Source: Candidatus Beckwithbacteria bacterium GW2011_GWC1_49_16
GTDB lineage: Bacteria > Patescibacteriota > Microgenomatia > UBA1400 > CG1-02-47-37
Length of the DNA: 64,000 nt
Assembly: GCA_001029675.1 (NCBI GenBank)
Contig: CP011210.1
Coordinates: forward strand, 193-64,192
Direction of reading: 5' to 3'
Shown here: positions 1-64,000 of the stretch, piece by piece
How the letters are laid out: the number at the start of each line of letters is the position of its first letter
Position numbering within the stretch: the first letter of the stretch is position 1
Notes under the pieces: generated by a model
Databases searched by the model: none
What the model was told of the DNA's origin: nothing
What the model saw: only the letters and a program-made list of their open reading frames with translations
Made by a program: the position numbers and the translations under genes

Positions 1-590
1 TCCTTGAGGTTTCTTAGAAGGATCAAAGGAGCAATACAAGCCGTTACCACAAAGACTTTCGCAAGTTCCTTCACCTGGGCCTGCGCCTGGCGTTTGGGCA
101 CAGATTTGGGACGAGGGACACTCAATTTGGTCGTTACAGTATCCTCCCGGAGTCGCAACGCGACACTTGTCTGAATTATTGACGCAGGAGTAAATATCTT
201 TATCCCCTTCCTGTTTAACCTGACACTCTTGTCCCGGATTACAACCGGCAGCACTGCCGCACATCCCCTCAGAACCTACAAAGCACTCTCCAGTGGTTTC
301 TCGAGGACAAAACGCGTCACGTATACAGTAATAAATCTGATTAGGAAAGATGATGCTTTTATAACCTTTACATCGATAGCCTGGAAAACAACCGCCAACC
401 GTACCGCATTGACCAATCGTTCCTGTAGTGCCGCATTTAAGATCACTTTTTGCCTCGCTGCCAACCCTTTGAGAATTTTGTGCCTGAATTACCGCTAACC
501 CGAGAACCGCGACCAAAAACCCTAAGCCTAAAAGCGGTTTAAGCTTTTTATTCTTCTTAAAAAATTTCTTTAAGAATTTCACTGGTTTCA
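1..590 (-). CDS. Secreted cysteine-rich protein, C-terminally truncated by the window edge (absent from the ORF track because it has no stop)
   Basis: The reverse strand from the ATG at 590-588 reads MKPVKFLKKFFKKNKKLKPLLGLGFLVAVLGLAVIQA (a signal peptide) and then more than 150 aa with regularly spaced Cys/Gly (GTIGQCGTVGGCFPGYRC...). It is open to position 1. I translated it by hand with no stops. Confidence 0.55.
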
Positions 591-622
591 TGGTAGGCTT
601 TATGAAGTTGTTTTGTCAAGAG

Positions 623-1321
623 TTATTTACCCAAATTCTGCTGCTGTTTGGCGTACCAGTCGAGCACTTTATCAAGCTGCCCGGCGTCAAAGTCGGGGAA
701 TAAGGTGGCGGTAAAGTAGAGCTGGGCGTAGGCGGCTTGGTAAAGCATGAAGCCGGAAAAGCGCGAGTGGCCGCCGGGGCGGATGAGAAGGTCCGGGTCG
801 GGGAGGTCATGGGTGTCGAGGAAATTAGAGAAATTTTCTTCCGAAAATTTCTCTAGTTCGTAGTTCGTAGTTCGTAGTTCGTTGACAAATTTTTTGATGG
901 CGCGCAAGATTTCATCTCTGCCGCCATAGTTGATGGCAATGGTGACGGTAATTTTCTGATTATCTTTTGATTTTTGACGCCAATCTTCCAAAGATTTTTT
1001 GATGTCAGGTGGGAGCTTGGTAAGATCGCCGATTAAATTGAGCTTGGCACCCTTTTTTTGGTACTTGTCGACGTTTTCGTTAAAAAAACTTCGCAGTAAT
1101 TTGAAGTATCTATCGACCCAAGTTTTACCGCGGCGCCAGTTTTCGGTAGAAAAGACCCAGAAAGTAAGATAGGGAATTTTTAAATCAATGCAGCGGTCGA
1201 CCAAAGACTCCATGGTGACGCGGACAGCGTGTTCGTGGCCGGAAAACTCGGGCAAGTTTTTTAGTTTGGCCCAACGGCGGTTGCCGTCGGCGATGATGGC
1301 GATGTGCCGGGGAAGAGTCAT
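623..1321 (-). CDS. uppS: Undecaprenyl diphosphate synthase (cis-prenyltransferase)
   Basis: HIAIIADGNRRWA motif, and the C-terminal RPGG...SGFMLYQAAYAQLYF matches the UppS family. Confidence 0.93.
   Translation of the reverse strand: MTLPRHIAIIADGNRRWAKLKNLPEFSGHEHAVRVTMESLVDRCIDLKIPYLTFWVFSTENWRRGKTWVDRYFKLLRSFFNENVDKYQKKGAKLNLIGDLTKLPPDIKKSLEDWRQKSKDNQKITVTIAINYGGRDEILRAIKKFVNELRTTNYELEKFSEENFSNFLDTHDLPDPDLLIRPGGHSRFSGFMLYQAAYAQLYFTATLFPDFDAGQLDKVLDWYAKQQQNLGK
855..882. repeat. Exact heptad tandem repeat (AGTTCGT)x4 inside uppS; in the coding sense it is (NACGAAC)x4 and encodes NELRTTNYELE
   Basis: Read directly from the sequence at 855-882. Confidence 0.9.
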
Positions 1322-1323
1322 AG

Positions 1324-1659
1324 CTAAAAGATGTTGATGGCCAGGGTGGCCTCAAGCAGCTGGATGATCCAGTAAGAAGCAAAGATGACCAAGAAGCCAA
1401 CTAAGGCATTGACCAGCATACCCTGGCCTTTTTTGATTTTTTCCGGATTGCCGGCAGAGGTAAAAATGGTAAAGCCGCCGGCGACGATCATCCCCAGAAG
1501 AATAATGCCGGCGATGACAAAAACAAAAGGAATAACCAGGTTAATGATTTCTGCTGGGGTGGGTTTGTTGCCAAAATTCCAGCCGGAGCCGAAGATGCTC
1601 GAGTCGCCTTCGTCTATTTGGCCGATTCCTCCGGGGAATTGTAGAGCTAGTTTGGTCAT
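1324..1659 (-). CDS. TrbC/VirB2-like pilin-type small membrane protein (likely true start MTKLALQF...)
   Basis: A 111-aa protein with two hydrophobic helices and the motif FTIFTSAGNPEKIKKGQ, typical of TrbC/VirB2-like pilins. The longer 197-aa version in the ORF track is Arg-rich and unlikely; ATG at 1659. Confidence 0.55.
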   Translation of the reverse strand: MTKLALQFPGGIGQIDEGDSSIFGSGWNFGNKPTPAEIINLVIPFVFVIAGIILLGMIVAGGFTIFTSAGNPEKIKKGQGMLVNALVGFLVIFASYWIIQLLEATLAINIF

Positions 1660-2276
1660 TTGATAAACTCTGGTATTTGGAGGACGTCGACACCGATAAA
1701 GCGGAGAAGAAAAATTGAAAAAACAATGATCAGTAAACCGGAAAGGGCCGAGCCGATGATTTGTTTGCCGTCGTTGATTTTTTCCGGGTTGCCGGCGGCC
1801 AGGATGATGGTAATGCCGCCCCAGAGAGATAGGATGAAGGCAATGCCGCCGCCGGCCAAGATACCCCAGTATAAGAACCACTTGACCAAAGCGGCCGGGT
1901 CGTCTGTCGGGATACAACCTAGAGCGGTGGAAACGCCGTCACCTCCACCGGCCGCAGGACAAGGAGGAGGGGCGGTGCTGGTGCCGGGGGTAGTGCCTCC
2001 GCCGCCGGGAGAGGGGCTCGAGGCAGAACGACAGCCCCAATCACTGGGGTTGGTAATATCTCCCCCGATAAACTGGCAGGAGAAGCCCGAAGAGCAGCCA
2101 CCAGGGCAAGCGCCGCTAGGAGCGGGGGCGGTACACCACGAACATGTATCGCAAAGACCAATGGTACAATCACCAGACATACAGGTTGGAGAACAGGCTG
2201 CAAAAGCCTGCTTGGCAAAAAATAACGGGACAATTAACACCAAGCTACCTAAAAGCAGAGTTAGCAACTTTCTCAT
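1656..2276 (-). CDS. Secreted Cys-rich domain fused to a C-terminal TrbC/VirB2-like pilin domain
   Basis: Signal peptide MRKLLTLLLGSLVLIVPLFFAKQAFA, then a Cys/Gly/Pro-rich region, then AAGNPEKINDGKQ plus a transmembrane helix that is paralogous to the downstream gene. There is an ATGA start/stop overlap. Confidence 0.6.
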   Translation of the reverse strand: MRKLLTLLLGSLVLIVPLFFAKQAFAACSPTCMSGDCTIGLCDTCSWCTAPAPSGACPGGCSSGFSCQFIGGDITNPSDWGCRSASSPSPGGGGTTPGTSTAPPPCPAAGGGDGVSTALGCIPTDDPAALVKWFLYWGILAGGGIAFILSLWGGITIILAAGNPEKINDGKQIIGSALSGLLIIVFSIFLLRFIGVDVLQIPEFIK

Positions 2277-2323
2277 TACCTCAAGTTTAGCATAAGAAAG
2301 ACGATTGTTGATACAATAGAGAG

Positions 2324-4045
2324 GTGATGGGTAAATCGATAGTTAAAACCATAGTTAAAACGATAGCTTTGGTGGCAGTGTTGGCAGTAGTGGTAGTGGG
2401 GGTAAGGGCGATTGACCCGATTGACGATTTACAGCAGCAGATTAATCAGTTGTCAAGGGCGCGGGAGCAAAGCATTGCCGCTACCAAACCCTTGGAGGGC
2501 GAGCTGGCCCGGTTGACAGAGCAGCTAAACAGTATCAGGGCCGGGATCGAGCAGGCCAAGGGGCAGTTACGGGGCCTTGAGGCCAGCATTGCCGCGCGGG
2601 AAGCAGATTTTGCGGTCCAGTACGCCTTACTCTCCGAGCGGGTGGTGTCTTTTTACAAGGCCAGCCGGGCGCCGTCGGGACTGGTGCTTTTGTTGACCGG
2701 CGGGACGTCGTCAAACTTGATTTCGGACCTATTTTACCGGCAAACGGTGACTGACCAGGACAAACAGATTATCGCCCAGATTACGGCGGATTTGTTGCAG
2801 CTGGAAAAAGACAAACAAAAAGTCGAGGCGGATAGAGTCAGGTTGGCGGATTTACAGGCAAAGCTTGATAAAGAGGCGGAGTTTTTTGAGGGGGAGATTG
2901 CCGGGGCCAAGTCTTATCAGGCAAAATTGTCGCAACAGATCGCCTCACTGACGGCGCAGCAGCAGCAGATTATTGCCGCCAAACTGGGCAGTCTCAATTT
3001 GCCCCAGTCTTTGGGGGCGGGGCCTTTGTATTGTACCGACGACCGAAAACTTGACCCTGGGTTTGGCAGCGCCTTTGCTTTTTATACTTATGGTATTCCC
3101 CACAGGGTGGGGATGAACCAGTACGGGGCTTATGGCCGGTCCAAGGTAGGGCAGGATTACAGAGCGATTTTGAACGCCTACTTTAACAGTATTAGTTTTG
3201 AGGCAGGCAAGGAAAATATTCAGATTCAGGTTCAGGGGCAGGGGTCGATGCCGTTGGACGAATATTTACTGGGGATTTACGAGATGCCGGAAAGTTGGCC
3301 CTTGGAGGCGTTGAAGGCCCAGGCGGTGGCGGCCAGAAGCTATGCTTTGGCTTATACCGACAACGGCGCCAAAGAGATTTGCACCACCCAAGCGTGCCAG
3401 GTGTGGAAGCCGGAGAAGAAAACGGGTGCTTGGAAAACGGCGGTGGAGGCGACGCGGGGAGAGATTATGGTGAGCGGCGGCCAGACGGTGACGGGTTGGT
3501 ATTCTTCGACCGACGGCGGTTACACCTTTTACAACAGCGACGTTTGGGGCGGGAGCCAGCGGCCGTGGACCAAAAGAATGAGGGACACTTCGGGCGACGT
3601 CGGCGGTTTTGGCGATCTTAATGAGCGGGCTTACGACAAAGAGTCTCCGTGTTTTTATGCGGCGCAAGGTTGGAGAAATGAATACGGCAAGTCGGCCTGG
3701 CTTAAGGGTGAGGAGGTGGCCGACATTGCCAACGTGATTTTGCTGGCGAGAGCCGATTCGTCGGTACGAGCCCATCTTTATCAGGTAGACAAACCTAACC
3801 CCGAAGGCACCGATACCTGGGACGCGGCTCGCGTCAGGCAAGAGTTGTCCAGTCGAGGGGTAACGCCTTTAAGCGGAGGAGCGGGCAGTGTAGCGATCGG
3901 AGCCGATTTTGGCGAAGGCAGAACCACCCAGGTGACGGTCGACGGGGTGGCTTTTACCGGATCGGAGTTTAAAGACTGGTTTAACCTTAGGGCGCCGGCG
4001 AACATCCAGATTGTCGGGCCGCTGTATAACGTTGAAAGGAGATAA
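2324..4045 (+). CDS. SpoIID/LytB-domain protein with N-terminal TM anchor and coiled coil
   Basis: N-terminal transmembrane segment, a long Q/A/L/E-rich coiled coil, and a C-terminal domain with SpoIID-like motifs (AVAARSYAL, GWYSSTDGGYT). Confidence 0.7.
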   Translation: MMGKSIVKTIVKTIALVAVLAVVVVGVRAIDPIDDLQQQINQLSRAREQSIAATKPLEGELARLTEQLNSIRAGIEQAKGQLRGLEASIAAREADFAVQYALLSERVVSFYKASRAPSGLVLLLTGGTSSNLISDLFYRQTVTDQDKQIIAQITADLLQLEKDKQKVEADRVRLADLQAKLDKEAEFFEGEIAGAKSYQAKLSQQIASLTAQQQQIIAAKLGSLNLPQSLGAGPLYCTDDRKLDPGFGSAFAFYTYGIPHRVGMNQYGAYGRSKVGQDYRAILNAYFNSISFEAGKENIQIQVQGQGSMPLDEYLLGIYEMPESWPLEALKAQAVAARSYALAYTDNGAKEICTTQACQVWKPEKKTGAWKTAVEATRGEIMVSGGQTVTGWYSSTDGGYTFYNSDVWGGSQRPWTKRMRDTSGDVGGFGDLNERAYDKESPCFYAAQGWRNEYGKSAWLKGEEVADIANVILLARADSSVRAHLYQVDKPNPEGTDTWDAARVRQELSSRGVTPLSGGAGSVAIGADFGEGRTTQVTVDGVAFTGSEFKDWFNLRAPANIQIVGPLYNVERR

Positions 4046-4797
4046 TGGTAGACATCTTTGTGTCGGGAAAAAAGAAAGTCACCAGCAAGGTTGAACCCTC
4101 CTTCGCTGCAGCTCAGGTAAATAGCGCCAAAGGCGCTTCCCAGAAAGGGTTCAACCTTAAAAAGCCAGTGGAGCAAAAGCCAGGCTTGGGGGCAAAGTAC
4201 GTGACGGTGGAGGAGAGGCTCAAAGGGGAGAGGAGTAAACACCAGGCTCTAAGCGCTTTTTGCATTTTGCCCAGGGGGGTTAAGTTTGAAACCCAGGAAG
4301 TTAAAGAAAAGATTATTTTGCTTTTGCGCCAGCATTGGTTTACCCAGGTCGGTTGGCTGTTGACGGCACTAGCGATGGTGTTTTTGCCGGCTGCGTTGAG
4401 GGTAGTGCCGGTCATCGATTTTTTGCCGGCAAATTTCCAGTTTATGGCCATTGTTATCTGGTATCTGATCGTGATTGCTTTTGTCTATGAGAAGTTTATT
4501 TCCTGGTATTTCCATGTGTTTATCGTTACCGACGAGCGGGTGATCGACATTGATTTTTATAACTTACTTTACAAAGAGGTGAGTGAGGCCAAGATCGACA
4601 ACATCGAGGATGTGACTTACACCCAAGGCGGGGTGGCCAGAGCCGTGTTTGACTTTGGCGATGTGGCGATGCAGACGGCGGGGGAGAAGCGTGAGTTTAC
4701 CATCGAGAGCGTGCCCCAGCCTAACCGGGTGGTAAAGATTTTGAATGAATTAAAGCTCGAAGAAGAGCACGAGAAAATTATGGGGAGGGCGAGATGA
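4045..4797 (+). CDS. Membrane protein with bacterial PH (bPH_2, YdbS/YdbT-like) domain
   Basis: Two transmembrane helices followed by VTDERVIDIDF...IEDVTYTQGGV...FGDV, which is typical of bPH_2. The start overlaps the previous stop. Confidence 0.55.
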   Translation: MVDIFVSGKKKVTSKVEPSFAAAQVNSAKGASQKGFNLKKPVEQKPGLGAKYVTVEERLKGERSKHQALSAFCILPRGVKFETQEVKEKIILLLRQHWFTQVGWLLTALAMVFLPAALRVVPVIDFLPANFQFMAIVIWYLIVIAFVYEKFISWYFHVFIVTDERVIDIDFYNLLYKEVSEAKIDNIEDVTYTQGGVARAVFDFGDVAMQTAGEKREFTIESVPQPNRVVKILNELKLEEEHEKIMGRAR

Positions 4798-5048
4798 CGC
4801 CTTTTGACAAATTCATCGAGTTTATTACCCGGCAGGGAATGATTGAGTTGGAGGCGGTCATACTGGGCAAGGCGGCGGTGATCCTGTTGCTGCTACTTTA
4901 CCTGGCCTTTTCTTTGGTGGTGGTGCGGCAGGTGAATTTGATGAACAAAACCATTAACGGTTTAATGGAAAAGAGGCTTTTGGTGGCGGCCAAAGCCTTG
5001 GTGGGGCTGGCAATGGTAGTATTAATCTTAGGACTAATAGTGTTATGA
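4794..5048 (+). CDS. Small hydrophobic membrane protein
   Basis: 84-aa ORF, translationally coupled on both sides, with hydrophobic stretches. Confidence 0.4.
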   Translation: MTPFDKFIEFITRQGMIELEAVILGKAAVILLLLLYLAFSLVVVRQVNLMNKTINGLMEKRLLVAAKALVGLAMVVLILGLIVL

Positions 5049-6964
5049 AATTTAACGTGGCCAAAATTGTCGGGACGGTGAACCAAACCACTTGGTCGCA
5101 GGTGCACGTGTTTTTGCCGGAAGGGGAGAAACTTTCTAGCCATGGTCAGTTGATCGCGGCTTTGAGTTTTGCGGCCAAAAAGGAGATCGAGATTGCCTCA
5201 TTCGGTAAAGAGATAATTGTCAGACTCCAGGAGATTTATTATTCCAACGAGGCGGAAAGCAGGCTTAAAAAAGTATCCCAGAGTATGGAGAGTTTGGCGG
5301 CCGAGTTTTACAACGAGGTGGAGCTTAATATGGCGCTGGCGGTAATCGTGCCATTGGGGGAGAAAAAGCTGGTTTATGCCGGAAGAAGAGGCGGCGGGCA
5401 GGTGTATCTTAAAAGGGACGAGGCGGTGGTGGGGTTGTTGGCCGCCGAGGAAAACCAGCAGGTGGTTTCGGGCGAACTTAAGGCTTTCGACAAGCTGGTG
5501 GTGGGGACTAGTCAGTTTTTCAAGATTGTGCCGGAGAGCCATTTGGAGATGGCTTTAAAAGAGGATCGGGCCGAGGCGGCGGTGGAGAGTCTCGGGGCGC
5601 TGGTTCACGGCAGAGAGGAAAACAGCCAGGCAGCGGCAGCGGTGGTGATGCCCATTCGACAAGGCTTCGGCGGTGAGCTCAGCCCAACCGCTCAGGGTAA
5701 AGGGGTTGAGCCTGCCGACGTAAAAAGTCTATCAGCGGTGTCAAGGTTGACGGCGCTGGCGAGTTCGGCGGGGCAGAGATTTAGGGGATTAATTAAGCAA
5801 GCCGTGGAGAGAGTCAGTAAAAGAGGTGGGGCGGAAGTGTTTGTGAGACCGGGGGCGAGCCGGGGCAAAAAGTCGACGGCAACGGTGATGATCGTTTTGG
5901 TGGTGATTTTTGGCTTGAGCCTGGTGTTAGCGGGCAGGAAGCGCCAAGTTAGAGTCAGAGAGGAAAAATATCAAGCAGTGGTGGAGGAGGTAAGTTACAA
6001 GGTGGATGAAGGGGAAGGACTTTTGGAGCTTAATCCGCTTCGGGCCCGGTCGCTTTTAAGCGAAGCCCAGGGTTTGATTGACAACTACAAATCCGAGAAC
6101 GAGGGGGAGGTGAGCGGGGAGCTTTCCGATCTTGAAAAGAGGCTTGGCGATTTGTTGGCCCAGGCGCAAAGAGAGTACGCGGTAGAGTCGGCTGACGAGT
6201 GGTTTGATTTTGGTTTGGTCAAGGAAGGGTTTAAGGCGACGGCTTGGGCGAGCGACGAGGGCAAGGTGTTGATCTGGGGAGAAGGAGAGAGGACGGTGGT
6301 GGAGCTTGATTTGACCAGTAAGTCGAGCGAAATTGTGGCCGGGGGAGACGAGGTGGGGTCGGGGAACTTAATCGCTTTGACCGGAGAGCGGGGGATGGTG
6401 GTAGGGAAGGATAAAATGGTGGTGGTTGATGTCAGCGGCGGTGAGGTGGCGGCCGAGGTGGCGGCAGACGGCTGGGGCAGGATCGTGAGCGCGGTCGGCT
6501 TTGGGGGGAACCTGTATCTTCTTGACGCGGTTGATGGGGGGCAGATTTGGAAGTATTTTGGGGTGGAGGCTGGCCTGTCTGATAAGCGAGAGTATTTGGC
6601 CGGCGAAGCTTATGATTTAAGCGCGGCAGTGGCGATGGCGATCGACGCTTCTATCTATGTGTTGTTTGACGACGGGACGATTGTTAAATACACCAGAGGG
6701 GCTAAGGACGCTTTTGCGGTCACCGGGCTTAATGAACCGTTTGGCGAGCCGGTGGGTATTTTTACCGCCAGCGACCAGGACAATATCTACGTTTTGGACA
6801 GAGCCAAAACCAGAGTGGTGGTGGTAGACAAAAGCGGCGAGTACCAGGCCGAGTACCGCTGGCCGGGGATTGCCGGAGTGAAAGATTTGGTGGTGAACGA
6901 GGAGTTAGGCAAGATCTTTTTGTTGGCGGATGAAAAGGTGTTTACGCTTGATTTGAATAAATGA
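5045..6964 (+). CDS. Large hypothetical protein with central TM helix (cytoplasmic N-domain, Gly-rich extracytoplasmic C-domain)
   Basis: 639-aa ORF. A transmembrane helix at about aa 290-310 (TVMIVLVVIFGLSLVLAG) and a G/V/D-rich C-terminal region. No family recognised. Confidence 0.55.
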   Translation: MKFNVAKIVGTVNQTTWSQVHVFLPEGEKLSSHGQLIAALSFAAKKEIEIASFGKEIIVRLQEIYYSNEAESRLKKVSQSMESLAAEFYNEVELNMALAVIVPLGEKKLVYAGRRGGGQVYLKRDEAVVGLLAAEENQQVVSGELKAFDKLVVGTSQFFKIVPESHLEMALKEDRAEAAVESLGALVHGREENSQAAAAVVMPIRQGFGGELSPTAQGKGVEPADVKSLSAVSRLTALASSAGQRFRGLIKQAVERVSKRGGAEVFVRPGASRGKKSTATVMIVLVVIFGLSLVLAGRKRQVRVREEKYQAVVEEVSYKVDEGEGLLELNPLRARSLLSEAQGLIDNYKSENEGEVSGELSDLEKRLGDLLAQAQREYAVESADEWFDFGLVKEGFKATAWASDEGKVLIWGEGERTVVELDLTSKSSEIVAGGDEVGSGNLIALTGERGMVVGKDKMVVVDVSGGEVAAEVAADGWGRIVSAVGFGGNLYLLDAVDGGQIWKYFGVEAGLSDKREYLAGEAYDLSAAVAMAIDASIYVLFDDGTIVKYTRGAKDAFAVTGLNEPFGEPVGIFTASDQDNIYVLDRAKTRVVVVDKSGEYQAEYRWPGIAGVKDLVVNEELGKIFLLADEKVFTLDLNK

Positions 6965-7407
6965 AAGTTATCAACAGAAAAGCCAGGTTTAATTACGAGC
7001 TTTCCGAACGGGTGGAGGCGGGAGTGGTGCTTTCTGGGGCGGAAGTGAAAAGCGCCAAACAGGGCAAAGTGAGCCTTAATGAGAGTTTTGCCCGGGTGGA
7101 TGATAAGGGGGAGTTGTGGCTTCATAACGCCCACATTCATCCTTACCAGTTTGCCGACAACAGAAACTATGAGCCAACCAGGTCCAGAAAGCTTTTGTTA
7201 AAGAAAAAAGAGATTTTGAGTTTGGCCAAGAAGATTGAGGGGAAGAGTTTGGCTTTGGTGCCGACGGCGATGTATGTTAAAAAAGGCAGAATCAAGGTGG
7301 AGGTAGCTATTGGCCGGGGTAAGAAAAAGTGGGACAAACGCGAGGCGATTAAAAAGCGCGAGCAGCGCCGGGAGTTGGCGCGCACGATCAGAGGAAAAGT
7401 GGTATAA
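6961..7407 (+). CDS. smpB: SsrA-binding protein
   Basis: RKARFNYEL...GAEVKS...LHNAHIHPY are conserved SmpB motifs. Confidence 0.93.
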   Translation: MKVINRKARFNYELSERVEAGVVLSGAEVKSAKQGKVSLNESFARVDDKGELWLHNAHIHPYQFADNRNYEPTRSRKLLLKKKEILSLAKKIEGKSLALVPTAMYVKKGRIKVEVAIGRGKKKWDKREAIKKREQRRELARTIRGKVV

Positions 7408-7408
7408 T
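7403..7408 (+). promoter_or_regulatory. Candidate -10 box (TATAAT) immediately upstream of the tmRNA
   Basis: A TATAAT hexamer lies 11 nt before the GGGGAUG 5' end. Confidence 0.35.
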
Positions 7409-7418
7409 ATTGACTCTC

Positions 7419-7794
7419 GGGGATGATTTGATTCGACGAGATTGGCTCTTTGACACCTGCAAGCAGACTTTGGTCAGTAGTCTTAAAACATCGACCAAAA
7501 AACAGCTGTCAACACAATTGCCAGCAAAGTAAAGACTTTCATTGCGGAAGCATTTGAAGTTTTTACTCCTTCTCGCTTAGCTTTGGCTGTAGCGTAAGGC
7601 ATTCTGGCCCACTTTGTTTGCGGAGTCGGGTCAGGGTGTAAACAAACACAAACCGTAAGCTAGCAGTTGACTCGGGCTAGCCCAAATTAAGAGTCAAACT
7701 TTTCTCCCACGAAGCCTCGGCGGAGTGGGATAAGCTTGTAGACGGTTAAAAGACTTTTTCTCGGACGAGGGCTCATTACCCTCCATCTCCACCC
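7419..7794 (+). ncRNA. ssrA: tmRNA (transfer-messenger RNA)
   Basis: The 5' end GGGGATGATTTGATTCGACG matches the tmRNA consensus. The 3' end GGACGAGGGCTCATTACCCTCCATCTCCACC gives a T-arm plus an acceptor that pairs with the 5' end, including G3:U70. There is an internal tag ORF ending ...SRLALAVA-TAA. It sits directly downstream of smpB and is about 376 nt long. Confidence 0.75.
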
Positions 7795-7809
7795 CGTTTT
7801 ATAATAAAA

Positions 7810-7838
7810 CACCTGCCACTGGCAGGTGTATTATTTTA
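7810..7838 (+). terminator. Intrinsic terminator after the tmRNA
   Basis: CACCTGCC-act-GGCAGGTG hairpin followed by TATTATTTT. Confidence 0.55.
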
Positions 7839-9454
7839 TGTCTAGTGAGAGAATTAAAGTAGGTAAAAATGAGTTGGGGCCTGGGGGAAGATTTTACTGC
7901 GAAAGCGTATCTTTTGATAGAGGTGGAGAGACTAGACAGGTAGTTGGAGGGATAGTTGAGGACGTCAGGGGCGGAGGGTTTTATGGACGAACGTTGTTAC
8001 TGCCTAATGCGGTGGTAAAAACGGCAGAGCCGGACAGTTGGCATTTATTTTGGAGAAACCTTAATTGGGGTTTAAAACCTTTTCCTTCTCAAAGTAGTGA
8101 GTTAGCGGCTCAATTAGATCATTTAGCCACCAAAATTATTCATAGAATTGTCCCAGTGGCCACTGACGGAGAGGTGGTTACACCAGACTCATTAGGTTAC
8201 GCCGATTTGGGCAGGTTGGGTTACGGCCAAGTATTAGAGAGAATGAGGGGGAGAGGGGTGAGGTTTGATGTCGCAAACGGGGAAAACGTTAAATTTGCCA
8301 GAACAAGAAGGACTGTTTGGAATTTATCATCGGTTTTGGGTATAGAACACGGGTCTCAAGTTCACCCTGATAACCCTTTTGGTAAGCAAAATATGTGGAT
8401 TAATGAAGGGGGACAGATGATTTGGCTTGATGTTTTGCCGGCAATAAAGCACACGGGATTTGTATTGCCGGCTTTTTACTTCCGGTTTCATAATGATGTT
8501 AAGCGGAACATAATGAGTGAAGAGAAGACGTTTAATAAGTTAAACACGAGTCGCCTCAGAGACTTTGTGGACGGTCGTTTGGATCAAATTGCCGGAGATG
8601 ATAAACGGGAGTTGACTTTTTACTTAGATAGTTATGATGGGGTTTCAGAGAAGTTTAAGCAGGAAATGAAGAGAGGGGCTAGAGACTTAGTGATAGAAGA
8701 CGCCTATAAAAGAGGAATAGTTTCGCAAAGCGAAGCACTAAGTTTAAATGAGTCTAATTTTGCTTACTATACATTTTTGGCCGAAAGGATTGTTAGCCCG
8801 GCCGCTAGAGCGTTTTGGGAGGCGGTGGAGATAAGCGATGAGTTTAAGAGAGATGTGAGAAGATTTTTAATCGACCCAAGCTTTAGAAAGGAAAAGATAG
8901 TGGAACATACGACTCTGGCAGGGCTGAAAAGAGCCTTTGATTTGGGTTTAGTTGATGGGCCAGATTGGCAGGAAGCAAAGGAGTTGCTTGTAGAGCCCTT
9001 AATGTCTGGAGTAGAGAAGAGGCGGTTGGCGGCTACTTATTTTGGAATGCAGCTTTGGTATACAGCTTATGGCTGGGCTAATAACCTTGTGGCCTGGTCC
9101 ACCATAGGAAGTACGCCTTTTTCCGAAAATCCTGGAGCGCGATTAGCCCTAGGGTTGTTTTTTGAGCTAGCCCTACCGAGCATTGTAAGGGGGGTTTCGA
9201 CAAGGTTAGTTAATGCCTTAACTGAGGATGATTTAAGCACAATGGTTAAAGTAGCAGTTTTGCCTAAGCTGGGAGGATATTTAGCAGTGCCGGCAGATTT
9301 GGCAAAACGTTACGGCGACAGGTCAGAACAAATTTGGCATTATACGAAGAGGGGTTTGGTGGCTTCTTTTTCTAAAGTACTGCAGCCATGGGGAGGGTGG
9401 AATAGCGATTTAGAGGAAAGGCTTTGGGGAGTTTTAAAAGGTGACAGGTGGTAG
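7838..9454 (+). CDS. Hypothetical protein (AT-richer than its neighbours)
   Basis: Long ORF whose likely start is the ATG at 7838 (MSSERIKVGK...). The listed 7826 start would lie inside the terminator stem. No family recognised. Confidence 0.55.
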   Translation: MSSERIKVGKNELGPGGRFYCESVSFDRGGETRQVVGGIVEDVRGGGFYGRTLLLPNAVVKTAEPDSWHLFWRNLNWGLKPFPSQSSELAAQLDHLATKIIHRIVPVATDGEVVTPDSLGYADLGRLGYGQVLERMRGRGVRFDVANGENVKFARTRRTVWNLSSVLGIEHGSQVHPDNPFGKQNMWINEGGQMIWLDVLPAIKHTGFVLPAFYFRFHNDVKRNIMSEEKTFNKLNTSRLRDFVDGRLDQIAGDDKRELTFYLDSYDGVSEKFKQEMKRGARDLVIEDAYKRGIVSQSEALSLNESNFAYYTFLAERIVSPAARAFWEAVEISDEFKRDVRRFLIDPSFRKEKIVEHTTLAGLKRAFDLGLVDGPDWQEAKELLVEPLMSGVEKRRLAATYFGMQLWYTAYGWANNLVAWSTIGSTPFSENPGARLALGLFFELALPSIVRGVSTRLVNALTEDDLSTMVKVAVLPKLGGYLAVPADLAKRYGDRSEQIWHYTKRGLVASFSKVLQPWGGWNSDLEERLWGVLKGDRW

Positions 9455-9470
9455 TTGGTTATAATTTAAT

Positions 9471-10169
9471 TTGATGGGCTTTTGGGACCTACTTTATCCT
9501 AGGCGCTGCGTCGGTTGCGGCAGAGAGGGGCAGTATTTTTGTGATCGGTGTTTGGCTGAAACCAGTCTTGAGACCGGCTGGCGCTGTCCGGAGTGCAACC
9601 GGGCATCAGTCGGCGGGGTAACCCACTTTGGCTGCAGAAAAAAGCATGGGCTTGACGGTTTGGTGACACTAGCCAGCTATCGAGGCTTGGTGCGTTTAGG
9701 CATTCATGAATTAAAATACCGGTTTTTGACGGACATGGAGAAAGAGATGAGGGGTTTGGCGGCCTTGAGATTAAAAGAGGGGCTAAAAAGCCGGCAAGGG
9801 TTGGAGCTTAGAAACCTAGTCAAAACCAAGCCGGCGGTAGTGCCGGTACCGCTTTATTGGCGGCGAAAAAACTGGCGCGGGTTTAACCAGGCAGAGTTTA
9901 TAGCCAAAATAGTGGCCGACGAGCTTAATCTGCCGCTTAAAACAGATTTTTTAGTGAGGAGCAAACCGACCAAGCCGCAGGTGGAGATGGCGAGAAAAGA
10001 GAGAATAAAGAATGTTAAAAGGGTTTTTGGGGTGGAGGCGGAAAAGTTACCTGAAAAAGCGCTTTTGGTCGACGATGTCTGGACGACCGGGGCGACGATG
10101 CGGGCGGCGGGGGCGGCGCTCAAGCGGGCAGGGGTGAAGGTAGTTTGGGGGCTGGCTTTGTCTAGATAA
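9471..10169 (+). CDS. comF: Competence protein ComF (phosphoribosyltransferase domain with N-terminal zinc ribbon)
   Basis: N-terminal CVGCG...CDRC...CPEC Cys pairs, and a C-terminal LVDDVWTTGATM PRTase motif. Confidence 0.85.
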   Translation: MMGFWDLLYPRRCVGCGREGQYFCDRCLAETSLETGWRCPECNRASVGGVTHFGCRKKHGLDGLVTLASYRGLVRLGIHELKYRFLTDMEKEMRGLAALRLKEGLKSRQGLELRNLVKTKPAVVPVPLYWRRKNWRGFNQAEFIAKIVADELNLPLKTDFLVRSKPTKPQVEMARKERIKNVKRVFGVEAEKLPEKALLVDDVWTTGATMRAAGAALKRAGVKVVWGLALSR

Positions 10170-11148
10170 ACTTTTGGATAAAGCGGGCGGCTTTGGCTTT
10201 GGCGCGTTCAGTGACTTTGATATAGACCAGGCCTTGGTGGGGTTGGCCATAAATGACGACGCTGGTTAGGGGAGCGAGCAACACCGCCGGTAAAACCGCC
10301 AGGTCCTCTTCGCCGTCCACCAAGATGACCCGGTGTCCCGGTTGGTAAGTTAACTGTTCAAGCGACTCAAGTAGTTTTTGGGTCAGCCTCCAGGTAATTG
10401 ACCCCGGCGGATTGGCGGCCGTCAGCCTGGGCCAGGAGTTTAAGCCTAAAGAGGCGAGGCTGGTAAAAATTTGCTGCCTTTGGGTTTTAAGATCGACCAC
10501 GGTCAGGTTGGGTTTGAAACCGTGGGAAATAAGCGACATGGTGGCAATGTCGCCGACGCTTATGGTCAAAAACGGCCGGGAGGCGGTAAGTTTCAGTCTG
10601 ACCTGGCGGCTGGTTAAAAGCCGGCTGAAGGGTTTTTTAAGGCTAGGCCGTAAGTTTTTGGGTAAGTAAAGCGGCCGGCGGCTGAAAATCTGGCCGTAAG
10701 CGAGTCCAGCCCGGCTGACTTGACCCTGGCGGATGCGGCTGGAGGAGAGAATTTTTTTGTCGCTGCTTTTAACCAAATCGATGATGACGGGTTTTAAGGA
10801 TTTGAGGTGGCGCTGGCGGCGCAGCCCGTTGATAATTTCTACCTGGTTGGCGGTGTCGGTCGAGGCGATGATGGCGTCAAAGTTGCCAGAAGCGGCCGGT
10901 TCGAGTTCGTCTTTTAAGTCAAAAATAGTGTAGCGGTTGGTAAGACGAGTAAGAAAACGGGAGAGAGTTTGGCGGCGGGAGGCGGGAGTTTGAATCAGGC
11001 CGGCGAGAAATTTTTGCTGGGAAAGCTTGCTTTCCGTCAGGCCGCAAGAAACCAAGTTGGCGTTTTCGGCCGCGGCTGAAAGCAGCCTTTGGTGGCCGAG
11101 GTGAAGGTGGTCAAAGGTGCCGGCGACGACGGCATGGCGAAAGCGCAT
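10162..11148 (-). CDS. Fusion of an archaeal-type cytidylyltransferase-like phosphopantetheine adenylyltransferase with a DUF359 (GTP-dependent dephospho-CoA kinase-like) domain
   Basis: The N-terminus VVAGTFDHLHLGHQRLL carries an HxGH nucleotidyltransferase motif. The C-terminal half has ISVGDIAT...VVDLKTQR...VDGEEDLAVLPAVLLAP, which resembles DUF359. Confidence 0.55.
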   Translation of the reverse strand: MRFRHAVVAGTFDHLHLGHQRLLSAAAENANLVSCGLTESKLSQQKFLAGLIQTPASRRQTLSRFLTRLTNRYTIFDLKDELEPAASGNFDAIIASTDTANQVEIINGLRRQRHLKSLKPVIIDLVKSSDKKILSSSRIRQGQVSRAGLAYGQIFSRRPLYLPKNLRPSLKKPFSRLLTSRQVRLKLTASRPFLTISVGDIATMSLISHGFKPNLTVVDLKTQRQQIFTSLASLGLNSWPRLTAANPPGSITWRLTQKLLESLEQLTYQPGHRVILVDGEEDLAVLPAVLLAPLTSVVIYGQPHQGLVYIKVTERAKAKAARFIQKFI

Positions 11149-11152
11149 AATG

Positions 11153-11158
11153 TATAAT
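11153..11158 (+). promoter_or_regulatory. Candidate -10 box (TATAAT) upstream of tRNA-Ser(UGA)
   Basis: A TATAAT hexamer lies 40 nt upstream of the tRNA 5' end. Confidence 0.3.
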
Positions 11159-11197
11159 TCTACCAGATTACCCTTCGGTACTTCAGGGTAAAGGAGA

Positions 11198-11282
11198 GGT
11201 GGGGTGCTCCGAATCGGTTAAGGAACCGGTCTTGAAAACCGGCGCCCGCAAGGGCTTGTGAGTTCGAGTCTCACCCCCACCG
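11198..11282 (+). tRNA. tRNA-Ser (anticodon UGA)
   Basis: Acceptor GGTGGGG/CCCCACC; anticodon stem CCGGT/ACCGG with loop CTTGAAA; long variable arm GCCCgcaaGGGC; T-arm GTGAG-TTCGAGT-CTCAC. Folded by hand. Confidence 0.75.
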
Positions 11283-11294
11283 CTAGAATTGTCT

Positions 11295-11840
11295 TTAAGA
11301 GCGGAAGCCAATCTCGGAAATTTCAATTGGGTTGGACTCAAGTTTGTAAGGCCGATCTTTGGCAAAATCTACCATGTCAGGCGATCTGTAAAGCTGATAG
11401 CCTTCTTTTATAAACAGCCCAACAACCTCAATAGGAGTAATCTGAGGGGTGTAGAAAGTTCTGTCGGACAGTGAATAAGCCCAAATGAAAGAATCTCTCA
11501 TTTGGTGGAGACGGGCACCTTTGGGAGTATAGATGAGTCGTTTTGTATCGCCCAAAACTGCGACCGTACCCGACATTTGTTCTTGCGGGTCGGATATAAA
11601 AGGAAAGTACCGGTAGCTGACCCCCGAGCCGATTATCGGAGCCCTGATGTCGTTATCTATGTTTAGCGGCGCGCTCAAATTTTCGAGCTGTTGGTCGGTA
11701 ATAGCGTGGATGACAAACGGAAGACCTGAGCCAATCAGATTTTCTACCAAGGCAACCAGGGGTTGTCGTGGATGGGTGACAACCTCGAACTTAATAGTCT
11801 TAGGGCTGATTTCTCTGGTAAAAAACGGCCTTTCGGACAT
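11295..11840 (-). CDS. Hypothetical protein
   Basis: 181-aa ORF with non-repetitive composition. No family recognised. Confidence 0.45.
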   Translation of the reverse strand: MSERPFFTREISPKTIKFEVVTHPRQPLVALVENLIGSGLPFVIHAITDQQLENLSAPLNIDNDIRAPIIGSGVSYRYFPFISDPQEQMSGTVAVLGDTKRLIYTPKGARLHQMRDSFIWAYSLSDRTFYTPQITPIEVVGLFIKEGYQLYRSPDMVDFAKDRPYKLESNPIEISEIGFRS

Positions 11841-11886
11841 AAGTTTGAGGATTATATCATTGTTTAGAGGCTGTTGGGTTTAATTT

Positions 11887-11892
11887 GATATA
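11887..11892 (+). promoter_or_regulatory. Candidate -10 box (TATAAT) upstream of tRNA-Ser(GCU)
   Basis: TATAAT lies 13 nt upstream of the tRNA start. Confidence 0.3.
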
Positions 11893-11904
11893 ATGGGTTT
11901 TACT

Positions 11905-11991
11905 GGAGGAGTCGCTTAGTTGGTCCATAGCGGTGGTTTGCTAAACCGCTGAGGCGCAAGCCTCACGTGGGTTCGAATCCCACCTCCTCCG
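11905..11991 (+). tRNA. tRNA-Ser (anticodon GCU)
   Basis: Acceptor GGAGGAG/CTCCTCC; anticodon loop TTGCTAA; long variable arm; T-arm GTGGG-TTCGAAT-CCCAC. Confidence 0.75.
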
Positions 11992-12085
11992 CCTTCGTTT
12001 CACGACTTGCTCGCTCGGCGATTTAGCCGGCTTCGCATTCGGAAGCTTCGGCGGACAGGTCCGCTTTGGTGTAGAATAAATAAAT

Positions 12086-12649
12086 ATGACTGCCCTGTTT
12101 AGAAAACCAAGCCCTTTAAAAAAAGAAGAGGTTAAGGAATCGGAAGCGCCTAAGGCTCCTGTAAAAGTGGAAACGCTACTTTCCTGGCAGGCGCCGGTGC
12201 GGCCGTTTAAGAAAAGAGATCGGGAATACTACACCACCATTGGTGCCATCGGCTTTTTGCTGGCGGTGATACTCCTTTTTTTGAAAGAGTGGCTGTTGAT
12301 CGCTGTGATTGCGGCCTTGATGTTTGTGGCTTATGTTTTGGCCACGGTCGAGCCGGAAAAAACCAGCCACGAGATTACCACGGTGGGAATTCTAACGGGG
12401 GATAAGACTTACAAATGGGAAGACTTGAAGCGGTTTTGGTTTGAGACCAAGTGGAGCGATAAGATTTTACACGTCGACACCAAGCTTAGCTTTCCGGGAA
12501 GACTGATGCTCCTTTTAGGCGATACCAGCGAAGAAGAAGTGAAGAAAATTCTTGAACAGCACGTTCAGGAAGAGATACCCGAGGCGACGTTTATGGACAG
12601 GTCGGCTAAGTGGTTATCGGAAAAAGTGCCTTTGGAAAAAGAAAGCTGA
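12086..12649 (+). CDS. Hypothetical membrane protein
   Basis: 187-aa ORF with two adjacent transmembrane helices (IGAIGFLLAVILLF..., LLIAVIAALMFVAYVLA). Confidence 0.5.
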   Translation: MTALFRKPSPLKKEEVKESEAPKAPVKVETLLSWQAPVRPFKKRDREYYTTIGAIGFLLAVILLFLKEWLLIAVIAALMFVAYVLATVEPEKTSHEITTVGILTGDKTYKWEDLKRFWFETKWSDKILHVDTKLSFPGRLMLLLGDTSEEEVKKILEQHVQEEIPEATFMDRSAKWLSEKVPLEKES

Positions 12650-12663
12650 TAAAATACAGGTAG

Positions 12664-12735
12664 GCGCCCATAGTTGAATGGATACAACGGAAGATTGCGG
12701 ATCTTCTGGTGAAGGTTCGATTCCTTCTGGGCGCA
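12664..12735 (+). tRNA. tRNA-Arg (anticodon reads GCG; unusual)
   Basis: Acceptor GCGCCCA/TGGGCGC; D-arm GTTG-aatggata-CAAC; anticodon stem GAAGA/TCTTC with loop TTGCGGA; T-arm GAAGG-TTCGATT-CCTTC. Confidence 0.6.
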
Positions 12736-12846
12736 CCCATGAGCATTGACTCGGCAGACAAAAATTTTTAGCAGTGCTCACTCGGCGCCACATGGATATG
12801 CGCCATCTTCCGCGCTGGAAAATTTGTCTGCCTGCGTCTGACTATT

Positions 12847-12929
12847 GGAGGGGTGTGCCGAATGGTAAGGCACCGCTCTCGAAAAGCGGCGCCCGCAAGG
12901 GCTTGCAGGTTCGACTCCTGTCCCCTCCG
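12847..12929 (+). tRNA. tRNA-Ser (anticodon CGA)
   Basis: Acceptor GGAGGGG/CCCCTCC; anticodon stem CCGCT/AGCGG with loop CTCGAAA; long variable arm; T-loop TTCGACT. Confidence 0.75.
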
Positions 12930-12937
12930 CAACGTAA

Positions 12938-13011
12938 GCGCCTGTAGCTCAGAGGATTAGAGCGTCTGCCTCCGGAGCAGAAGGTCGTGAGTTCGAGTCT
13001 CACCAGGCGTA
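12938..13011 (+). tRNA. tRNA-Arg (anticodon CCG)
   Basis: Acceptor GCGCCTG/CAGGCGT; anticodon stem TCTGC/GCAGA with loop CTCCGGA; T-arm GTGAG-TTCGAGT-CTCAC. Confidence 0.75.
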
Positions 13012-13013
13012 CT

Positions 13014-13481
13014 ATGAAATCAAAGTCACGACGAGAGTTTTCGGCCGGGGGAGTGGTATACAGGAAACTCGAAGTACGAAACTCGAAGCACGAAACTGTT
13101 TGGTTGGTGTGCAAGCACTCGGGCTATCATCGCTGGGTATTGCCTAAAGGTTTGGTGGAGAAGGGGGAGAGTTTAAAAGACACGGCGGTGCGGGAAGTAG
13201 AGGAGGAGTGTGGCGTTAGAGCCAAAGTAATTGCTAAAATCCCCGAGCCGGAGCGCTACGTTTACACCATGGCTGGGCAAAAAGTGTTTAAGCTGGTGAC
13301 TTATTTTTTGATGGAGTATCAGTCGGGAAACATAAAAGATCACTCGTGGGAGATGGAAGAAGTGGAGTGGTTAGAGTTTGACCAAGCGGTCAAAAGGGTC
13401 GAGTTTAAGGGGGCAAAAGAAGTGTTGGAAAAGGCTAAAAAAATCAGAGACGAGCTGAAGCTAAAACAGAAGTTGATATAA
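13014..13481 (+). CDS. Nudix hydrolase
   Basis: Nudix box GLVEKGESLKDTAVREVEEECGV. The start is taken at the ATG at 13014, just after the tRNA-Arg; the 12987 start in the ORF track overlaps that tRNA. Confidence 0.8.
   Translation: MKSKSRREFSAGGVVYRKLEVRNSKHETVWLVCKHSGYHRWVLPKGLVEKGESLKDTAVREVEEECGVRAKVIAKIPEPERYVYTMAGQKVFKLVTYFLMEYQSGNIKDHSWEMEEVEWLEFDQAVKRVEFKGAKEVLEKAKKIRDELKLKQKLI
13068..13095. repeat. CGAA-heptad x4 element (ctcgaag tacgaaa ctcgaag cacgaaa) in frame in the Nudix gene
   Basis: Read directly from the sequence. It encodes KLEVRNSKHET, which is an insertion relative to the usual Nudix N-terminal strand. Confidence 0.8.
13476..13481 (+). promoter_or_regulatory. Candidate -10 box (TATAAT) upstream of tRNA-Ser(GGA)
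   Basis: TATAAT lies 12 nt upstream of the tRNA start. Confidence 0.3.
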
Positions 13482-13493
13482 TAGGAGAGTCTT

Positions 13494-13582
<89 letters not shown>

Positions 13583-13625
13583 TTTTTCCGACAATGTTGG
13601 GCAATTTTTTTCTTAAGCCAAGGCT

Positions 13626-14291
13626 ATGGACGAAGAACAAAAGATAAAAGAAAAAATAAGCAAGCTAGATCAACTTGATCCACAAAAGTTAATTCCACCA
13701 ATGTTTGCAAACATTCCAGAGATAGCAGGTCAAGTGAAAGTCGTGGCACGTAAATCGGACGGAAATATTGATTACATCATTACAGACGCAGGACAAATGT
13801 CAAGACGACAGATAAGAAATAGCTTTACCTATTTTAATGATGAAGAACTTGACGAGTACCCAGAATTATCAATTGATGAGAATAATTACGCTCGCCCTTT
13901 AGCTTATGGAAATATAAGAGAAATCTCGCCAGATATACTTTTTAGTGGGATGTTTGAGACAAACCCCGCACTCCGAGGAAAAGGAATGGGTGTGGCTTTT
14001 CAGGAACATTTAGTTAATCTAGCAAAAAAGCTGGGTTACAAATTTTTAGCTGGCTATCAAAATAATGCTGAAATTGCCCGCTTCTTTATAAAGCGCGGTC
14101 GCTACCTCCTGGAAGAGATAAAGGATGAATTGCAAGGGGAATTTGAAAGTATAAGAGATCAAGAAAACGACGAAACTTTATTTTACACAGTTAAATTTTT
14201 AAACCCCGAAGACGTCACTCGGTATATCAAACCCGAAAGGATTGATACAAGTGTTGAAGATAAGATTAGATTTAAAGAAGAGATAACTTAA
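13626..14291 (+). CDS. Hypothetical protein with a GNAT-like (acetyltransferase) core, AT-rich
   Basis: RGKGMGVAFQEHLVNLAKKLGYKFL resembles GNAT motif A. The codon usage is clearly AT-rich compared with the flanks. Confidence 0.45.
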   Translation: MDEEQKIKEKISKLDQLDPQKLIPPMFANIPEIAGQVKVVARKSDGNIDYIITDAGQMSRRQIRNSFTYFNDEELDEYPELSIDENNYARPLAYGNIREISPDILFSGMFETNPALRGKGMGVAFQEHLVNLAKKLGYKFLAGYQNNAEIARFFIKRGRYLLEEIKDELQGEFESIRDQENDETLFYTVKFLNPEDVTRYIKPERIDTSVEDKIRFKEEIT

Positions 14292-14378
14292 GTTTGTCAT
14301 CGGCTATTTAGCCGCGCCCCGCTCAGGAAATTAACGGGGAAAGCCTAATAACAGGGGAAAAGTGTTACAATAAGGAAT

Positions 14379-16172
14379 ATGGATCAGGTGGAGCAGGTAA
14401 GGCAAAAGACCGATATAGTCGAGATTATTTCCGAGGCGGTGCCTTTGAAAAAAGCCGGCCGAAACTTTAAGGCTTTGTGTCCGTTTCATGAGGAAAAGAC
14501 GCCGTCTTTCATGGTTAACCCGGAGCGGCAGATCTTCAAGTGTTTCGGCTGCGGCATCGGCGGTGATGTTTATAAGTTTGTGATGGAGCGGGAAAAAATT
14601 GACTTTGGCGAGGTTTTGAGGATGTTGGCCGACAGGGCCGGGGTGGAGCTAGTGAGCTACCGGCCGAGCGAGGAGCAAAAGAAAAAGGAGCGGTTGTTTG
14701 AAGTTAATCATTTAGCCAGCGAGTATTACCACTATTTACTCACCGAGCATAAGGTGGGTAAAAAAGCCTTGGAATATTTATTGAAACGGGGAGTGGCTAA
14801 GGCGTCGATTCGATTGTTTAAATTAGGTTTTGCGCCGGAGGAGTGGGCGGGGTTGAAGAATTTTTTGGTGAAAAAGAAAGGTTACAAGGTAGAGGAGCTT
14901 GAGGCAGCGGGGTTGGCGATAAAGGGGGAGAGGGGATATTACGATCGGTTTCGGGGCCGGGTGGTATTTGCCTTGTTTGACCATCGGGGCCGGGTGGTGG
15001 GGTTTGCCGGCAGAACCTTAGACCCTGATGCCCGCGAGGCTAAGTATGTCAATACTCCGGAGACGCCGCTTTACCATAAATCAAACGTGCTTTACGGGTT
15101 GGAAACGACCAAGGATGAAATAAAGAAAAAAAATCAAGCGGTGGTGGTGGAGGGAGAGCTGGATATGATTTCTTCGTACCAGGCGGGAGTGAAAAACGCG
15201 GTGGCGATTAAAGGGACGGCGTTAACGGCTGAACAGGTAGAATTACTGTCGCGCTTCACGGAAAACTTGGCCTTGGCTTTGGACGAGGACGCGGCCGGGG
15301 ATCAAGCCGCCCGAAGGGGAATTGAGTTGGCCGAGCAAGCCGGGCTGAACGTGAGGGTGATTAAACTCAAATACGGCAAAGACCCGGACGAGTGTGTCCA
15401 AAAGGATGCCAGGTTGTGGCGGGAGTCGGTTAAAGAAGCAGTGCCGATATATGACTTTTACATCGCCTCGGCGGTCAAACGCTACGGCGTGGATACGCCG
15501 GAGGGCAAGCGCAAGGTGAGCGAGGAAGTAGTCGAGGTTTTGGCAGGAGTAACTAACCAGGTAATCAAAAACCACTACGTTAAGAAGCTGGCCGAAAAGC
15601 TTGGCGTCACCGAAGAAGCGGTGACGATGGAGGTGGACAAGTCCCGGTCCACGACTTCTAGTCGGGACCGAGGATCCACGGCTGATAAGCCGGGAGCAGA
15701 GAAGTTTGTCGACTCCGCTGGCGGCAAGAGCCGGGAGGAAAGGTTGGCAGAATACACCCTGGCTTTGGTGTTAAACATCGATGCCGAGGTTGAGGCACTG
15801 GTCAAGCAGGTGGACGAGAAAGCTTTGCCCGAGGGGGCGGTTAAAAAAGTGATCGAGAAGCTTAAAGCTTGGTTTAAGGCGAAGAAAAAGTGGGAGGTGA
15901 ATAAGTTTGTCCGTAGCCTGCCGGAAGAGTTGACGGCGGCGGTGGACAGAGCCTATTTAACCGAGGTTGACAGGGCGGAAAGAGACATTGACAAGCTGGA
16001 GTTGGAGCTATCCCGGGCGATGGCGGAGCTAACTAAATCCAGGCTGAAAGGTAAGCTTAACCGGCTTTCGGAGAGAATCAAACAGGTCGAAGCCGAAGGC
16101 AAGAAAAACACCTTGAATAAACTTAAGCAGGAGTTTGTCGAAACAGCCAAAAGATTGAAGGTGGTTGGTTAA
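14379..16172 (+). CDS. dnaG: DNA primase
   Basis: Zinc finger CPFHEEKTPSF...CFGCG, and a TOPRIM region EGELDMIS...DEDAAGD. Confidence 0.93.
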   Translation: MDQVEQVRQKTDIVEIISEAVPLKKAGRNFKALCPFHEEKTPSFMVNPERQIFKCFGCGIGGDVYKFVMEREKIDFGEVLRMLADRAGVELVSYRPSEEQKKKERLFEVNHLASEYYHYLLTEHKVGKKALEYLLKRGVAKASIRLFKLGFAPEEWAGLKNFLVKKKGYKVEELEAAGLAIKGERGYYDRFRGRVVFALFDHRGRVVGFAGRTLDPDAREAKYVNTPETPLYHKSNVLYGLETTKDEIKKKNQAVVVEGELDMISSYQAGVKNAVAIKGTALTAEQVELLSRFTENLALALDEDAAGDQAARRGIELAEQAGLNVRVIKLKYGKDPDECVQKDARLWRESVKEAVPIYDFYIASAVKRYGVDTPEGKRKVSEEVVEVLAGVTNQVIKNHYVKKLAEKLGVTEEAVTMEVDKSRSTTSSRDRGSTADKPGAEKFVDSAGGKSREERLAEYTLALVLNIDAEVEALVKQVDEKALPEGAVKKVIEKLKAWFKAKKKWEVNKFVRSLPEELTAAVDRAYLTEVDRAERDIDKLELELSRAMAELTKSRLKGKLNRLSERIKQVEAEGKKNTLNKLKQEFVETAKRLKVVG

Positions 16173-16190
16173 CTGATATAATCAGAGACT

Positions 16191-17294
16191 ATGGCAGTAA
16201 AATCCCCTAAAAAGCTCAAGCCCTTAGACACGACTAAGCTACTAAAAAAAGCGAAAAAAGAAGGTTTTGTCACCCAAGACGAGATTTTAAAGCTGTTTGC
16301 CGACGCCGAGCACAGAGTAGATGAGTTGGACGCTTTATACGATAAGCTCGACCGCTACAACATCGACGTTTTTGATACGTCTGACGAAGAGTTAAAAGCC
16401 GACGCCAAGGCGGCGACAGAGTTGGAGAAAGAACTGGATGATTTATCTAAACTTGAGGCCAAAGGCAGCGCCGATCCGGTGCGGATGTATTTAAAAGAGA
16501 TCGGCCGGATTCCGCTTTTGACCCGGGAGCAGGAGATCGAACTGGCCCAAAAAGTGGAAAAGGGCGATAAAAAGGCCAAAGAGCATTTGACCACGTCGAA
16601 CTTGAGGCTGGTGGTGTCGATTGCCAAAAAGTATATTGGCCGGGGGATGAGCTTTTTGGACTTGATTCAGGAAGGCAACAAGGGCTTGATCCGGGCGGTG
16701 GAAAAGTACGACTGGACCAAGGGGTTTAAGTTTTCGACTTACGCGACTTGGTGGATCCGCCAGGCGATTACCCGGGCGATCGCCGACCAGGCCAGAACCA
16801 TCAGGATTCCGGTGCACATGGTGGAGACGATCAATAAGCTCATCCGCATCAGCCGCAAGCTGATGCAGGAGTTGGGCCGGGAGCCGGCGCCGGAAGAGAT
16901 TGCTAAAGAAATGGATATTGAGCCGTCGAAGGTTCGGGAAATAATGAAGATTAGCCAAAAAACCACTTCGTTGGAAACGCCGATCGGGGACGATGAGGAC
17001 AGCTACCTGGGTGACTTTATTCCCGATGACACCCAGCTGTCGCCCTATGACGTGACTTCGATAAAGATGCTCAAGGAGAACGTTGACGAGGTGTTAAAGT
17101 CGCTTTCGGACCGGGAGGCCAGGGTACTGAAGATGCGTTTTGGGCTGGAGGGAAATAAAAGGCCGATGACTTTGGAGGAGGTGGGCCGCGAATTCGGCGT
17201 CACCCGCGAGCGCATCCGCCAAATTGAAGCCAAGGCTTTAAGAAAGTTAAAGCACCCGTCGCAAAGAAAGAAACTTCAGGACTACTTAGACTAA
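16191..17294 (+). CDS. rpoD: RNA polymerase sigma-70 (primary sigma factor)
   Basis: Regions 1.2-4 are recognisable: [71 protein letters not shown]. Confidence 0.93.
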
Positions 17295-17317
17295 GCGTGG
17301 TAAAATATTAGTCACGT

Positions 17318-17389
17318 TCCGGGGTAGCTCAATGGCAGAGCAAGCGCCTGTTAAGCGCAAGGTTGCGAGTTCGAATCTCGCCTCCGGAG
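17318..17389 (+). tRNA. tRNA-Asn (anticodon GUU)
   Basis: Acceptor TCCGGGG/CTCCGGA with a U1; anticodon loop CTGTTAA, as in the E. coli Asn tRNA; T-arm GCGAG-TTCGAAT-CTCGC. Confidence 0.8.
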
Positions 17390-17437
17390 CACATCATACA
17401 AAGTTCGAATTATTGATTCCAGTGTTATACTTTAATA

Positions 17438-17710
17438 ATGGTGAAATTAAATTTTCTGAAACCTCAAGCAAGAAACCTTTTGATAACTTTTGTAGTTTTA
17501 CTTTTACCTCTCATTAGAGAAAGGGCTCCATTAACCACTGGCGGATATGAGGTATCGCGTTATAGCCCACTGCTTTTGCTTTCTTTATATTTACAAATGG
17601 GAGACTATTATCCTTTCTTGTTAATGGTAGGATTTTCGCTAGTGGTTTATTTTGGGGTATCGGCTATCTTAGCCATTTCTTTAAGGCTCTTCACGAATAA
17701 GAAAAAATAA
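17438..17710 (+). CDS. Small hydrophobic protein (weak)
   Basis: 90-aa AT-rich ORF with transmembrane-like segments. It lies in the AT-rich islet downstream of tRNA-Asn. Confidence 0.25.
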   Translation: MVKLNFLKPQARNLLITFVVLLLPLIRERAPLTTGGYEVSRYSPLLLLSLYLQMGDYYPFLLMVGFSLVVYFGVSAILAISLRLFTNKKK

Positions 17711-17807
17711 TTTCAGGTTTGTTTTCGTAAAACCAGTTTCGAAGTTTGTATGCTAGGGGGAGCCAAGCAGGATTCGAACTTAATGGCTGGTTTGGTAAAA
17801 TTGGGAA

Positions 17808-18308
17808 ATGAGTAAAGTGAAAATAATTCAGAGTTTTGAAAAGGGGATTGTGGTAATGCACAATGCCGGTTTATGGATGGAGAAGAGTGGGTTGAAGCCT
17901 AATAAATGGTGGAAGCCGGAGAACATGAATCGTAATTTTATACTAAAGCACACAGAGCCTGATGAGTTTTATGTGGCTTTAGTGGGAGATAAGCCAGCGG
18001 CTTCTATGGTTCTTCAGGAAACAGAGAGAAACCAAAGCTGGAAGAGCGTTGATGGGGATAAACCCAAAAGAGCTTTATATCTTCATTGGTTATGTGTGCA
18101 AAGGGACTTTGCCGGCAAGGGTTTTCCTAAAGTGATGGTGGAGTTTGCCAAAGGCGAAGCAAAAAAGAGAGGTTTTAGTTTATTAAGGCTTGATACGAAT
18201 GCCAACGAAGAAAAGCTGTGCTCGCTTTATGAAGGGTTGGGTTTTAGGTTGATGGGAAACGAAGAAGGAGATGGGCACAAAACGGCTTTTTACCAAATAA
18301 GGCTTTAG
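17808..18308 (+). CDS. GNAT family N-acetyltransferase
   Basis: LHWLCVQRDFAGKGFPKVMVEFAKGEAKKRGFSLLRLDTN matches GNAT motifs A and B. Confidence 0.65.
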   Translation: MSKVKIIQSFEKGIVVMHNAGLWMEKSGLKPNKWWKPENMNRNFILKHTEPDEFYVALVGDKPAASMVLQETERNQSWKSVDGDKPKRALYLHWLCVQRDFAGKGFPKVMVEFAKGEAKKRGFSLLRLDTNANEEKLCSLYEGLGFRLMGNEEGDGHKTAFYQIRL

Positions 18309-18405
18309 GCTGAGGATTTTATCCCAGAAGGGGAGCTGCGCCTTTGCCTCAAGAAAATAAATTGACATCGTATGGGAAGATAGAGCTTTTGGGTATAATG
18401 TATCA

Positions 18406-18741
18406 GTGAAGCTAAAAACATTAACTCAATATCAAGAAGAAGTAAAAAGGCTGGTAAAGAAGTTTAACTTGAACTGGTCTGTTTATATCCGATATATTCA
18501 TTTGGTTGAAGAGATTGGTGAGTTAGGCGAGGCGATTACAGTTCATCAAGGCGACAGAAAGGCGGGTTCAGGCGAGTCCGCTCTCGCAGATCATACAGAC
18601 TTAAAAGAAGAGCTCGGCGATGCTCTTTTCGGATTGATTGATATTGCCAGTCAGTTAGGGATTAGTATGGGTGAGGCATTAGAAGATGCTTTTAGGAGGT
18701 ATGAAGGAAAACTGAACAGTTTAAATAAAAAGATAGAGTGA
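18406..18741 (+). CDS. MazG-like nucleotide pyrophosphohydrolase (small all-alpha NTP-PPase)
   Basis: EEIGELGEAI...EELGDALFGLIDIA is the EExxE/D...ExxD MazG signature. Confidence 0.7.
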   Translation: MKLKTLTQYQEEVKRLVKKFNLNWSVYIRYIHLVEEIGELGEAITVHQGDRKAGSGESALADHTDLKEELGDALFGLIDIASQLGISMGEALEDAFRRYEGKLNSLNKKIE

Positions 18742-18848
18742 AGTCCTAACTTGGTCTAATGCGGGGAGGCAATATTTCTAGCTTTAAATAGCCTCAACAC
18801 CTATGCGTAGTTTCTTAATTTAACTTAGAACTTAGTATAATAACGTTT

Positions 18849-19337
18849 ATGAAAAGAAAATCTATCGTTTATCTAATTTGTGGATTTATCGGTGCTGGTA
18901 AAACTGCTTTTGCAAAGAAGCTAGAGGAAAAAACTGGTGCAGTGAGAATCACGAAAGATGAGTGGTCAATTCGTTTAATTGGAAACGATCCTACAATCGA
19001 TGGATATGAGGAATGGGATCATAAAATCTGCGATTTATCAAGGGATTTTGCATTCCAGCTTGCTGAAAAAGGGATTGATGTTATTATTGACGAGGGATTT
19101 TGGGAAAAAGAACTACGAGAGGAAATGAGAAGGAGAACAGGTAGAATTGGTGCTAAAGCTGTAATGTACTATGTTGAGACGCCGATAGAAACGATACGAG
19201 AAAGGGTTGTGGGAAGAAACGATAATCTCACGAAAGACTCGTTTAAGATTAGCAGAGAAATGTTTGAAAATTACCTGAAGTATTGGCAACCTCCTAGTGA
19301 AGATGAGGATTACGTTCTTGCCAGTGAAGTGAAATAA
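18849..19337 (+). CDS. P-loop kinase (AAA_33 / zeta-toxin / chloramphenicol-phosphotransferase-like fold)
   Basis: Walker A ICGFIGAGKTAF and Walker B-like VIIDEGFW. Confidence 0.65.
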   Translation: MKRKSIVYLICGFIGAGKTAFAKKLEEKTGAVRITKDEWSIRLIGNDPTIDGYEEWDHKICDLSRDFAFQLAEKGIDVIIDEGFWEKELREEMRRRTGRIGAKAVMYYVETPIETIRERVVGRNDNLTKDSFKISREMFENYLKYWQPPSEDEDYVLASEVK

Positions 19338-19486
19338 AATATATCAATTCTTGATATCCTCCTTCCCTTCAATATTTTCTAAACTAACGTCTAATTGAAG
19401 TTTCTTGTTCCTGAACATGTTTACTAAGGAAAGCCAAGGGTTATAGAAATTTGCAAAAAAGGCAATAAAAGAGATAAAGTAAGTAA

Positions 19487-20125
19487 ATGAATAATAAACT
19501 GGCTATGGGCATCCTTTTTGCCGTGGTTATCATCGGCGGCGTGGGAGCGTGGTTTCTGTTGGGTAGCAAAGGCGAAGGACAGCCGGCGGCAATAAGCACA
19601 GGGTCGGGGGTTGATACGGCAGCCGAAGAGGGAATGGATGACTGCTTTATCCCCAAACAGGGTGAAGCAGAATGTGTTATTGATGCCACTGCCGTGGTGG
19701 TGGAACGAGTAGTAACCGGCGGCCGGTGCGAAGGCCTTCGGGCGACCATAACTTTTGATACTGAAATGACTTCGCTTGAGCCTCAACAGCAAGGTGAGGT
19801 AGTGATGCAGATACATCCGCGAGGGGAAACTAATGACGGTTCGGCAGACACCGGTGCAGGAGTGGGCCACTACTCCGGCGGCAGATGGCTTCCTTTTAGC
19901 TTTGGCCCGGGCGACTCCCAGCCCGCGGAGGGGACTTTTACAGCTGAAGTGGAAGGTAATACCGTGACCCTTGAATTGTACGAGTTTGCCGACGGCAGCT
20001 GTATCACGGATGACAGCCAAATGCGACTGAAGGCAGAAATGACCAATCCTGCGGGCGAGCGCGTCTATGACGTTATCGGCACCTCCGATCTGATGGAGTA
20101 TGCGCCGCCTTTGTCGTACAAGTAG
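19487..20125 (+). CDS. Hypothetical secreted / membrane-anchored protein
   Basis: N-terminal transmembrane helix MGILFAVVIIGGVGAWFLL, then an acidic soluble domain. I prefer it to the Arg/His-rich antisense ORF at 19424-20143. Confidence 0.5.
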   Translation: MNNKLAMGILFAVVIIGGVGAWFLLGSKGEGQPAAISTGSGVDTAAEEGMDDCFIPKQGEAECVIDATAVVVERVVTGGRCEGLRATITFDTEMTSLEPQQQGEVVMQIHPRGETNDGSADTGAGVGHYSGGRWLPFSFGPGDSQPAEGTFTAEVEGNTVTLELYEFADGSCITDDSQMRLKAEMTNPAGERVYDVIGTSDLMEYAPPLSYK

Positions 20126-20147
20126 GAGAAGTCTCCAAACCATCCAA

Positions 20148-20531
20148 ATGGCTTTTGATTACACCGTCACCACCAAAAAATCGTTTGCTGAAGCGGTGGC
20201 GGAGGTTGAGAGGGAGACAGTCAGGGTAGGTTTTAAAGTTCTTTACGTCCACGACATCGCCTCTGCCCTGAAGGAGAAGGGATTTGAGCTTGAGCCATTT
20301 AAAATCATCGAGGTCTGCAGTGCCCAAAGCGCGAACAGAGTCCTTAAAGCGGACATCAAAATGGGTTTATGCCTGCCTTGTAAGATCAACGTCTACCAAA
20401 AGGGCGGGCAAACGTTTATCTCCGGGATGCGGCCGATTCTTTTGTCTCAACTTTTCCCCCAGGCAGATCTAGGCAGTTTTCCCGCAGAAGTCGACGGCAT
20501 TGTCAGGAAGATTATAGACAGGAGTAAGTAG
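20148..20531 (+). CDS. DUF302 family protein
   Basis: MAFDYTVTTKKSFAEAVAEVER...GFKVLYVHDI resembles DUF302. The start is trimmed to the internal ATG so that it does not overlap the previous gene. Confidence 0.6.
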   Translation: MAFDYTVTTKKSFAEAVAEVERETVRVGFKVLYVHDIASALKEKGFELEPFKIIEVCSAQSANRVLKADIKMGLCLPCKINVYQKGGQTFISGMRPILLSQLFPQADLGSFPAEVDGIVRKIIDRSK

Positions 20532-20532
20532 G

Positions 20533-20937
20533 ATGGATGAGGGTCAGGATTTAAGACGACTTTATCAAAGCATCAAAACCATTGCCGTGGTGGGGTTGTC
20601 GGACAATGAGGCGCGGCCGTCTTTTGAAGTAGCCAGTTACCTAAAAAACCAGGGTTATAAAATCATTCCGGTCAATCCGATGATTGAGAGTTGGATGGGC
20701 GAGAAAAGTTATTCGTCGCTTGAAGACATTGCCGAGCGGGTTGATGTGGTTGATATCTTTAGAAAACCGGAGTTTGTAGGTGAAATTATGGACCAAGCGA
20801 TTAAAATCGACGCCAAAGTGGTCTGGATGCAAGAGGGAATAGTGAACGAAAAAGCGGCTCAAAAAGGCCGGGATGCAGGGCTAACGGTGGTGATGGACCG
20901 GTGCCTGATGAAAGAGCACAAAAAGCTATTTAAGTGA
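20533..20937 (+). CDS. CoA-binding domain protein (YccU-like)
   Basis: IAVVGLSDNEARPSFEVASYLKNQGYKIIPVNP matches the CoA_binding_2 family. Confidence 0.75.
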   Translation: MDEGQDLRRLYQSIKTIAVVGLSDNEARPSFEVASYLKNQGYKIIPVNPMIESWMGEKSYSSLEDIAERVDVVDIFRKPEFVGEIMDQAIKIDAKVVWMQEGIVNEKAAQKGRDAGLTVVMDRCLMKEHKKLFK

Positions 20938-20938
20938 A

Positions 20939-22813
20939 GTGGCGCGATTAGTGGCGCGAATGTGGCGCGAATGGCGGTGTGGCGTTAGGGAGAGAGGTAA
21001 AAGTAGTTTGGACAAAGGTGATATCATACCTCAAATGAACAAAGAGTTTGGGGAGATAGTCAGGGGTTTTAAAAGAACCGTTGGGTTGATGGAGAGGTCA
21101 GAAAAGGCGATGCTAGCTTTGGCCTCTTTTTTGATGCTGGCCACCGGTGTTTTGACCAACTTGCCGGCGGTGATACTGGGGCGGTTGGTAGATAATCTCA
21201 TCGGTCTTAAAGACATTCAGTTCAGCCAAGCGACTCCTTTTATCGGCCTGATCGTGGTTATCATCCTTTTGCGGGAGATTTTGACGGTAATAAGAAAGTA
21301 TTTGGTAGAAAACATTGCCACCCAAACAGAAAAGAAGCAGACCGTAGCGGTGATTGAACGCTTGTTGAAAACGGATATTGCAGTAGTCAACAGAAAACAG
21401 ATTGGTTCGCTTCACGGCAGGATATTTCGCTCTATTCAAGGCATGGTCAGGGTGATCAAGCTGGGTTTTTTGGATTTTTTCCCGGTGTTTTTCAGCGCTT
21501 TGGCGGCCGTGGCCATAGCCGTGTCCCAAAAGCCGCTACTGGCCTCGGTGATGATTCTGGTCATTCCCACGGGCGTGCTTCTTATCGTCAAACAAGTTGC
21601 TTCGCAAAAGGGAATTAGGGTGGCTCTGCTTCGGGGCAAAGAGAAAATAGACGGGGCGGTAATCGAAATGTTGGGGGGACTGGAGACGGTTAGGGTGGCT
21701 AACACCACCGCCAATGAGGTGGAAAAGGTGGAAACCGTTGCCGAGGATTTAAGGCGCCAGGAGATTAAACACCATATTTATATGGCTCTTTTTGATTCCG
21801 GTAAATACTTAAACGAGGGCTTTTTCTATATTTTGGTAGTCAGTCTATCCATTCTGTTTTCAGCCCAAGGGGTGATTAGCCGGGGTGACATTTTGGTGTA
21901 CTCAATACTATTTTTAAGCATTACCGGGCCTTTAAGAGAAATTCACCGGATTCTGGATGAGGCTCACGAGAGCTCTATCAGGGTGAATGATTTATATGAG
22001 CTGCTAGAACAGCCTTTAGATGAATCATTTATGACCGCGTCTTCTGGGAAAAGATTGAAGAAAATTAAAAAAGCAGTGGTTAAAGCGGACAATTTGTCTT
22101 TTGGCTACCCGGAAAGAACCACTATGGCTCTGAAGGGCATTAACCTTGCCATTGCAAAAGGGGAAAAAGTGGGGATTGCCGGAGCTTCTGGTTGTGGTAA
22201 ATCCACTTTCATTAAAATACTTTTGCGGCTGATGCACGACTACTCGGGAAAAGTAACCTTGTTTGGCAAAGATTTAAAAAGTATTACCAGGGAAGAGATA
22301 GCCGGAAAAATTGCTTACGTGCCGCAAAAAACCTACATTTTTTCTGGCACCATCAAAGACAATATTATTTATGGTTGTTTGAGAAAAAGAATCTCTAACA
22401 GAGAAATTGTTAGGGCAGCCAAAAAGGCACATATTTACGAGGAAATAGTCGGCTTTCTGGGTGGTTTTGACGGCGTGGTGACGGAAAACGGCAACAACCT
22501 AAGCGGCGGCCAAAAACAAAGGCTGGCTTTAGCCAGGCTGATCTTAAAATCTCCGGAGCTATTTATCTTTGACGAGGCCACTTCGGCGCTGGATAACACT
22601 AATGAAATTTTAATTCAGAGAAACATGGAAAAGCTGTTTAAAGACAAAACTATGATTACCATTGCCCACAGACTAACCACGCTTAAAAACAGCGACAGGA
22701 TTTTGGTTTTTGATAAGGGCAAGATTGTGCAGGAAGGAAAGTATGGAGAACTAGCTAAAAAGGCAGGTTTGTTTAGAGACTTTCTGAAACAAAAAGAGAA
22801 AGAGGGGGTATGA
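20939..22813 (+). CDS. ABC transporter, fused permease/ATP-binding exporter (MsbA-like)
   Basis: Six-helix transmembrane domain followed by Walker A GASGCGKST, the signature LSGGQKQR and Walker B LFIFDEATSALD. The true start may be the ATG at 21035 (MNKEF...). Confidence 0.88.
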   Translation: MARLVARMWREWRCGVRERGKSSLDKGDIIPQMNKEFGEIVRGFKRTVGLMERSEKAMLALASFLMLATGVLTNLPAVILGRLVDNLIGLKDIQFSQATPFIGLIVVIILLREILTVIRKYLVENIATQTEKKQTVAVIERLLKTDIAVVNRKQIGSLHGRIFRSIQGMVRVIKLGFLDFFPVFFSALAAVAIAVSQKPLLASVMILVIPTGVLLIVKQVASQKGIRVALLRGKEKIDGAVIEMLGGLETVRVANTTANEVEKVETVAEDLRRQEIKHHIYMALFDSGKYLNEGFFYILVVSLSILFSAQGVISRGDILVYSILFLSITGPLREIHRILDEAHESSIRVNDLYELLEQPLDESFMTASSGKRLKKIKKAVVKADNLSFGYPERTTMALKGINLAIAKGEKVGIAGASGCGKSTFIKILLRLMHDYSGKVTLFGKDLKSITREEIAGKIAYVPQKTYIFSGTIKDNIIYGCLRKRISNREIVRAAKKAHIYEEIVGFLGGFDGVVTENGNNLSGGQKQRLALARLILKSPELFIFDEATSALDNTNEILIQRNMEKLFKDKTMITIAHRLTTLKNSDRILVFDKGKIVQEGKYGELAKKAGLFRDFLKQKEKEGV

Positions 22814-23061
22814 TGATATCTTCTTTTATGAAAAGTAAAAAAATCTTAGTCTTGTTGGTGCTATTGTTTGTGGCGCTGTTGGGCTTGATAGATTTTGTTA
22901 ATCAGAAGTCAATTGCCAGTCGCCAGGCAGAAATCCGCGCGACGGGAGCCAGGGTAATGCCGTTTGATTTAAGCAAAACTACCTATATATTTGACAGGAC
23001 GGATACGGGTGGAGTGCAACAAGTGAAGGTAAAAAAGCATGCCCGGTCTGTCTGTGCTTGA
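22810..23061 (+). CDS. Small membrane protein (weak)
   Basis: 83-aa ORF with an N-terminal transmembrane helix. Its start overlaps the stop of the ABC transporter. Confidence 0.35.
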   Translation: MMISSFMKSKKILVLLVLLFVALLGLIDFVNQKSIASRQAEIRATGARVMPFDLSKTTYIFDRTDTGGVQQVKVKKHARSVCA

Positions 23062-23215
23062 GAAAGCTCAAGGGAAATTTACCGTCGAATATTCTGATTT
23101 ATCCGATGGAGGGCAAATTGTTTACACGACAGGCGAAAGCGATGTTTTAGAAGCCTTTCACTTGTGGTTTATGGCCCAGCTTCAGGATCACGGATCAGAC
23201 GCGATGGAACATAGG
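23039..23215 (+). CDS. Candidate small ORF (58 aa), not in the ORF track
   Basis: Hand translation gives MPGLSVLEKAQGKFTVEYSDLSDGGQIVYTTGESDVLEAFHLWFMAQLQDHGSDAMEHR. Composition is protein-like and there is a GAAGG Shine-Dalgarno-like motif about 9 nt upstream. Confidence 0.3.
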
Positions 23216-23235
23216 TGATAGAGTTCAACTCTGGT

Positions 23236-23241
23236 ATAATA
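23236..23241 (+). promoter_or_regulatory. Candidate -10 box (TATAAT) of a short non-coding transcript
   Basis: TATAAT lies about 105 nt upstream of an intrinsic terminator, with no credible ORF between them. Confidence 0.3.
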
Positions 23242-23344
23242 TTTTCATATGGCTAACATGGCCTCTCTAAAATTTTTCTTTTTCCAAAGAGATTTGGGGA
23301 GGTTGTTAGTGGCTATATAGTCAACTAGATAAAATACATTTAAA

Positions 23345-23367
23345 CCTCCCCGCAGGGAGGTTTTTTT
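23345..23367 (+). terminator. Intrinsic terminator (CCTCCC-cgca-GGGAGG plus T7)
   Basis: Perfect 6-bp GC-rich hairpin followed by TTTTTTT. Confidence 0.6.
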
Positions 23368-23392
23368 GTGGTCTAGAAAAGAGGTTGTAAGT

Positions 23393-24040
23393 ATGAGTGA
23401 GAGATTGAGACATGAGAGTTCGAGAGTAGCCAACGCCAGCGACGGCTGGATTACTCCGGCTGGAGTTTTTTACGGTTGCGAGTCAGATGAGCATGATGAG
23501 CTGGCAAGGTTTTTGTGGGAGAGTCAGAGGGAGAAGATCCTGGCTGGTATTACAGAAGATATAGATAACTTAAATCCGAGGATAATCTTGAAACAAGCCG
23601 GTTATGCTTTGTTGTCGCGGGGTCTGTTAGCCGAAGAAAATTTGCCCGACCGTCTGTCGGCCAAACAGTTGGTGTTTATATCTGAGAACAGATTGCTTTT
23701 GGTGCCCGGAAGCAGTCGATGGAACTCATTTAGCCTCAATGTCGTTAGCTTTAGGGAAGGCAAGGCAATATTTGATGCTTTAACCCAGGGGGATAGAGAT
23801 GAAATTGTTTTACATAAATCGTCGGGAGATATGATTTTGTGGAGGCAATTGATGTTGCCTTCTGGTGAGGAAAAGTTTGTGCAATATCACCTTCATATCC
23901 ACCAGGGAGTTTTTAGTTCCAGGGAAAAGAAGGCGAGCTTTTCCTTAGTAACAAAAGCTGAGGTTAAAAGTTTTATTGATGAGATCAAGAAGTGGACAAA
24001 AGACTTTCGGCTTCAAGGCGAAGGGTTGCTGGAAGGTTAA
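23393..24040 (+). CDS. Hypothetical protein
   Basis: ORF with an AAAGAGG Shine-Dalgarno motif 8 nt before the ATG at 23393. The longer version from 23366 would span the terminator. Confidence 0.5.
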   Translation: MSERLRHESSRVANASDGWITPAGVFYGCESDEHDELARFLWESQREKILAGITEDIDNLNPRIILKQAGYALLSRGLLAEENLPDRLSAKQLVFISENRLLLVPGSSRWNSFSLNVVSFREGKAIFDALTQGDRDEIVLHKSSGDMILWRQLMLPSGEEKFVQYHLHIHQGVFSSREKKASFSLVTKAEVKSFIDEIKKWTKDFRLQGEGLLEG

Positions 24041-24088
24041 AGTCACCAAGCGGCGCGATTAGGAGAGCTAATTTGATAGAATAGAGCA

Positions 24089-24394
24089 ATGACTAAAAAC
24101 CCACTAGTGAATGCGTTGGCGGCGATCCTTTACATTGCGGCTGTGGCCTCGGTGATGTTTTATGGGGGAAAGTTTTCCGGACCGGTGAATTCGGTGATCG
24201 CGCCGATGGCGGTGGTATCACTTTTTACCTTGTCGGCAGCGGTAATGGGCTACGTATTATTGTACCAGCCGTTTCAGCTTTACTTTGACGGCAAAAAGAA
24301 GCTAGCGATAGGGCTTTTTTTCAAGACTTTGGCAATTTTTGCGGCAGTAACAATTTTAACTTTTGTGTGGATCTTTGCCAGGGACTGGAGTTAG
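24089..24394 (+). CDS. Hypothetical membrane protein (3 TM)
   Basis: 101-aa ORF with three hydrophobic helices. Confidence 0.45.
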   Translation: MTKNPLVNALAAILYIAAVASVMFYGGKFSGPVNSVIAPMAVVSLFTLSAAVMGYVLLYQPFQLYFDGKKKLAIGLFFKTLAIFAAVTILTFVWIFARDWS

Positions 24395-24409
24395 CCTTGG
24401 CAGGAAGAC

Positions 24410-24616
24410 ATGGACAAAATAAAAACAGAAGCCATCCTAACCTGTCCCAAGTGTGGCAAGCCTCAAGAAGTAGAAATGCCCATTGATGCCTGTCAGTTTT
24501 TTTACAAATGCGTTCATTGTGGGGAGATGCTCAAACCCAAAAAGGGAGATTGTTGCGTTTTCTGCTCGTACGCTGATAGCAAATGCCCGTCCAAACAAAT
24601 AGAAGCCAAAGCCTAG
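24410..24616 (+). CDS. Small Cys-rich zinc-ribbon protein (CPKCG...CVHCG...GDCCVFCSY...CP)
   Basis: Eight Cys in 68 aa arranged as CxxC pairs. Confidence 0.5.
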   Translation: MDKIKTEAILTCPKCGKPQEVEMPIDACQFFYKCVHCGEMLKPKKGDCCVFCSYADSKCPSKQIEAKA

Positions 24617-24631
24617 TTAGTTAGTGTCTTT

Positions 24632-24910
24632 TTACTCTTGGTGTTGTTTGACCGTTTCTTCCATGCCTTCCAGGGAGAGTTTATCAAGGGCGGTGGCGGT
24701 GGCGTTTTGTCTTAGTTGAGGCGGAACGACTATAAGGGCTTCTTCTTTGCTGTCAAGCTCGATAATAAACCAGGCTTTGTGGACGTTGTCTTTGCAACCC
24801 CAGTCGGCGTTAACTAAAAAGTGCGAGCCGGTGGCTTTGAAAATGGCCACGGTTCGGTCACAGGCAGCTTGATTATTTTCGTGGTTGACTTCGATTAAGA
24901 ATCTAGCCAT
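24632..24910 (-). CDS. Hypothetical protein
   Basis: 92-aa ORF. No family recognised. Confidence 0.45.
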   Translation of the reverse strand: MARFLIEVNHENNQAACDRTVAIFKATGSHFLVNADWGCKDNVHKAWFIIELDSKEEALIVVPPQLRQNATATALDKLSLEGMEETVKQHQE

Positions 24911-24918
24911 TGTTGCCT

Positions 24919-25389
24919 TTAGCCTTGATAGGTGGCGACGAGGTTGCCGTCTTGGTCGCGGGCTTCAAGGTGGTCCCAGTCAATGTCCGGGTCGGGGCCG
25001 TCGATACTACAGGCGTTGGCGTCGGCACAGTTTGACTGATTGTCTTCAATAACTGCCTGCCAAACCTTTTGGCCGTTTCTGGTGGCAGTCAGGGTAACCG
25101 GCCTGGAGTTTTGAACTCCGGGAGCGCGAACGATGATGTGGGCTTTCTCTCCAAAGGGAAAAGCATCAAGCGGAGTGTAGTTTGGGGGCTTGATGAATTC
25201 AAAATCGCCTAGGGGAGTTTCGTCGGCTTGCCCCACTTCGCGCGAGGCTTCAAGGGGTGAAGTTTGGTCTGTCCCCGAGCGGAGGGAAAAGTTGGCCTTG
25301 GGAGCAAATAACAAATAGAGAATGATGGCCAGAACGATTAGAAACAGGAGAATAATGGCCAGAGCGGGGGATTTGGTTTTGGTAGCCAT
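24919..25389 (-). CDS. Hypothetical membrane-anchored extracytoplasmic protein
   Basis: N-terminal transmembrane helix PALAIILLFLIVLAIILYLLF, followed by a soluble domain. Confidence 0.5.
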   Translation of the reverse strand: MATKTKSPALAIILLFLIVLAIILYLLFAPKANFSLRSGTDQTSPLEASREVGQADETPLGDFEFIKPPNYTPLDAFPFGEKAHIIVRAPGVQNSRPVTLTATRNGQKVWQAVIEDNQSNCADANACSIDGPDPDIDWDHLEARDQDGNLVATYQG

Positions 25390-25452
25390 CTAACTAAAAT
25401 GCTACCGAATCGGTAGCATATTGTCAAGATTTAAAAGAAGAGCGTAAGGAAT

Positions 25453-25827
25453 TTGGGGTTTGGCCGTCTTATAGGTAGAGGATATATGAAGCAGGTCATA
25501 CCCCAAAAGACGGTTCAGATGATCAACTACGCAGTGGGGGGAATTAACTTCTTCTTGCTCTTAAGGTTGTTGTTTAAGGCCTTTGGGGCCAATACTTTTT
25601 CTCCGATTGTGTCGGTGACTTATTCTTTGTCTGACGCTTTGCTGATACCTTTCCGGGGTATTTTTGATCCGGCGGTTTCGGGGCAGTCGGTGATCGAGCC
25701 GTCGATCCTGGTGGCGATGCTGATTTACTCGGTTTTGGCCAGGGCGGCGGTAGAGCTGATGGCGATTATGGCTGACGGAGAAGAAAACGAGGCTAAGGAG
25801 GTCGACTATGAAATGGGGTTTGAGTAG
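25453..25827 (+). CDS. YggT-family membrane protein (probable)
   Basis: INYAVGGINFFLLLRLLFKAF...LLIPFRGIF resembles YggT/Ycf19. Confidence 0.5.
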   Translation: MGFGRLIGRGYMKQVIPQKTVQMINYAVGGINFFLLLRLLFKAFGANTFSPIVSVTYSLSDALLIPFRGIFDPAVSGQSVIEPSILVAMLIYSVLARAAVELMAIMADGEENEAKEVDYEMGFE

Positions 25828-26227
25828 AATCAATCCTATCTGGTGGCTGGCGGCGGCGGCAGTTTTGGTGGCAGCGGCTTTGGTGATCAGAAATTGGGGA
25901 GAAATGAGCCAGGCTGGTCGTGGAGAAGAAATAGCCCTGGCGGTGCCCCAACAAACTCTGGAAGGTTTCTACCAAGACGCTGCGGTAAAAATCGAGGCGG
26001 CGGCGAGTAAAATGAAAGATTTGTCGAGTGCGGCCGAGGTGGAGCTAGCCTTGATGCGCCTGAGATCCGATTTGTGGTTTAACTATGGGAGCCTGGGGGG
26101 AGAGGTGGGCGCCGCCTGGCAAAACCTGGATAGCCGGTTGGGGGCGATTGAGGCTCAAGCCAGTTTGGGCGCCAGCCAGACGGTAGAGTCCTTAAAATTC
26201 CTCTTGGTGTCGGGGGCAGGATTTTGA
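25808..26227 (+). CDS. Hypothetical membrane-anchored protein
   Basis: N-terminal transmembrane helix WWLAAAAVLVAAALVI, then an Ala-rich soluble region. Confidence 0.45.
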   Translation: MKWGLSRINPIWWLAAAAVLVAAALVIRNWGEMSQAGRGEEIALAVPQQTLEGFYQDAAVKIEAAASKMKDLSSAAEVELALMRLRSDLWFNYGSLGGEVGAAWQNLDSRLGAIEAQASLGASQTVESLKFLLVSGAGF

Positions 26228-26455
26228 GAGTGTAAGAAAAAGGCCGGGATAGCGTCTTATAGATGATGGAATATTTAAACGACACCTGGAAACTGAAAGT
26301 ACAACTTGAATGCCTGAAATATGTTAAACATGCTTTTTAGCGCCATCAGCGAAACGATCAGCGACATTATCAAGTTAATTTCAATGGATCCCGAGGGAAA
26401 AAACCATGGACAGGGAAAGCGGCCAAGATCAGTTTAATATATACTGGGAGACTCG

Positions 26456-26974
26456 ATGGATAAAAAATCCTTTGCCCGAGCTTACCAGAAGTACGCCGAA
26501 GCCATCTTTCGACACTGCTACTTTAGGGTTTATGAAAGAAGCGATGCCCGAGATATTACCCAGGACACATTCGTTCGAGCATGGGAATACTTATCAAATG
26601 GGCAGGAGATTGATAATATGAGAGCATTTTTATACAAGGTAGCCGGCAACCTGGTGGTGGATTATTACCGGAAGAAGAAAGAGGTGTCTTTGGACCACTT
26701 GCGCGAGAAGGGCTTTGAGCCGGAAGGCGATTCGGGCAATGGCTATGAAACTAGACTAGATGCCAAGACGATTAGGCGGCTGCTAACCAAGCTTGACGAC
26801 GGCTACCGGGAAGTAATCGTTTTGCGGTACATCGACGGCTACAAGCCGAAAGAGATGGCGGAGATTATGGGCGTTGAAGCCAACACGGTGTCGGTTAGGC
26901 TCCACAGGGCAGCTAAAGAATTTAAAAAAATTTTAAGGAGGAACGGTTTTAACCATGAATATGGACAGATTTGA
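26456..26974 (+). CDS. ECF-type RNA polymerase sigma factor
   Basis: Region 2 (DITQDTFVRAWEY) and region 4 (VIVLRYIDGYKPKEMAEIMGVEANTVSVRLHRA). Confidence 0.85.
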   Translation: MDKKSFARAYQKYAEAIFRHCYFRVYERSDARDITQDTFVRAWEYLSNGQEIDNMRAFLYKVAGNLVVDYYRKKKEVSLDHLREKGFEPEGDSGNGYETRLDAKTIRRLLTKLDDGYREVIVLRYIDGYKPKEMAEIMGVEANTVSVRLHRAAKEFKKILRRNGFNHEYGQI

Positions 26975-27728
26975 TCAGGATTTAAACCAAATATTGGCCA
27001 AGGGTCGTGAAGTAAACTTAGGCTTTTGGGAAAAACAAGCGATGGGCTTTAGCATCATGGGGAAGATTTTCGGGAGTCTGACGGCGGGACTTCTATTGGT
27101 GCCGAAAAAGGCGGTGGCACTCGCCGGGCTGAGCTTACTCGCAATCGGGGGCGGGAGTGTTTGGGCCGCCGAGCAGGCTTTGCCCGGCGATGCGCTTTAT
27201 GGTTTGAAGGTAGCGGCACATAACGGGGTGGGGGTAGTGGTTCAAGTAGCGCCGGAAGCAAAGGCCAACTGGGCGATCAAAGAAATCGACAGAACGATGA
27301 GAGAGATAGAGAAGTTTGAAGAAGAAGGCGGCCAGGTGGATGTTGAACTGGAAGCGCAGACTAATACCATAATTGAAACTCAGCTTGATAATTTTTATGA
27401 AGCCAAAGCCAAAGTAGTAGCCAAAAAGGGGGCCAAAGCGGGAGAAAAGCTGGAAACCAGGCTAGGCAGCCGGGTGAGAAACTTAGCCCGTTGGCTTGAC
27501 GGCGAGGCGATGGTAGGCGGGGGAGCCGAAGGCAAGATCGAGGCAGAAACCGAGGCGGAGGTCAAAGGTGAGGCGGTTGAGGGAGACGCAGAAGGCAAGA
27601 CAGAGATAGAAACCCAGGCAGAGGCAGAAGGGGAGGCAGAAAAAGACGAGGCAGAAGCGGCAGAGGCGAGGGGCAAAAGCGGGGTGCGTTTCGAACTGCC
27701 GAAGATCAAGCTCGATTTTAGTTTTTGA
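26955..27728 (+). CDS. Putative anti-sigma factor / membrane protein with acidic E-A repeat tail
   Basis: Overlaps the sigma-factor gene; single transmembrane helix; the C-terminus is EAETEAEVKGEAVEGDAEGKTEIETQAEAEGEAEKDEAEAAEA. Confidence 0.5.
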   Translation: MNMDRFDQDLNQILAKGREVNLGFWEKQAMGFSIMGKIFGSLTAGLLLVPKKAVALAGLSLLAIGGGSVWAAEQALPGDALYGLKVAAHNGVGVVVQVAPEAKANWAIKEIDRTMREIEKFEEEGGQVDVELEAQTNTIIETQLDNFYEAKAKVVAKKGAKAGEKLETRLGSRVRNLARWLDGEAMVGGGAEGKIEAETEAEVKGEAVEGDAEGKTEIETQAEAEGEAEKDEAEAAEARGKSGVRFELPKIKLDFSF

Positions 27729-29406
27729 AGAAGTCGGCGGTGCGGGACATGGCGGTGTTGAAAACTGCCCCTTCGAGGTTGTGGCCGCCGCTGGGGTATT
27801 CAAAAAGCTGGTGGGGAATGGCGGTGGTATTGAGGATTTGGATTAAATTTTGCGAGTAGCCGATATTGACCACGTTATCGTTTTCGGCGTGGTGGATTTG
27901 GATGGCGCCTTGGACACCGTCCAAAAAATTGGTGGCAGGGACCTGGCTCCAGAAAGAGGATGAAGGGTCAAACTCGCCGTGGGTGGCAAAAAGTTCTTCT
28001 CGCCGGCGTCTGCGATCGTCGTCCATGCCGGGCGGGCGGTAGGAACGGTCGGCCAGGCGGTACTCCTGCCAATCCTCATAGGTATAAACTGCCCCGGCCC
28101 AGATGACCACTTTGGGGATGTCGGGTTTGGCGGCCAAGGCGCGCATGACGACGTTGCCGGCCATGGAGTGGCCCCAGAGGCCGATTCTATTTGGGTTGAC
28201 CAGGTCGAAAGATTCTAAAGCGGCGTAAGCGTTTAAGGTATCGATGACGTAGTCGCCGGAGTAATAGGCCCCGCTAGCCTGACCCTCTGACTGGTCGTGG
28301 CCCCGAAGGTCGATTTTGAAAACCACCAAGCCTTGTTCGGCTAAATACGAGGCATAGGCATGATAGTTTTCCAGAGTGCGGTAGTTAGCCGGCGGAATAT
28401 AGCCGTGGATAAAAACGACGGTGGGGAAACCTGCCGGCGGCGGCTCGGCTTTGGGGACATATAAAAGGCCGTTGACTTTTAAGCCGTCGGAGGCGTAGCT
28501 GGTTAAGTAAGCGATATAGTCATCGCTTTCCAGCGCCAGGTTTAACTGGCCTAGCCGGCTTTGGTAGGAGCGGTTTTTTAAATAAGGGATGGTTAACTTT
28601 TCAAAAGGCATGGGGTTGGCCGGGTTGTCCTCGGCGGCTTGGTTGGTGGTGGTCCGCCAGCTGGCGGAAGGGGCGGCGGTTTTGGGGCCGGTAAAGATAA
28701 GGTAGCCGAGGCCGACGATAAAAAGGGCGACCAGCACCAGGCGGCGGAATTTTTGGCGGTTGAGGCGCCCGGCCATTTTTTTGGCTAAAGCCGCGGCCAG
28801 GAAAGAAACCAAAATAGCCCAAACCAGGGTGGTGGGGCCGTAGTCTTTTAAGCTAAAGTGGTTGAGCCAGTAGCCGCTTAATCTGGCAGTGTCAATGAGC
28901 AAGCCGATGGCGCCGGAAGTAAAGATGTAGATGGATTTGTCAAGGTTGAAGGCAGTCAAAAAGGCACTTCTGACGGCGCCGCCGACGCCAAAGACGGCGG
29001 CAGTCAGACCCGAGAGGCCGCCGCCTAGAGCAGCGTTTAAGTTGGTGGGTTTGAGACGCCAGCGGGGCTTTTTAAAAATGAAAATGACGTAGCCGACTAA
29101 GAAAAGACCTAAAAGTTTTTTGAGTTCAAACTCGGGCAGGATGCCGGGGAGGCCGGCGGCGGCAAAAGCAACGATGATGCCGGGGAGGCCAAAAAGCCAG
29201 ATTAATTTCCAGTTGAGGCCCCTTTTAAAAAGAAAGATTTTCCAGACATCGACGAACCAGTGGATAATGCCGGCAAAAAACAAGGTTTCGGGCAGAGGGT
29301 AGAAAAGCGATAGCGTGGGCACCAGGATGGTGGAGGAGCCGAAGCCGGTGATGGTGCCGACAAAAGCGCCGACGAAAGTCAAAAGAACGACTAGGAGAGC
29401 AGCCAT
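27718..29406 (-). CDS. Fusion of a TSUP (TauE/SafE) permease with an alpha/beta-hydrolase (S9/dienelactone-hydrolase-like)
   Basis: N-terminal multi-transmembrane region with G-rich TSUP repeats. The C-terminal domain has a GLWGHSMAG nucleophile elbow and a HHAENDNVV region. Confidence 0.7.
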   Translation of the reverse strand: MAALLVVLLTFVGAFVGTITGFGSSTILVPTLSLFYPLPETLFFAGIIHWFVDVWKIFLFKRGLNWKLIWLFGLPGIIVAFAAAGLPGILPEFELKKLLGLFLVGYVIFIFKKPRWRLKPTNLNAALGGGLSGLTAAVFGVGGAVRSAFLTAFNLDKSIYIFTSGAIGLLIDTARLSGYWLNHFSLKDYGPTTLVWAILVSFLAAALAKKMAGRLNRQKFRRLVLVALFIVGLGYLIFTGPKTAAPSASWRTTTNQAAEDNPANPMPFEKLTIPYLKNRSYQSRLGQLNLALESDDYIAYLTSYASDGLKVNGLLYVPKAEPPPAGFPTVVFIHGYIPPANYRTLENYHAYASYLAEQGLVVFKIDLRGHDQSEGQASGAYYSGDYVIDTLNAYAALESFDLVNPNRIGLWGHSMAGNVVMRALAAKPDIPKVVIWAGAVYTYEDWQEYRLADRSYRPPGMDDDRRRRREELFATHGEFDPSSSFWSQVPATNFLDGVQGAIQIHHAENDNVVNIGYSQNLIQILNTTAIPHQLFEYPSGGHNLEGAVFNTAMSRTADFFKN

Positions 29407-29410
29407 CAGG

Positions 29411-29845
29411 CTATTTTAGTTTTTCCAGCTTCATCATGGCGGCGCCTTGAGCAAAGTCAAGCACCAAAGCCAAAACGAAAGCGACGCGCCAGGAAGAGAT
29501 GCCAAAGCCTAAATTGTCGGCCAAGCGGGCGATTGCCCAGACGGCGACAAAGTTTAGGATGAAGTATTTAACCATCCATTCTTTTGCGGTGAGCCTTCGG
29601 CCTTTGACTCGCTCGATTTCCCTGACAAAAGGAATGGCAAAGGTGTTTAGAAGCGCCAAGGTGCCGACGGCGTGGATTAAAGCCCAGCCGGGGGTGATAT
29701 TGGCGGTGCCTAAAACTACGGCGCGGGGAAAGTAGCGGGAGCTCAAGTAAACGATGAGGGCGTTGACCGTCCAGAGAACAAAGAAAGTGACCACCAGGAC
29801 AATGCCGGGGTTTTTGAGAGGAGAGAAAGATTTGGTTTTGGCCAT
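29411..29845 (-). CDS. Hypothetical membrane protein (4 TM)
   Basis: 144-aa hydrophobic ORF. Confidence 0.5.
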   Translation of the reverse strand: MAKTKSFSPLKNPGIVLVVTFFVLWTVNALIVYLSSRYFPRAVVLGTANITPGWALIHAVGTLALLNTFAIPFVREIERVKGRRLTAKEWMVKYFILNFVAVWAIARLADNLGFGISSWRVAFVLALVLDFAQGAAMMKLEKLK

Positions 29846-29899
29846 ATTTTAAGTGTAGCAAATTTTGATTTTGAAAGCTAGGTGTATGATGTTTAGTGT

Positions 29900-31204
29900 A
29901 TGTGGCGCAAAATAGCAGTCTGGGTCGGTTTGGTCGGCGTTTTAATCGGGGGGGGTTTGACGGGTTTAAAGTTGTTACCCAAAAAGGAGTGGGTGGGGCC
30001 GAAGCACACGGTAGCGGTAGTGGCGATAGACACGGCGCCGAAAAATTTGTGGGACGAGGAGATAGGCATTTATGTTAAGGGCAATCACGACAATTACCTG
30101 CAGAAAGGAAAAGTTTGGGAGAGGCCGGCAGAGATAAAGTTTTATGAGGTTGACGGCAAGTTGGTTTTTGAAAACAAAATTGGTTTGAGGCTCCACGGCG
30201 AAGGGACCCGGTTAATGCCGCAAAAGTCGTTTAGAGTTTATTTTAAAGAAGTGGAGGGCGGGGCAGGGATAATAAGCTACCCGGTGTTTGGAGCCGAGGG
30301 AAGTAAAAGATACGCCAGCTTGGTGTTGAGGCCGGGAGACAACCAGGAGACGATGATTAGGGATGAGCTGGCCAGTAGGTTGGTGAGACAAAACTCGGAT
30401 ATAGACGTGCGTTTGGCCCGGCCGGTGGCGGTGTACCTTAACGGAGAATATTGGGGACTTTATTTTCTTCAGGAGAGGTTCGACCAGGCTTACTTTAGGG
30501 AAAGATACGGCGCCAGTTCTAACTTATTGGATTTAGTCGAAGTGGTTTTGGCCAGCGGGGAAAACAAGGGTTTGGCGGTGGTGGATAAAGAACTTAACAA
30601 CCAGGTAGCCGTGGAAGAATATAATCAGCTTTTGGCCAAGGTGCGGGAGTGTCATGGTTGTTTCGGTTACTATTCTTTGGACGGGATAGTAGATCTGACT
30701 AACTTAAGGGATTATTTGGTTTGGGAGATGTTTTTTGGCAATGCCGACTGGCCCTACAATAATACTAGGGCTTGGCGGTATAAAAAAGAAGGCAAGGGCG
30801 AACTGGATGGGAGATGGCGCTGGTTGCTGTTTGACCTTGATGCGGGCATGGGGGAGGCTGCCGTCAATCCTTATGACCAGTTGGTGGATGAAGCCTTCCC
30901 CTTAAGAAACTTGTTTTATGATCCGAACTTTATCAGCGGTTATTCGAGGAGGGTTGAGGAGCTTTTTGGCGGAAAGTTTCGCGGGGAGGAGTTGGCGGCG
31001 GAGGTTGACAGCTTAGCGGCCGAGGTGAGGCCGGAGATGGCGCGCCAAATTGAGCGTTGGGGCAATCAAGTTGCAGACGATGGCTCGCATGGAGTCGGGA
31101 GCCTGGATGAATGGGAGAGGCAAATTGAATTGTTGAAAGTGTTTTTAAGCAATCGGCCCGAGGAGTTTGTCAGCTTAACGAAAAGTTTTGCGGCCGGGGT
31201 TTGA
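29900..31204 (+). CDS. CotH-family protein (atypical kinase fold), membrane-anchored
   Basis: KKSFRVYF, YLNGEYWGLYFLQE and DLTNLRDYLVWEMFFGNADW are CotH motifs. Confidence 0.7.
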   Translation: MWRKIAVWVGLVGVLIGGGLTGLKLLPKKEWVGPKHTVAVVAIDTAPKNLWDEEIGIYVKGNHDNYLQKGKVWERPAEIKFYEVDGKLVFENKIGLRLHGEGTRLMPQKSFRVYFKEVEGGAGIISYPVFGAEGSKRYASLVLRPGDNQETMIRDELASRLVRQNSDIDVRLARPVAVYLNGEYWGLYFLQERFDQAYFRERYGASSNLLDLVEVVLASGENKGLAVVDKELNNQVAVEEYNQLLAKVRECHGCFGYYSLDGIVDLTNLRDYLVWEMFFGNADWPYNNTRAWRYKKEGKGELDGRWRWLLFDLDAGMGEAAVNPYDQLVDEAFPLRNLFYDPNFISGYSRRVEELFGGKFRGEELAAEVDSLAAEVRPEMARQIERWGNQVADDGSHGVGSLDEWERQIELLKVFLSNRPEEFVSLTKSFAAGV

Positions 31205-31236
31205 CAGCCCAGAGTGGCTGGTTTAGGATTTAATCC

Positions 31237-33024
31237 GTGGCTAAACTTAGTCAAGAATTAACAGATTTATACCGGCGGATAGGGGAGCTTGGCTTACCCA
31301 CTTTGAGTTTTGCGGCGATTCACTTAAACTCAAAAGGTTTTTCCTGGGCGGAGCTGGGGCGCGAGCGGGGGGTAACTTACCAAAAGGTCAACCAAGGCAA
31401 AAAGGAAACTGATTTTTTGATTGCCTGGATTAAAAAGCGGATGGAGGCTGAAAAAGTTAAGTACGTGGCGGTGAACATTTCCGGCAAGGGAGACTTGGAA
31501 GAGTTGGGGGCGGGGCTGTGGCTTAAGCTTGACGCGGTGCCTTTAATCGACAGGCGAACCAAAAATCCCAGCAAAAGGCGGTTGGATTGGCTGGCCAGAA
31601 GGACGCAAACTAAGTTTGAAGCCGACGACGTGGTCAAGGTGAAGCTAAAATCAAGAAACCAGGTGGAGGTAGCTTGGCTGGTGAGAAGCCAGGAATACGA
31701 AAAGGTGGATAAAAAGTGGTGGCGCAGGCTAGTTAGTCAAGCGGAGGAGTTTGGGAGTAAAAAAATTTTGTTTATTAATGCCACTCCCCGCGGCGGCGGG
31801 GTGGCGATGATGCGCCACGCCTTGGTGAGGCTTTATAAGTTAATCGGGGTTGACGCCCGCTGGCACGTGTTGCAGGAGCGGGCCGAGGCTTTTGAGGTGA
31901 CCAAACGCAAGTTTCATAACGTGCTCCAGGGAGCGGCCGGGCGGGGGGTTAGTTTGACCGGCAAGGATAGGCAAGTTTATGAGGCATGGATCGGCGAGAA
32001 CGCCGAGATGCTCAAGCCGGTGATAGAGCGGGCCGACGTGGTGGTGATTGATGACCCGCAGCCTTCGGGGTTAATTAAGTTTATCAGGCGTTGGGCCGAA
32101 GACAAAAAAATTATTTACCGGTCGCACATTCACCTTGACAGTAAGTTGATTAACCGCTCGGGGACGGCGGCAAGGAGAAGCTTTGAGTATATTTGGGCCA
32201 ATGCCAAAAAGGCGAACGTGTTTATCAGCCACCCGATGTTGGAGTTTATCCCCAAGGTGGTATCCCGTGACCAGGTAGTACTTTGGGGGGCGGCCACCGA
32301 TCCTTGGGACGGGATCAACAAACCCTTGACGCGAGCGCAAACCAACTACTACTTGAAGCGGTTTAACAAAATCCTTTTGGAGGAGGGACAGGAACCTTTG
32401 GATTTAACCAGAGACTACATTATCCAGATTGCCAGATTTGACCCGTCAAAGGGAATTGAAGATGTGCTGGAAGCTTTTAGATTGCTTAGGGCAAAAATGG
32501 AGAGTAAGCCCCCCCGTAAAGCTAGGCTACGGGGTAAACCCCAGTTAGTGCTGGCCGGCCATGGGTCGATAGACGATCCCGACGGGGCGCCGATTTTTAA
32601 CTTGATTTCAGGGTTAGTTGGTAGCCAGCGCTACCGGCACCTGAAAGATGACATCAAGATAGCCAGGCTGCCGGCGGTGGATCAGATTTTAAACGCACTC
32701 TTGCGCCGCTCAAAAGTTGCCTTGCAGCTGTCTCACAAAGAAGGTTTTGAGATTAAGGTGACCGAGGCTTTGATGAAAGGGGTGCCGGTAGTCAGCTACA
32801 ACGTCGGGGGGATACCGCTTCAAATCAAAGACGGCGTCAGCGGCTTGGTGGTGAAAAAGACTGGCAACACCAGGCAGGTGGCAGAAAAACTTTACCGGCT
32901 TTTGACCGACAAAAGGTTTTATCAAAAGATGAGCCGGGGGGCCAAACGGGAAGCAATCAAAGAGGGGTTGACGGTGCCCAACGCCGCCGTTTGGCTGTAT
33001 CTGGCTAACAAACTGGTAGAATAG
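31237..33024 (+). CDS. treT: Trehalose glycosyltransferring synthase-like GT4 glycosyltransferase with ~170-aa N-terminal extension
   Basis: INATPRGGGVAMM...ARWHVLQ...FEVTKRKFHNVLQGA closely mirrors the TreT N-domain signature, and the C-terminus has GFEIKVTEALMKGVPVV (GT-B). Confidence 0.65.
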   Translation: MAKLSQELTDLYRRIGELGLPTLSFAAIHLNSKGFSWAELGRERGVTYQKVNQGKKETDFLIAWIKKRMEAEKVKYVAVNISGKGDLEELGAGLWLKLDAVPLIDRRTKNPSKRRLDWLARRTQTKFEADDVVKVKLKSRNQVEVAWLVRSQEYEKVDKKWWRRLVSQAEEFGSKKILFINATPRGGGVAMMRHALVRLYKLIGVDARWHVLQERAEAFEVTKRKFHNVLQGAAGRGVSLTGKDRQVYEAWIGENAEMLKPVIERADVVVIDDPQPSGLIKFIRRWAEDKKIIYRSHIHLDSKLINRSGTAARRSFEYIWANAKKANVFISHPMLEFIPKVVSRDQVVLWGAATDPWDGINKPLTRAQTNYYLKRFNKILLEEGQEPLDLTRDYIIQIARFDPSKGIEDVLEAFRLLRAKMESKPPRKARLRGKPQLVLAGHGSIDDPDGAPIFNLISGLVGSQRYRHLKDDIKIARLPAVDQILNALLRRSKVALQLSHKEGFEIKVTEALMKGVPVVSYNVGGIPLQIKDGVSGLVVKKTGNTRQVAEKLYRLLTDKRFYQKMSRGAKREAIKEGLTVPNAAVWLYLANKLVE

Positions 33025-33028
33025 AGGG

Positions 33029-33769
33029 ATGGAAAATTTAGGTTTGATTTTATTAGCGACGGGGCTGATCAGTCTGGGTGGCTTAATCGGGATTGTTAGC
33101 TTGGCGGTTAACCAAAAGCGTTTAGAGCGAGCCCTTTTAGTCTTGGTGAGTTTGTCGGCGGGGGCTTTAATGGGTGGCGCCTTTTTACACTTGCTGCCTG
33201 AAGCGGTAAACCAGCTTGATTCGGAATTGGCTTTTGGGGGAGTTTTGGTGGTATTTATTGGGTTTTTCTTGGTGGAGAAAGTGCTTCACTGGCATCACTG
33301 CCATAAGGGAAATTGTGAACAAAAGGAGCTTTTGGGGAGGATTAATTTGATCGGCGACAGCCTGCACAATTTTTTGGACGGGCTGATTATTGCGGCCGGG
33401 TTTGGGGTGAGTCGAAATTTGGGTTGGGCGACAACATTGGCGGTGGCTTTGCACGAAATTCCCCAGGAGATCGGCGATTTTGGGGTGCTACTTTACGCCG
33501 GTTGGGGAAGAAGGAAAGCTTTGGTAGCCAATTTTTTGGCGGCCCTGACGGTGGTTTTGGGAGGAGCGATTGGGTACCTGATTTCGGTGAGCGACAACTT
33601 AATTGCCTACATGCTGCCGGTGGCGGCCGGTGGCTTTATCTACATTGCTGCGTCAGACCTGATGCCGGAGATTAAAAAAGAAGAGAGTTTGAGAAAGTCG
33701 GTGAAGCTTTTTTTGGTGTTTTTGCTGGGAGTAGGGTTAATGTGGGCGTTAAAATTACTGGAGCCTTAA
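33029..33769 (+). CDS. ZIP-family zinc/iron permease
   Basis: HEIPQEIGDFGVL and HNFLDGL are ZIP motifs; eight transmembrane helices. Confidence 0.85.
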   Translation: MENLGLILLATGLISLGGLIGIVSLAVNQKRLERALLVLVSLSAGALMGGAFLHLLPEAVNQLDSELAFGGVLVVFIGFFLVEKVLHWHHCHKGNCEQKELLGRINLIGDSLHNFLDGLIIAAGFGVSRNLGWATTLAVALHEIPQEIGDFGVLLYAGWGRRKALVANFLAALTVVLGGAIGYLISVSDNLIAYMLPVAAGGFIYIAASDLMPEIKKEESLRKSVKLFLVFLLGVGLMWALKLLEP

Positions 33770-33772
33770 ACT

Positions 33773-34531
33773 ATGGAAGCGAGAGACTTTAAGCAAAGAT
33801 TAAAGGCGGCGGAAAGCCTCTTGGCTCAAAAAACCACCAGCCGGACTAAGTTTGAGGCGGCACGAAAGCTAATCTCCGGGATTAATCCGACGCTTGACGC
33901 CAAATTGAAGCGGGTGGCCAAGGTTTTGGCGACGGTGGAGAAAATAAAAAAGGGTAAAGTGATCGAGCTGGCGGCCGAGCGCTTGTCGGCGGGTACCCCC
34001 GAGCAGAAAAAAAGAAAAAAGAAATTACTGCTTTTGATTAATGCTTGGAAAGACTTAAAGGCAGAGGTTGGCAGGGTGAGAAGCGAGTTTGAAAAACCAG
34101 ACGCCAAAGGAATGGCTCAATTGGCAGCTTACGCCAAAGGCCCATTGGGGTTGGTAACAGCAGCGGCAGCGGTAGTGGTGGGGGCAGGTTGGTGGTTGAG
34201 TCAGAATGCGGCTGAAGTCGAGCTAGTCAACCGCGGCTGTGACCCGATTCAGCCGGCGGTGTCCCGGACGCTTAACTTGCCGGGCTTGAGGCTGCCGAGC
34301 CAGCCGATTGGCGACGGGGAATCAGCGGTGGCTTTAGTGCCGCCTTTAAAAGTGGCGGTAGAGGGTGGAGAGCGGCAAGTGGGTTTGTCAATTTACGGTT
34401 TGAAGATGGGGTTTGAGCTTGCGGAAGGAGCCAGCGATGTCAAGTACGACGGCCAGTCGCTTTTAAACCAAACCAATGTGATCAAGCTAGCGCCGGGATC
34501 GAGGCACCAAGTAGAGCTTGAGTGCGATTAA
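33773..34531 (+). CDS. Hypothetical protein with one TM helix
   Basis: 252-aa ORF whose 3' end overlaps the convergent VKOR gene by about 45 nt. Confidence 0.45.
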   Translation: MEARDFKQRLKAAESLLAQKTTSRTKFEAARKLISGINPTLDAKLKRVAKVLATVEKIKKGKVIELAAERLSAGTPEQKKRKKKLLLLINAWKDLKAEVGRVRSEFEKPDAKGMAQLAAYAKGPLGLVTAAAAVVVGAGWWLSQNAAEVELVNRGCDPIQPAVSRTLNLPGLRLPSQPIGDGESAVALVPPLKVAVEGGERQVGLSIYGLKMGFELAEGASDVKYDGQSLLNQTNVIKLAPGSRHQVELECD

Positions 34532-34897
34532 AAACAGCGCCAGCATGACTATTTGGCAGGCGCCGCAGACGGGGCAAAAAACCTTTTCGACAAAGATTTC
34601 CAAGTAGGTGAGTCTTAAGCAAAAGACCATGCCAAAGGCGGCCATGGCGAGCATCAGTTTGGGGAGTTTCATCAGGGCAGAGTAAAGAATCAGGATGTAG
34701 CCGACTAGACCGATGAGGGCGACGGGCAGGCCCAAGAATTCGGCCAAAGGCCCCTTGGTGACGGCGTCGCAGTTGACGGTGGCGGTAATGTCGCACAGCC
34801 CCGGAGGGACGGGGGCAAGGTAGGAGTAGAAAAGGTAGCTGGCCAGGATAATGCCGAAGACAGAGAGCCAAGTGGCGGCTTTATAGAGTTTAGCCAT
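34487..34897 (-). CDS. Vitamin K epoxide reductase (VKOR) family membrane protein
   Basis: Taking the start at MAKLYKA... (ATG at 34897), it has loop Cys residues (CDITATVNC), a CPVCGAC active-site motif and four transmembrane helices. Confidence 0.7.
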   Translation of the reverse strand: MAKLYKAATWLSVFGIILASYLFYSYLAPVPPGLCDITATVNCDAVTKGPLAEFLGLPVALIGLVGYILILYSALMKLPKLMLAMAAFGMVFCLRLTYLEIFVEKVFCPVCGACQIVMLALFLIALKLYLVPRSRR

Positions 34898-34915
34898 TAA
34901 GGTATTATACACACA

Positions 34916-35296
34916 ATGGATAAAAAGAGTTGGTGGTTGACCGCGGGGACGATTTTGGCGGTGTTGGTGCCGGTGGTGGTGTTTGCGCTGGTGGCAGGCA
35001 AGCCCAAGGTTGAGCCGGGCAGATACGATGCTCTGGCCCAGTGTTTGAGCGACAAGGGAGTAAAAATGTACGGGGCTTATTGGTGCTCGCATTGCCAGAA
35101 TCAAAAAGAGATGTTTGGTGAAAGTTTTAGCAAGGTAGACTATGTAGAGTGCTCTCTTCCCGGAGGCCAAGGGCAAACCGACGAGTGTGCGGCAGCCGGT
35201 ATTTCCGGCTATCCGACGTGGGAGTTTGGGGATGGCAGTAGGGTTGAGGGTGAGCTTCAGCTTTCAGTTTTAGCCCAAAAGTCCGGCTGTGAGTAA
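34916..35296 (+). CDS. Thioredoxin-fold protein (periplasmic, CxxC), likely VKOR partner
   Basis: Transmembrane anchor followed by YGAYWCSHCQNQKEMF. Confidence 0.7.
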   Translation: MDKKSWWLTAGTILAVLVPVVVFALVAGKPKVEPGRYDALAQCLSDKGVKMYGAYWCSHCQNQKEMFGESFSKVDYVECSLPGGQGQTDECAAAGISGYPTWEFGDGSRVEGELQLSVLAQKSGCE

Positions 35297-35729
35297 GTGG
35301 GGTATTTTAAGTTTGTTGTTTTTGGTTTTAGTAGTGGTAGTTTTGGCGTTGCCTAGGGCAGAGAAGCGGTGGAGGATAAATGGGGTGGAGATAAATCTTG
35401 AGGTGGCCGATAGCCCGGAGGAGAGGGTTAAGGGCTTGTCGGGCAGAGACAGTTTGGGTGAAAATGAGGGGATGGTGTTTGTGTTTGAGCAGCCGGGGAT
35501 TTACCCGTTTTGGATGAGGCAGATGAAGTTTGAGCTTGATTTTTTATGGGTGAGGGATTGCCGGGTGGTGGAGCTAACCGAGAAGGTCCCGCCGACAGCT
35601 TGGCAGTCTGGGCGGGCAGGGCCTACTAGAGTCAGTCCAAGCCAGCCGGTGGATATGGTGATCGAGGTAAATGGAGGCTTTGTCGAAAGGCATGGGGTCG
35701 AGTTGGGAGACAAGATAGAAAAGTGTTAA
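35289..35729 (+). CDS. DUF192 (COG1430) family protein
   Basis: VEIADSPEERVKGLSGR...GMVFVF...PFWMRQMKFELDFLWV matches DUF192. Confidence 0.65.
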   Translation: MSKWGILSLLFLVLVVVVLALPRAEKRWRINGVEINLEVADSPEERVKGLSGRDSLGENEGMVFVFEQPGIYPFWMRQMKFELDFLWVRDCRVVELTEKVPPTAWQSGRAGPTRVSPSQPVDMVIEVNGGFVERHGVELGDKIEKC

Positions 35730-35743
35730 GATTGAAGTGAGTT

Positions 35744-37450
35744 ATGCCCTTGAGCCTGCCCCAAGTCCAGGAGATTGTTTTAAAGTCTGGTAAAGTTTCC
35801 CCAGAAGATTTAAACGAGGCGGTAAAGACAGCCAAGCATTTAGAAGTGCCTTTGGAAGAAGTGTTGGTGGGGAGACGTTTGATTTCACCGGAAGAACTAG
35901 GCGGGTTACTCGCCGAGGCTTACCGGATTTCTTATCTAGACCTTAAAACCCTGGAGCTTAACCGGGAGGTTTTAAAGCTGGTGGCGGAAGAGTTTGCCGA
36001 GAGCCATCATGTAGTGCCGGTGGAGGTGCGCGACAACGTGGTGACTTTGGCGATGGAAGACCCCAGCGACTTGGAAGCGATCGAGTTTGTTAAAAAACAG
36101 ACCGGTTATGGAGTGATGCCGGCGTTTACCGACAAGGCAGGGATGAGTCAGGCCTTGCGGCTTTATAAGGGAACTTTAAAAGAAGAGTTTGCCGAGTTGG
36201 TAGAAAAGACGACGGTAAAAAGAGTAGACGTTAACCGACCGTTAGTAGAGCTAGCCAAAGACGTGTCGGTGGTAAAGGCAGTGGACGCGCTTCTTTCTTC
36301 GGCCGTGGTGGAACAGGCTTCGGACATTCATCTGGAGCCTTTGGGGAATGAGGTAGTAGTCAGATATAGGATCGACGGAGTCTTAAACGATGTCTTGATT
36401 TTACCCTCAGAGCTTCATCCGGCGCTGGTAGCCAGGATCAAGATTCTTGCCAACCTTAAACTTGACGAGACCAGGCTGCCTCAGGACGGCAGGATGCAGT
36501 TTTTGAGCAAAAAAGGCGACAAGGTGTCGCTTAGGGTGTCGGTGTTGCCGACGGTAGAAGGGGAGAAGGTAGTTTTGAGAATTTTAGAAGAAGTGCTTCA
36601 GCATTTTTCTCTGAATTCTTTGGGGCTTGAGGCAGACCAGGAAAAACGGGTGGCCAGGTCGATTAATAAGCCGCACGGGATGGTGCTGGTGACCGGGCCG
36701 ACCGGGTCGGGCAAGACGACGACGCTTTACACCATTTTGGGGATGTTGAATACTGTCGGGGTAAACATTTGCACCGTTGAAGACCCGGTGGAAAACAGGA
36801 TCAGGCGGGTAAACCAAACCCAGGTTAATCCGCAGGCAGGCTACAGCTTTGCCACTGGGTTGAGGAGTTTGTTGCGGCAAGACCCGGACATTATCATGGT
36901 GGGAGAAATCAGGGATCAGGAGACAGCGAAAATCGCCGTCAACGCGGCCATGACCGGGCATTTGGTGTTGTCGACGCTTCACACCAATGACGCGCCGGGG
37001 ACGGTGCCGCGGCTGCTTGATTTATCGGTAGAGTCGTTTTTGCTGGCGTCAACTTTGGAGCTGGTGGTGGCTCAAAGGTTGATTCGTAAAGTGTGTAAGC
37101 ATTGTTTAGTGGAGTACGCGCCGCAAAAAAACTGGGAGGAGACGTTAAAGCAGGTGGTCAATGATGAGGCGGAACTAACAGAGGTGTTGACGCTTTTTCC
37201 TAAAAAATTAATCGGGGGCAAAGGCTGTCCTAAGTGCCGTTATTCCGGCTACAGGGGCAGGATGGGAATTTTTGAAGTCATGGGAGTGAGTGAAGCAATG
37301 AGGGAACTGATTGTGAAGCAAAAGTCTGGGGCAGAATTGAGGCGGGTGGCGAGGGCTGAGGGGATGAAGTCGATGTTGATGGCGGGGATGATGAAGGTGG
37401 CTTCCGGGGTGACGACGGTGGAGGAAGTACTTAGGGTCAGTCTGGAGTGA
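35744..37450 (+). CDS. pilB: Type IV pilus assembly ATPase PilB/GspE
   Basis: Walker A GPTGSGKTTT, the Asp box, the His box GHLVLSTLHTND and a C-terminal zinc motif CPKC. Confidence 0.9.
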   Translation: MPLSLPQVQEIVLKSGKVSPEDLNEAVKTAKHLEVPLEEVLVGRRLISPEELGGLLAEAYRISYLDLKTLELNREVLKLVAEEFAESHHVVPVEVRDNVVTLAMEDPSDLEAIEFVKKQTGYGVMPAFTDKAGMSQALRLYKGTLKEEFAELVEKTTVKRVDVNRPLVELAKDVSVVKAVDALLSSAVVEQASDIHLEPLGNEVVVRYRIDGVLNDVLILPSELHPALVARIKILANLKLDETRLPQDGRMQFLSKKGDKVSLRVSVLPTVEGEKVVLRILEEVLQHFSLNSLGLEADQEKRVARSINKPHGMVLVTGPTGSGKTTTLYTILGMLNTVGVNICTVEDPVENRIRRVNQTQVNPQAGYSFATGLRSLLRQDPDIIMVGEIRDQETAKIAVNAAMTGHLVLSTLHTNDAPGTVPRLLDLSVESFLLASTLELVVAQRLIRKVCKHCLVEYAPQKNWEETLKQVVNDEAELTEVLTLFPKKLIGGKGCPKCRYSGYRGRMGIFEVMGVSEAMRELIVKQKSGAELRRVARAEGMKSMLMAGMMKVASGVTTVEEVLRVSLE

Positions 37451-37451
37451 T

Positions 37452-38678
37452 ATGGCGCAGTTTAAGTACTTAGTCAGTCTTAAAGGCGAGGAAGAGGCGG
37501 GAGTCTTGGAAGCCGACTCTTTGGCGGAAGCGGCGGAAAAATTAACCGAGCAAGGAGGGTATATTTTGAAGCTGGTGCCGCGGTTTTCCTTGGGGCCGGC
37601 AAGGGTAAGGCAGTGGTTGGAAGAGGCAATGGCCGCCGGAGAGGGGATGAAGGCGAGTGAAAAAATTTTGTTTACTACCCAATTGGGGTCGATGCTCAAA
37701 ACCGGGCTGCCGATAATCGAGGCGATCGAGGTGTTTGTGGAGGAAAAAGGCGGCGGCTCGTCGGCGTTACTGCGGCAAATCATGGAGCAGCTTAAAAGCG
37801 GCAAAAAATTGTCGCGGGCTTTGGAGAGATATGCTAAAGTATTTGACCGGGCTTACGTCAACGTGGTCCGTTCGGGAGAAACAATGGGGACTTTGGCTGA
37901 GAGTTTGGAGTATTTAGGGGATCAAATGAGGCGAGAGCACGAGTTAAAGGTTAAGGTTCGCTCGGCGATGATTTATCCGCTGGTGGTGGTGATTGCTATG
38001 GCGGCGGTGATGACGTTTATTTTGCTGTCGGTGGTGCCCAAGATCGTGATTTTTGCCGAGAATTCTGGAGCCCAGCTGCCGAGGATAACTGCCATAATGG
38101 TGGCGGCAACAGGTTGGCTTAATAAGTTTTGGTGGTTGGCGCTTTTGGCGGTGACCTTTGTCGGGGGTTTAGTTTGGAGATTAACCAAAACCAAGGAGGG
38201 CAAGAAGTTTTTTGCCGGGTTGGTTTTGAAGCTGCCGGTGTTAGGCAGCTTGGTGGCGCGCTACAACCAGGTGAGGTTTGCGCGGTTACTCGCTGGGTTT
38301 TATGCCCATGGGATTAGCGTCGAGTCGGCGTTTGAGATTCTATCTGAATCGCTAACTAACTATTATTACTCTGAAGCGTGTTTGAGGCTGAAGCAAAAGC
38401 TGGTGATGGGGAGGAGTTTATCGGAGGCGTTGGAGTCGGAAAAAAAGCTGTTTCCGCCGATTATGAGCCGGGTGGTTAAAGGGGCGGAGAGGACGGGGGA
38501 TTTAGACAAGACTTTGACCAGGCTGTCGACCTACTACGAACAGGAGTTGGAAACGGCTTTAAAGAATTTGACCACGATTATCGAGCCGGTATTGATCGTA
38601 CTATTAGGAGTCGGGGTGATCGGGATTGCGCTGGCGGTGATTGTGCCGATTTATCGAGTTACCACGCAACTGAAATGA
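37452..38678 (+). CDS. pilC: Type IV pilus inner-membrane platform protein PilC/GspF
   Basis: Two GspF repeats (IEPVLIVLLGVGVIG) and typical length. Confidence 0.88.
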   Translation: MAQFKYLVSLKGEEEAGVLEADSLAEAAEKLTEQGGYILKLVPRFSLGPARVRQWLEEAMAAGEGMKASEKILFTTQLGSMLKTGLPIIEAIEVFVEEKGGGSSALLRQIMEQLKSGKKLSRALERYAKVFDRAYVNVVRSGETMGTLAESLEYLGDQMRREHELKVKVRSAMIYPLVVVIAMAAVMTFILLSVVPKIVIFAENSGAQLPRITAIMVAATGWLNKFWWLALLAVTFVGGLVWRLTKTKEGKKFFAGLVLKLPVLGSLVARYNQVRFARLLAGFYAHGISVESAFEILSESLTNYYYSEACLRLKQKLVMGRSLSEALESEKKLFPPIMSRVVKGAERTGDLDKTLTRLSTYYEQELETALKNLTTIIEPVLIVLLGVGVIGIALAVIVPIYRVTTQLK

Positions 38679-39106
38679 AGTCAAACGGTTTTACTTTTTT
38701 GGAAATTTTGGTAGTGATGGCGATGATGGCGACGATGGGGATAGCCGGGGTTATAACTTACGGTCGGGTACAGAGACAAGAAGAAATGACGGCAGTGGTG
38801 GTGACCGTAGCGGAAATTTTAGCCAGGGCTAGAGTGGGTTCGGTGAGCGGAGACAAGGATACCAGTTGGCGGGTCGATCTTCTGGCCAACAAGGCGGAGT
38901 TAAAGGATGGCTTGGGCAACTTGGTGGTCCAGTACAGCCTACCGGCAAGATACAGTTTGAGTTCGCCGGTGAGTCAAGTCGAGTTTGGGCGGGGTGACGG
39001 CCGGGTGGCCGGTTGTGAGTCGGGGTGTTTAGTCACCGTTAGCCAACTGGGGGGGAGTTTAAGCCAGAGCTTTCGCATTTTGTATTCAGGGGTAGTGGAG
39101 TACTAA
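38675..39106 (+). CDS. Prepilin-type (pseudopilin/minor pilin) protein
   Basis: N-terminal MKSNGFTFLEILVVMAMM is a class III signal and N-methylation motif. Confidence 0.75.
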   Translation: MKSNGFTFLEILVVMAMMATMGIAGVITYGRVQRQEEMTAVVVTVAEILARARVGSVSGDKDTSWRVDLLANKAELKDGLGNLVVQYSLPARYSLSSPVSQVEFGRGDGRVAGCESGCLVTVSQLGGSLSQSFRILYSGVVEY

Positions 39107-39570
39107 TGAGGCGGGGTTTTACACTAGTCGAAGTGTTGGTAGCCTTGGCGTTACTTTCGACTTTGGTGGTAGGAGTGGTGACTTTGACCGGTTTATCCAC
39201 GAAGGCGAGCGCCACCTTGAGGTTGAAAGCATCGGCCGGAGCGATATTGACAAAAACGATGGAGGCGACGCTGGCAGTGAGAGCCTCAAACTTTGGCAGT
39301 TTGACCGAGGGAACTTTTCATCCAGAAGTGGTGGGGGGGAAGTGGGCTTTGACCCCCGGTAAAGAAACGGTGGATGGGGTAGAACGCTGGGTGGAGATTT
39401 CCCGGGTGCAGCGGGAAGTTTCTTGCGGCGGTGAAAGGGTGTGCCCGATCGTTGACAGCGGCGGAGTGGTAGACCCGGTTACTTTTAGAGGGAAAGCTTT
39501 TGTTTCTTGGAGTGAGTTAGGAGAGGTGAGACAAGAGAGTTTAGAAAGTTTGTTGACTTTTTGGAGGTAA
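39106..39570 (+). CDS. Prepilin-type minor pilin
   Basis: MRRGFTLVEVLVALALLS. Confidence 0.75.
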   Translation: MRRGFTLVEVLVALALLSTLVVGVVTLTGLSTKASATLRLKASAGAILTKTMEATLAVRASNFGSLTEGTFHPEVVGGKWALTPGKETVDGVERWVEISRVQREVSCGGERVCPIVDSGGVVDPVTFRGKAFVSWSELGEVRQESLESLLTFWR

Positions 39571-40124
39571 CAGTGTTAAGTACGAAGCTCGAAGCACGAA
39601 ATTCGAAAGCTGCTTTTAGCCTGATTGAGATTTTGGTGGCCCTGGGCGGGTTGGTGGTGTTGAGCGTTTTGGCGATCTCGTTTTTCTTTTTGACTTTGAC
39701 GCAAAGGGATGAGGCGGTGGCGGAATCTAGCGCTGTGGAGCAGACGGAGGCCGCCTTTGCCTTAGTGGGCAGGGCGGTGAGGGCGGCTCAAACCATCACG
39801 GTATCAGAGGCGGGGACGAGGTTGGAGTTAACCGGCGCCAGCGAGTGCTGGTTGTTTGATTGGGACGAAATCAATGGAGAATTAAAGTACGGCCGGACGC
39901 AAGGATCAAGCTGCAGCTTGCCGGCTGGAGCAGACGAGCGGGTGACCAGCCAGACGGCAGAAATAGAAAACGTCAGTTTCAGCTTGCTGGCGCCGGATGA
40001 TTCAAGTCGGAGCATAGAAATGACCTTAGGGGTGGCGGTTTTCCGCCCCTTGGCTTCGAGTCAACAAACGTTTTCTCAAGTGTTTGTCAATGTGGTTGAT
40101 GAGAGGGGAGAGGAAGATGATTAA
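39561..40124 (+). CDS. Prepilin-type minor pilin with extended leader containing the CGAA-heptad element
   Basis: The leader STKLEARNSKAA is followed by FSLIEILVAL. The start codon is uncertain (ATG at 39561, or GTG at 39573). Confidence 0.6.
   Translation: MEVTVLSTKLEARNSKAAFSLIEILVALGGLVVLSVLAISFFFLTLTQRDEAVAESSAVEQTEAAFALVGRAVRAAQTITVSEAGTRLELTGASECWLFDWDEINGELKYGRTQGSSCSLPAGADERVTSQTAEIENVSFSLLAPDDSSRSIEMTLGVAVFRPLASSQQTFSQVFVNVVDERGEEDD
39581..39608. repeat. CGAA-heptad x4 element (tacgaag ctcgaag cacgaaa ttcgaaa) in the pilin leader
   Basis: Read directly from the sequence. Confidence 0.8.
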
Positions 40125-41472
40125 GTCGGGGAATTCTACGGGGCAGGTGGCGTTGATCATCGTTTTTGGACTGGGGGTGTTGGGGGTGCTTTTGGCGGTG
40201 GCTTTTTCTCGGTTGGCGCCCCAGGCGGTGGTGCGGCAGCAGGCCCTGGCTGATTCGAGTAAGGCCTACTTTGCGGCCCAGAGTGGAATTGAAGAACTGA
40301 TGCTAAGGCTTAGGAGCCATCACAACTTTGGCGACAGTTGGGAGATGGTTTATCAGCTCGATAACGGGGCGGTGTTTTATGCTACCATTTCCGGTAATTT
40401 ATCGACTAAGATTGCTACTTCGACGGGCATGTTTAAAACTTATGTCAGAAAGCTTGAGGTGCAAGTAGCGGAGAGCGACAGCAAAACGTCATTTTTGTTT
40501 GCGGTTCAATCGGGTGAGGGGGGTTTTGAGCTGGAAAGAAACACCGTGATACGGGGTATCGGAGGGGCGGCGGGAAATGTTTATACCAACGGCGACATTT
40601 TGGGAGAGAATAAAACCAGCGGCACGTCGGGGTCAAAAATTTTGGGTCAGGCTTGGGCGGTGGGGAAGGTGAGCGGGTTGACGGGTGACACAAGCGGCGG
40701 AGTTTACATCCAAAGTGACGCGGCGGCCAACGAGCTGGTTAGGTGTGGTATAGGTGGGAATGCGCTGGCGCCGGCGGCTCCGGGACCGGGGTGTGAGTTT
40801 GAGGGCGACTTTACGGTTGCGGCTCCGCCGGAAGCGCTTTCGATAGAGTCAGTGGATACAGAGTTTTGGAAACAGCAAGCGGTGCAGTCGTCGCTGTGGC
40901 CGGGAAACTGCGTCATCCAAAGCGGCGGAGGAGTGGAGGATTGTTCGGGGGCGGATAAAAGGTTGGGGTCGGTTAAAATCGAGGGTGATTTGGTGGTCAA
41001 TTCCAACTCCAGTTTTACCTTGACCGGTCCGGTGTGGGTAGAAGGAGATTTGACGATCAACTCGAACGTCGATGTTTATGTAGATGACGCATTAGGCAGC
41101 GAGGGAGTGGTGGTGGTAATCGACTATCCGGCAAACCAATTTAGCCGGGGCAAAGTGGTGGTAGCAAGCAACGTCGATTTTTTCCAGACATCAGAGGGCG
41201 GGCCGGCGGTGTTGGTGACGACTAATACAGAAGAATCTTGCTCGGGAGTGCCGGCGGTGACGGCGGCCTCAAACACAACTTCGGTGGTGTTTTCGGCGCC
41301 TAGCGGCTGCGTTTTCTTTGAAAGCAACTCTTTCGTTAGAGGGGTGTTGGCCAACGCGGTCCACTTGTCGAGCAATTCGGTGATCGAGTACGACCCGAGG
41401 TTGGCGGCGGTGATTTTGACTACTGGTTTGGGTGGTTGGCAGGTGATTGGTTTCACCGAACTGGTAGAATAG
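40117..41472 (+). CDS. PilX-like large pilus-associated protein (N-terminal TM + PilX_N-like region, Gly/Ser-rich beta-rich C-domain)
   Basis: MIKSGNSTGQVALIIVFGLGVLGVLLAVAF...AAQSGIEELM resembles the PilX N-terminus. It sits within the pilin gene run. Confidence 0.5.
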   Translation: MIKSGNSTGQVALIIVFGLGVLGVLLAVAFSRLAPQAVVRQQALADSSKAYFAAQSGIEELMLRLRSHHNFGDSWEMVYQLDNGAVFYATISGNLSTKIATSTGMFKTYVRKLEVQVAESDSKTSFLFAVQSGEGGFELERNTVIRGIGGAAGNVYTNGDILGENKTSGTSGSKILGQAWAVGKVSGLTGDTSGGVYIQSDAAANELVRCGIGGNALAPAAPGPGCEFEGDFTVAAPPEALSIESVDTEFWKQQAVQSSLWPGNCVIQSGGGVEDCSGADKRLGSVKIEGDLVVNSNSSFTLTGPVWVEGDLTINSNVDVYVDDALGSEGVVVVIDYPANQFSRGKVVVASNVDFFQTSEGGPAVLVTTNTEESCSGVPAVTAASNTTSVVFSAPSGCVFFESNSFVRGVLANAVHLSSNSVIEYDPRLAAVILTTGLGGWQVIGFTELVE

Positions 41473-41476
41473 GTTA

Positions 41477-42922
41477 ATGCCCAAAAAAGCTGCCCTAGGA
41501 CTATTGATCAGTGATACTTCGTTGGAAGCGGTGGAACTTAATACGGCGCAAGGCAAGTTTTTTGTAAAGAGCTACTCGTGGTTGAAGCTAAAGCAGGGAG
41601 TGGTTTCCGGAGGCAGGGTGGTAGATGAGGCGGTTTTATCAGAGAACTTGAAGCTTTTATTAAAGAATGCCAAGCCGAGCCAGATGCGGGGGCCGGTGGT
41701 TTTTGGTTTGCCCCAGTCGCAAGTATTTTTGAAAGTGTTTAACATTCCCGGTTTTGAAGGCAAAGAAATGGATGAGGCGATCAATTGGCACGTTGGCTCT
41801 TTGGCGCCGGTTTTGCCCGGAGACTCTTATACTTCTTATGAGATTATTGGCAAAGCTAAGGAAAATCAGGTAAAAATTTTGTTGGTGGCGGCGGGGAAAA
41901 TAGCGGTTGACGGCTACTTGAAGACTTTTGACAAGGCAGGTATCGAGGTGGCAGCGATCGAGCCGGTGGCCGAGGCTCGCGCCAGGCTGATCGATCCGAA
42001 AATGCTTTCTGGTAAGACGGTGGTAAGCCTGCACGTTTATCGAAGTTTATTGGCAGTGGCGATTTTGACCCACGGCAAGTTGTGGTTTAGTAGCGAGAAG
42101 GTGATTTCCGGCAACGGGCGGGAGATTAATGATGCCGTAGATGAAATGGTCGGCTTTTTTAACAGTAAACGAGAGGGAGACGAACCGGACATATCGCAAA
42201 TTATTTACAGCGGCGACCAGCAAGGGGTGGAATGGGTTAAGGCGGCGTTGACGGGGAGGAGTCTGCCGGTGACTAAGGCGGAGGGCGGTATGGTTTTAAA
42301 AAAATCGACGGCGGTTGCCGACCTCACGGCAGCAGCCTTTGCGCCGGCTTTGGGGTTGGCGATGCGGGGCAGGGTAGAGCAAAAGGGTTTAGTAGACTTA
42401 CTGCCCGATTGGCCCACGAACAAACTCAAGGCCGGTAGATTAAAGCGGGGTTTGGTGGCGGCAGTAAATTTAGGAGCAGTAGCGGTGTGGTTAACGGTGG
42501 GGTTTTGGCTTTTTTTCTGGTGGCAGCTGACACAAAACAAGGCGGCTTTAAGTGAAAGGCTCGACCAGGTAAACCAGCTGGTAAACGAGCAGCAAACGAG
42601 TCAGCTTTCTTCATGGAAGCGGGAGTTTGACCAAATAGTAAAGTCAGCAACGTTGATCGACGATTCGCGGGTGGCGATGAGCCAGGTTTTGAGCAACTTG
42701 GCGTCGCTGACACCCTCGGGGGTAAGAATTACGGCTTTTGCTTACGAGGGGGGGACCAAGAAGTGGTCGATTGCCGGCATAGCCGATAGCCGGGAAGCGG
42801 TGCTAAGCTTTGACAAGTCTTTAGAGGATTCTTCCTTCTTTTTCGACCACCAGCTTTATTTTAGCAGCCTGGAAAGCAACCAAGGAGTATTGTTTAGAGT
42901 CAGCGGGGGCAGCAATGGTTAA
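41477..42922 (+). CDS. pilM: PilM (actin-like ATPase) fused to PilN-like TM/coiled-coil domain
   Basis: An N-terminal FtsA/PilM-like domain, then a transmembrane helix LVAAVNLGAVAVWLTVGFWLFFWW and a coiled coil. Confidence 0.75.
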   Translation: MPKKAALGLLISDTSLEAVELNTAQGKFFVKSYSWLKLKQGVVSGGRVVDEAVLSENLKLLLKNAKPSQMRGPVVFGLPQSQVFLKVFNIPGFEGKEMDEAINWHVGSLAPVLPGDSYTSYEIIGKAKENQVKILLVAAGKIAVDGYLKTFDKAGIEVAAIEPVAEARARLIDPKMLSGKTVVSLHVYRSLLAVAILTHGKLWFSSEKVISGNGREINDAVDEMVGFFNSKREGDEPDISQIIYSGDQQGVEWVKAALTGRSLPVTKAEGGMVLKKSTAVADLTAAAFAPALGLAMRGRVEQKGLVDLLPDWPTNKLKAGRLKRGLVAAVNLGAVAVWLTVGFWLFFWWQLTQNKAALSERLDQVNQLVNEQQTSQLSSWKREFDQIVKSATLIDDSRVAMSQVLSNLASLTPSGVRITAFAYEGGTKKWSIAGIADSREAVLSFDKSLEDSSFFFDHQLYFSSLESNQGVLFRVSGGSNG

Positions 42923-43418
42923 AAAGATATTGCTCTCGGTGGGGATTTTGGTTTCAATCAGCTTGATGTTGGTGGTGAGGAAGGAGTGGATAGCAGTCAG
43001 CCAAGTAGAAAGGGAAGTTGAGGCTAAGGCTGTTAAGGTTAAAGACCTTGATGCCTTGGTTTTCGAGCAGCAGTTTGTGGAAAAGGATTACGACCAGCTG
43101 AAGCGTTTTTTCCCTGAAGGAGAAGAGGGGGTGGCGCGGGTGGCAGAAAGTTTGGAGGCGATGGCGGCAAGTAGCGGAGTGGTGTTACGCTTAGAGTTTG
43201 AAGATTTTCCGGATCGGGTGGATATTGGTGGGGCGTATCAAACGGGCTTGGCGATTGAAGCGGTAGTGGAGGGCCCGTATCAGAGCGTTATTTCTTGGCT
43301 TAAGGCGGTGGAGGCTCTGCCTTATTTTGTCAAGCTTACCGATGTTAAAGTGGGTCCGCCGCGGTTGGGTGGGGGAGGGGTGAGGGCCGAATTTAGCGGG
43401 GTGATATTTTTAAGATGA
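42915..43418 (+). CDS. PilO-like pilus assembly protein
   Basis: N-terminal transmembrane helix plus coiled coil. Its position after pilM/N is the main evidence. Confidence 0.45.
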   Translation: MVKKILLSVGILVSISLMLVVRKEWIAVSQVEREVEAKAVKVKDLDALVFEQQFVEKDYDQLKRFFPEGEEGVARVAESLEAMAASSGVVLRLEFEDFPDRVDIGGAYQTGLAIEAVVEGPYQSVISWLKAVEALPYFVKLTDVKVGPPRLGGGGVRAEFSGVIFLR

Positions 43419-43702
43419 GTATGAGTGAAACAAATTATCAAGACGAAATTAAGTATTATCAAATCAGGTTGACGGTAGTGCTGCTCTTGGTGGCGGGGTT
43501 GATGGGGCTAGAGGCAGTGTTGGCTTGGCGTTGGTACCAGAACGAAAAACAAGCAGCGAAGCCGCAGGAAACGATGAGCCAGTTTCAGCGCCAGGAGTTT
43601 AATGGGCTGTGGCAAAGACTCAAGGAAAAGACGATAGAGGTTGATATTAACCAGGGAATTAGTTATGGTAGTCAAGTAGGAAGGCTAGAGCCTTTTGACT
43701 AA
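43415..43702 (+). CDS. Small membrane protein (possible PilP-like)
   Basis: 95-aa ORF with a single transmembrane helix. Confidence 0.35.
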   Translation: MSMSETNYQDEIKYYQIRLTVVLLLVAGLMGLEAVLAWRWYQNEKQAAKPQETMSQFQRQEFNGLWQRLKEKTIEVDINQGISYGSQVGRLEPFD

Positions 43703-43726
43703 TTTGAAAGGAGGTGAGAAAAGTAA

Positions 43727-44281
43727 ATGTTATCTGCCCGAATGAAGAAATTAACCGGTTTTACCTTGGTAGAGCTTTTAGTAGTAGTAGCGATTTTGGG
43801 GATTTTGGCAGCGATTTTGATTTTGGCGATTAACCCGGCCGAGGCTCAAAGAAAGACTCGAGACTCGACCAGAATTTCCGACTTGGCCACAGTCAGGCAA
43901 GCGGTAGACTTGTCGATAGCCAATGGAGCGGTGTTGCCGGGAACGACGGCGGCACCATTTTCCGGCGATTCGTCCGGCAGTCGGGACACGACGGCGGCCA
44001 CCAACTGGGTGGGCTTGGTCGTATCCGACTATCTGTCGGTACTGCCGATTGACCCAAGACAAAATGCTACCGACGCCACCAGGCTATCTGACGGGACAAC
44101 GACGATTGCGGCCGGCGGCATGGTGTACTCCTACGTTTCCGACGGGGACACCTACGAACTAAACGCCTTTTTGGAGTCGACTGACAACGCGGCTTTTGCC
44201 ACCAACGACGGCGGCAACCAGAACTTGCGCTACGAGATCGGCACCAATCCTGGTCTAGGATTATCCTCGACCAACCCGTAA
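43727..44281 (+). CDS. pilA: Type IV major pilin (PilA-like)
   Basis: MKKLTGFTLVELLVVVAILGILAAI is a canonical class III signal with an N-terminal helix. Confidence 0.8.
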   Translation: MLSARMKKLTGFTLVELLVVVAILGILAAILILAINPAEAQRKTRDSTRISDLATVRQAVDLSIANGAVLPGTTAAPFSGDSSGSRDTTAATNWVGLVVSDYLSVLPIDPRQNATDATRLSDGTTTIAAGGMVYSYVSDGDTYELNAFLESTDNAAFATNDGGNQNLRYEIGTNPGLGLSSTNP

Positions 44282-44319
44282 AACTACTACTTGATCGGTA
44301 GGAGTTTATTTGTTAGGCT

Positions 44320-44952
44320 TTGGGTATGTTTGAGTTACCCAATTTGCCATATTCTTTTGACGCTCTGGAGCCGGCGATCGACGCTGCCACCATGGAAATT
44401 CACCACGGCAAGCACCACGCCGGTTATGTGAATAATCTCAACGCGGCCTTAGAGGGGAAAGAGGAGTTAGCGGCAAAGAGTGTGGAAGAACTGGTGGGAG
44501 ACCTTAATAGTGTACCGGAAGAGATAAGGACGGCGGTGCGAAACAACGGCGGCGGGCACTTTAATCATTCGCTTTTCTGGGAGATTATGTCCCCCTCCGC
44601 TAAAGCTACGGGGGATGCGCCAGCCGAAAAGCTCAAAGAGGCAATAGACAGAGATTTAGGTGGTTTGGTTAAGTTTAAAGAGGATTTTGCCAAGGCGGCC
44701 ATGGGCCGGTTTGGCTCGGGCTGGGCCTGGTTGGTTGTGGACGGCGGTAAGCTCAAAGTCGGTTCAACCCCGAATCAGGACAATCCATTGATGAAGGGAG
44801 TGAGTGAATTTTTGGGGACACCGATTTTGGGCCTGGATGTTTGGGAACATGCGTATTACATCCAATATAAATGGGAAAGGGCTAAATACGTCGAAAACTG
44901 GTGGAAAGTTGTGAATTGGGCCAAGGTGGGGGAGAAGTTTGCCGCGGCATGA
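44320..44952 (+). CDS. sodA: Fe/Mn superoxide dismutase
   Basis: [10 protein letters not shown]...[14 protein letters not shown]. Confidence 0.93.
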
Positions 44953-45191
44953 TTAACCCGCTGCTGGCAGCCAAGCTGGTTTTTGTTTTGGGGTGGACTA
45001 ATCTCGTAGGGTTGGCGATGGTGTTTTTGACCTGCCGCTGTTTTATTAGGCCCAAGCTGTTTGCCAAGCTGGTAAATTACAACTGGTACAAAAAGCTGTA
45101 TCAAACGCATTGCTGGTGGTGGTATTTGTTCTTTGGTTCGGTAGCCGCCCACGCTCTTTTAGCCCTTGGTGTCTACGGCAACCCGTTTTAG
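44949..45191 (+). CDS. Small membrane protein (weak)
   Basis: 81 aa from [10 protein letters not shown]..., with an ATGA overlap onto the sod stop and two transmembrane helices. Confidence 0.35.
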
Positions 45192-45874
45192 GCTAAGAAC
45201 AGGTAGGCGTAGGTAGCCAGGGTGAAGATAGTCCAGAGGGGGACCAGTTTGCGGGCGAGATTTTGGCCCAAGGGTTCGGAGAGGCGCACCAGAATGACCC
45301 ATGCGGCAAAGACGGCGGTGATGAGGCCGGTAGGAGGCAGGGGTTTGGGAGAAGAAGCCAGCCAAGTTTTCCAAGCCGAAAAGCGCAGGACGGTTAAGTG
45401 AGTTACGGCCAGGATAAAGGCTAAGCGGGCGCCCCAGTACTGGAATTGCCACCAGCGCTTTTTGCCCAAGGCGTTTACCACCCAGTTGATGGAGACAAGC
45501 ATCAGCAAAGCCATAACTATGAAGCTGGCTAGCCCCGGATAGGCCGACAGCGGCCGGGACTTAAAAACCCCCAACGGACCGCTTCGGGCTAGGGGAAACA
45601 TGACCAAATAAAGGTGAACCGCCGCCAGCCAGAAGGCTAATACCCCTAGCTCTTTGCGAAAGACCAGCCAGCGGTCAAAGCGGGCGTAAAGCCGGCTTAA
45701 GGGGCCTAATAAAAGCACCAGGCCCAGAAGGGTGATAGAGCCGGAGGCGAGGCCGAGGTTTAAAAATCTTAAGCTTACAGGCTTGCCGGCGGCGGCCAAA
45801 GTGACGACGCCGGTGACTAGACCCAAAGCGATCAAGAAAGCGATCAGGTATTGGCGCAGTGACTCCTTGAGCAT
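45188..45874 (-). CDS. Ferric-reductase-like / MsrQ (YedZ)-like heme-binding membrane protein
   Basis: Six transmembrane helices with conserved His residues (AAVHLYLVMF, AVTHLTVL). Confidence 0.5.
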   Translation of the reverse strand: MLKESLRQYLIAFLIALGLVTGVVTLAAAGKPVSLRFLNLGLASGSITLLGLVLLLGPLSRLYARFDRWLVFRKELGVLAFWLAAVHLYLVMFPLARSGPLGVFKSRPLSAYPGLASFIVMALLMLVSINWVVNALGKKRWWQFQYWGARLAFILAVTHLTVLRFSAWKTWLASSPKPLPPTGLITAVFAAWVILVRLSEPLGQNLARKLVPLWTIFTLATYAYLFLA

Positions 45875-46113
45875 GTAAAAATAGTTTAGCAGATTGTGTT
45901 ATATTTTATTAAACATGTGTTTTGTGATGCCGCTTAGAGTTAAATCAATCAAAAAGGGAAAGTTTATCATGGAAACTGGAAGGGCAGTGGAGCAGGCGTT
46001 TGCCGGTAAAGTGAAAGTGGGCGATTATCTTATATGTCAACAAGACATGGCGGTGGAGAAGGTTAATCAAACGGCCGCCCGCGCCATGCGCCAGGCGATA
46101 AAAGGGGTAAGCG

Positions 46114-47010
46114 ATGAACAAAACTGACGGCGTGAAGCTGGCTTTGGCCACCGCCGGCTTTTCCGGGGCGGCGGTGTTTATTAATGGTCTAGTAGTTAAA
46201 GCCGTCGGTGACGCCCTGGTGTTTACCACCTTGAAAAACTTGGGGGTAGCCCTGGTGGTAGCGGCCATGCTTTTGAGTCGAGGCGTTGACTGGCGCCAAG
46301 TGAGACAAAACTGGTTTAAGCTTTTGGCGATCGCGGTGATCGGCGGCAGTCTGCCGTTTTATTTATTTTTTGAGGGGTTGAGGCAGGCGGCTTCGGTCAA
46401 CGCCGCACTTATCCACAAGACCCTGGTGTTTTGGGTGGCTTTGTGGGCAATACCGGTGTTAAAAGAAAAAGTATCTTTAAAGCAACTTTTGGCTTTGGGG
46501 CTTATCTTTGGTAGTAACTTGGTGATAGGGGGGTATCAGGGTTTGGTGTGGGGGAGAGGCGAGACGATGATTCTTGCGGCGACTATTTTGTGGGCGGTAG
46601 AAAACGTCATCGCCAAAGTGGCGCTGCGGCAAGTGGCGGTAGACACGGTGGTGGGAGCGAGGATGATTTTGGGATCAATTTTATTGCTTTTGGCCACTTT
46701 AGCTACGGGTAAAATGGGTTTGATTTTTAAGCTTAGCATCGGCCAGTGGGGGTTGACGGCGGTTTCGGTGGGGCTGCTTGCCGGTTACGTTCTAAGTTGG
46801 TATCGGGCATTAAAGCAAGCACCGGTGACGCTGGTGGCTACAGTCTTGACTTTGGCCACTTTAGTGACCAACGGACTGTCGGCGATATTTGTTACCCACA
46901 ATCTTAATCTTGGCTTTATATATCAGTCTGTTCTCTTGGTAGCCGGAGCCTGGTTTTTTTACACAGAAGCTAAAAGGTTGAGGGATGAAGGGCGTTTTGC
47001 GCTGCGCTAG
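46114..47010 (+). CDS. EamA/DMT-family transporter
   Basis: Ten transmembrane helices in duplicated EamA halves. Confidence 0.75.
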   Translation: MNKTDGVKLALATAGFSGAAVFINGLVVKAVGDALVFTTLKNLGVALVVAAMLLSRGVDWRQVRQNWFKLLAIAVIGGSLPFYLFFEGLRQAASVNAALIHKTLVFWVALWAIPVLKEKVSLKQLLALGLIFGSNLVIGGYQGLVWGRGETMILAATILWAVENVIAKVALRQVAVDTVVGARMILGSILLLLATLATGKMGLIFKLSIGQWGLTAVSVGLLAGYVLSWYRALKQAPVTLVATVLTLATLVTNGLSAIFVTHNLNLGFIYQSVLLVAGAWFFYTEAKRLRDEGRFALR

Positions 47011-47716
47011 GTATGCCTTTGCGCCCAACCGGTTAAAGTACTGCGGGCCGGATAAAAATAACCAGGTGGCGGCGTATTTGGCGGCAGGGGTGGAAGACGC
47101 GGGGTTGAAAGAAATTTTGGATGATTTTGCCGGCATGTACCCCTACCTGAAGTTAATTGGCGACAGCAATGGTTTGGGTCCGTTTGACGACAAAGTGGTC
47201 GAGGCCTACTGGATCGGCAGTAAGTTACTCGATGGGGTGGGGCTGAAGCAGTTTTATGACCATTTAAACGAGAGGCTGAAAAAACGGTTGAGCCTGGGGC
47301 AGTTGAAATGGGTGGTTAACAAAGTGCCCCAAGGGGCCAAAGCCCACCACAGCTTCCACGTGTTTAACATTTGGAATCGAACCGGGCACCAAGAGAGTCA
47401 ACATACGGTGAGCTCGATGGACGCTTGTAGAATCTCGTGGGGCGAAGTGGTGTCAAACGGTCAGCTAGGGCAGAGTGAACTGCGCCTCAAAACGCAAAAA
47501 TTAGTTTACGAAAATGGCAAGTTGAAGCTCGTGCCGGAGGTGGTGAGGCAGGTTAGTTGGCGGCTGGGGGACAAAAAGCTTATTTCCGGACTCAAAGCCG
47601 GCGATTTAGTTACTATGCATTGGGGCTGGGTGTGTGAGAAGATTTCGCTTCAACAGGCGAAAAACTTAGAAAAATACACCAAGTGGCATTTGAAGTTGGC
47701 GAATACTACAATTTAG
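46985..47716 (+). CDS. Hypothetical protein
   Basis: 243-aa ORF. No family recognised. Confidence 0.45.
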   Translation: MKGVLRCARYAFAPNRLKYCGPDKNNQVAAYLAAGVEDAGLKEILDDFAGMYPYLKLIGDSNGLGPFDDKVVEAYWIGSKLLDGVGLKQFYDHLNERLKKRLSLGQLKWVVNKVPQGAKAHHSFHVFNIWNRTGHQESQHTVSSMDACRISWGEVVSNGQLGQSELRLKTQKLVYENGKLKLVPEVVRQVSWRLGDKKLISGLKAGDLVTMHWGWVCEKISLQQAKNLEKYTKWHLKLANTTI

Positions 47717-47760
47717 GTTGGGCTCGGCAGCTATGGTATACTATAGGTTAGATAAAGTTT

Positions 47761-48975
47761 ATGACAGAACTTGTTGGCAATTATCCAGACGGGTTAGGCG
47801 AGAGACTGGGAGTGGATTTCGACCATAAGTTACTTTTTAGATTGAATCCGAAAATACATCGTGATCTATTTAAAGAAGAAGACATTAAAGCCAGATTCGA
47901 TGCTTTAAAGCCGGGTGAGAGTCTTTTTGCAGTGAGGTATCTTTCTAACAGTCTTACCAAAGAAGGCTTTTTTGAGTTAGCGACAGACCCCTCAGTTGGT
48001 TTAGACGAGCTGATTAAATGGCAGAAGAGACGAGTTTATTTATCTAAAGATATTTTTCCAGTTGAGTCTGAATTTTTTAGATTTGACCCCGACTCATGGC
48101 AGTCTGTGAGTAAACTTGATCGACTCCAAAGCGACGAAAGGTTTAGCCGGCTCGACTTGCGACCTGATGTCAGTAGGCACTTTTTGCCTTTAACCTTATT
48201 CGAAAGAACTAGTCCTTATGATGGTTGGTTAAATGTTGTCTTTGCCTGGAGTCTGACGCAGACGGATTTTCATGAACTAGGATTGACAAATGCGGCTAGT
48301 TTAGAAGCCTATGCAGAGGGTCAGGGTTCGGCAGTTGGCTGGGAAGCTTTGAAGTTTGGTTTAGCAGACTTGACTAGCAAAGTTTTAGTGAATGAGTTTA
48401 TTGAAAAGGGTTTGTTGCCTCCTGAGGGGTTGGAGGCGTTTTACTCTAATTCAGCTTTTTGGTTAAGGGAGGCAGCGGTTAAGTTTTCCTTTGGAAAAAA
48501 TTTAACTCCGCAAGGTATTTATCCATACTTGACTCACGAGTTACCCCGTTTGGATTTTTTGCCATACTTAGCCCAAAACCTGTTGGGGTATATGGTTGGT
48601 ATTCCGCAACACTTAAAGGCTGGGCAGGTGTTTAGCCCTCAGGCAATGCACTCTTTAATTAGCGAATTTAATGATTTTGGAGAAAGGGTAGTTAAAGAAG
48701 CAAGGGTCTACCAGCCGGAGGGATTGACAGGGTTAGATTGGATAGATATTAAATCAGCTCAGTGGTATATAAAAGCGATGATTGGGGTAAAGGACTATAT
48801 ATTGAGAAGAAATGAGCTTTGGGATAAGAGGACAGACGAGATGTATGTTCAAGAAGAAGGGGTGATCCCAGAAGTTGCCGGATTAAGACAGGAAATTTTA
48901 GCCAGCGGGGGTGATGTTTCTAAAACACGAATAGGTTTTGATGTTAAATACCGGTTGCAACCCGGGACGGAGTAA
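47761..48975 (+). CDS. Hypothetical protein (AT-rich)
   Basis: 404-aa ORF, noticeably AT-richer than the flanking genes. Confidence 0.5.
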   Translation: MTELVGNYPDGLGERLGVDFDHKLLFRLNPKIHRDLFKEEDIKARFDALKPGESLFAVRYLSNSLTKEGFFELATDPSVGLDELIKWQKRRVYLSKDIFPVESEFFRFDPDSWQSVSKLDRLQSDERFSRLDLRPDVSRHFLPLTLFERTSPYDGWLNVVFAWSLTQTDFHELGLTNAASLEAYAEGQGSAVGWEALKFGLADLTSKVLVNEFIEKGLLPPEGLEAFYSNSAFWLREAAVKFSFGKNLTPQGIYPYLTHELPRLDFLPYLAQNLLGYMVGIPQHLKAGQVFSPQAMHSLISEFNDFGERVVKEARVYQPEGLTGLDWIDIKSAQWYIKAMIGVKDYILRRNELWDKRTDEMYVQEEGVIPEVAGLRQEILASGGDVSKTRIGFDVKYRLQPGTE

Positions 48976-48980
48976 CTTAG

Positions 48981-49370
48981 ATGTTGGTATCGGTTTTTGG
49001 CAACCCGGATTTAAAGGAAGATAGTTTGGTGGTGGGGTTGGTGCCGCAATTGCGCCGCCAGTTTCCTGGTGTTGAGTTTCGCATTGAGGATCCAAGCGAG
49101 GGACTGGCGCCACCCGAAGATGATTTGTGGGTGATTGTGGATGTGGCCGGTGGCATCGATGGGGTCAAAGTGCTTGACGACTTGGAGAGGCTTGACAGTC
49201 TGCGGCGGGCCAGCGTTCATGATTATGATTTGGCGATGGAGTTAAAGTTGTTGGCAAAACTGGGCAGGCTCAAAAAGTTTAAGATCATCGCCGTGCCTGT
49301 AGGAATGAGACAAAATGCTGCCCTGCAGGGAATTATAAAGGTTTTACAAGAAATTTCTAATTCCAGTTAA
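48981..49370 (+). CDS. Hydrogenase maturation endopeptidase (HycI/HybD family)
   Basis: MLVSVFGNPDLKEDSLVVGL...DDLWVIVDVAGGID is the family pattern. Confidence 0.7.
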   Translation: MLVSVFGNPDLKEDSLVVGLVPQLRRQFPGVEFRIEDPSEGLAPPEDDLWVIVDVAGGIDGVKVLDDLERLDSLRRASVHDYDLAMELKLLAKLGRLKKFKIIAVPVGMRQNAALQGIIKVLQEISNSS

Positions 49371-50697
49371 TTTTCAAAAAGTGGCTGGCGCAGGACATGC
49401 AGGGGTCATAGGCGCGGATTAAGACTTCCATGTCGTGGGTGAGTTCTTGTTTTAATTCCACTCCGGGAGAGTCCATTCGGCCACTCCCGGAGTGTTTTTT
49501 CCCGGTGTGTTGTTGGAGTTTCCGGTTGACAAGGATTTTAAGGTCGTTTTCGATGTTTAATTGATTTTGGCCGGTGGGGACTAAGATTTCTGCGTCTTTG
49601 ACCACATTGTCTTCAATCGTCAGGCGGTGATAAAGAATACCCCGGGGGGCCTCGATGACGCCAAAGCCGGTACCCGAAATGACGGCAGGTTTAACCGGCG
49701 GTTCGGGGTTAAAACTGGTAGAAGATAAGATGGCAATAGAGTCGTCGATGGCATTTAAGATCTCGATGGCTTGGGCCAGGTTGTTGTGGTAGAGATTGTC
49801 GGAGGGGAATTTTTGTAAAGCCTGCGCGGCGTCTTTTTGGGTTTGGGGGTTTAAGGAGGCCTTATTGAGATTGAGTCGGGCCAAGGCGCCGGTCATGTAG
49901 AACCCCTTTTTGTAGGTGTAGGCAGAGGCGTGGGAGTAGGGCAGGTCGACTCGATTAAGTTGGCCGCGGTAGTCTTCGCTGGGAATGTTGATGCCGTCGG
50001 TAGAGACTATTTGGCCGGCAAGGAACGAGTAATTTTCTCCCCTTAAAGCCAGATAGGGGATGTGTTGGGTTTGATTTAGGGGGGCTTTGAGAAAAGTGTC
50101 GATGAGGTTGAGGACGGCCGGGCGGACGGCGGTAAGTTTGGCTATAATTTCTTTTTGTTTTTCCGGGTCAGGGAATTTTAAAAAGCCGCCGACGGTGGGA
50201 TAGGGGGCGTGAACGCTTCTGCCGCCGGTGAGAATAGACAGGTTGTTGCCGGCGTCTTTGACGGCAAAGGCGTCGTGCAAGAGTTGGTGCTGGCGGGGGT
50301 CTTGGTCGTCAAAATCTAGGAGTGAATCTTTTTGGAAGAGGTCGGGGAGGACGAAGATGTAAAGATGGAGGGCATGGTCTCGAATAATCAAACCATTTAC
50401 CACCAGGCGGCGCAAGATTAAGGTTTGAGGCGAGGGAGTAATTTTGAAAGCGTTTTCGACGGCTTTGATGGCAGCCAGAATGTGGGCATTACTACAGGTG
50501 CCGCAGATTCTGGCCAAAAGCGTCGGTGCGGCCAGCGCCGCTTTGCCGCGGATGGCTTGGGTGTAAAATCTTTTGTATTCGGTGATTTTGAAGTTTAATT
50601 TTTCGACTTGGCCGTTTCTGATGGTGAGGTCCAGGCCGGCACCGCCTTCGATTTTGCTGATTTCTTCTAAAGAGAGATCGAGGTTAATTTGGTGCAT
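49357..50697 (-). CDS. [NiFe]-hydrogenase large (catalytic) subunit, group 3-like
   Basis: N-terminal RICGTCSNAH and C-terminal DPCMSCASH, which are the Ni-Fe ligand motifs. Confidence 0.88.
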   Translation of the reverse strand: MHQINLDLSLEEISKIEGGAGLDLTIRNGQVEKLNFKITEYKRFYTQAIRGKAALAAPTLLARICGTCSNAHILAAIKAVENAFKITPSPQTLILRRLVVNGLIIRDHALHLYIFVLPDLFQKDSLLDFDDQDPRQHQLLHDAFAVKDAGNNLSILTGGRSVHAPYPTVGGFLKFPDPEKQKEIIAKLTAVRPAVLNLIDTFLKAPLNQTQHIPYLALRGENYSFLAGQIVSTDGINIPSEDYRGQLNRVDLPYSHASAYTYKKGFYMTGALARLNLNKASLNPQTQKDAAQALQKFPSDNLYHNNLAQAIEILNAIDDSIAILSSTSFNPEPPVKPAVISGTGFGVIEAPRGILYHRLTIEDNVVKDAEILVPTGQNQLNIENDLKILVNRKLQQHTGKKHSGSGRMDSPGVELKQELTHDMEVLIRAYDPCMSCASHFLKINWN

Positions 50698-51154
50698 GGA
50701 TTAATTTATTAATTAGGCTTAAGAATTTTTGTTCATCCATGGGGCAGCCGGGGACTGAGTGGTCGACGGCGACGAGGTCGGAGAGTTTTTGGACTTTGTC
50801 GGCGTAGTCAAAGCGCTCCAGAATGGTTTTTATTTCAGCCTTTTGGGTTTGGTTAAACTCGTTTCTTTGGGCCGAGGGTTGGCCGGTGATGGCGCAGGAG
50901 CCGATGGCGACTAAAATCTTAGCCAGGGAGCGAATCTGTTTGAGTTTTTGACTCTGCTTTACAGAGGAGATGGCCCCCTCGACAAAGGCGACATCCATGG
51001 GCCCCAAATCAACCGAGCGGCGTAAAGTTTTGGCGTATTTAAAGTCGATTTTTTTGGTCCAGTCCTGCCAGTGTTGGTTTAAAAGTTCGGTGAAGATGAT
51101 GGTGGAGTCTTCGCAGCAGGTGAAAGTGAACCAGCCGACGGTTAGTTTAGCCAT
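50684..51154 (-). CDS. [NiFe]-hydrogenase small subunit (short, MvhG/HydD-like)
   Basis: FTCCEDS...GSCAITG...GCP are the proximal-cluster Cys motifs; it overlaps the large-subunit gene. Confidence 0.8.
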   Translation of the reverse strand: MAKLTVGWFTFTCCEDSTIIFTELLNQHWQDWTKKIDFKYAKTLRRSVDLGPMDVAFVEGAISSVKQSQKLKQIRSLAKILVAIGSCAITGQPSAQRNEFNQTQKAEIKTILERFDYADKVQKLSDLVAVDHSVPGCPMDEQKFLSLINKLIHAPN

Positions 51155-51172
51155 AGATAAAGTGTAGCAAAT

Positions 51173-52156
51173 TTGCTATATTCAGGATACTTTATGGAGA
51201 ATAGCTTAACGCTAGCCCTGTCCCATGCCACAGAGGTCGGAGCGATCGGCGCGGCTAGGGCGGCTGGGTTTGGCGATAAGAAGGGAGCGGATCGGGCAGC
51301 GGTTAAGGCGATGAGAAAGTTTTTCAATACGGTTGAGTTTAACGGTCGGGTAGTGATTGGCGAGGGGGAGAAGGATGAGGCGCCGATGCTTTATATCGGC
51401 GAAAAACTGGGAACGGGCAAGGGGATGGCGGTGGATATTGCGGTGGATCCTTTGGAAAACACTAACGCCACGGCTACTTTAGGCCCGAGGGCGATTTCGG
51501 TGCTGGCGGCAAGCGAGCGGGGGGGTTTGTTTCACTGCCCGGAAGTATATATGGACAAATTGGTGGTGGGCTCAGAGGCGGCGGGCAAGGTACACCTTGA
51601 CGTTAAACCCAAGGCCAACTTAAAAGCGCTGGCCCGCGCTTTAAACAGAGAGATACGAGATTTAGTGATCGTGGTTTTGGAGCGGGATAGAAACGAGGAG
51701 CTGGTAGCTAAAATTCGTGAGGCGGGAGCGAGAGTTAAACTCATTCCAGACGGCGACCTGATGCCGGGGATCGCCGCTTGTATGCGGGGGACCGGCGTGC
51801 ACGCGGTCATGGGCATTGGCGGGGCGCCGGAGGGGGTGGCGACAGCGGCGGCGATTCGGTGTCTTAAAGGTGAGCTTCAGGCCAGGTTTTGGCCCAAGAG
51901 CCAGGAAGAGGTAGATAAAATCAGAAAGATGGGCAAGTCAGAAAAAAAAGTTTATAGTCACGAGGATTTGGCCAGCGGCAAGCAAGTAATTTTTTGTGCC
52001 ACCGGAGTAACCAACGGTGATGTTTTACGCGGGGTGAGGTTTTTTGGCGGAGGGGCCAGAACCCACAGCTTGGTGATGAGCACCCAGACGGAGAAGGTAC
52101 GCTTTATCGATACTACCCATGTCTTTTCCAAAAAAGATATCAATTATCGCCTTTAA
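51173..52156 (+). CDS. glpX: Fructose-1,6-bisphosphatase class II
   Basis: Whole-length GlpX similarity (ATEVGAIGAARAAG, DPLENTNATATLG). Confidence 0.93.
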   Translation: MLYSGYFMENSLTLALSHATEVGAIGAARAAGFGDKKGADRAAVKAMRKFFNTVEFNGRVVIGEGEKDEAPMLYIGEKLGTGKGMAVDIAVDPLENTNATATLGPRAISVLAASERGGLFHCPEVYMDKLVVGSEAAGKVHLDVKPKANLKALARALNREIRDLVIVVLERDRNEELVAKIREAGARVKLIPDGDLMPGIAACMRGTGVHAVMGIGGAPEGVATAAAIRCLKGELQARFWPKSQEEVDKIRKMGKSEKKVYSHEDLASGKQVIFCATGVTNGDVLRGVRFFGGGARTHSLVMSTQTEKVRFIDTTHVFSKKDINYRL

Positions 52157-52165
52157 GGAGGGTTT

Positions 52166-53167
52166 ATGAACAAGACGAAGTTAGCTCAAACTGCCAAAAA
52201 GTTAGCGGCCCGGGGGAAGGGGATTTTGGCGGCAGACGAGAGCTCGGGGACGATTGAGAAGAGATTTAAGGATATCAATTTGCCCTCGACGGAAACAAAT
52301 CGACGGAATTGGCGGGAACTCTTGTTTACGGCGCCGGGGCTGGAGAAGTTTATCAGCGGGGTAATTTTGTTTGACGAAACGATCAGGCAGAAGGCTAGCA
52401 GTGGAACGGCTTTTGCCAAACTACTGAAAAGAAAAGGGGTAATTCCGGGGATCAAAGTGGACCAAAAGTCTCACTCTTTGGCCAACTTTTCTGAAGAAGA
52501 GGTAACCGAGGGTTTAGACGGCTTGCGGGACAGGTTGGCAGAGTATGCCAAATTGGGAGCAGAGTTTACTAAGTGGCGGGCGGTGATCACCATGGGCAAA
52601 GGTTTGCCGACAGATGAAGCGATTGGGGCTAACGCTCACGCACTAGCTCGCTACGCGGCTTTATCTCAAGAGGCCGGTTTGGTGCCGATCGTGGAACCGG
52701 AAGTGTTGATGAAAGGAACCCACACCATAGCGGCTCACGAGAAGGCTTCGAGGCGGACCTTGATGATTGTCTTCGATGAGCTGAAAAAGTACCGGATTTA
52801 TCTTCCGGGAATGCTCTTAAAAACCAACATGGCGGCCTCCGGGCTTGAGGCTAAGGCCCAAGCCAGCCCCAGACTGGTGGCTCAAGCCACCATCAGGCTG
52901 TTTAGAAAGACCGTTCCCGGCTCAGTGCCGGGAATTATGTTTTTGTCGGGGGGCTTGAGCCCGGAACAGGCTACGGTGAATCTTAACGCCATCAACAAAT
53001 TCTCCGGTCGGCGGATGCCCTGGGAGTTGTCTTATTCTTACGGCCGGGCGCTGCAGGGCGAGGCCTTGGAGATTTGGGGCGGTAGACCCAAAAATGTGGC
53101 CGCGGCCCAAAGGGCGTTTTTGGATAGGGCGGAGAAAGTGGCCTCGGCCCGGGAGGGCCAGTTATAA
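52166..53167 (+). CDS. fba: Fructose-bisphosphate aldolase, class I
   Basis: GKGILAADES and IPGIKVDQ, with the Schiff-base Lys region and a class I layout. Confidence 0.88.
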   Translation: MNKTKLAQTAKKLAARGKGILAADESSGTIEKRFKDINLPSTETNRRNWRELLFTAPGLEKFISGVILFDETIRQKASSGTAFAKLLKRKGVIPGIKVDQKSHSLANFSEEEVTEGLDGLRDRLAEYAKLGAEFTKWRAVITMGKGLPTDEAIGANAHALARYAALSQEAGLVPIVEPEVLMKGTHTIAAHEKASRRTLMIVFDELKKYRIYLPGMLLKTNMAASGLEAKAQASPRLVAQATIRLFRKTVPGSVPGIMFLSGGLSPEQATVNLNAINKFSGRRMPWELSYSYGRALQGEALEIWGGRPKNVAAAQRAFLDRAEKVASAREGQL

Positions 53168-53175
53168 ATAAATTC

Positions 53176-53964
53176 TTGAAAACTGTGAAGATGTATAGAC
53201 AAGACAGCTGGTCTATTGCTGGGAAAAGGTTTAATTCTAGACTGTTGCATTGTTTTGGAAACGCAACAGATAAGATAGATTTAAAAACGGCTGTTGGGTT
53301 TATAAACAGAACAGAAACAGATTTTTTAACTGTTTATACCCAGGGAAGCTTAGATGATTTTAAGGACGCGGAAGAATTACCGATGGGGTACTCTGGGATA
53401 AGCTATGGAGATATTAAGCATTGGCTTAAGAGAAAATATACTATTTTGGTGAATACAAATCATGCATTAAGCGTAGAAGAGGCCGTGAAGAGGGGAGAGT
53501 TAGGCAGCAGGTTGTTAAAAAGCAGATGGATTAAGTTAGAGGTTTTGAATAAGAAATTGACCAGGCCGATGAATAAAAAGACAGCGAGGGCGGCTAAAAT
53601 ATTACTAAAAAAAGGTTATTTGGTAATGCCATTAATGACAGCTAATTTGAAAGATGCGTTAAGATTTGAAAAAATTGGTTGTAGTGTAGTTCGAGTTTTA
53701 TTGAGCGATATTGGATCGGAGCAGGGAATGAAAGATGAAAAACTGTTTAGAAAAATTTGTGAGAGAGTAACTATTCCGGTAATTGCAGAGGGGGGAATAG
53801 GTGGATCTGAAGATGCTTATAAGGCAATGGCGGTAGGAGCTTCGGCGGTGTTGGTAAATAAGTCATTATTTAGCTACCAGGACCCGTTTTTGTTTGTGGA
53901 GGCCTTGAAAAGTTCTATCAAGGGTGGGAGGTTAACATATTTGTGTAATCAGCAAAAATATTAA
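53176..53964 (+). CDS. thiG: Thiazole synthase ThiG-like (orphan, AT-rich)
   Basis: IAGKRFNSRLL, IKLEVL, GYLVMPL...IGSEQG and IPVIAEGGIGGSEDAYKAMAVGASAVLVN align with the ThiG blocks. Confidence 0.7.
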   Translation: MKTVKMYRQDSWSIAGKRFNSRLLHCFGNATDKIDLKTAVGFINRTETDFLTVYTQGSLDDFKDAEELPMGYSGISYGDIKHWLKRKYTILVNTNHALSVEEAVKRGELGSRLLKSRWIKLEVLNKKLTRPMNKKTARAAKILLKKGYLVMPLMTANLKDALRFEKIGCSVVRVLLSDIGSEQGMKDEKLFRKICERVTIPVIAEGGIGGSEDAYKAMAVGASAVLVNKSLFSYQDPFLFVEALKSSIKGGRLTYLCNQQKY

Positions 53965-54008
53965 TAAGTAGATATATAAACAGGAGGTTCGCCTGAGGCG
54001 AAGTAAGC

Positions 54009-55241
54009 ATGATTGATAAAAAGACATTACGGGACGTCGAGTTGACCGGTAAACGGGTGATTCATCACTGCGACTTTAACATCAAGTTAAAGCAGAATGG
54101 CGTGGGGCAAACGGTGCCGGTGTCGGATGTAAGGATCAAGGCTTACTTTCCGTCGATTTTTTATTTACTGGAAAAAAAGTGCAAGATTATTTTTATTTCG
54201 TATCTGGAACGGCCGGGAGGAAAAGTGGTGGAGGAGTTGAGGATGAAGCCGATTGCTAGGCGCTTATCAGAGCTTATTAACCGCGAAGTGAAGTATTTGC
54301 CCGAGACGGTGGGGCCTGATGTCAAAAAGTTTATCGACAAAATGCGTCCCGGGGAGATGGTGATGTTGGAGAATACCAGATTTTATCCGGGTGAAGAGGC
54401 TGATGACGATAAGTTTGCCAAGGCGCTAGCGGCAAACGGCGACCTGATGGTGGAGGATGCTTTTGGCCACTGCCACCGGGTGCACGCCTCGACCACCGGT
54501 ATTCCCAGGCACATTCCGGCAGTGGCGGGGTTGTACCTTGAAGGTGAGATGCAGACTTTTGATAAGTTAAAGAAAGACCCGAAAAGGCCCTTGGTGTTGA
54601 TTGTGGGAGGAACCAAGACTTATGACAAGATCCTGGCGGTGAGATACCTGATTGACCGGGCCGACCAGGTTTTAATCGGCGGAGCGGTGGCCAACATTTT
54701 TCTTAAAGCCCGCGGGGTGGATGTGGGCAGTTCGTTTATGGAAGAACCGTTTGTGGACAAGGCCAAAGGGACGAGGATCGACCCGGTAGATGAGGCTAAA
54801 AGACTGATGGAAAAGTATCCTGGTAAGATAATTTTGCCCGACGACTATGTGGCGGCCGACTCGGCCGAGAAACCGAAAAAGAAAAAAGTGATTGATTTTA
54901 AAAAGGGTCAAAAGCTGCCAACCGGTTGGGCTTTTTTGGATATCGGGCCGAGGACCATCAAGGAGAACTTGAGGATAATCAAGCAAGCCAAAACCGTTTT
55001 CTGGGACGGGCCGATGGGTAAATACGAGGATGCCAGGTTTCGCGCCGGAACGCTGGAGTTGGCCGAGGCGGTGGCCGAGAACGACAAAACGACGATTTTA
55101 GCCGGAGGCGACACGGCGGCCTTGGCGGAGAACTTCGGTCTTATCTTCCGTTACACCCACGTATCGATTGCCGGGGGAGCCACGCTAGAGTATCTGGCCG
55201 ATAAACCCATGCCGGGGATCGAGGCGTTGCTGGATAGGTAA
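54009..55241 (+). CDS. pgk: Phosphoglycerate kinase
   Basis: N- and C-domain PGK motifs (VLIVGGTKTYDKI, LAGGDTAA). Confidence 0.93.
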   Translation: MIDKKTLRDVELTGKRVIHHCDFNIKLKQNGVGQTVPVSDVRIKAYFPSIFYLLEKKCKIIFISYLERPGGKVVEELRMKPIARRLSELINREVKYLPETVGPDVKKFIDKMRPGEMVMLENTRFYPGEEADDDKFAKALAANGDLMVEDAFGHCHRVHASTTGIPRHIPAVAGLYLEGEMQTFDKLKKDPKRPLVLIVGGTKTYDKILAVRYLIDRADQVLIGGAVANIFLKARGVDVGSSFMEEPFVDKAKGTRIDPVDEAKRLMEKYPGKIILPDDYVAADSAEKPKKKKVIDFKKGQKLPTGWAFLDIGPRTIKENLRIIKQAKTVFWDGPMGKYEDARFRAGTLELAEAVAENDKTTILAGGDTAALAENFGLIFRYTHVSIAGGATLEYLADKPMPGIEALLDR

Positions 55242-55290
55242 ACTTATGATAAACTCCTCCTTTGGAGGTAGGAGTTTGTCCTAAAGTGCT

Positions 55291-55686
55291 GTGTTTAGAA
55301 TTTCGCGCGAAACAGATTTAGGGTTGTTGCTAATGTCGGAACTAGCCCAAAATAGCGGGTCGGTAGGGCTTAAAGGCTGGGCGAAAGAAAAAGATTTGCC
55401 TTACCGGTTTTTGAGCAAAGTGGCGGTGAAACTCAAGAAAGCGGGGCTGATTGTCAGCCGGCAGGGGAGAAGCGGCGGCTACAAACTAGCCAAGACGGCG
55501 GAGACAATTTCGGCAGGAGAAGTAATTAGGGTGTTTGAGGGTAAGACGCTCCCGGTGGGGTGCATGAGGGGAAGAGACTGTGTGGCGGAAGGTTTTTGCG
55601 TCCACAAGGGGCTGATGGGCAGGGTAGCCAGCGTGGTTGATGACCGGCTTGACCAGGTGAGTTTGGCAGAATTGGTAAGGGGATAG
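55291..55686 (+). CDS. Rrf2-family transcriptional regulator (IscR/SufR-like), GTG start
   Basis: wHTH region RISRETDLGLLLMSELA...SRQGRSGGYKLAK plus three Cys (C...C..C). Confidence 0.78.
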   Translation: MFRISRETDLGLLLMSELAQNSGSVGLKGWAKEKDLPYRFLSKVAVKLKKAGLIVSRQGRSGGYKLAKTAETISAGEVIRVFEGKTLPVGCMRGRDCVAEGFCVHKGLMGRVASVVDDRLDQVSLAELVRG

Positions 55687-55690
55687 ATAA

Positions 55691-56440
55691 ATGTTGGTGA
55701 TCGAAAATCTCAAGGTTAAGGCAGAGGGCAAACTGATTCTTAGCGGGGTGAACCTGACGATTAAACCGGGTGAGGTGGTGGCAGTGATGGGGCCGAACGG
55801 GTCGGGTAAGAGCACGCTGGCGTATAGTTTGGCGGGGCACCCTAACTATACAGTAGTAAATTCGAAGCACGAAGCACGAAATCCGAAAGCGTTTTTGAAC
55901 GGGAAGAATCTGTTAAAGATGAGTCCGGACGAGCGGGCCAAGGCCGGGTTGTTTTTGGCCTTTCAGTATCCGGTGGGGGTGGCAGGGGTGACTTTAAACA
56001 GTTTTTTGAGGCTAGCTTTCGAACAGGTAAAAGGGAAGAAAATGGCTCCGTTTGAGTTTAGAAAAAAGCTTTTCAAGGCAGCCCGCGAGTTGAAAATTAA
56101 ACAAGAACTTTTGGAGCGATCGGTGAATGAGGGTTTTTCCGGAGGAGAGAAAAAGAAAGCGGAGGTGTTGCAGCTGGCTATCCTTGCTCCCAAGTACGCC
56201 ATTTTAGACGAGACCGATTCTGGTTTGGACATCGACGCTTTGAGACAGGTAGCCGAGGGAGTCAACCGGGTAAGGAATAAAAATCCCAAAATGGGAGTGA
56301 TTTTGATTACTCACTATCAAAGGATTTTAAAATACATTGAGCCTGACCGGGTGGTGGTGATCAAGGCGGGGAAAGTGGTTAAAGAGGGAGGGAGAGAATT
56401 GGTTAACCAGCTGGAGGAGAAAGGCTATGAAGGGATTTAA
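55691..56440 (+). CDS. sufC: Fe-S cluster assembly ATPase SufC
   Basis: Walker [18 protein letters not shown] and LDETDSGLD. It carries a 10-aa insertion [10 protein letters not shown]. Confidence 0.93.
55861..55888. repeat. CGAA-heptad x4 element (ttcgaag cacgaag cacgaaa tccgaaa) inserted in frame in sufC
   Basis: Read directly from the sequence. Confidence 0.85.
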
Positions 56441-57815
56441 AACAGATTATCAGTTTGGGTTTCATGACCGGGTAAAGCCTCGGTTTAAAACCAAAAAAGG
56501 TTTAAGCGAACAGGTGGTCAGGGAGATTTCCGCCAAAAAAGATGAACCAAAATGGATGCTTGAGTTTAGGCTTAAGGCTTTGAAGGTGTTTGAAGCCAAG
56601 AAAATGCCGACCTGGGGGGCGGATTTGTCAAAGATCGATTTTAATGAGTTGACTTATTACTTGGAGCCAACCGAAAAGACAGAAAAAAGGTGGCAGGATG
56701 TGCCGAAAGATATTAAGAATACTTTTGATCGCTTGGGGATTCCGGAAGCAGAGAAAAAGTATTTGGCCGGAGTCAAAAGCCAGTACGACAGCCAGGTGGT
56801 CTATGGGTCGTTAAAAAAGGAACTAGCCGACAAAGGAGTGATTTTTTTAGGATTTGACGAGGCGGTGCAAAAATACCCACGCCTGGTGAAAAAATATCTT
56901 GGTACGGTCATACCCATCGGTGACAACAAATTTGCCGCTTTAAACAGCGCGGTCTGGTCGGGAGGCAGTTTTGTCTACGTGCCGGCCCGAGTTAAGGTAG
57001 ACAAGCCTTTGCAAGCTTATTTCAGGATTAACGAGCCCCAGTTTGGCCAGTTTGAGCGGACGCTGATTATTGCCGAGGAGGATTCCTCGGTTCACTACGG
57101 GGAGGGCTGCACCGCCCCTGCGTTTTCTGAAGGATCGCTTCACGCGGCGGTAGTGGAGATTATCGTCAAAAAACGCGCCCGGGTGCAGTACACCACGGTG
57201 CAAAACTGGTACAAAAACGTTTATAATCTGGTGACCAAAAGGGCCTGGGTGGGGGAGCGGGGGGAGATGATTTGGACCGATGCTAATTTGGGAGCAAGAG
57301 TGACGATGAAGTATCCGTCGTTTATCCTCGCCGAAGAGGGAGCCAGGGGGGAGACGTTGTCGGTGGCTTTGGCCGGCGAGGGGCAGCATCAGGACGTGGG
57401 CAGCAAAGCGACTCATTTGGCGCCAGACACCCGTAGCATCATTGTGTCTAAATCCATCAGCCTCAACGGCGGCAGGAGCACCTACCGGGGTCTGGTCAAT
57501 GTGGCCCGGGGGGCTAAGGGAGCCAAGTCCAAGGTTATCTGCGACGCTTTGATTTTGGATCCCAAATCGAGAACCGATACTTACCCGACCAACAAGATTT
57601 TTGAAAAGGAAGTGACGCTTGAGCACGAAGCGACGGTGTCAAAAGTGGGGGAGGAGCAACTGTTTTATCTCACTAGCCGGGGCTTGAGCCAAACCCAAGC
57701 TATGGGGATGGTGGTCAATGGTTTTATCGAGCCGGTGGTGAAGAAACTGCCAATGGAGTATGCGGTGGAGATGAACCGGCTGATTGATTTAGAGATGGAA
57801 GGGTCGGTGGGATGA
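56427..57815 (+). CDS. sufB: Fe-S cluster assembly scaffold SufB
   Basis: Full-length SufB similarity. Confidence 0.93.
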
Positions 57816-58396
57816 AGTGGCGGTTGATAGATAAACCAGGGAAGCATGTGGTCAGCTCGGGAAAAGACCAGCAGGTAGGGATAGTTCTACTGGTAGATAA
57901 AGGGGGAGAATACGGCGTGACGGTGGAGTTAGTTGGCGCGGGGGCGAAAGCGCTTATGTTGGGGTTGGTGGTAGGCCGCGGTCGGGAATGGATTAATTTA
58001 AGCACCGAGACGGTGCACCAGGTGGCCAACACCCATGCGGAAACGATGATTCACGGGGTGATGTTTGATCAAGCCACGGCCAATATTTCCGGGCTGATAA
58101 AGATTGTCAAAAGAGCCCAGACGGTGACAGATTTTTTGACGGAAAGAATACTCCTTTTATCTCCTTCTGCCCAGGCGATAGCCGAGCCGGCACTGGAGAT
58201 TGAGGCAGACGAGGTCAGGGCGTCGCACGCGGCGACCGTGGCGCCGGTAGACGAGAACCAGGTATTTTATCTAACCAGCCGGGGCTTGAGCCAGAATCAG
58301 GCAGAGAGCCAGATGGTTAAGGGGTTTTTGGGAGTGGTAGTTAATAAAATCGAAGATGATAAAATACGGCATCAGGTATTAAAAAGGATATGTTAG
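57812..58396 (+). CDS. sufD: SufD-like protein (short form)
   Basis: Its C-terminus [27 protein letters not shown] parallels the SufB C-terminus. Confidence 0.7.
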
Positions 58397-59610
58397 ATGT
58401 CAATAAGATCAAAAAAGATTTTCCGATTTTAAGCCGTAAGGTTAACGGCAAGCGGTTGGTGTATTTGGATAACGCGGCTACGAGTCAAAAACCAAAAGCC
58501 GTAATAGAAGCAGAGGTTGAGTTTTATCGCCGGCATAACGCCAATGTCCACCGGGGGCTTCATAGTTTAAGTGAAGCAGCGACCGTTATCTATGAGGAGG
58601 CTCGAAAGACGGTGGCCGGGTTTATCGGGGGCGAGGCCGACGAGTTGGTGTTTGTCAGAAACGCCACCGAAGGGTTGAACTTAGTCGCCTGGGCGTGGGC
58701 GGCGGCGAGTTTAAAAAGGGGTGACGAGATTTTAACCAGCGTGATCGAGCACCATAGCAACTTGATCCCCTGGCAAAGGTTGAGCCGGGCCAAGGGGTTA
58801 AAGCTGGTGGTGGCGGGGGTGGCCGAAAACGGGGTTTTGGATATGGCGGATTTTGCCAATAAATTGACTAGAAAAACTAAGCTGGTGGCGATCGGCCACA
58901 TGTCTAACACCACCGGAGCGATTAACCCGGTGGCAAAAATTGTCAAAATGGCCAAGAGAGTTAGGGCGAGAGTGGCAGTGGACGCAGCCCAGAGCGTGCC
59001 GCACCTTAAAGTCAATTTCAAGGACTTGGGAGTGGATTTTTTGGCTTTTTCCGGCCACAAAATGCTCGGGCCGATGGGAATTGGGGGAGTCTTAATCAAA
59101 AAAGAGCGCCAAGAAGAAATGGAGCCGTTTCTGACCGGGGGAGGGATGATCTCGGAAGTTTGGCCGCAGAGGGCGACCTGGGCGGCGGGGGTGGAGAAGT
59201 TTGAGGCGGGGACGCCCAATGTCGCCGGGGCAGTGGGGTTGGCGGCGGCCGTGGAGTATTTGACCAAGCTTGGTATGGCGAGGGTTTATGAGCATGAAAA
59301 GAAAATGGTGGCTTATGCGTTGAAGAGACTTGGTGAGATTGAGGGGTTGAGGGTAATCGGGCCCAAAACCACAGAGAGTAGAGGAGGAGTAATCAGTTTT
59401 GTGATGGAGGGAGTGCACGCCCACGACATTGCCCAGGTGCTTTCCAGTGAGGGGGTGGCGGTTCGATCCGGCCACCATTGCACCATGCCGCTTCATAAAC
59501 GTTTGAAACTGGCGGCCACCACCCGAGCCAGTTTTTACATCTATAACGATAAAAAAGACGTCGATGCTTTGATAGATGGATTGAAAAAAGTGAAAAACGT
59601 TTTCACTTAA
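58390..59610 (+). CDS. sufS: Cysteine desulfurase SufS
   Basis: PLP-Lys region SGHKMLGP and active-site RSGHHC. Confidence 0.93.
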   Translation: MLDVNKIKKDFPILSRKVNGKRLVYLDNAATSQKPKAVIEAEVEFYRRHNANVHRGLHSLSEAATVIYEEARKTVAGFIGGEADELVFVRNATEGLNLVAWAWAAASLKRGDEILTSVIEHHSNLIPWQRLSRAKGLKLVVAGVAENGVLDMADFANKLTRKTKLVAIGHMSNTTGAINPVAKIVKMAKRVRARVAVDAAQSVPHLKVNFKDLGVDFLAFSGHKMLGPMGIGGVLIKKERQEEMEPFLTGGGMISEVWPQRATWAAGVEKFEAGTPNVAGAVGLAAAVEYLTKLGMARVYEHEKKMVAYALKRLGEIEGLRVIGPKTTESRGGVISFVMEGVHAHDIAQVLSSEGVAVRSGHHCTMPLHKRLKLAATTRASFYIYNDKKDVDALIDGLKKVKNVFT

Positions 59611-59616
59611 CAGGAT

Positions 59617-59991
59617 ATGGACATATATAGAGAAGAGATTTTAGATCATTACAAAAATCCGAGGAATTTCGGCCCCACTTCGCTTAAAGCTTCGCGGGGT
59701 GAACGGGTTTTTAAAGCCAGAGAAACCAATGCTTCCTGCGGCGACGTCATGGAGATGGCGGTGGTGCTAAAGGGAGGAAGGCTCTCGGCGATAAAATTTG
59801 AGGGCGAAGGCTGTGCTGTTTCCATGGCGGCCGCCAGCATGTTGACGGAAAAGGTGAAAGGCAAGAAGGTGGCCGAAGCAGAGAAAATGACTGATGATGA
59901 AATGATCGGTTTATTAAAAATCGAGGTCGGCCCGACCAGAAGAAAGTGTGCTACACTGGGCTTGGTATGTCTAAGAAAAGCTCTACCATAA
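59617..59991 (+). CDS. sufU: SufU/IscU-type sulfur-transfer/scaffold protein
   Basis: NASCGDVM...GEGCAVS...KCATL; three Cys in a SufU-like spacing. Confidence 0.85.
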   Translation: MDIYREEILDHYKNPRNFGPTSLKASRGERVFKARETNASCGDVMEMAVVLKGGRLSAIKFEGEGCAVSMAAASMLTEKVKGKKVAEAEKMTDDEMIGLLKIEVGPTRRKCATLGLVCLRKALP

Positions 59992-60194
59992 TTGACCGGC
60001 ACATGAATCTGGGGGAACTAGCGGCAAGCTTTCCTGATGTGGCTGAAGTGTTGAACCGCGATTATGGTCTTCACTGCATCGGCTGTTTTGCTTCCGGGTT
60101 TGATACTTTAGAGATGGGGGCCAAGGTCCACGGCTACGATGACCACGACATCGACAAGATGGTTAAACGCTTAAACTCCTTGGTTGGGAAATAA
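59967..60194 (+). CDS. DUF1858 family protein (hybrid-cluster-protein-associated redox disulfide protein)
   Basis: TIIDRHMNLGELAASFPDVAEVL...CIGC. Start taken at MSKK (59967). Confidence 0.6.
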   Translation: MSKKSSTIIDRHMNLGELAASFPDVAEVLNRDYGLHCIGCFASGFDTLEMGAKVHGYDDHDIDKMVKRLNSLVGK

Positions 60195-60915
60195 ACTCTG
60201 CCGCTTGACTGGTGGCCCGCTTCATTGACAGGGGAATATTTTTAGTTTTGAGGTAATGGAGAACGAAGCTGGCGATATAAACGTCGCCGGCACCGGTGGT
60301 GTCTTGGGTTTTAACTGGCGGTGCCGGGGAGAAAAACTGCCTACCCTGATAAACCACGCGGCTGCCCTGGGAGCCGAGGGTGGTTAAGACCAGGGGGTGG
60401 TGTTTAATGGTGAGGTGGCGACTGGTAATGACCAAGTCAAAAGCTGAGGCAAATTTGTCAACGGCGGCGTTACTAAAGGTGTAAGGAGTATGGCCGTCAA
60501 AGTCGATGGCTGTAAATGGTGATGCGGGCAGGGTCATCAGCTGCTTAATGGGTTTGAACCCGGTGGTGATAAGCGCGTCTTGGCTTTGGGGAAAGCCGCC
60601 GGGTCGAAAATTTTTCAACCCTTCCAGTTTCCAGGCGGAAAACCGGGCTCTTTTTTGCCGGTCGAGGGTGATATTAATATGGCTGGTTGGGCCGGGAATG
60701 ACCGATAGCCAGGTGATATTAATTTTTAGTTTACGGCAAATGTCTAAATATTTTTTGCCCCAGGTATCGTTGCCGACTGCTGAGACTAAACTGACGCGAA
60801 CATCGTTTTGAGCCAGCCAGACGGCTCGGTTGAAGGCGGTTCCTCCCAGAAAGTGCTTCTTTTGTTGGGGATAAACATCGACGACGCAGTCGCCGATCGA
60901 GGCAATCTTGACCAT
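60163..60915 (-). CDS. PfkB-family carbohydrate kinase (ribokinase-like)
   Basis: N-terminal GG motif (IGDCVVD...GGTAFN) and C-terminal DTTGAGDVY. Confidence 0.78.
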   Translation of the reverse strand: MVKIASIGDCVVDVYPQQKKHFLGGTAFNRAVWLAQNDVRVSLVSAVGNDTWGKKYLDICRKLKINITWLSVIPGPTSHINITLDRQKRARFSAWKLEGLKNFRPGGFPQSQDALITTGFKPIKQLMTLPASPFTAIDFDGHTPYTFSNAAVDKFASAFDLVITSRHLTIKHHPLVLTTLGSQGSRVVYQGRQFFSPAPPVKTQDTTGAGDVYIASFVLHYLKTKNIPLSMKRATSQAAEFISQPRSLSV

Positions 60916-60948
60916 GGCTAGGGTATAATACCACGCTGCGGGAGAAAT

Positions 60949-61611
60949 ATGACTTCAGTTGGCAGAAAACCAGAAATCGGCGTTAGCGGCTCTTCCAGCC
61001 AAGAAGCGGTGGACTTGGTCAGGCGTCTTTTGGGAGAGAGGCTGCCGCGGCGGGGCGAGTTTGAGCCGATCCGGCCCAAGCCAGAGTATTTTTTAAACGG
61101 TGGCGTCAAAGATCACTGGGCGCCGCATTTCACTCGAGTTCCGGTTATAGCCCTGAATGAAGCCAGAACCTGGCAAGCCCTAGTACCGTCTTTGGTCATC
61201 GACCAAGCAGTGGTGATTTGGTCAGGAGCACTCCATGATACCCAAAGATTGGGTGTCATCGACGACCCGGATCACGGTGAGCGGGCCGCCCAGTGGGTCA
61301 AAGCCAAACTCGACGGCAAACTCAACCTCGACCAGCTTTATAAGGTGATGAGAATTTGTCGATTCCACTCGGTTAACGGGGTCAACCAAGACTTAGGCCC
61401 GGAAGCGGCCGTAGTCAGGGAGGCCGATCGGCTTGACAGGCAAAGGCTGGATGATTTTAACCCCGGGAGGTTAAAACTGCCGTTTTCCGAGCCTTTCATT
61501 GCCATCGCCAGAGACTTGATTGATCTCACCGACAGGTCTTATTCAAGCGTAGACGAGGCTTTTGATCGGGTTTTAGACGCAGGGGTGGCTTTGGGTATAA
61601 TTAGGTCATGA
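60949..61611 (+). CDS. HD-domain phosphohydrolase (probable)
   Basis: H...HD...D spacing (ALHDTQRLGVIDDPDHGERAA ... RFHSVNG ... EADRLD). Confidence 0.5.
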   Translation: MTSVGRKPEIGVSGSSSQEAVDLVRRLLGERLPRRGEFEPIRPKPEYFLNGGVKDHWAPHFTRVPVIALNEARTWQALVPSLVIDQAVVIWSGALHDTQRLGVIDDPDHGERAAQWVKAKLDGKLNLDQLYKVMRICRFHSVNGVNQDLGPEAAVVREADRLDRQRLDDFNPGRLKLPFSEPFIAIARDLIDLTDRSYSSVDEAFDRVLDAGVALGIIRS

Positions 61612-62273
61612 CCAAACCCCAAGAATTTCTCGGCCGGGTGAGCCGAGTGGAGCTGACAGGCCATTTTAGGTTCTTTAAAGTTAAGCTGGTTGAGCCCAAA
61701 AACTTAGATTTTAGCGCCGGCCAGTTTTTGTCTGTGGCCATCGGCGGCGGCCAGAGGCGGGCTTATTCGATCGCTTCGCCGCCGAGAGATTCGAGACTTG
61801 ATTTGGTGGTGGATTTGTCGCCAGGGAGAGCGGGGTCAAAGTTTATGGCTGGGTTGAAACAGGGGGATGAGATTAGCTTTTTGGCGCCTTTGGGGCGGTT
61901 CGTGGTGGAAAACGAGGCAAAGCTTTTGTTTGTGGCCACGACCTCGGGTATAGCCCCGATAAGAAGCATGGTGCTTGATTTGCTTAATCAAAACGACCCA
62001 AGGTCGACCTATCTTTATTGGTATGTGCGGCAAGCCGATGCTGCGGCGTTTCAGGATTGGGACCGCGAGTTTGAGCAAAAAGTCAAGGCTAGAGTGGGGT
62101 TTTACTACCGGCTGGTTAAAAGCGGCGGGCAAGAGAGTTGGCCTGACGGGGGCAGGAACTTAGAAAAGATAAAAACCTTAGGCGGGGATAAAAACCGGGG
62201 AGTGTATCTTTGCGGCAGTCAAAAGATGCTGGCGGGTTTTCCCCAGAGTCGGGTTCATGTAGAGCGTTTTTGA
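61608..62273 (+). CDS. FNR-family FAD/NAD(P)-binding oxidoreductase (ferredoxin-NAD(P)+ reductase-like)
   Basis: FAD motif RAYSIAS, a GSKFM region and the NAD-binding LFVATTSGIAP. Confidence 0.78.
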   Translation: MTKPQEFLGRVSRVELTGHFRFFKVKLVEPKNLDFSAGQFLSVAIGGGQRRAYSIASPPRDSRLDLVVDLSPGRAGSKFMAGLKQGDEISFLAPLGRFVVENEAKLLFVATTSGIAPIRSMVLDLLNQNDPRSTYLYWYVRQADAAAFQDWDREFEQKVKARVGFYYRLVKSGGQESWPDGGRNLEKIKTLGGDKNRGVYLCGSQKMLAGFPQSRVHVERF

Positions 62274-62296
62274 GCCAACGTGTTATATTGAAGGAC

Positions 62297-62998
62297 ATGC
62301 AAAAGCCCCAACAGTTTACCGGCAAGGTGGCAGAACACATCTTGATCAACAATAAATTTCAGTACCTGCATATTGAGCTGACTCATCCTTTCAGGCTCGA
62401 GTTTGAGGCGGGCCAGTACGTTTCTTTTGCCATCGGCGGGGGAGAAAGAAGGAGTTATTCGATTGCTTCTGAACCGCAGATAGACAGCAGTATCGAGGTT
62501 TGCGTCGACGTTACCCCGGAGGGTAAGGGTTCAAGTTTTTTGAAAAGCTTAAAACCGGGCGATGAGGTTAGCTTTTTGGCGCCTTTGGGAAAGTTTAAGG
62601 TAGAAGACGAGTCCAAGTTGTTGTTTGTGGCAACCGGCTCGGGGATTACGCCGGTGAGAAGCATGATTTTGGATTTACTGGAGTATAAAAAAGACCCAAG
62701 GCAAATCCAGCTTCACTGGGGGTTGCGGCACGTCGATGACATGTTTTGGGTCGAGCACTTTCGCAAATTCCATGAGTACTACGATAACTTTACCTTTCAC
62801 CTGACTTTGAGCCAGCCGCCGGAGCACTGGCCCTTGTGCGCCGGCTATGTGACCGATTGCGTCAGAGACGAGCTGACGTTGGATTCAAGCTGGGGGGTGT
62901 ATCTTTGCGGCAATAAATTTATGATCGATGACGCCACCAAGCTGGTAACCAAAATGGGCGTACCCCCAGAGCAGATTCACACGGAGAAATTCTTTTAA
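62297..62998 (+). CDS. FNR-family FAD/NAD(P)-binding oxidoreductase, tandem paralog
   Basis: RSYSIAS, GKGSSFL, LFVATGSGITP. Start taken at MQKPQQF (62297). Confidence 0.78.
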   Translation: MQKPQQFTGKVAEHILINNKFQYLHIELTHPFRLEFEAGQYVSFAIGGGERRSYSIASEPQIDSSIEVCVDVTPEGKGSSFLKSLKPGDEVSFLAPLGKFKVEDESKLLFVATGSGITPVRSMILDLLEYKKDPRQIQLHWGLRHVDDMFWVEHFRKFHEYYDNFTFHLTLSQPPEHWPLCAGYVTDCVRDELTLDSSWGVYLCGNKFMIDDATKLVTKMGVPPEQIHTEKFF

Positions 62999-63000
62999 TT

Positions 63001-63028
63001 TACAATTTACAATTTACAATTTACAATT
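63001..63028. repeat. Exact heptad tandem repeat (TACAATT)x4 in the intergenic region upstream of the ferredoxin gene
   Basis: Read directly from the sequence; each unit resembles a -10 hexamer (TACAAT). Confidence 0.9.
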
Positions 63029-63034
63029 ACTATC

Positions 63035-63262
63035 ATGGCTAAATACAAGATCAAGATTTTGCGGGATAAGTGTATCGGGGCGGCGTCTTGCGTCGGGTTG
63101 GCGCCGGGAGCGTACCAGCTTGATGACGAAAACATCGCTTATGTGGTATCAGAGGAGGGAGACACACCGGAAAATATTCTCTTGGGGGCGCAGAGTTGTC
63201 CGACCAATGCCATCGAGATTTACGACGCGGAAACTGGTGAAAAGGTGTGGCCCAAGGAATAG
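63035..63262 (+). CDS. Small ferredoxin (single [4Fe-4S]/[3Fe-4S] cluster, Pyrococcus-Fd-like)
   Basis: CIGAASCVGLAP ... AQSCPTNAIEI. Confidence 0.8.
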   Translation: MAKYKIKILRDKCIGAASCVGLAPGAYQLDDENIAYVVSEEGDTPENILLGAQSCPTNAIEIYDAETGEKVWPKE

Positions 63263-63349
63263 CCTTGACAGAACAGAGGAAAGTGCGCTAGGCTACCTCT
63301 GTAATAGCAAATAGCTGCCCGAGATTAAAATTTAAAGGAGGTGAATAGA

Positions 63350-63547
63350 ATGGCTTATTCATACAAGAACTCGAAGGGCGTGACTTATTATCTTCACTAC
63401 AAGGACGTGACCTTGCGTGGAGGTAAGAAGCAAAGGATTTACTTCTTTGCCCGAGATGTGCGAAGCGGTGCTCTTGACGACCTGCCTAGTGGTTACGAGG
63501 TGATGGAAACCAAGAGAACTGGTATGCCTGTCTTAAAGAAAGCGTAA
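63350..63547 (+). CDS. Small hypothetical protein (65 aa)
   Basis: An AGGAGG Shine-Dalgarno motif 8 nt before the ATG at 63350, and a strong intrinsic terminator downstream. Confidence 0.45.
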   Translation: MAYSYKNSKGVTYYLHYKDVTLRGGKKQRIYFFARDVRSGALDDLPSGYEVMETKRTGMPVLKKA

Positions 63548-63597
63548 TTGAGGAACTAGGCAATAGCTTCTAGCTCCTAGATAAAGCTTAGAGAAAA

Positions 63598-63627
63598 CCA
63601 GCTTCAGTGTTGGAGCTGGTTTTTTTG
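63598..63627 (+). terminator. Intrinsic terminator (CCAGCTTCA-gtgt-TGGAGCTGG plus T8)
   Basis: Hairpin plus T-run, read directly. Confidence 0.6.
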
Positions 63628-63652
63628 GACCTCTCGTGTTAGATTAGGGACA

Positions 63653-64000
63653 ATGAGGCGAGTAAATAACAAGTTGGTGTCCGTGGGTTTAGCGGTAACG
63701 GCGGTAGTCTTGGGATTGGTTTGGTGGCAGGGTCAACAGGGTAAAGAGACAGTAGCGCCGGAGATGACCCTGGAAAGATCGAAGATGATGGAGAGTGAGG
63801 TTGACCTTGAGGCGCCGATGAGTGAGAGTCAAAAACAAAAGATTGAGGCGGAGCTTGAGAGTGCGGCCGAGACGGCGGTTTTGGATGATGTCAGCGGGGG
63901 GCAGGCGACAGGGACAGCCTGGAGGAAGTTTAGTGATAATTTCTATCACCAAGTGGAAACCACGGGCTTGCCGTCTTTAGAGAAGGGGTTTTTTTACGAG
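63653..64000 (+). CDS. Signal-anchored hypothetical protein, 3'-truncated at the window end
   Basis: MRRVNNKLVSVGLAVTAVVLGLVWW..., open to position 64000. Not in the ORF track because it has no stop. Confidence 0.4.
   Translation, partial: MRRVNNKLVSVGLAVTAVVLGLVWWQGQQGKETVAPEMTLERSKMMESEVDLEAPMSESQKQKIEAELESAAETAVLDDVSGGQATGTAWRKFSDNFYHQVETTGLPSLEKGFFYE

Follow-up and report, generated by a model that had tools for sequence, protein, structure and literature searches.

The genome of this groundwater Candidatus Beckwithbacteria carries arrays of four NNCGAAN heptads in frame within unrelated genes. With moderate confidence, we propose that these arrays form a dispersed heptanucleotide SSR family that is prone to slippage and filtered by reading frame and encoded peptide, and that they are not transposed elements. 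In the window (the whole stretch of DNA that was analysed, 64,000 nt), CGAA at 7-nt spacing gives exactly four runs, each of four units, and no run of two or three units. A fifth CGAA array of four heptads lies just beyond the window, in a mevalonate kinase gene. All five arrays in the surveyed ~76 kb of the ~1.05-Mb genome are intragenic, in frame, on the sense strand and exactly four units long. Their hosts (sufC, a pilin-like gene, a Nudix gene, uppS and the mevalonate kinase gene) are unrelated, so the original prediction was right that such arrays occur in frame in unrelated genes. Arrays of this kind can reside in frame within essential genes of a minimal CPR genome. The features of the window are:

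623 to 1321, minus strand: uppS, undecaprenyl diphosphate synthase, host gene
821 to 907, minus strand: variable segment of uppS, consisting of the heptad array and an adjacent 16-nt inverted repeat at 823-858
856 to 883, minus strand: uppS array, AACGAAC TACGAAC TACGAAC TACGAAC, encoding NELRTTNYEL
13014 to 13481, plus strand: Nudix (Ap4A hydrolase-like) host gene, with its start set at 13014 because the open reading frame start at 12987 overlaps a tRNA
13068 to 13095, plus strand: Nudix array, CTCGAAG TACGAAA CTCGAAG CACGAAA (pattern ABAB'), encoding KLEVRNSKHET
39573 to 40124, plus strand: pilin-like host gene in a type IV pilus cluster, with its start taken from the gene calls of other assemblies
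39581 to 39608, plus strand: pilin array, TACGAAG CTCGAAG CACGAAA TTCGAAA, encoding most of the leader peptide
55691 to 56440, plus strand: sufC, Fe-S cluster assembly ATPase, 249 aa, host gene
55861 to 55888, plus strand: sufC array, TTCGAAG CACGAAG CACGAAA TCCGAAA, encoding 10 aa; a 31-mer when the preceding AAA is included
62997 to 63028, plus strand: second heptanucleotide array, (AATTTAC)x4.6, intergenic, beginning on the stop codon of an FNR-like gene

The sufC, pilin and Nudix arrays were present with the predicted sequences and positions. For uppS the predicted four-heptad array was also there, one base off the expected 855-882. A search for (NNCGAAR)x4 with up to two mismatches, which the original prediction had suggested as a check, matched only the known array loci, and 100 shuffles gave an expectation of 0.00. 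With CGAAN3 x4 and up to three mismatches, nine matches were found against 0.77 expected. TRF and our own period scans returned a period of 7 or 14 at all loci (14 by TRF for the Nudix array). The shuffles exclude chance or low complexity as the origin of the arrays, and their identity across independent NCBI, ENA, JGI and Logan assemblies excludes an assembly artefact. The Nudix array is the same in L002-L006 and the pilin array in L007-L010, and all arrays other than that of sufC have four units in every assembly that covers them. The same genome also contains four-unit heptad arrays of unrelated units (AATTTAC, ACTTAAA and ACGCAAA/ACTCAAA). Several motif readings were considered from the sequence, namely a methylation or restriction motif (TCGA, TTCGAA), likeness to a tRNA T-loop and CsrA GGA motifs; they were dropped because most units (CACGAAA, TCCGAAA) do not contain these motifs.

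The sufC array provides the only direct view of a change in unit number. Compared with its closest homologues, SufC has a net insertion of 7 aa (21 nt, three units), and the same +7 aa is found against the solved structures PDB 2d2e and 2d3w. The predicted extra residues are therefore real, but they number seven and not ten. They sit in the loop between the strands at 53-55 and 66-69, and residues 56-65 are coil in the AlphaFold model. Contig L001 matches the window over 18,089 nt except for one 7-nt gap, which is the loss of one sufC heptad; the remaining three units split sufC into reading frames of 66 aa and 173 aa. This gap is the sole indel among about 20 aligned loci of the same population (>200 kb), and the three-unit allele is a single variant taken from a short-read assembly, not from reads. 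Four units were found in the three sufB places that were read as DNA (L021-L023), with which 21 similar contigs were grouped by the products of their neighbouring genes. A metagenome scan for sufC alleles of one to five units through their flanks was uninformative on polymorphism because only one contig, with four units, was matched.

The Nudix array encodes a loop that connects the first two strands. The pilin copy falls in the cleaved leader, (M)LSTKLEARNSKAA, which is array-encoded for the most part and is followed by FSLIEILVAL; leaders of pilin-like homologues have 4-15 aa or more and end in G|F. UppS aligns without gaps to PDB 1f75, 6acs and 6szg, so its net length change is 0. In other members of the same population (loci L264-L267), an unrelated 102-nt segment takes the place of the uppS variable segment. 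The term 'inserted', which the original prediction used for all copies, is thus apt for SufC and not for UppS, and the Nudix and UppS arrays have counterparts in other species. Across all array sites the net length changes are 0, +6, +7, +8, about +9 and +29 aa; since they are not uniform, insertion length fails to discriminate slippage from insertion (21 against 28-31 nt). No pair of filled and empty sites was found among near-identical genomes.

Orthologues in other CPR lineages indicate that the position of an array is kept while its units are replaced. Nudix, UppS and SufC orthologues have four-heptad arrays at the same sites, made of different units that often alternate as ABAB. The Nudix orthologues L270 and L271 carry (TGCAAAG CGCAAAA)x2 and (CGAAAAA CTAAAAA)x2 with identical boundaries, UppS of L268 and L269 has (TTCGAAA)x4 at the site of the window array, and SufC of L272 has (CAAGAAA CAAAAAA)x2 in the same loop. 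The positional counterparts of the Nudix and UppS arrays occur in species at 62-70% identity, and these two arrays are therefore not private recent insertions. Within each orthologous array the units are homogenised and lineage-specific, so that the CGAA core, constant within our genome, becomes GCAAA, CGAAAAA/CTAAAAA or CAAGAAA/CAAAAAA elsewhere. The encoded peptides diverge as well (KCKAQNAKRKI, RKTKNEKLKT, NSKFEIRNSK, NELRTTNYEL). A protein site that keeps its array while the unit sequence is replaced amounts to concerted evolution at the 28-nt scale. The conserved entity is the nucleotide array, as the original prediction had it, because orthologous arrays encode different peptides and arrays also occur in non-coding DNA of other phyla. 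The argument given for this, a difference in reading frame between copies, carries no weight: the codon phases of the five arrays are 2, 2, 0, 0 and 0, and every phase yields the same cyclic heptapeptide because a 7-nt unit runs through the three frames every 21 nt.

On the slippage-and-filter reading, the arrays would originate and turn over via slipped-strand mispairing or within-array gene conversion, by 7 or 14 nt at a time. A unit loss of this kind is seen in L001, and the ABAB patterns together with the lineage-specific units at orthologous sites suggest the remaining steps. Since 7 is not a multiple of 3, the host gene stays open only when the unit number falls in one class modulo 3; purifying selection on the housekeeping genes would therefore hold each array at four units, with its sequence homogenised within the lineage. 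Inside genes, only heptads that are free of stops and code for soluble peptide in every frame would be expected to persist. Three NNCGAAR units, read in three frames, give x-E-x-R-N/S-S/T/P-K, and by computation the sense-strand units rank among the most hydrophilic 1-34% of stop-free heptads; read antisense, they are median to hydrophobic or contain a stop. Such a peptide filter would account for the A-rich sense orientation and for the fact that the arrays lie in surface loops or a leader that is cleaved off. The arrays would need no cellular function, and their effect would be a hydrophilic loop of 7-10 residues and a locally higher frameshift rate.

Several observations stand against slippage. 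It predicts many arrays of two and three units, and this genome has none. In other phyla, counts drop sharply beyond four units instead of steadily (3 units n=21, 4 units n=16 and 5 units n=2 among non-ascertained runs). Four units predominate also in the non-coding arrays of these phyla, for which frame cannot account. The ABAB patterns point to steps of 14 nt, and these would shift the frame; there is a single copy-number variant, the remaining arrays being invariant. Slippage leaves unexplained the four-unit size, a sharp AAA boundary, a unit grammar common to several phyla and a shared 31-mer of sufC.

The AAA(YNCGAAR)x4 architecture had at least 120 matches, in many phyla, in a scan of GTDB genomes. 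Those listed include Verrucomicrobiota, Planctomycetota, Acidobacteriota, Desulfobacterota, Bacteroidota, Saccharibacteria and other Patescibacteria, among more. Viral contigs contain CGAA-heptad arrays of four or more units too. A 31-mer identical to the sufC copy is present in L164 and L184, one a Saccharibacteria MAG and the other an Aminicenantes MAG. Of 149 arrays among the matches listed, 116 consist of exactly four units, and 42 are arranged as convergent inverted pairs separated by a ~90-nt spacer; such pairs were seen in other phyla only, and their arms show no unit-by-unit co-variation. Positions -3 to -1 at the left boundary are 80-92% A across phyla; this conserved AAA can also be read as a partial unit. 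The unit grammar appears in the choice of the following heptad, which begins with CA-CGAA after 31 of 64 units ending in G and after 5 of 268 ending in A. UvrA and LolD of other phyla contain in-frame copies, and a Saccharibacteria transketolase carries a composite insert that adds about 29 aa in frame. When classified by open reading frames alone, 38 arrays were sense, 34 antisense and 77 intergenic-like; these orientation counts were not used because spurious long reading frames in GC-rich genomes confound them.

Conceivably, AAA(YNCGAAR)x4 is the product of an undescribed, conserved and sequence-specific process. This could be a mobile module of minute size, or the enzymatic writing of four heptads where DNA has ends or gaps; we regard this as a tentative idea that is unlikely to be correct. 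If it were true, the process would be active in many bacterial phyla and in their phages, leaving modules of 28-31 nt both between genes, where many would flank terminator-like hairpins in convergent pairs, and within the reading frames of essential genes such as SufC, UvrA, LolD and transketolase. The four-unit size of G-rich heptamers, earlier put down to G-quadruplexes, would then be a property of this process and not of G4 folding. In a concrete form, a ready-made module of ~31 nt, single or in convergent pairs that flank a hairpin, would be inserted by an event akin to transposition, by repair synthesis from a template or by an activity that phages carry. The module would spread horizontally between phyla, and the intragenic copies would be those that survived because they fell in frame into permissive loops, as with RPEs. 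The many phyla and viral contigs, the sharp and conserved left boundary, the common grammar, the identical 31-mers, the prevalence of four units, the MITE- or REP-like pairs and the in-frame copies in transketolase, UvrA and LolD all favour it. Yet solitary arrays have neither terminal inverted repeats nor target-site duplications, neither length, 28 or 31 nt, is divisible by 3, net changes range from 0 to +9 aa, uppS has no insertion at all, and the arrays are associated with no candidate enzyme. Same-site arrays with identical boundaries and lineage-specific units point to inheritance with concerted evolution and not to repeated hits, and the arms of paired arrays do not co-vary. Overall we judge this form rather improbable.

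A functional alternative is that the arrays serve an oligomeric nucleic-acid-binding protein. It would contact four sites 7 nt apart, either on unstructured mRNA as HutP or TRAP do or on single-stranded DNA like cold-shock proteins, and would thereby couple expression or decay among the host mRNAs. Four direct repeats that are fixed in number and kept at orthologous sites would suit such a protein, as would a CGAA core whose 7-nt spacing is strict in five genes of a single genome. Folding predictions leave the arrays unstructured and hence accessible, all five lie on the transcribed sense strand, and non-coding copies favour four units as well. The predicted binding-site reading is nevertheless weakened because the unit sequence, including the recognition core, varies between orthologous arrays (CGAA, GCAAA, CGAAAAA/CTAAAAA), and the same genome has four-heptad arrays of unrelated units. 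Moreover, the host genes have no pathway in common, all but one of the five arrays are deep within coding sequence and not in leaders, and neither a cognate protein nor a matching Rfam family was identified. We find this account distinctly unlikely. The arrays could also be adaptive contingency loci in which the reversible gain or loss of one unit toggles the host genes, as in neuO or Haemophilus phase variation. A unit length not divisible by 3, the location within coding sequence, the natural frameshifted sufC allele with three units, the pilin-like surface protein among the hosts and the precedent of neuO are in line with this; the Nudix product P0244, truncated to 108 aa, may be a second frameshift variant. 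On the other hand, no host other than the pilin-like gene encodes a surface protein, and most are essential housekeeping genes (SufC, UppS, mevalonate kinase). Tracts of just four units, unlike the long contingency tracts, imply a low mutability compared with known ones (neuO has 3 to 53 repeats), and sufC keeps four units in L021-L023 and the contigs grouped with them, as do the other arrays throughout, which makes this role very doubtful to us. Lastly, the SufC, pilin-leader and Nudix peptides are alike and all peptides are hydrophilic, as would be expected if the heptapeptide x-E-x-R-N-S-K were itself selected, for example as an interaction or sorting tag, with the DNA periodicity as a by-product. 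Orthologous arrays encode different peptides, however, their hosts belong to different compartments (cytoplasmic enzymes and a cleaved leader), and the same DNA arrays are intergenic in other phyla. Perfect DNA repeats with identical synonymous positions point to a process at the nucleotide level; a selected peptide should show conservation with codon variation among strains, and the opposite is observed. Such selection is therefore extremely improbable.

The original prediction compared the arrays with Rickettsia palindromic elements (RPEs). RPEs are palindromic and about 100-150 bp long; like MITE-like insertions, they occur in frame in unrelated conserved proteins, are tolerated in surface loops and are conserved as DNA elements and not as peptides. 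In structure, the analogy does not hold for the CGAA arrays, which are unstructured direct heptad repeats of 28-31 nt, not an insertion in the case of uppS, and evolve in concert at orthologous sites. No inverted repeat was found in or around the sufC, pilin and Nudix arrays, no target-site duplication flanks any of the four window arrays, and their 28 nt are not a multiple of 3. RNA folding of the four arrays with their flanks, another check that had been suggested, was no better than for shuffled sequence (z 0.2-1.3). Rfam at gathering thresholds returned only tRNA, tmRNA and rRNA in the window and nine related loci.

We know of no accepted mechanism for the abundance of heptanucleotide repeats, and the same architecture and unit grammar recurring across phyla may be a clue to it. 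To our knowledge, positional conservation combined with unit turnover between species is not described for the heptanucleotide families named below. As a class such repeats have been recognised since 2007 as the most abundant long SSRs in most bacterial genomes surveyed (PMC4692102, PMC4679880), so that only part of the claim of an undescribed family stands: literature searches found no description of this CGAA heptad family, and the exact strings CGAAATCCGAAA, TTTCGGATTTCG, FRISDF and SEIRNPK gave primer matches only. The known families include 'STRR' of Calothrix and Nostoc, TAACTGA of Beggiatoaceae and cyanobacteria (PMC4679880) and GGGNATC of Xanthomonas and Nostoc (PMC4692102). The CGAA arrays resemble them in having a 7-nt tandem unit in low copy number at many dispersed loci per genome, and in being specific to a genome or clade and yet puzzlingly spread over distant phyla; the heptad peptide read through three frames has already been discussed for such families as a filter on location. 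Unlike them, the CGAA arrays are mosaics in which NN and R vary under a shared grammar. A preference for four units has been reported for GGGNATC repeats (PMC4692102, PMC4679880). The CGAA core, however, is neither G-rich nor forms a G-quadruplex, so the G4 account of four units is inapplicable here, and G-quadruplexes are not the general cause of this size because a family that is not G-rich shows it too.

Two other known systems have repeats inside genes. The heptanucleotide repeat of neuO (AAGACTC, in the 5' coding region of an E. coli K1 O-acetyltransferase gene) slips by single units (PMC13001214). As in our arrays, its frame is set by the unit number modulo 3 and three units encode a heptapeptide; its single-unit slippage variants coexist in a population, as the four- and three-unit sufC alleles may do here. 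However, neuO is a single phage-borne surface-modification locus with frequent OFF alleles, whereas here several housekeeping loci have four units and one OFF allele is seen (sufC in L001). Borg tandem repeats reportedly have units within reading frames that are multiples of 3 and often longer, whereas our 7-nt unit keeps the frame by count alone and the arrays are short and of fixed size. The Borg study (PMC9879509) reports that those repeats create intrinsically disordered protein regions; perfect, fast-evolving tandem repeats within reading frames that add hydrophilic and probably disordered peptide would be common to both.

In practice, arrays of this type yield frameshifted or split gene calls in MAGs, as for sufC in one assembly, and the lineage-specific loops that they encode can mislead alignments of marker proteins. 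The described heptanucleotide families lie mostly between genes and are depleted in coding sequence, unlike the CGAA arrays, none of which (0 of 5) is intergenic. The only intergenic case here is (AATTTAC)x4.6, which has a unit number close to that of the CGAA arrays and a different unit.

CGAA at 7-nt spacing occurs in the window as four runs of exactly four units each, and runs of two or three such units are absent from it. These arrays, the host ORF of the sufC copy and the further heptad arrays of the same genome (three of them just outside the window, on L264, a uppS locus of the same population) are the following:

55861-55888, plus strand: sufC array TTCGAAG CACGAAG CACGAAA TCCGAAA, inside a 249-aa ORF
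55691-56440, plus strand: this 249-aa ORF, SufC by homology and by match to solved SufC structures
39581-39608, plus strand: array TACGAAG CTCGAAG CACGAAA TTCGAAA in a pilin-like gene
13068-13095, plus strand: array CTCGAAG TACGAAA CTCGAAG CACGAAA in a Nudix gene
856-883, minus strand: array AACGAAC TACGAAC TACGAAC TACGAAC in uppS
62997-63028, intergenic between FNR-like and ferredoxin genes: perfect heptad array (AATTTAC)x4.6
L264 13593-13632, A-rich strand is sense: (CTCGAAA)x4 in the mevalonate kinase gene, just outside the window
L264 18175-18208, A-rich strand is sense: (ACGCAAA ACTCAAA)x2 in an ECF sigma factor gene
L264 12102-12133, A-rich strand is sense: about four ACTTAAA units in a diphosphomevalonate-decarboxylase-like (MVD-like) gene

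The original prediction had the sufC copy right in sequence and position and placed the pilin-like and Nudix copies correctly; its (NACGAAC)x4 in uppS is also present, on the minus strand at 856-883 instead of 855-882. A search of the window for (NNCGAAR)x4 with up to two mismatches matched the CGAA-array loci only and gave nothing in 100 dinucleotide-preserving shuffles, and a looser heptad pattern gave 9 matches against 0.77 expected. Among short periods, arrays of at least 28 nt in the window have period 7 only, bar one period-9 case. With about 76 kb of this genome covered, the observation is borne out and proves more general than at first sight. The intergenic (AATTTAC)x4.6 begins on the TAA stop codon that closes the FNR-like gene and runs to 6 nt upstream of the ferredoxin gene; in number of units, about four, it resembles the CGAA arrays, but the unit itself is unrelated and the peptide that it would encode is hydrophobic. 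Across the window (1-64000) GC skew stays strongly positive (0.14-0.32 per 4 kb), with nearly every gene on the plus strand; the window is therefore part of a single replichore and its genes are co-oriented.

The most informative result is the replacement of units at conserved four-heptad sites. In three species with 62-70% protein identity, the Nudix site holds four heptads within the common flanks AAA ... NN-GTT/GAG-TGG, as follows:

Window: CTCGAAG TACGAAA CTCGAAG CACGAAA
L270 (Nudix orthologue locus): TGCAAAG CGCAAAA TGCAAAG CGCAAAA
L271 (Nudix orthologue locus): CGAAAAA CTAAAAA CGAAAAA CTAAAAA

Likewise, a 63% identical UppS orthologue has GTAAA(TTCGAAA)x4 at the site of the window's (TACGAAC)x4, with an inverted repeat after the array in both, and a 58% identical SufC orthologue from Patescibacteria has (CAAGAAA CAAAAAA)x2 in the same loop; relatives closer to the window SufC have nothing at that site. 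Units are thus homogenized within a lineage, often as ABAB, and differ between lineages, with the count constant at four. A kept count with replaced units is the signature of concerted evolution in a tandem array whose length is constrained, unless arrays were gained repeatedly at the few loops that tolerate them.

The host proteins were also compared for the lineage-specific 10-aa insertions that had been expected. The SufC array is an insertion, as predicted, with a net length of exactly 7 residues instead of 10: these are absent at the array point both from the closest full-length homologues (60-73% identity, 242 aa) and from the T. thermophilus and E. coli structures, and correspond to 21 nt, the length of three units. 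In an AlphaFold model (mean pLDDT 88.7), residues 56-65 are predicted as coil between strands 53-55 and 66-69. The UppS array, on the other hand, is not an insertion, as alignment to three solved UPPS structures shows no gap through NELRTTNYEL. The Nudix loop has 4, 8 or 13 residues among relatives and 13 in the window protein. In the pilin-like protein the array encodes almost the entire leader, (M)LSTKLEARNSKAA, which precedes FSLIEILVAL; leaders of homologues have 4-15 residues or more and end in G|F. The prepilin cleavage site adjoining this array (39609-39623) reads Ala-Ala-Phe instead of the usual Gly-Phe, and processing of the protein may therefore be affected. The mechanical start of the Nudix ORF at 12987 overlaps a tRNA (12938-13011), so the true start is probably 13014. 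The window encodes a tmRNA (7419-7794) and seven tRNAs, six of them clustered at 11198-13580 and one apart at 17318-17389.

Codon phases are 2, 2, 0 and 0 for the CGAA arrays of the window and 0 for the mevalonate kinase array. It had been argued that the different frames in sufC/pilin and Nudix make the nucleotide element the conserved entity. This argument falls, since 7 equals 1 mod 3 and every phase therefore reads the same cyclic heptapeptide, x-E-x-R-N/S-S/T/P-K. Sense-strand units carry no stop and, when stop-free heptads are ranked by computed hydrophilicity, fall within the top 1-34%; read as reverse complement, the units are median to hydrophobic or contain stops. All five CGAA arrays in the examined part of this genome are in sense orientation, in loops or a leader. 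RNA folding of the arrays gave no structure and Rfam no family match.

The source population, groundwater Candidatus Beckwithbacteria (Patescibacteria/CPR), is represented by many assemblies (NCBI RIFCSP and UBA genomes, ENA, JGI, Logan), including one contig of 1.05 Mb. About 20 loci from these were aligned over more than 200 kb at 99.75-100% identity and, scaffold gaps aside, contained a single indel: the loss of one heptad (CGAAGCA) from the sufC array of ENA contig k141_200298, which is its sole difference from the window over 18,089 nt. The resulting 3-unit sufC, known from this one assembly and not from reads, is frameshifted and was split by gene calling into two genes (66 and 173 aa). 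SufC has 249 aa in all three places read for the neighbouring sufB, with which the other 21 of 24 contigs are grouped, and four is also the unit number of the pilin, Nudix and uppS arrays in every assembly aligned. The arrays are thus stable, yet at least one whole-unit slippage allele exists at assembly level. Two products from other assemblies are truncated or internally gapped: that of Nudix in P0244 (108 aa, 100% identical, JGI contig of 48.6 kb) and UppS in P0126 (164 aa, GW2011_GWB1_47_15). They may reflect further frameshift alleles at the arrays of these genes.

Scanning GTDB, one genome per species, with CGAARYNCGAARYNCGAARYNCGAAR gave at least 120 matches, where we estimate about two by chance in the whole collection under uniform base composition. 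Those listed are from Verrucomicrobiota, Planctomycetota, Acidobacteriota, Desulfobacterota, Bacteroidota, Saccharibacteria, other Patescibacteria and more; with a looser pattern, many matches in viral contigs were also listed. Exactly four units occur in 116 of 149 arrays among the matches listed, in scans ascertained on four or more units. Non-ascertained runs at the listed loci number 106 with two units, 21 with three, 16 with four and 2 with five, and thus fall sharply after four. In a logo of 113 listed four-unit arrays, the left boundary is sharp (80-92% A at -3 to -1, random beyond) and the right side decays as CAAAT.C.AA. Unit usage among the matches listed is skewed: after units ending in G, 31 of 64 next units are CA-CGAA, against 5 of 268 after units ending in A, a rule with which the window arrays comply. 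A Saccharibacteria MAG (L164) and an Aminicenantes MAG (L184) contain exact copies of the sufC 31-mer AAATTCGAAGCACGAAGCACGAAATCCGAAA.

A convergent inverted partner lies about 90 nt away in 42 of the 149 listed arrays (about 28%), often around a GC-rich hairpin downstream of a stop codon, with the pair starting directly behind that codon. Such pairs fold into long hairpins and may therefore be bidirectional terminator-like or REP-like elements. Predicted free energies are -37 to -124 kcal/mol for pairs in L146, L159, L175, L184, L188, L261 and others, whose two arms show no unit-for-unit match. Solitary in-frame arrays, with gene context read from ORFs alone, occur in other phyla in long ORFs, for example those for UvrA (+8 aa versus T. 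maritima UvrA), a LolD-like ATPase (+6 aa), NadE-like and SNF2-like proteins. A Saccharibacteria transketolase C-terminal chain (L158, about 2690-3499) has an in-frame composite insert of about 29 aa. This insert combines a CGAA heptad array, a GC-rich hairpin and A-rich heptads, and comes closest among the sequences studied to a composite element like the Rickettsia palindromic elements (RPEs).

Among bacterial SSRs, heptanucleotide repeats are known to be over-represented (PMC4692102, PMC4679880), with dispersed families such as TAACTGA (PMC4679880), cyanobacterial heptamers and GGGNATC, whose four-unit preference was attributed to G-quadruplexes (PMC4692102). In neuO, a 7-nt repeat within the coding region slips one unit at a time, and only one class of unit numbers leaves the gene in frame (PMC13001214). 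The window arrays resemble these families as dispersed tandem 7-mers with a whole-unit variant and apparent concerted evolution, and are most likely of this kind. Their particular form inside genes would be explained by two filters. A gene would stay in frame only at unit numbers equal to 1 mod 3, of which four is the smallest that is still a repeat; the 21 nt added to SufC fit this exactly. Translation in three frames would limit intragenic arrays to stop-free, hydrophilic sense units, matching the sense orientation of all five and their location in loops and a leader.

Slippage with these filters does not explain why four units dominate also where frame is irrelevant, nor the absence of 2- or 3-unit arrays from the part of this genome examined. 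The ABAB pattern implies out-of-frame 14-nt steps or gene conversion, and the AAA boundary, the G-to-CA grammar and the identical 31-mers across phyla look like a defined module and not like independent slippage. These features keep alive a mobile or 'written module' model. Against it, solitary arrays are without inverted ends or target duplications, net length changes are uneven (0 to +9 aa, +29 for a composite), uppS has no insertion and units in orthologous arrays are lineage-specific. The RPE-like selfish insertion of the original prediction has partial support only. The same unexplained features would also suit an array of protein-binding sites, which is less likely than a mobile module; against such an array, the core is not conserved between orthologous arrays and several unrelated heptad units stand side by side in one genome. 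No description of a CGAA-core array family was found in the searchable literature, in agreement with the original prediction, and we classify the arrays as a CGAA-core, four-unit heptanucleotide family, in frame in CPR housekeeping genes and recurring across phyla.

The uppS array is also part of a variable segment. Four loci of the same population (L264-L267) are 99.9% identical to the window over more than 10 kb on one side of this segment and 820 nt on the other, and have an unrelated 102 nt (L264 10415-10516) in place of window 821-907 (uppS, minus strand). The window allele consists of the heptad array and a 16-nt inverted repeat (823-858); the alternative contains CACTCCCGGAGTG palindromes. 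The UppS loop is thus a variable spot within one population, with a cassette-like polymorphism inside an essential gene. The palindrome motif of the alternative allele recurs at window 49459-49494, where a pair of CACTCCSGGAGTG near-palindromes followed by TTTTTT resembles a terminator, and it may therefore represent a second small repeat family of this genome.
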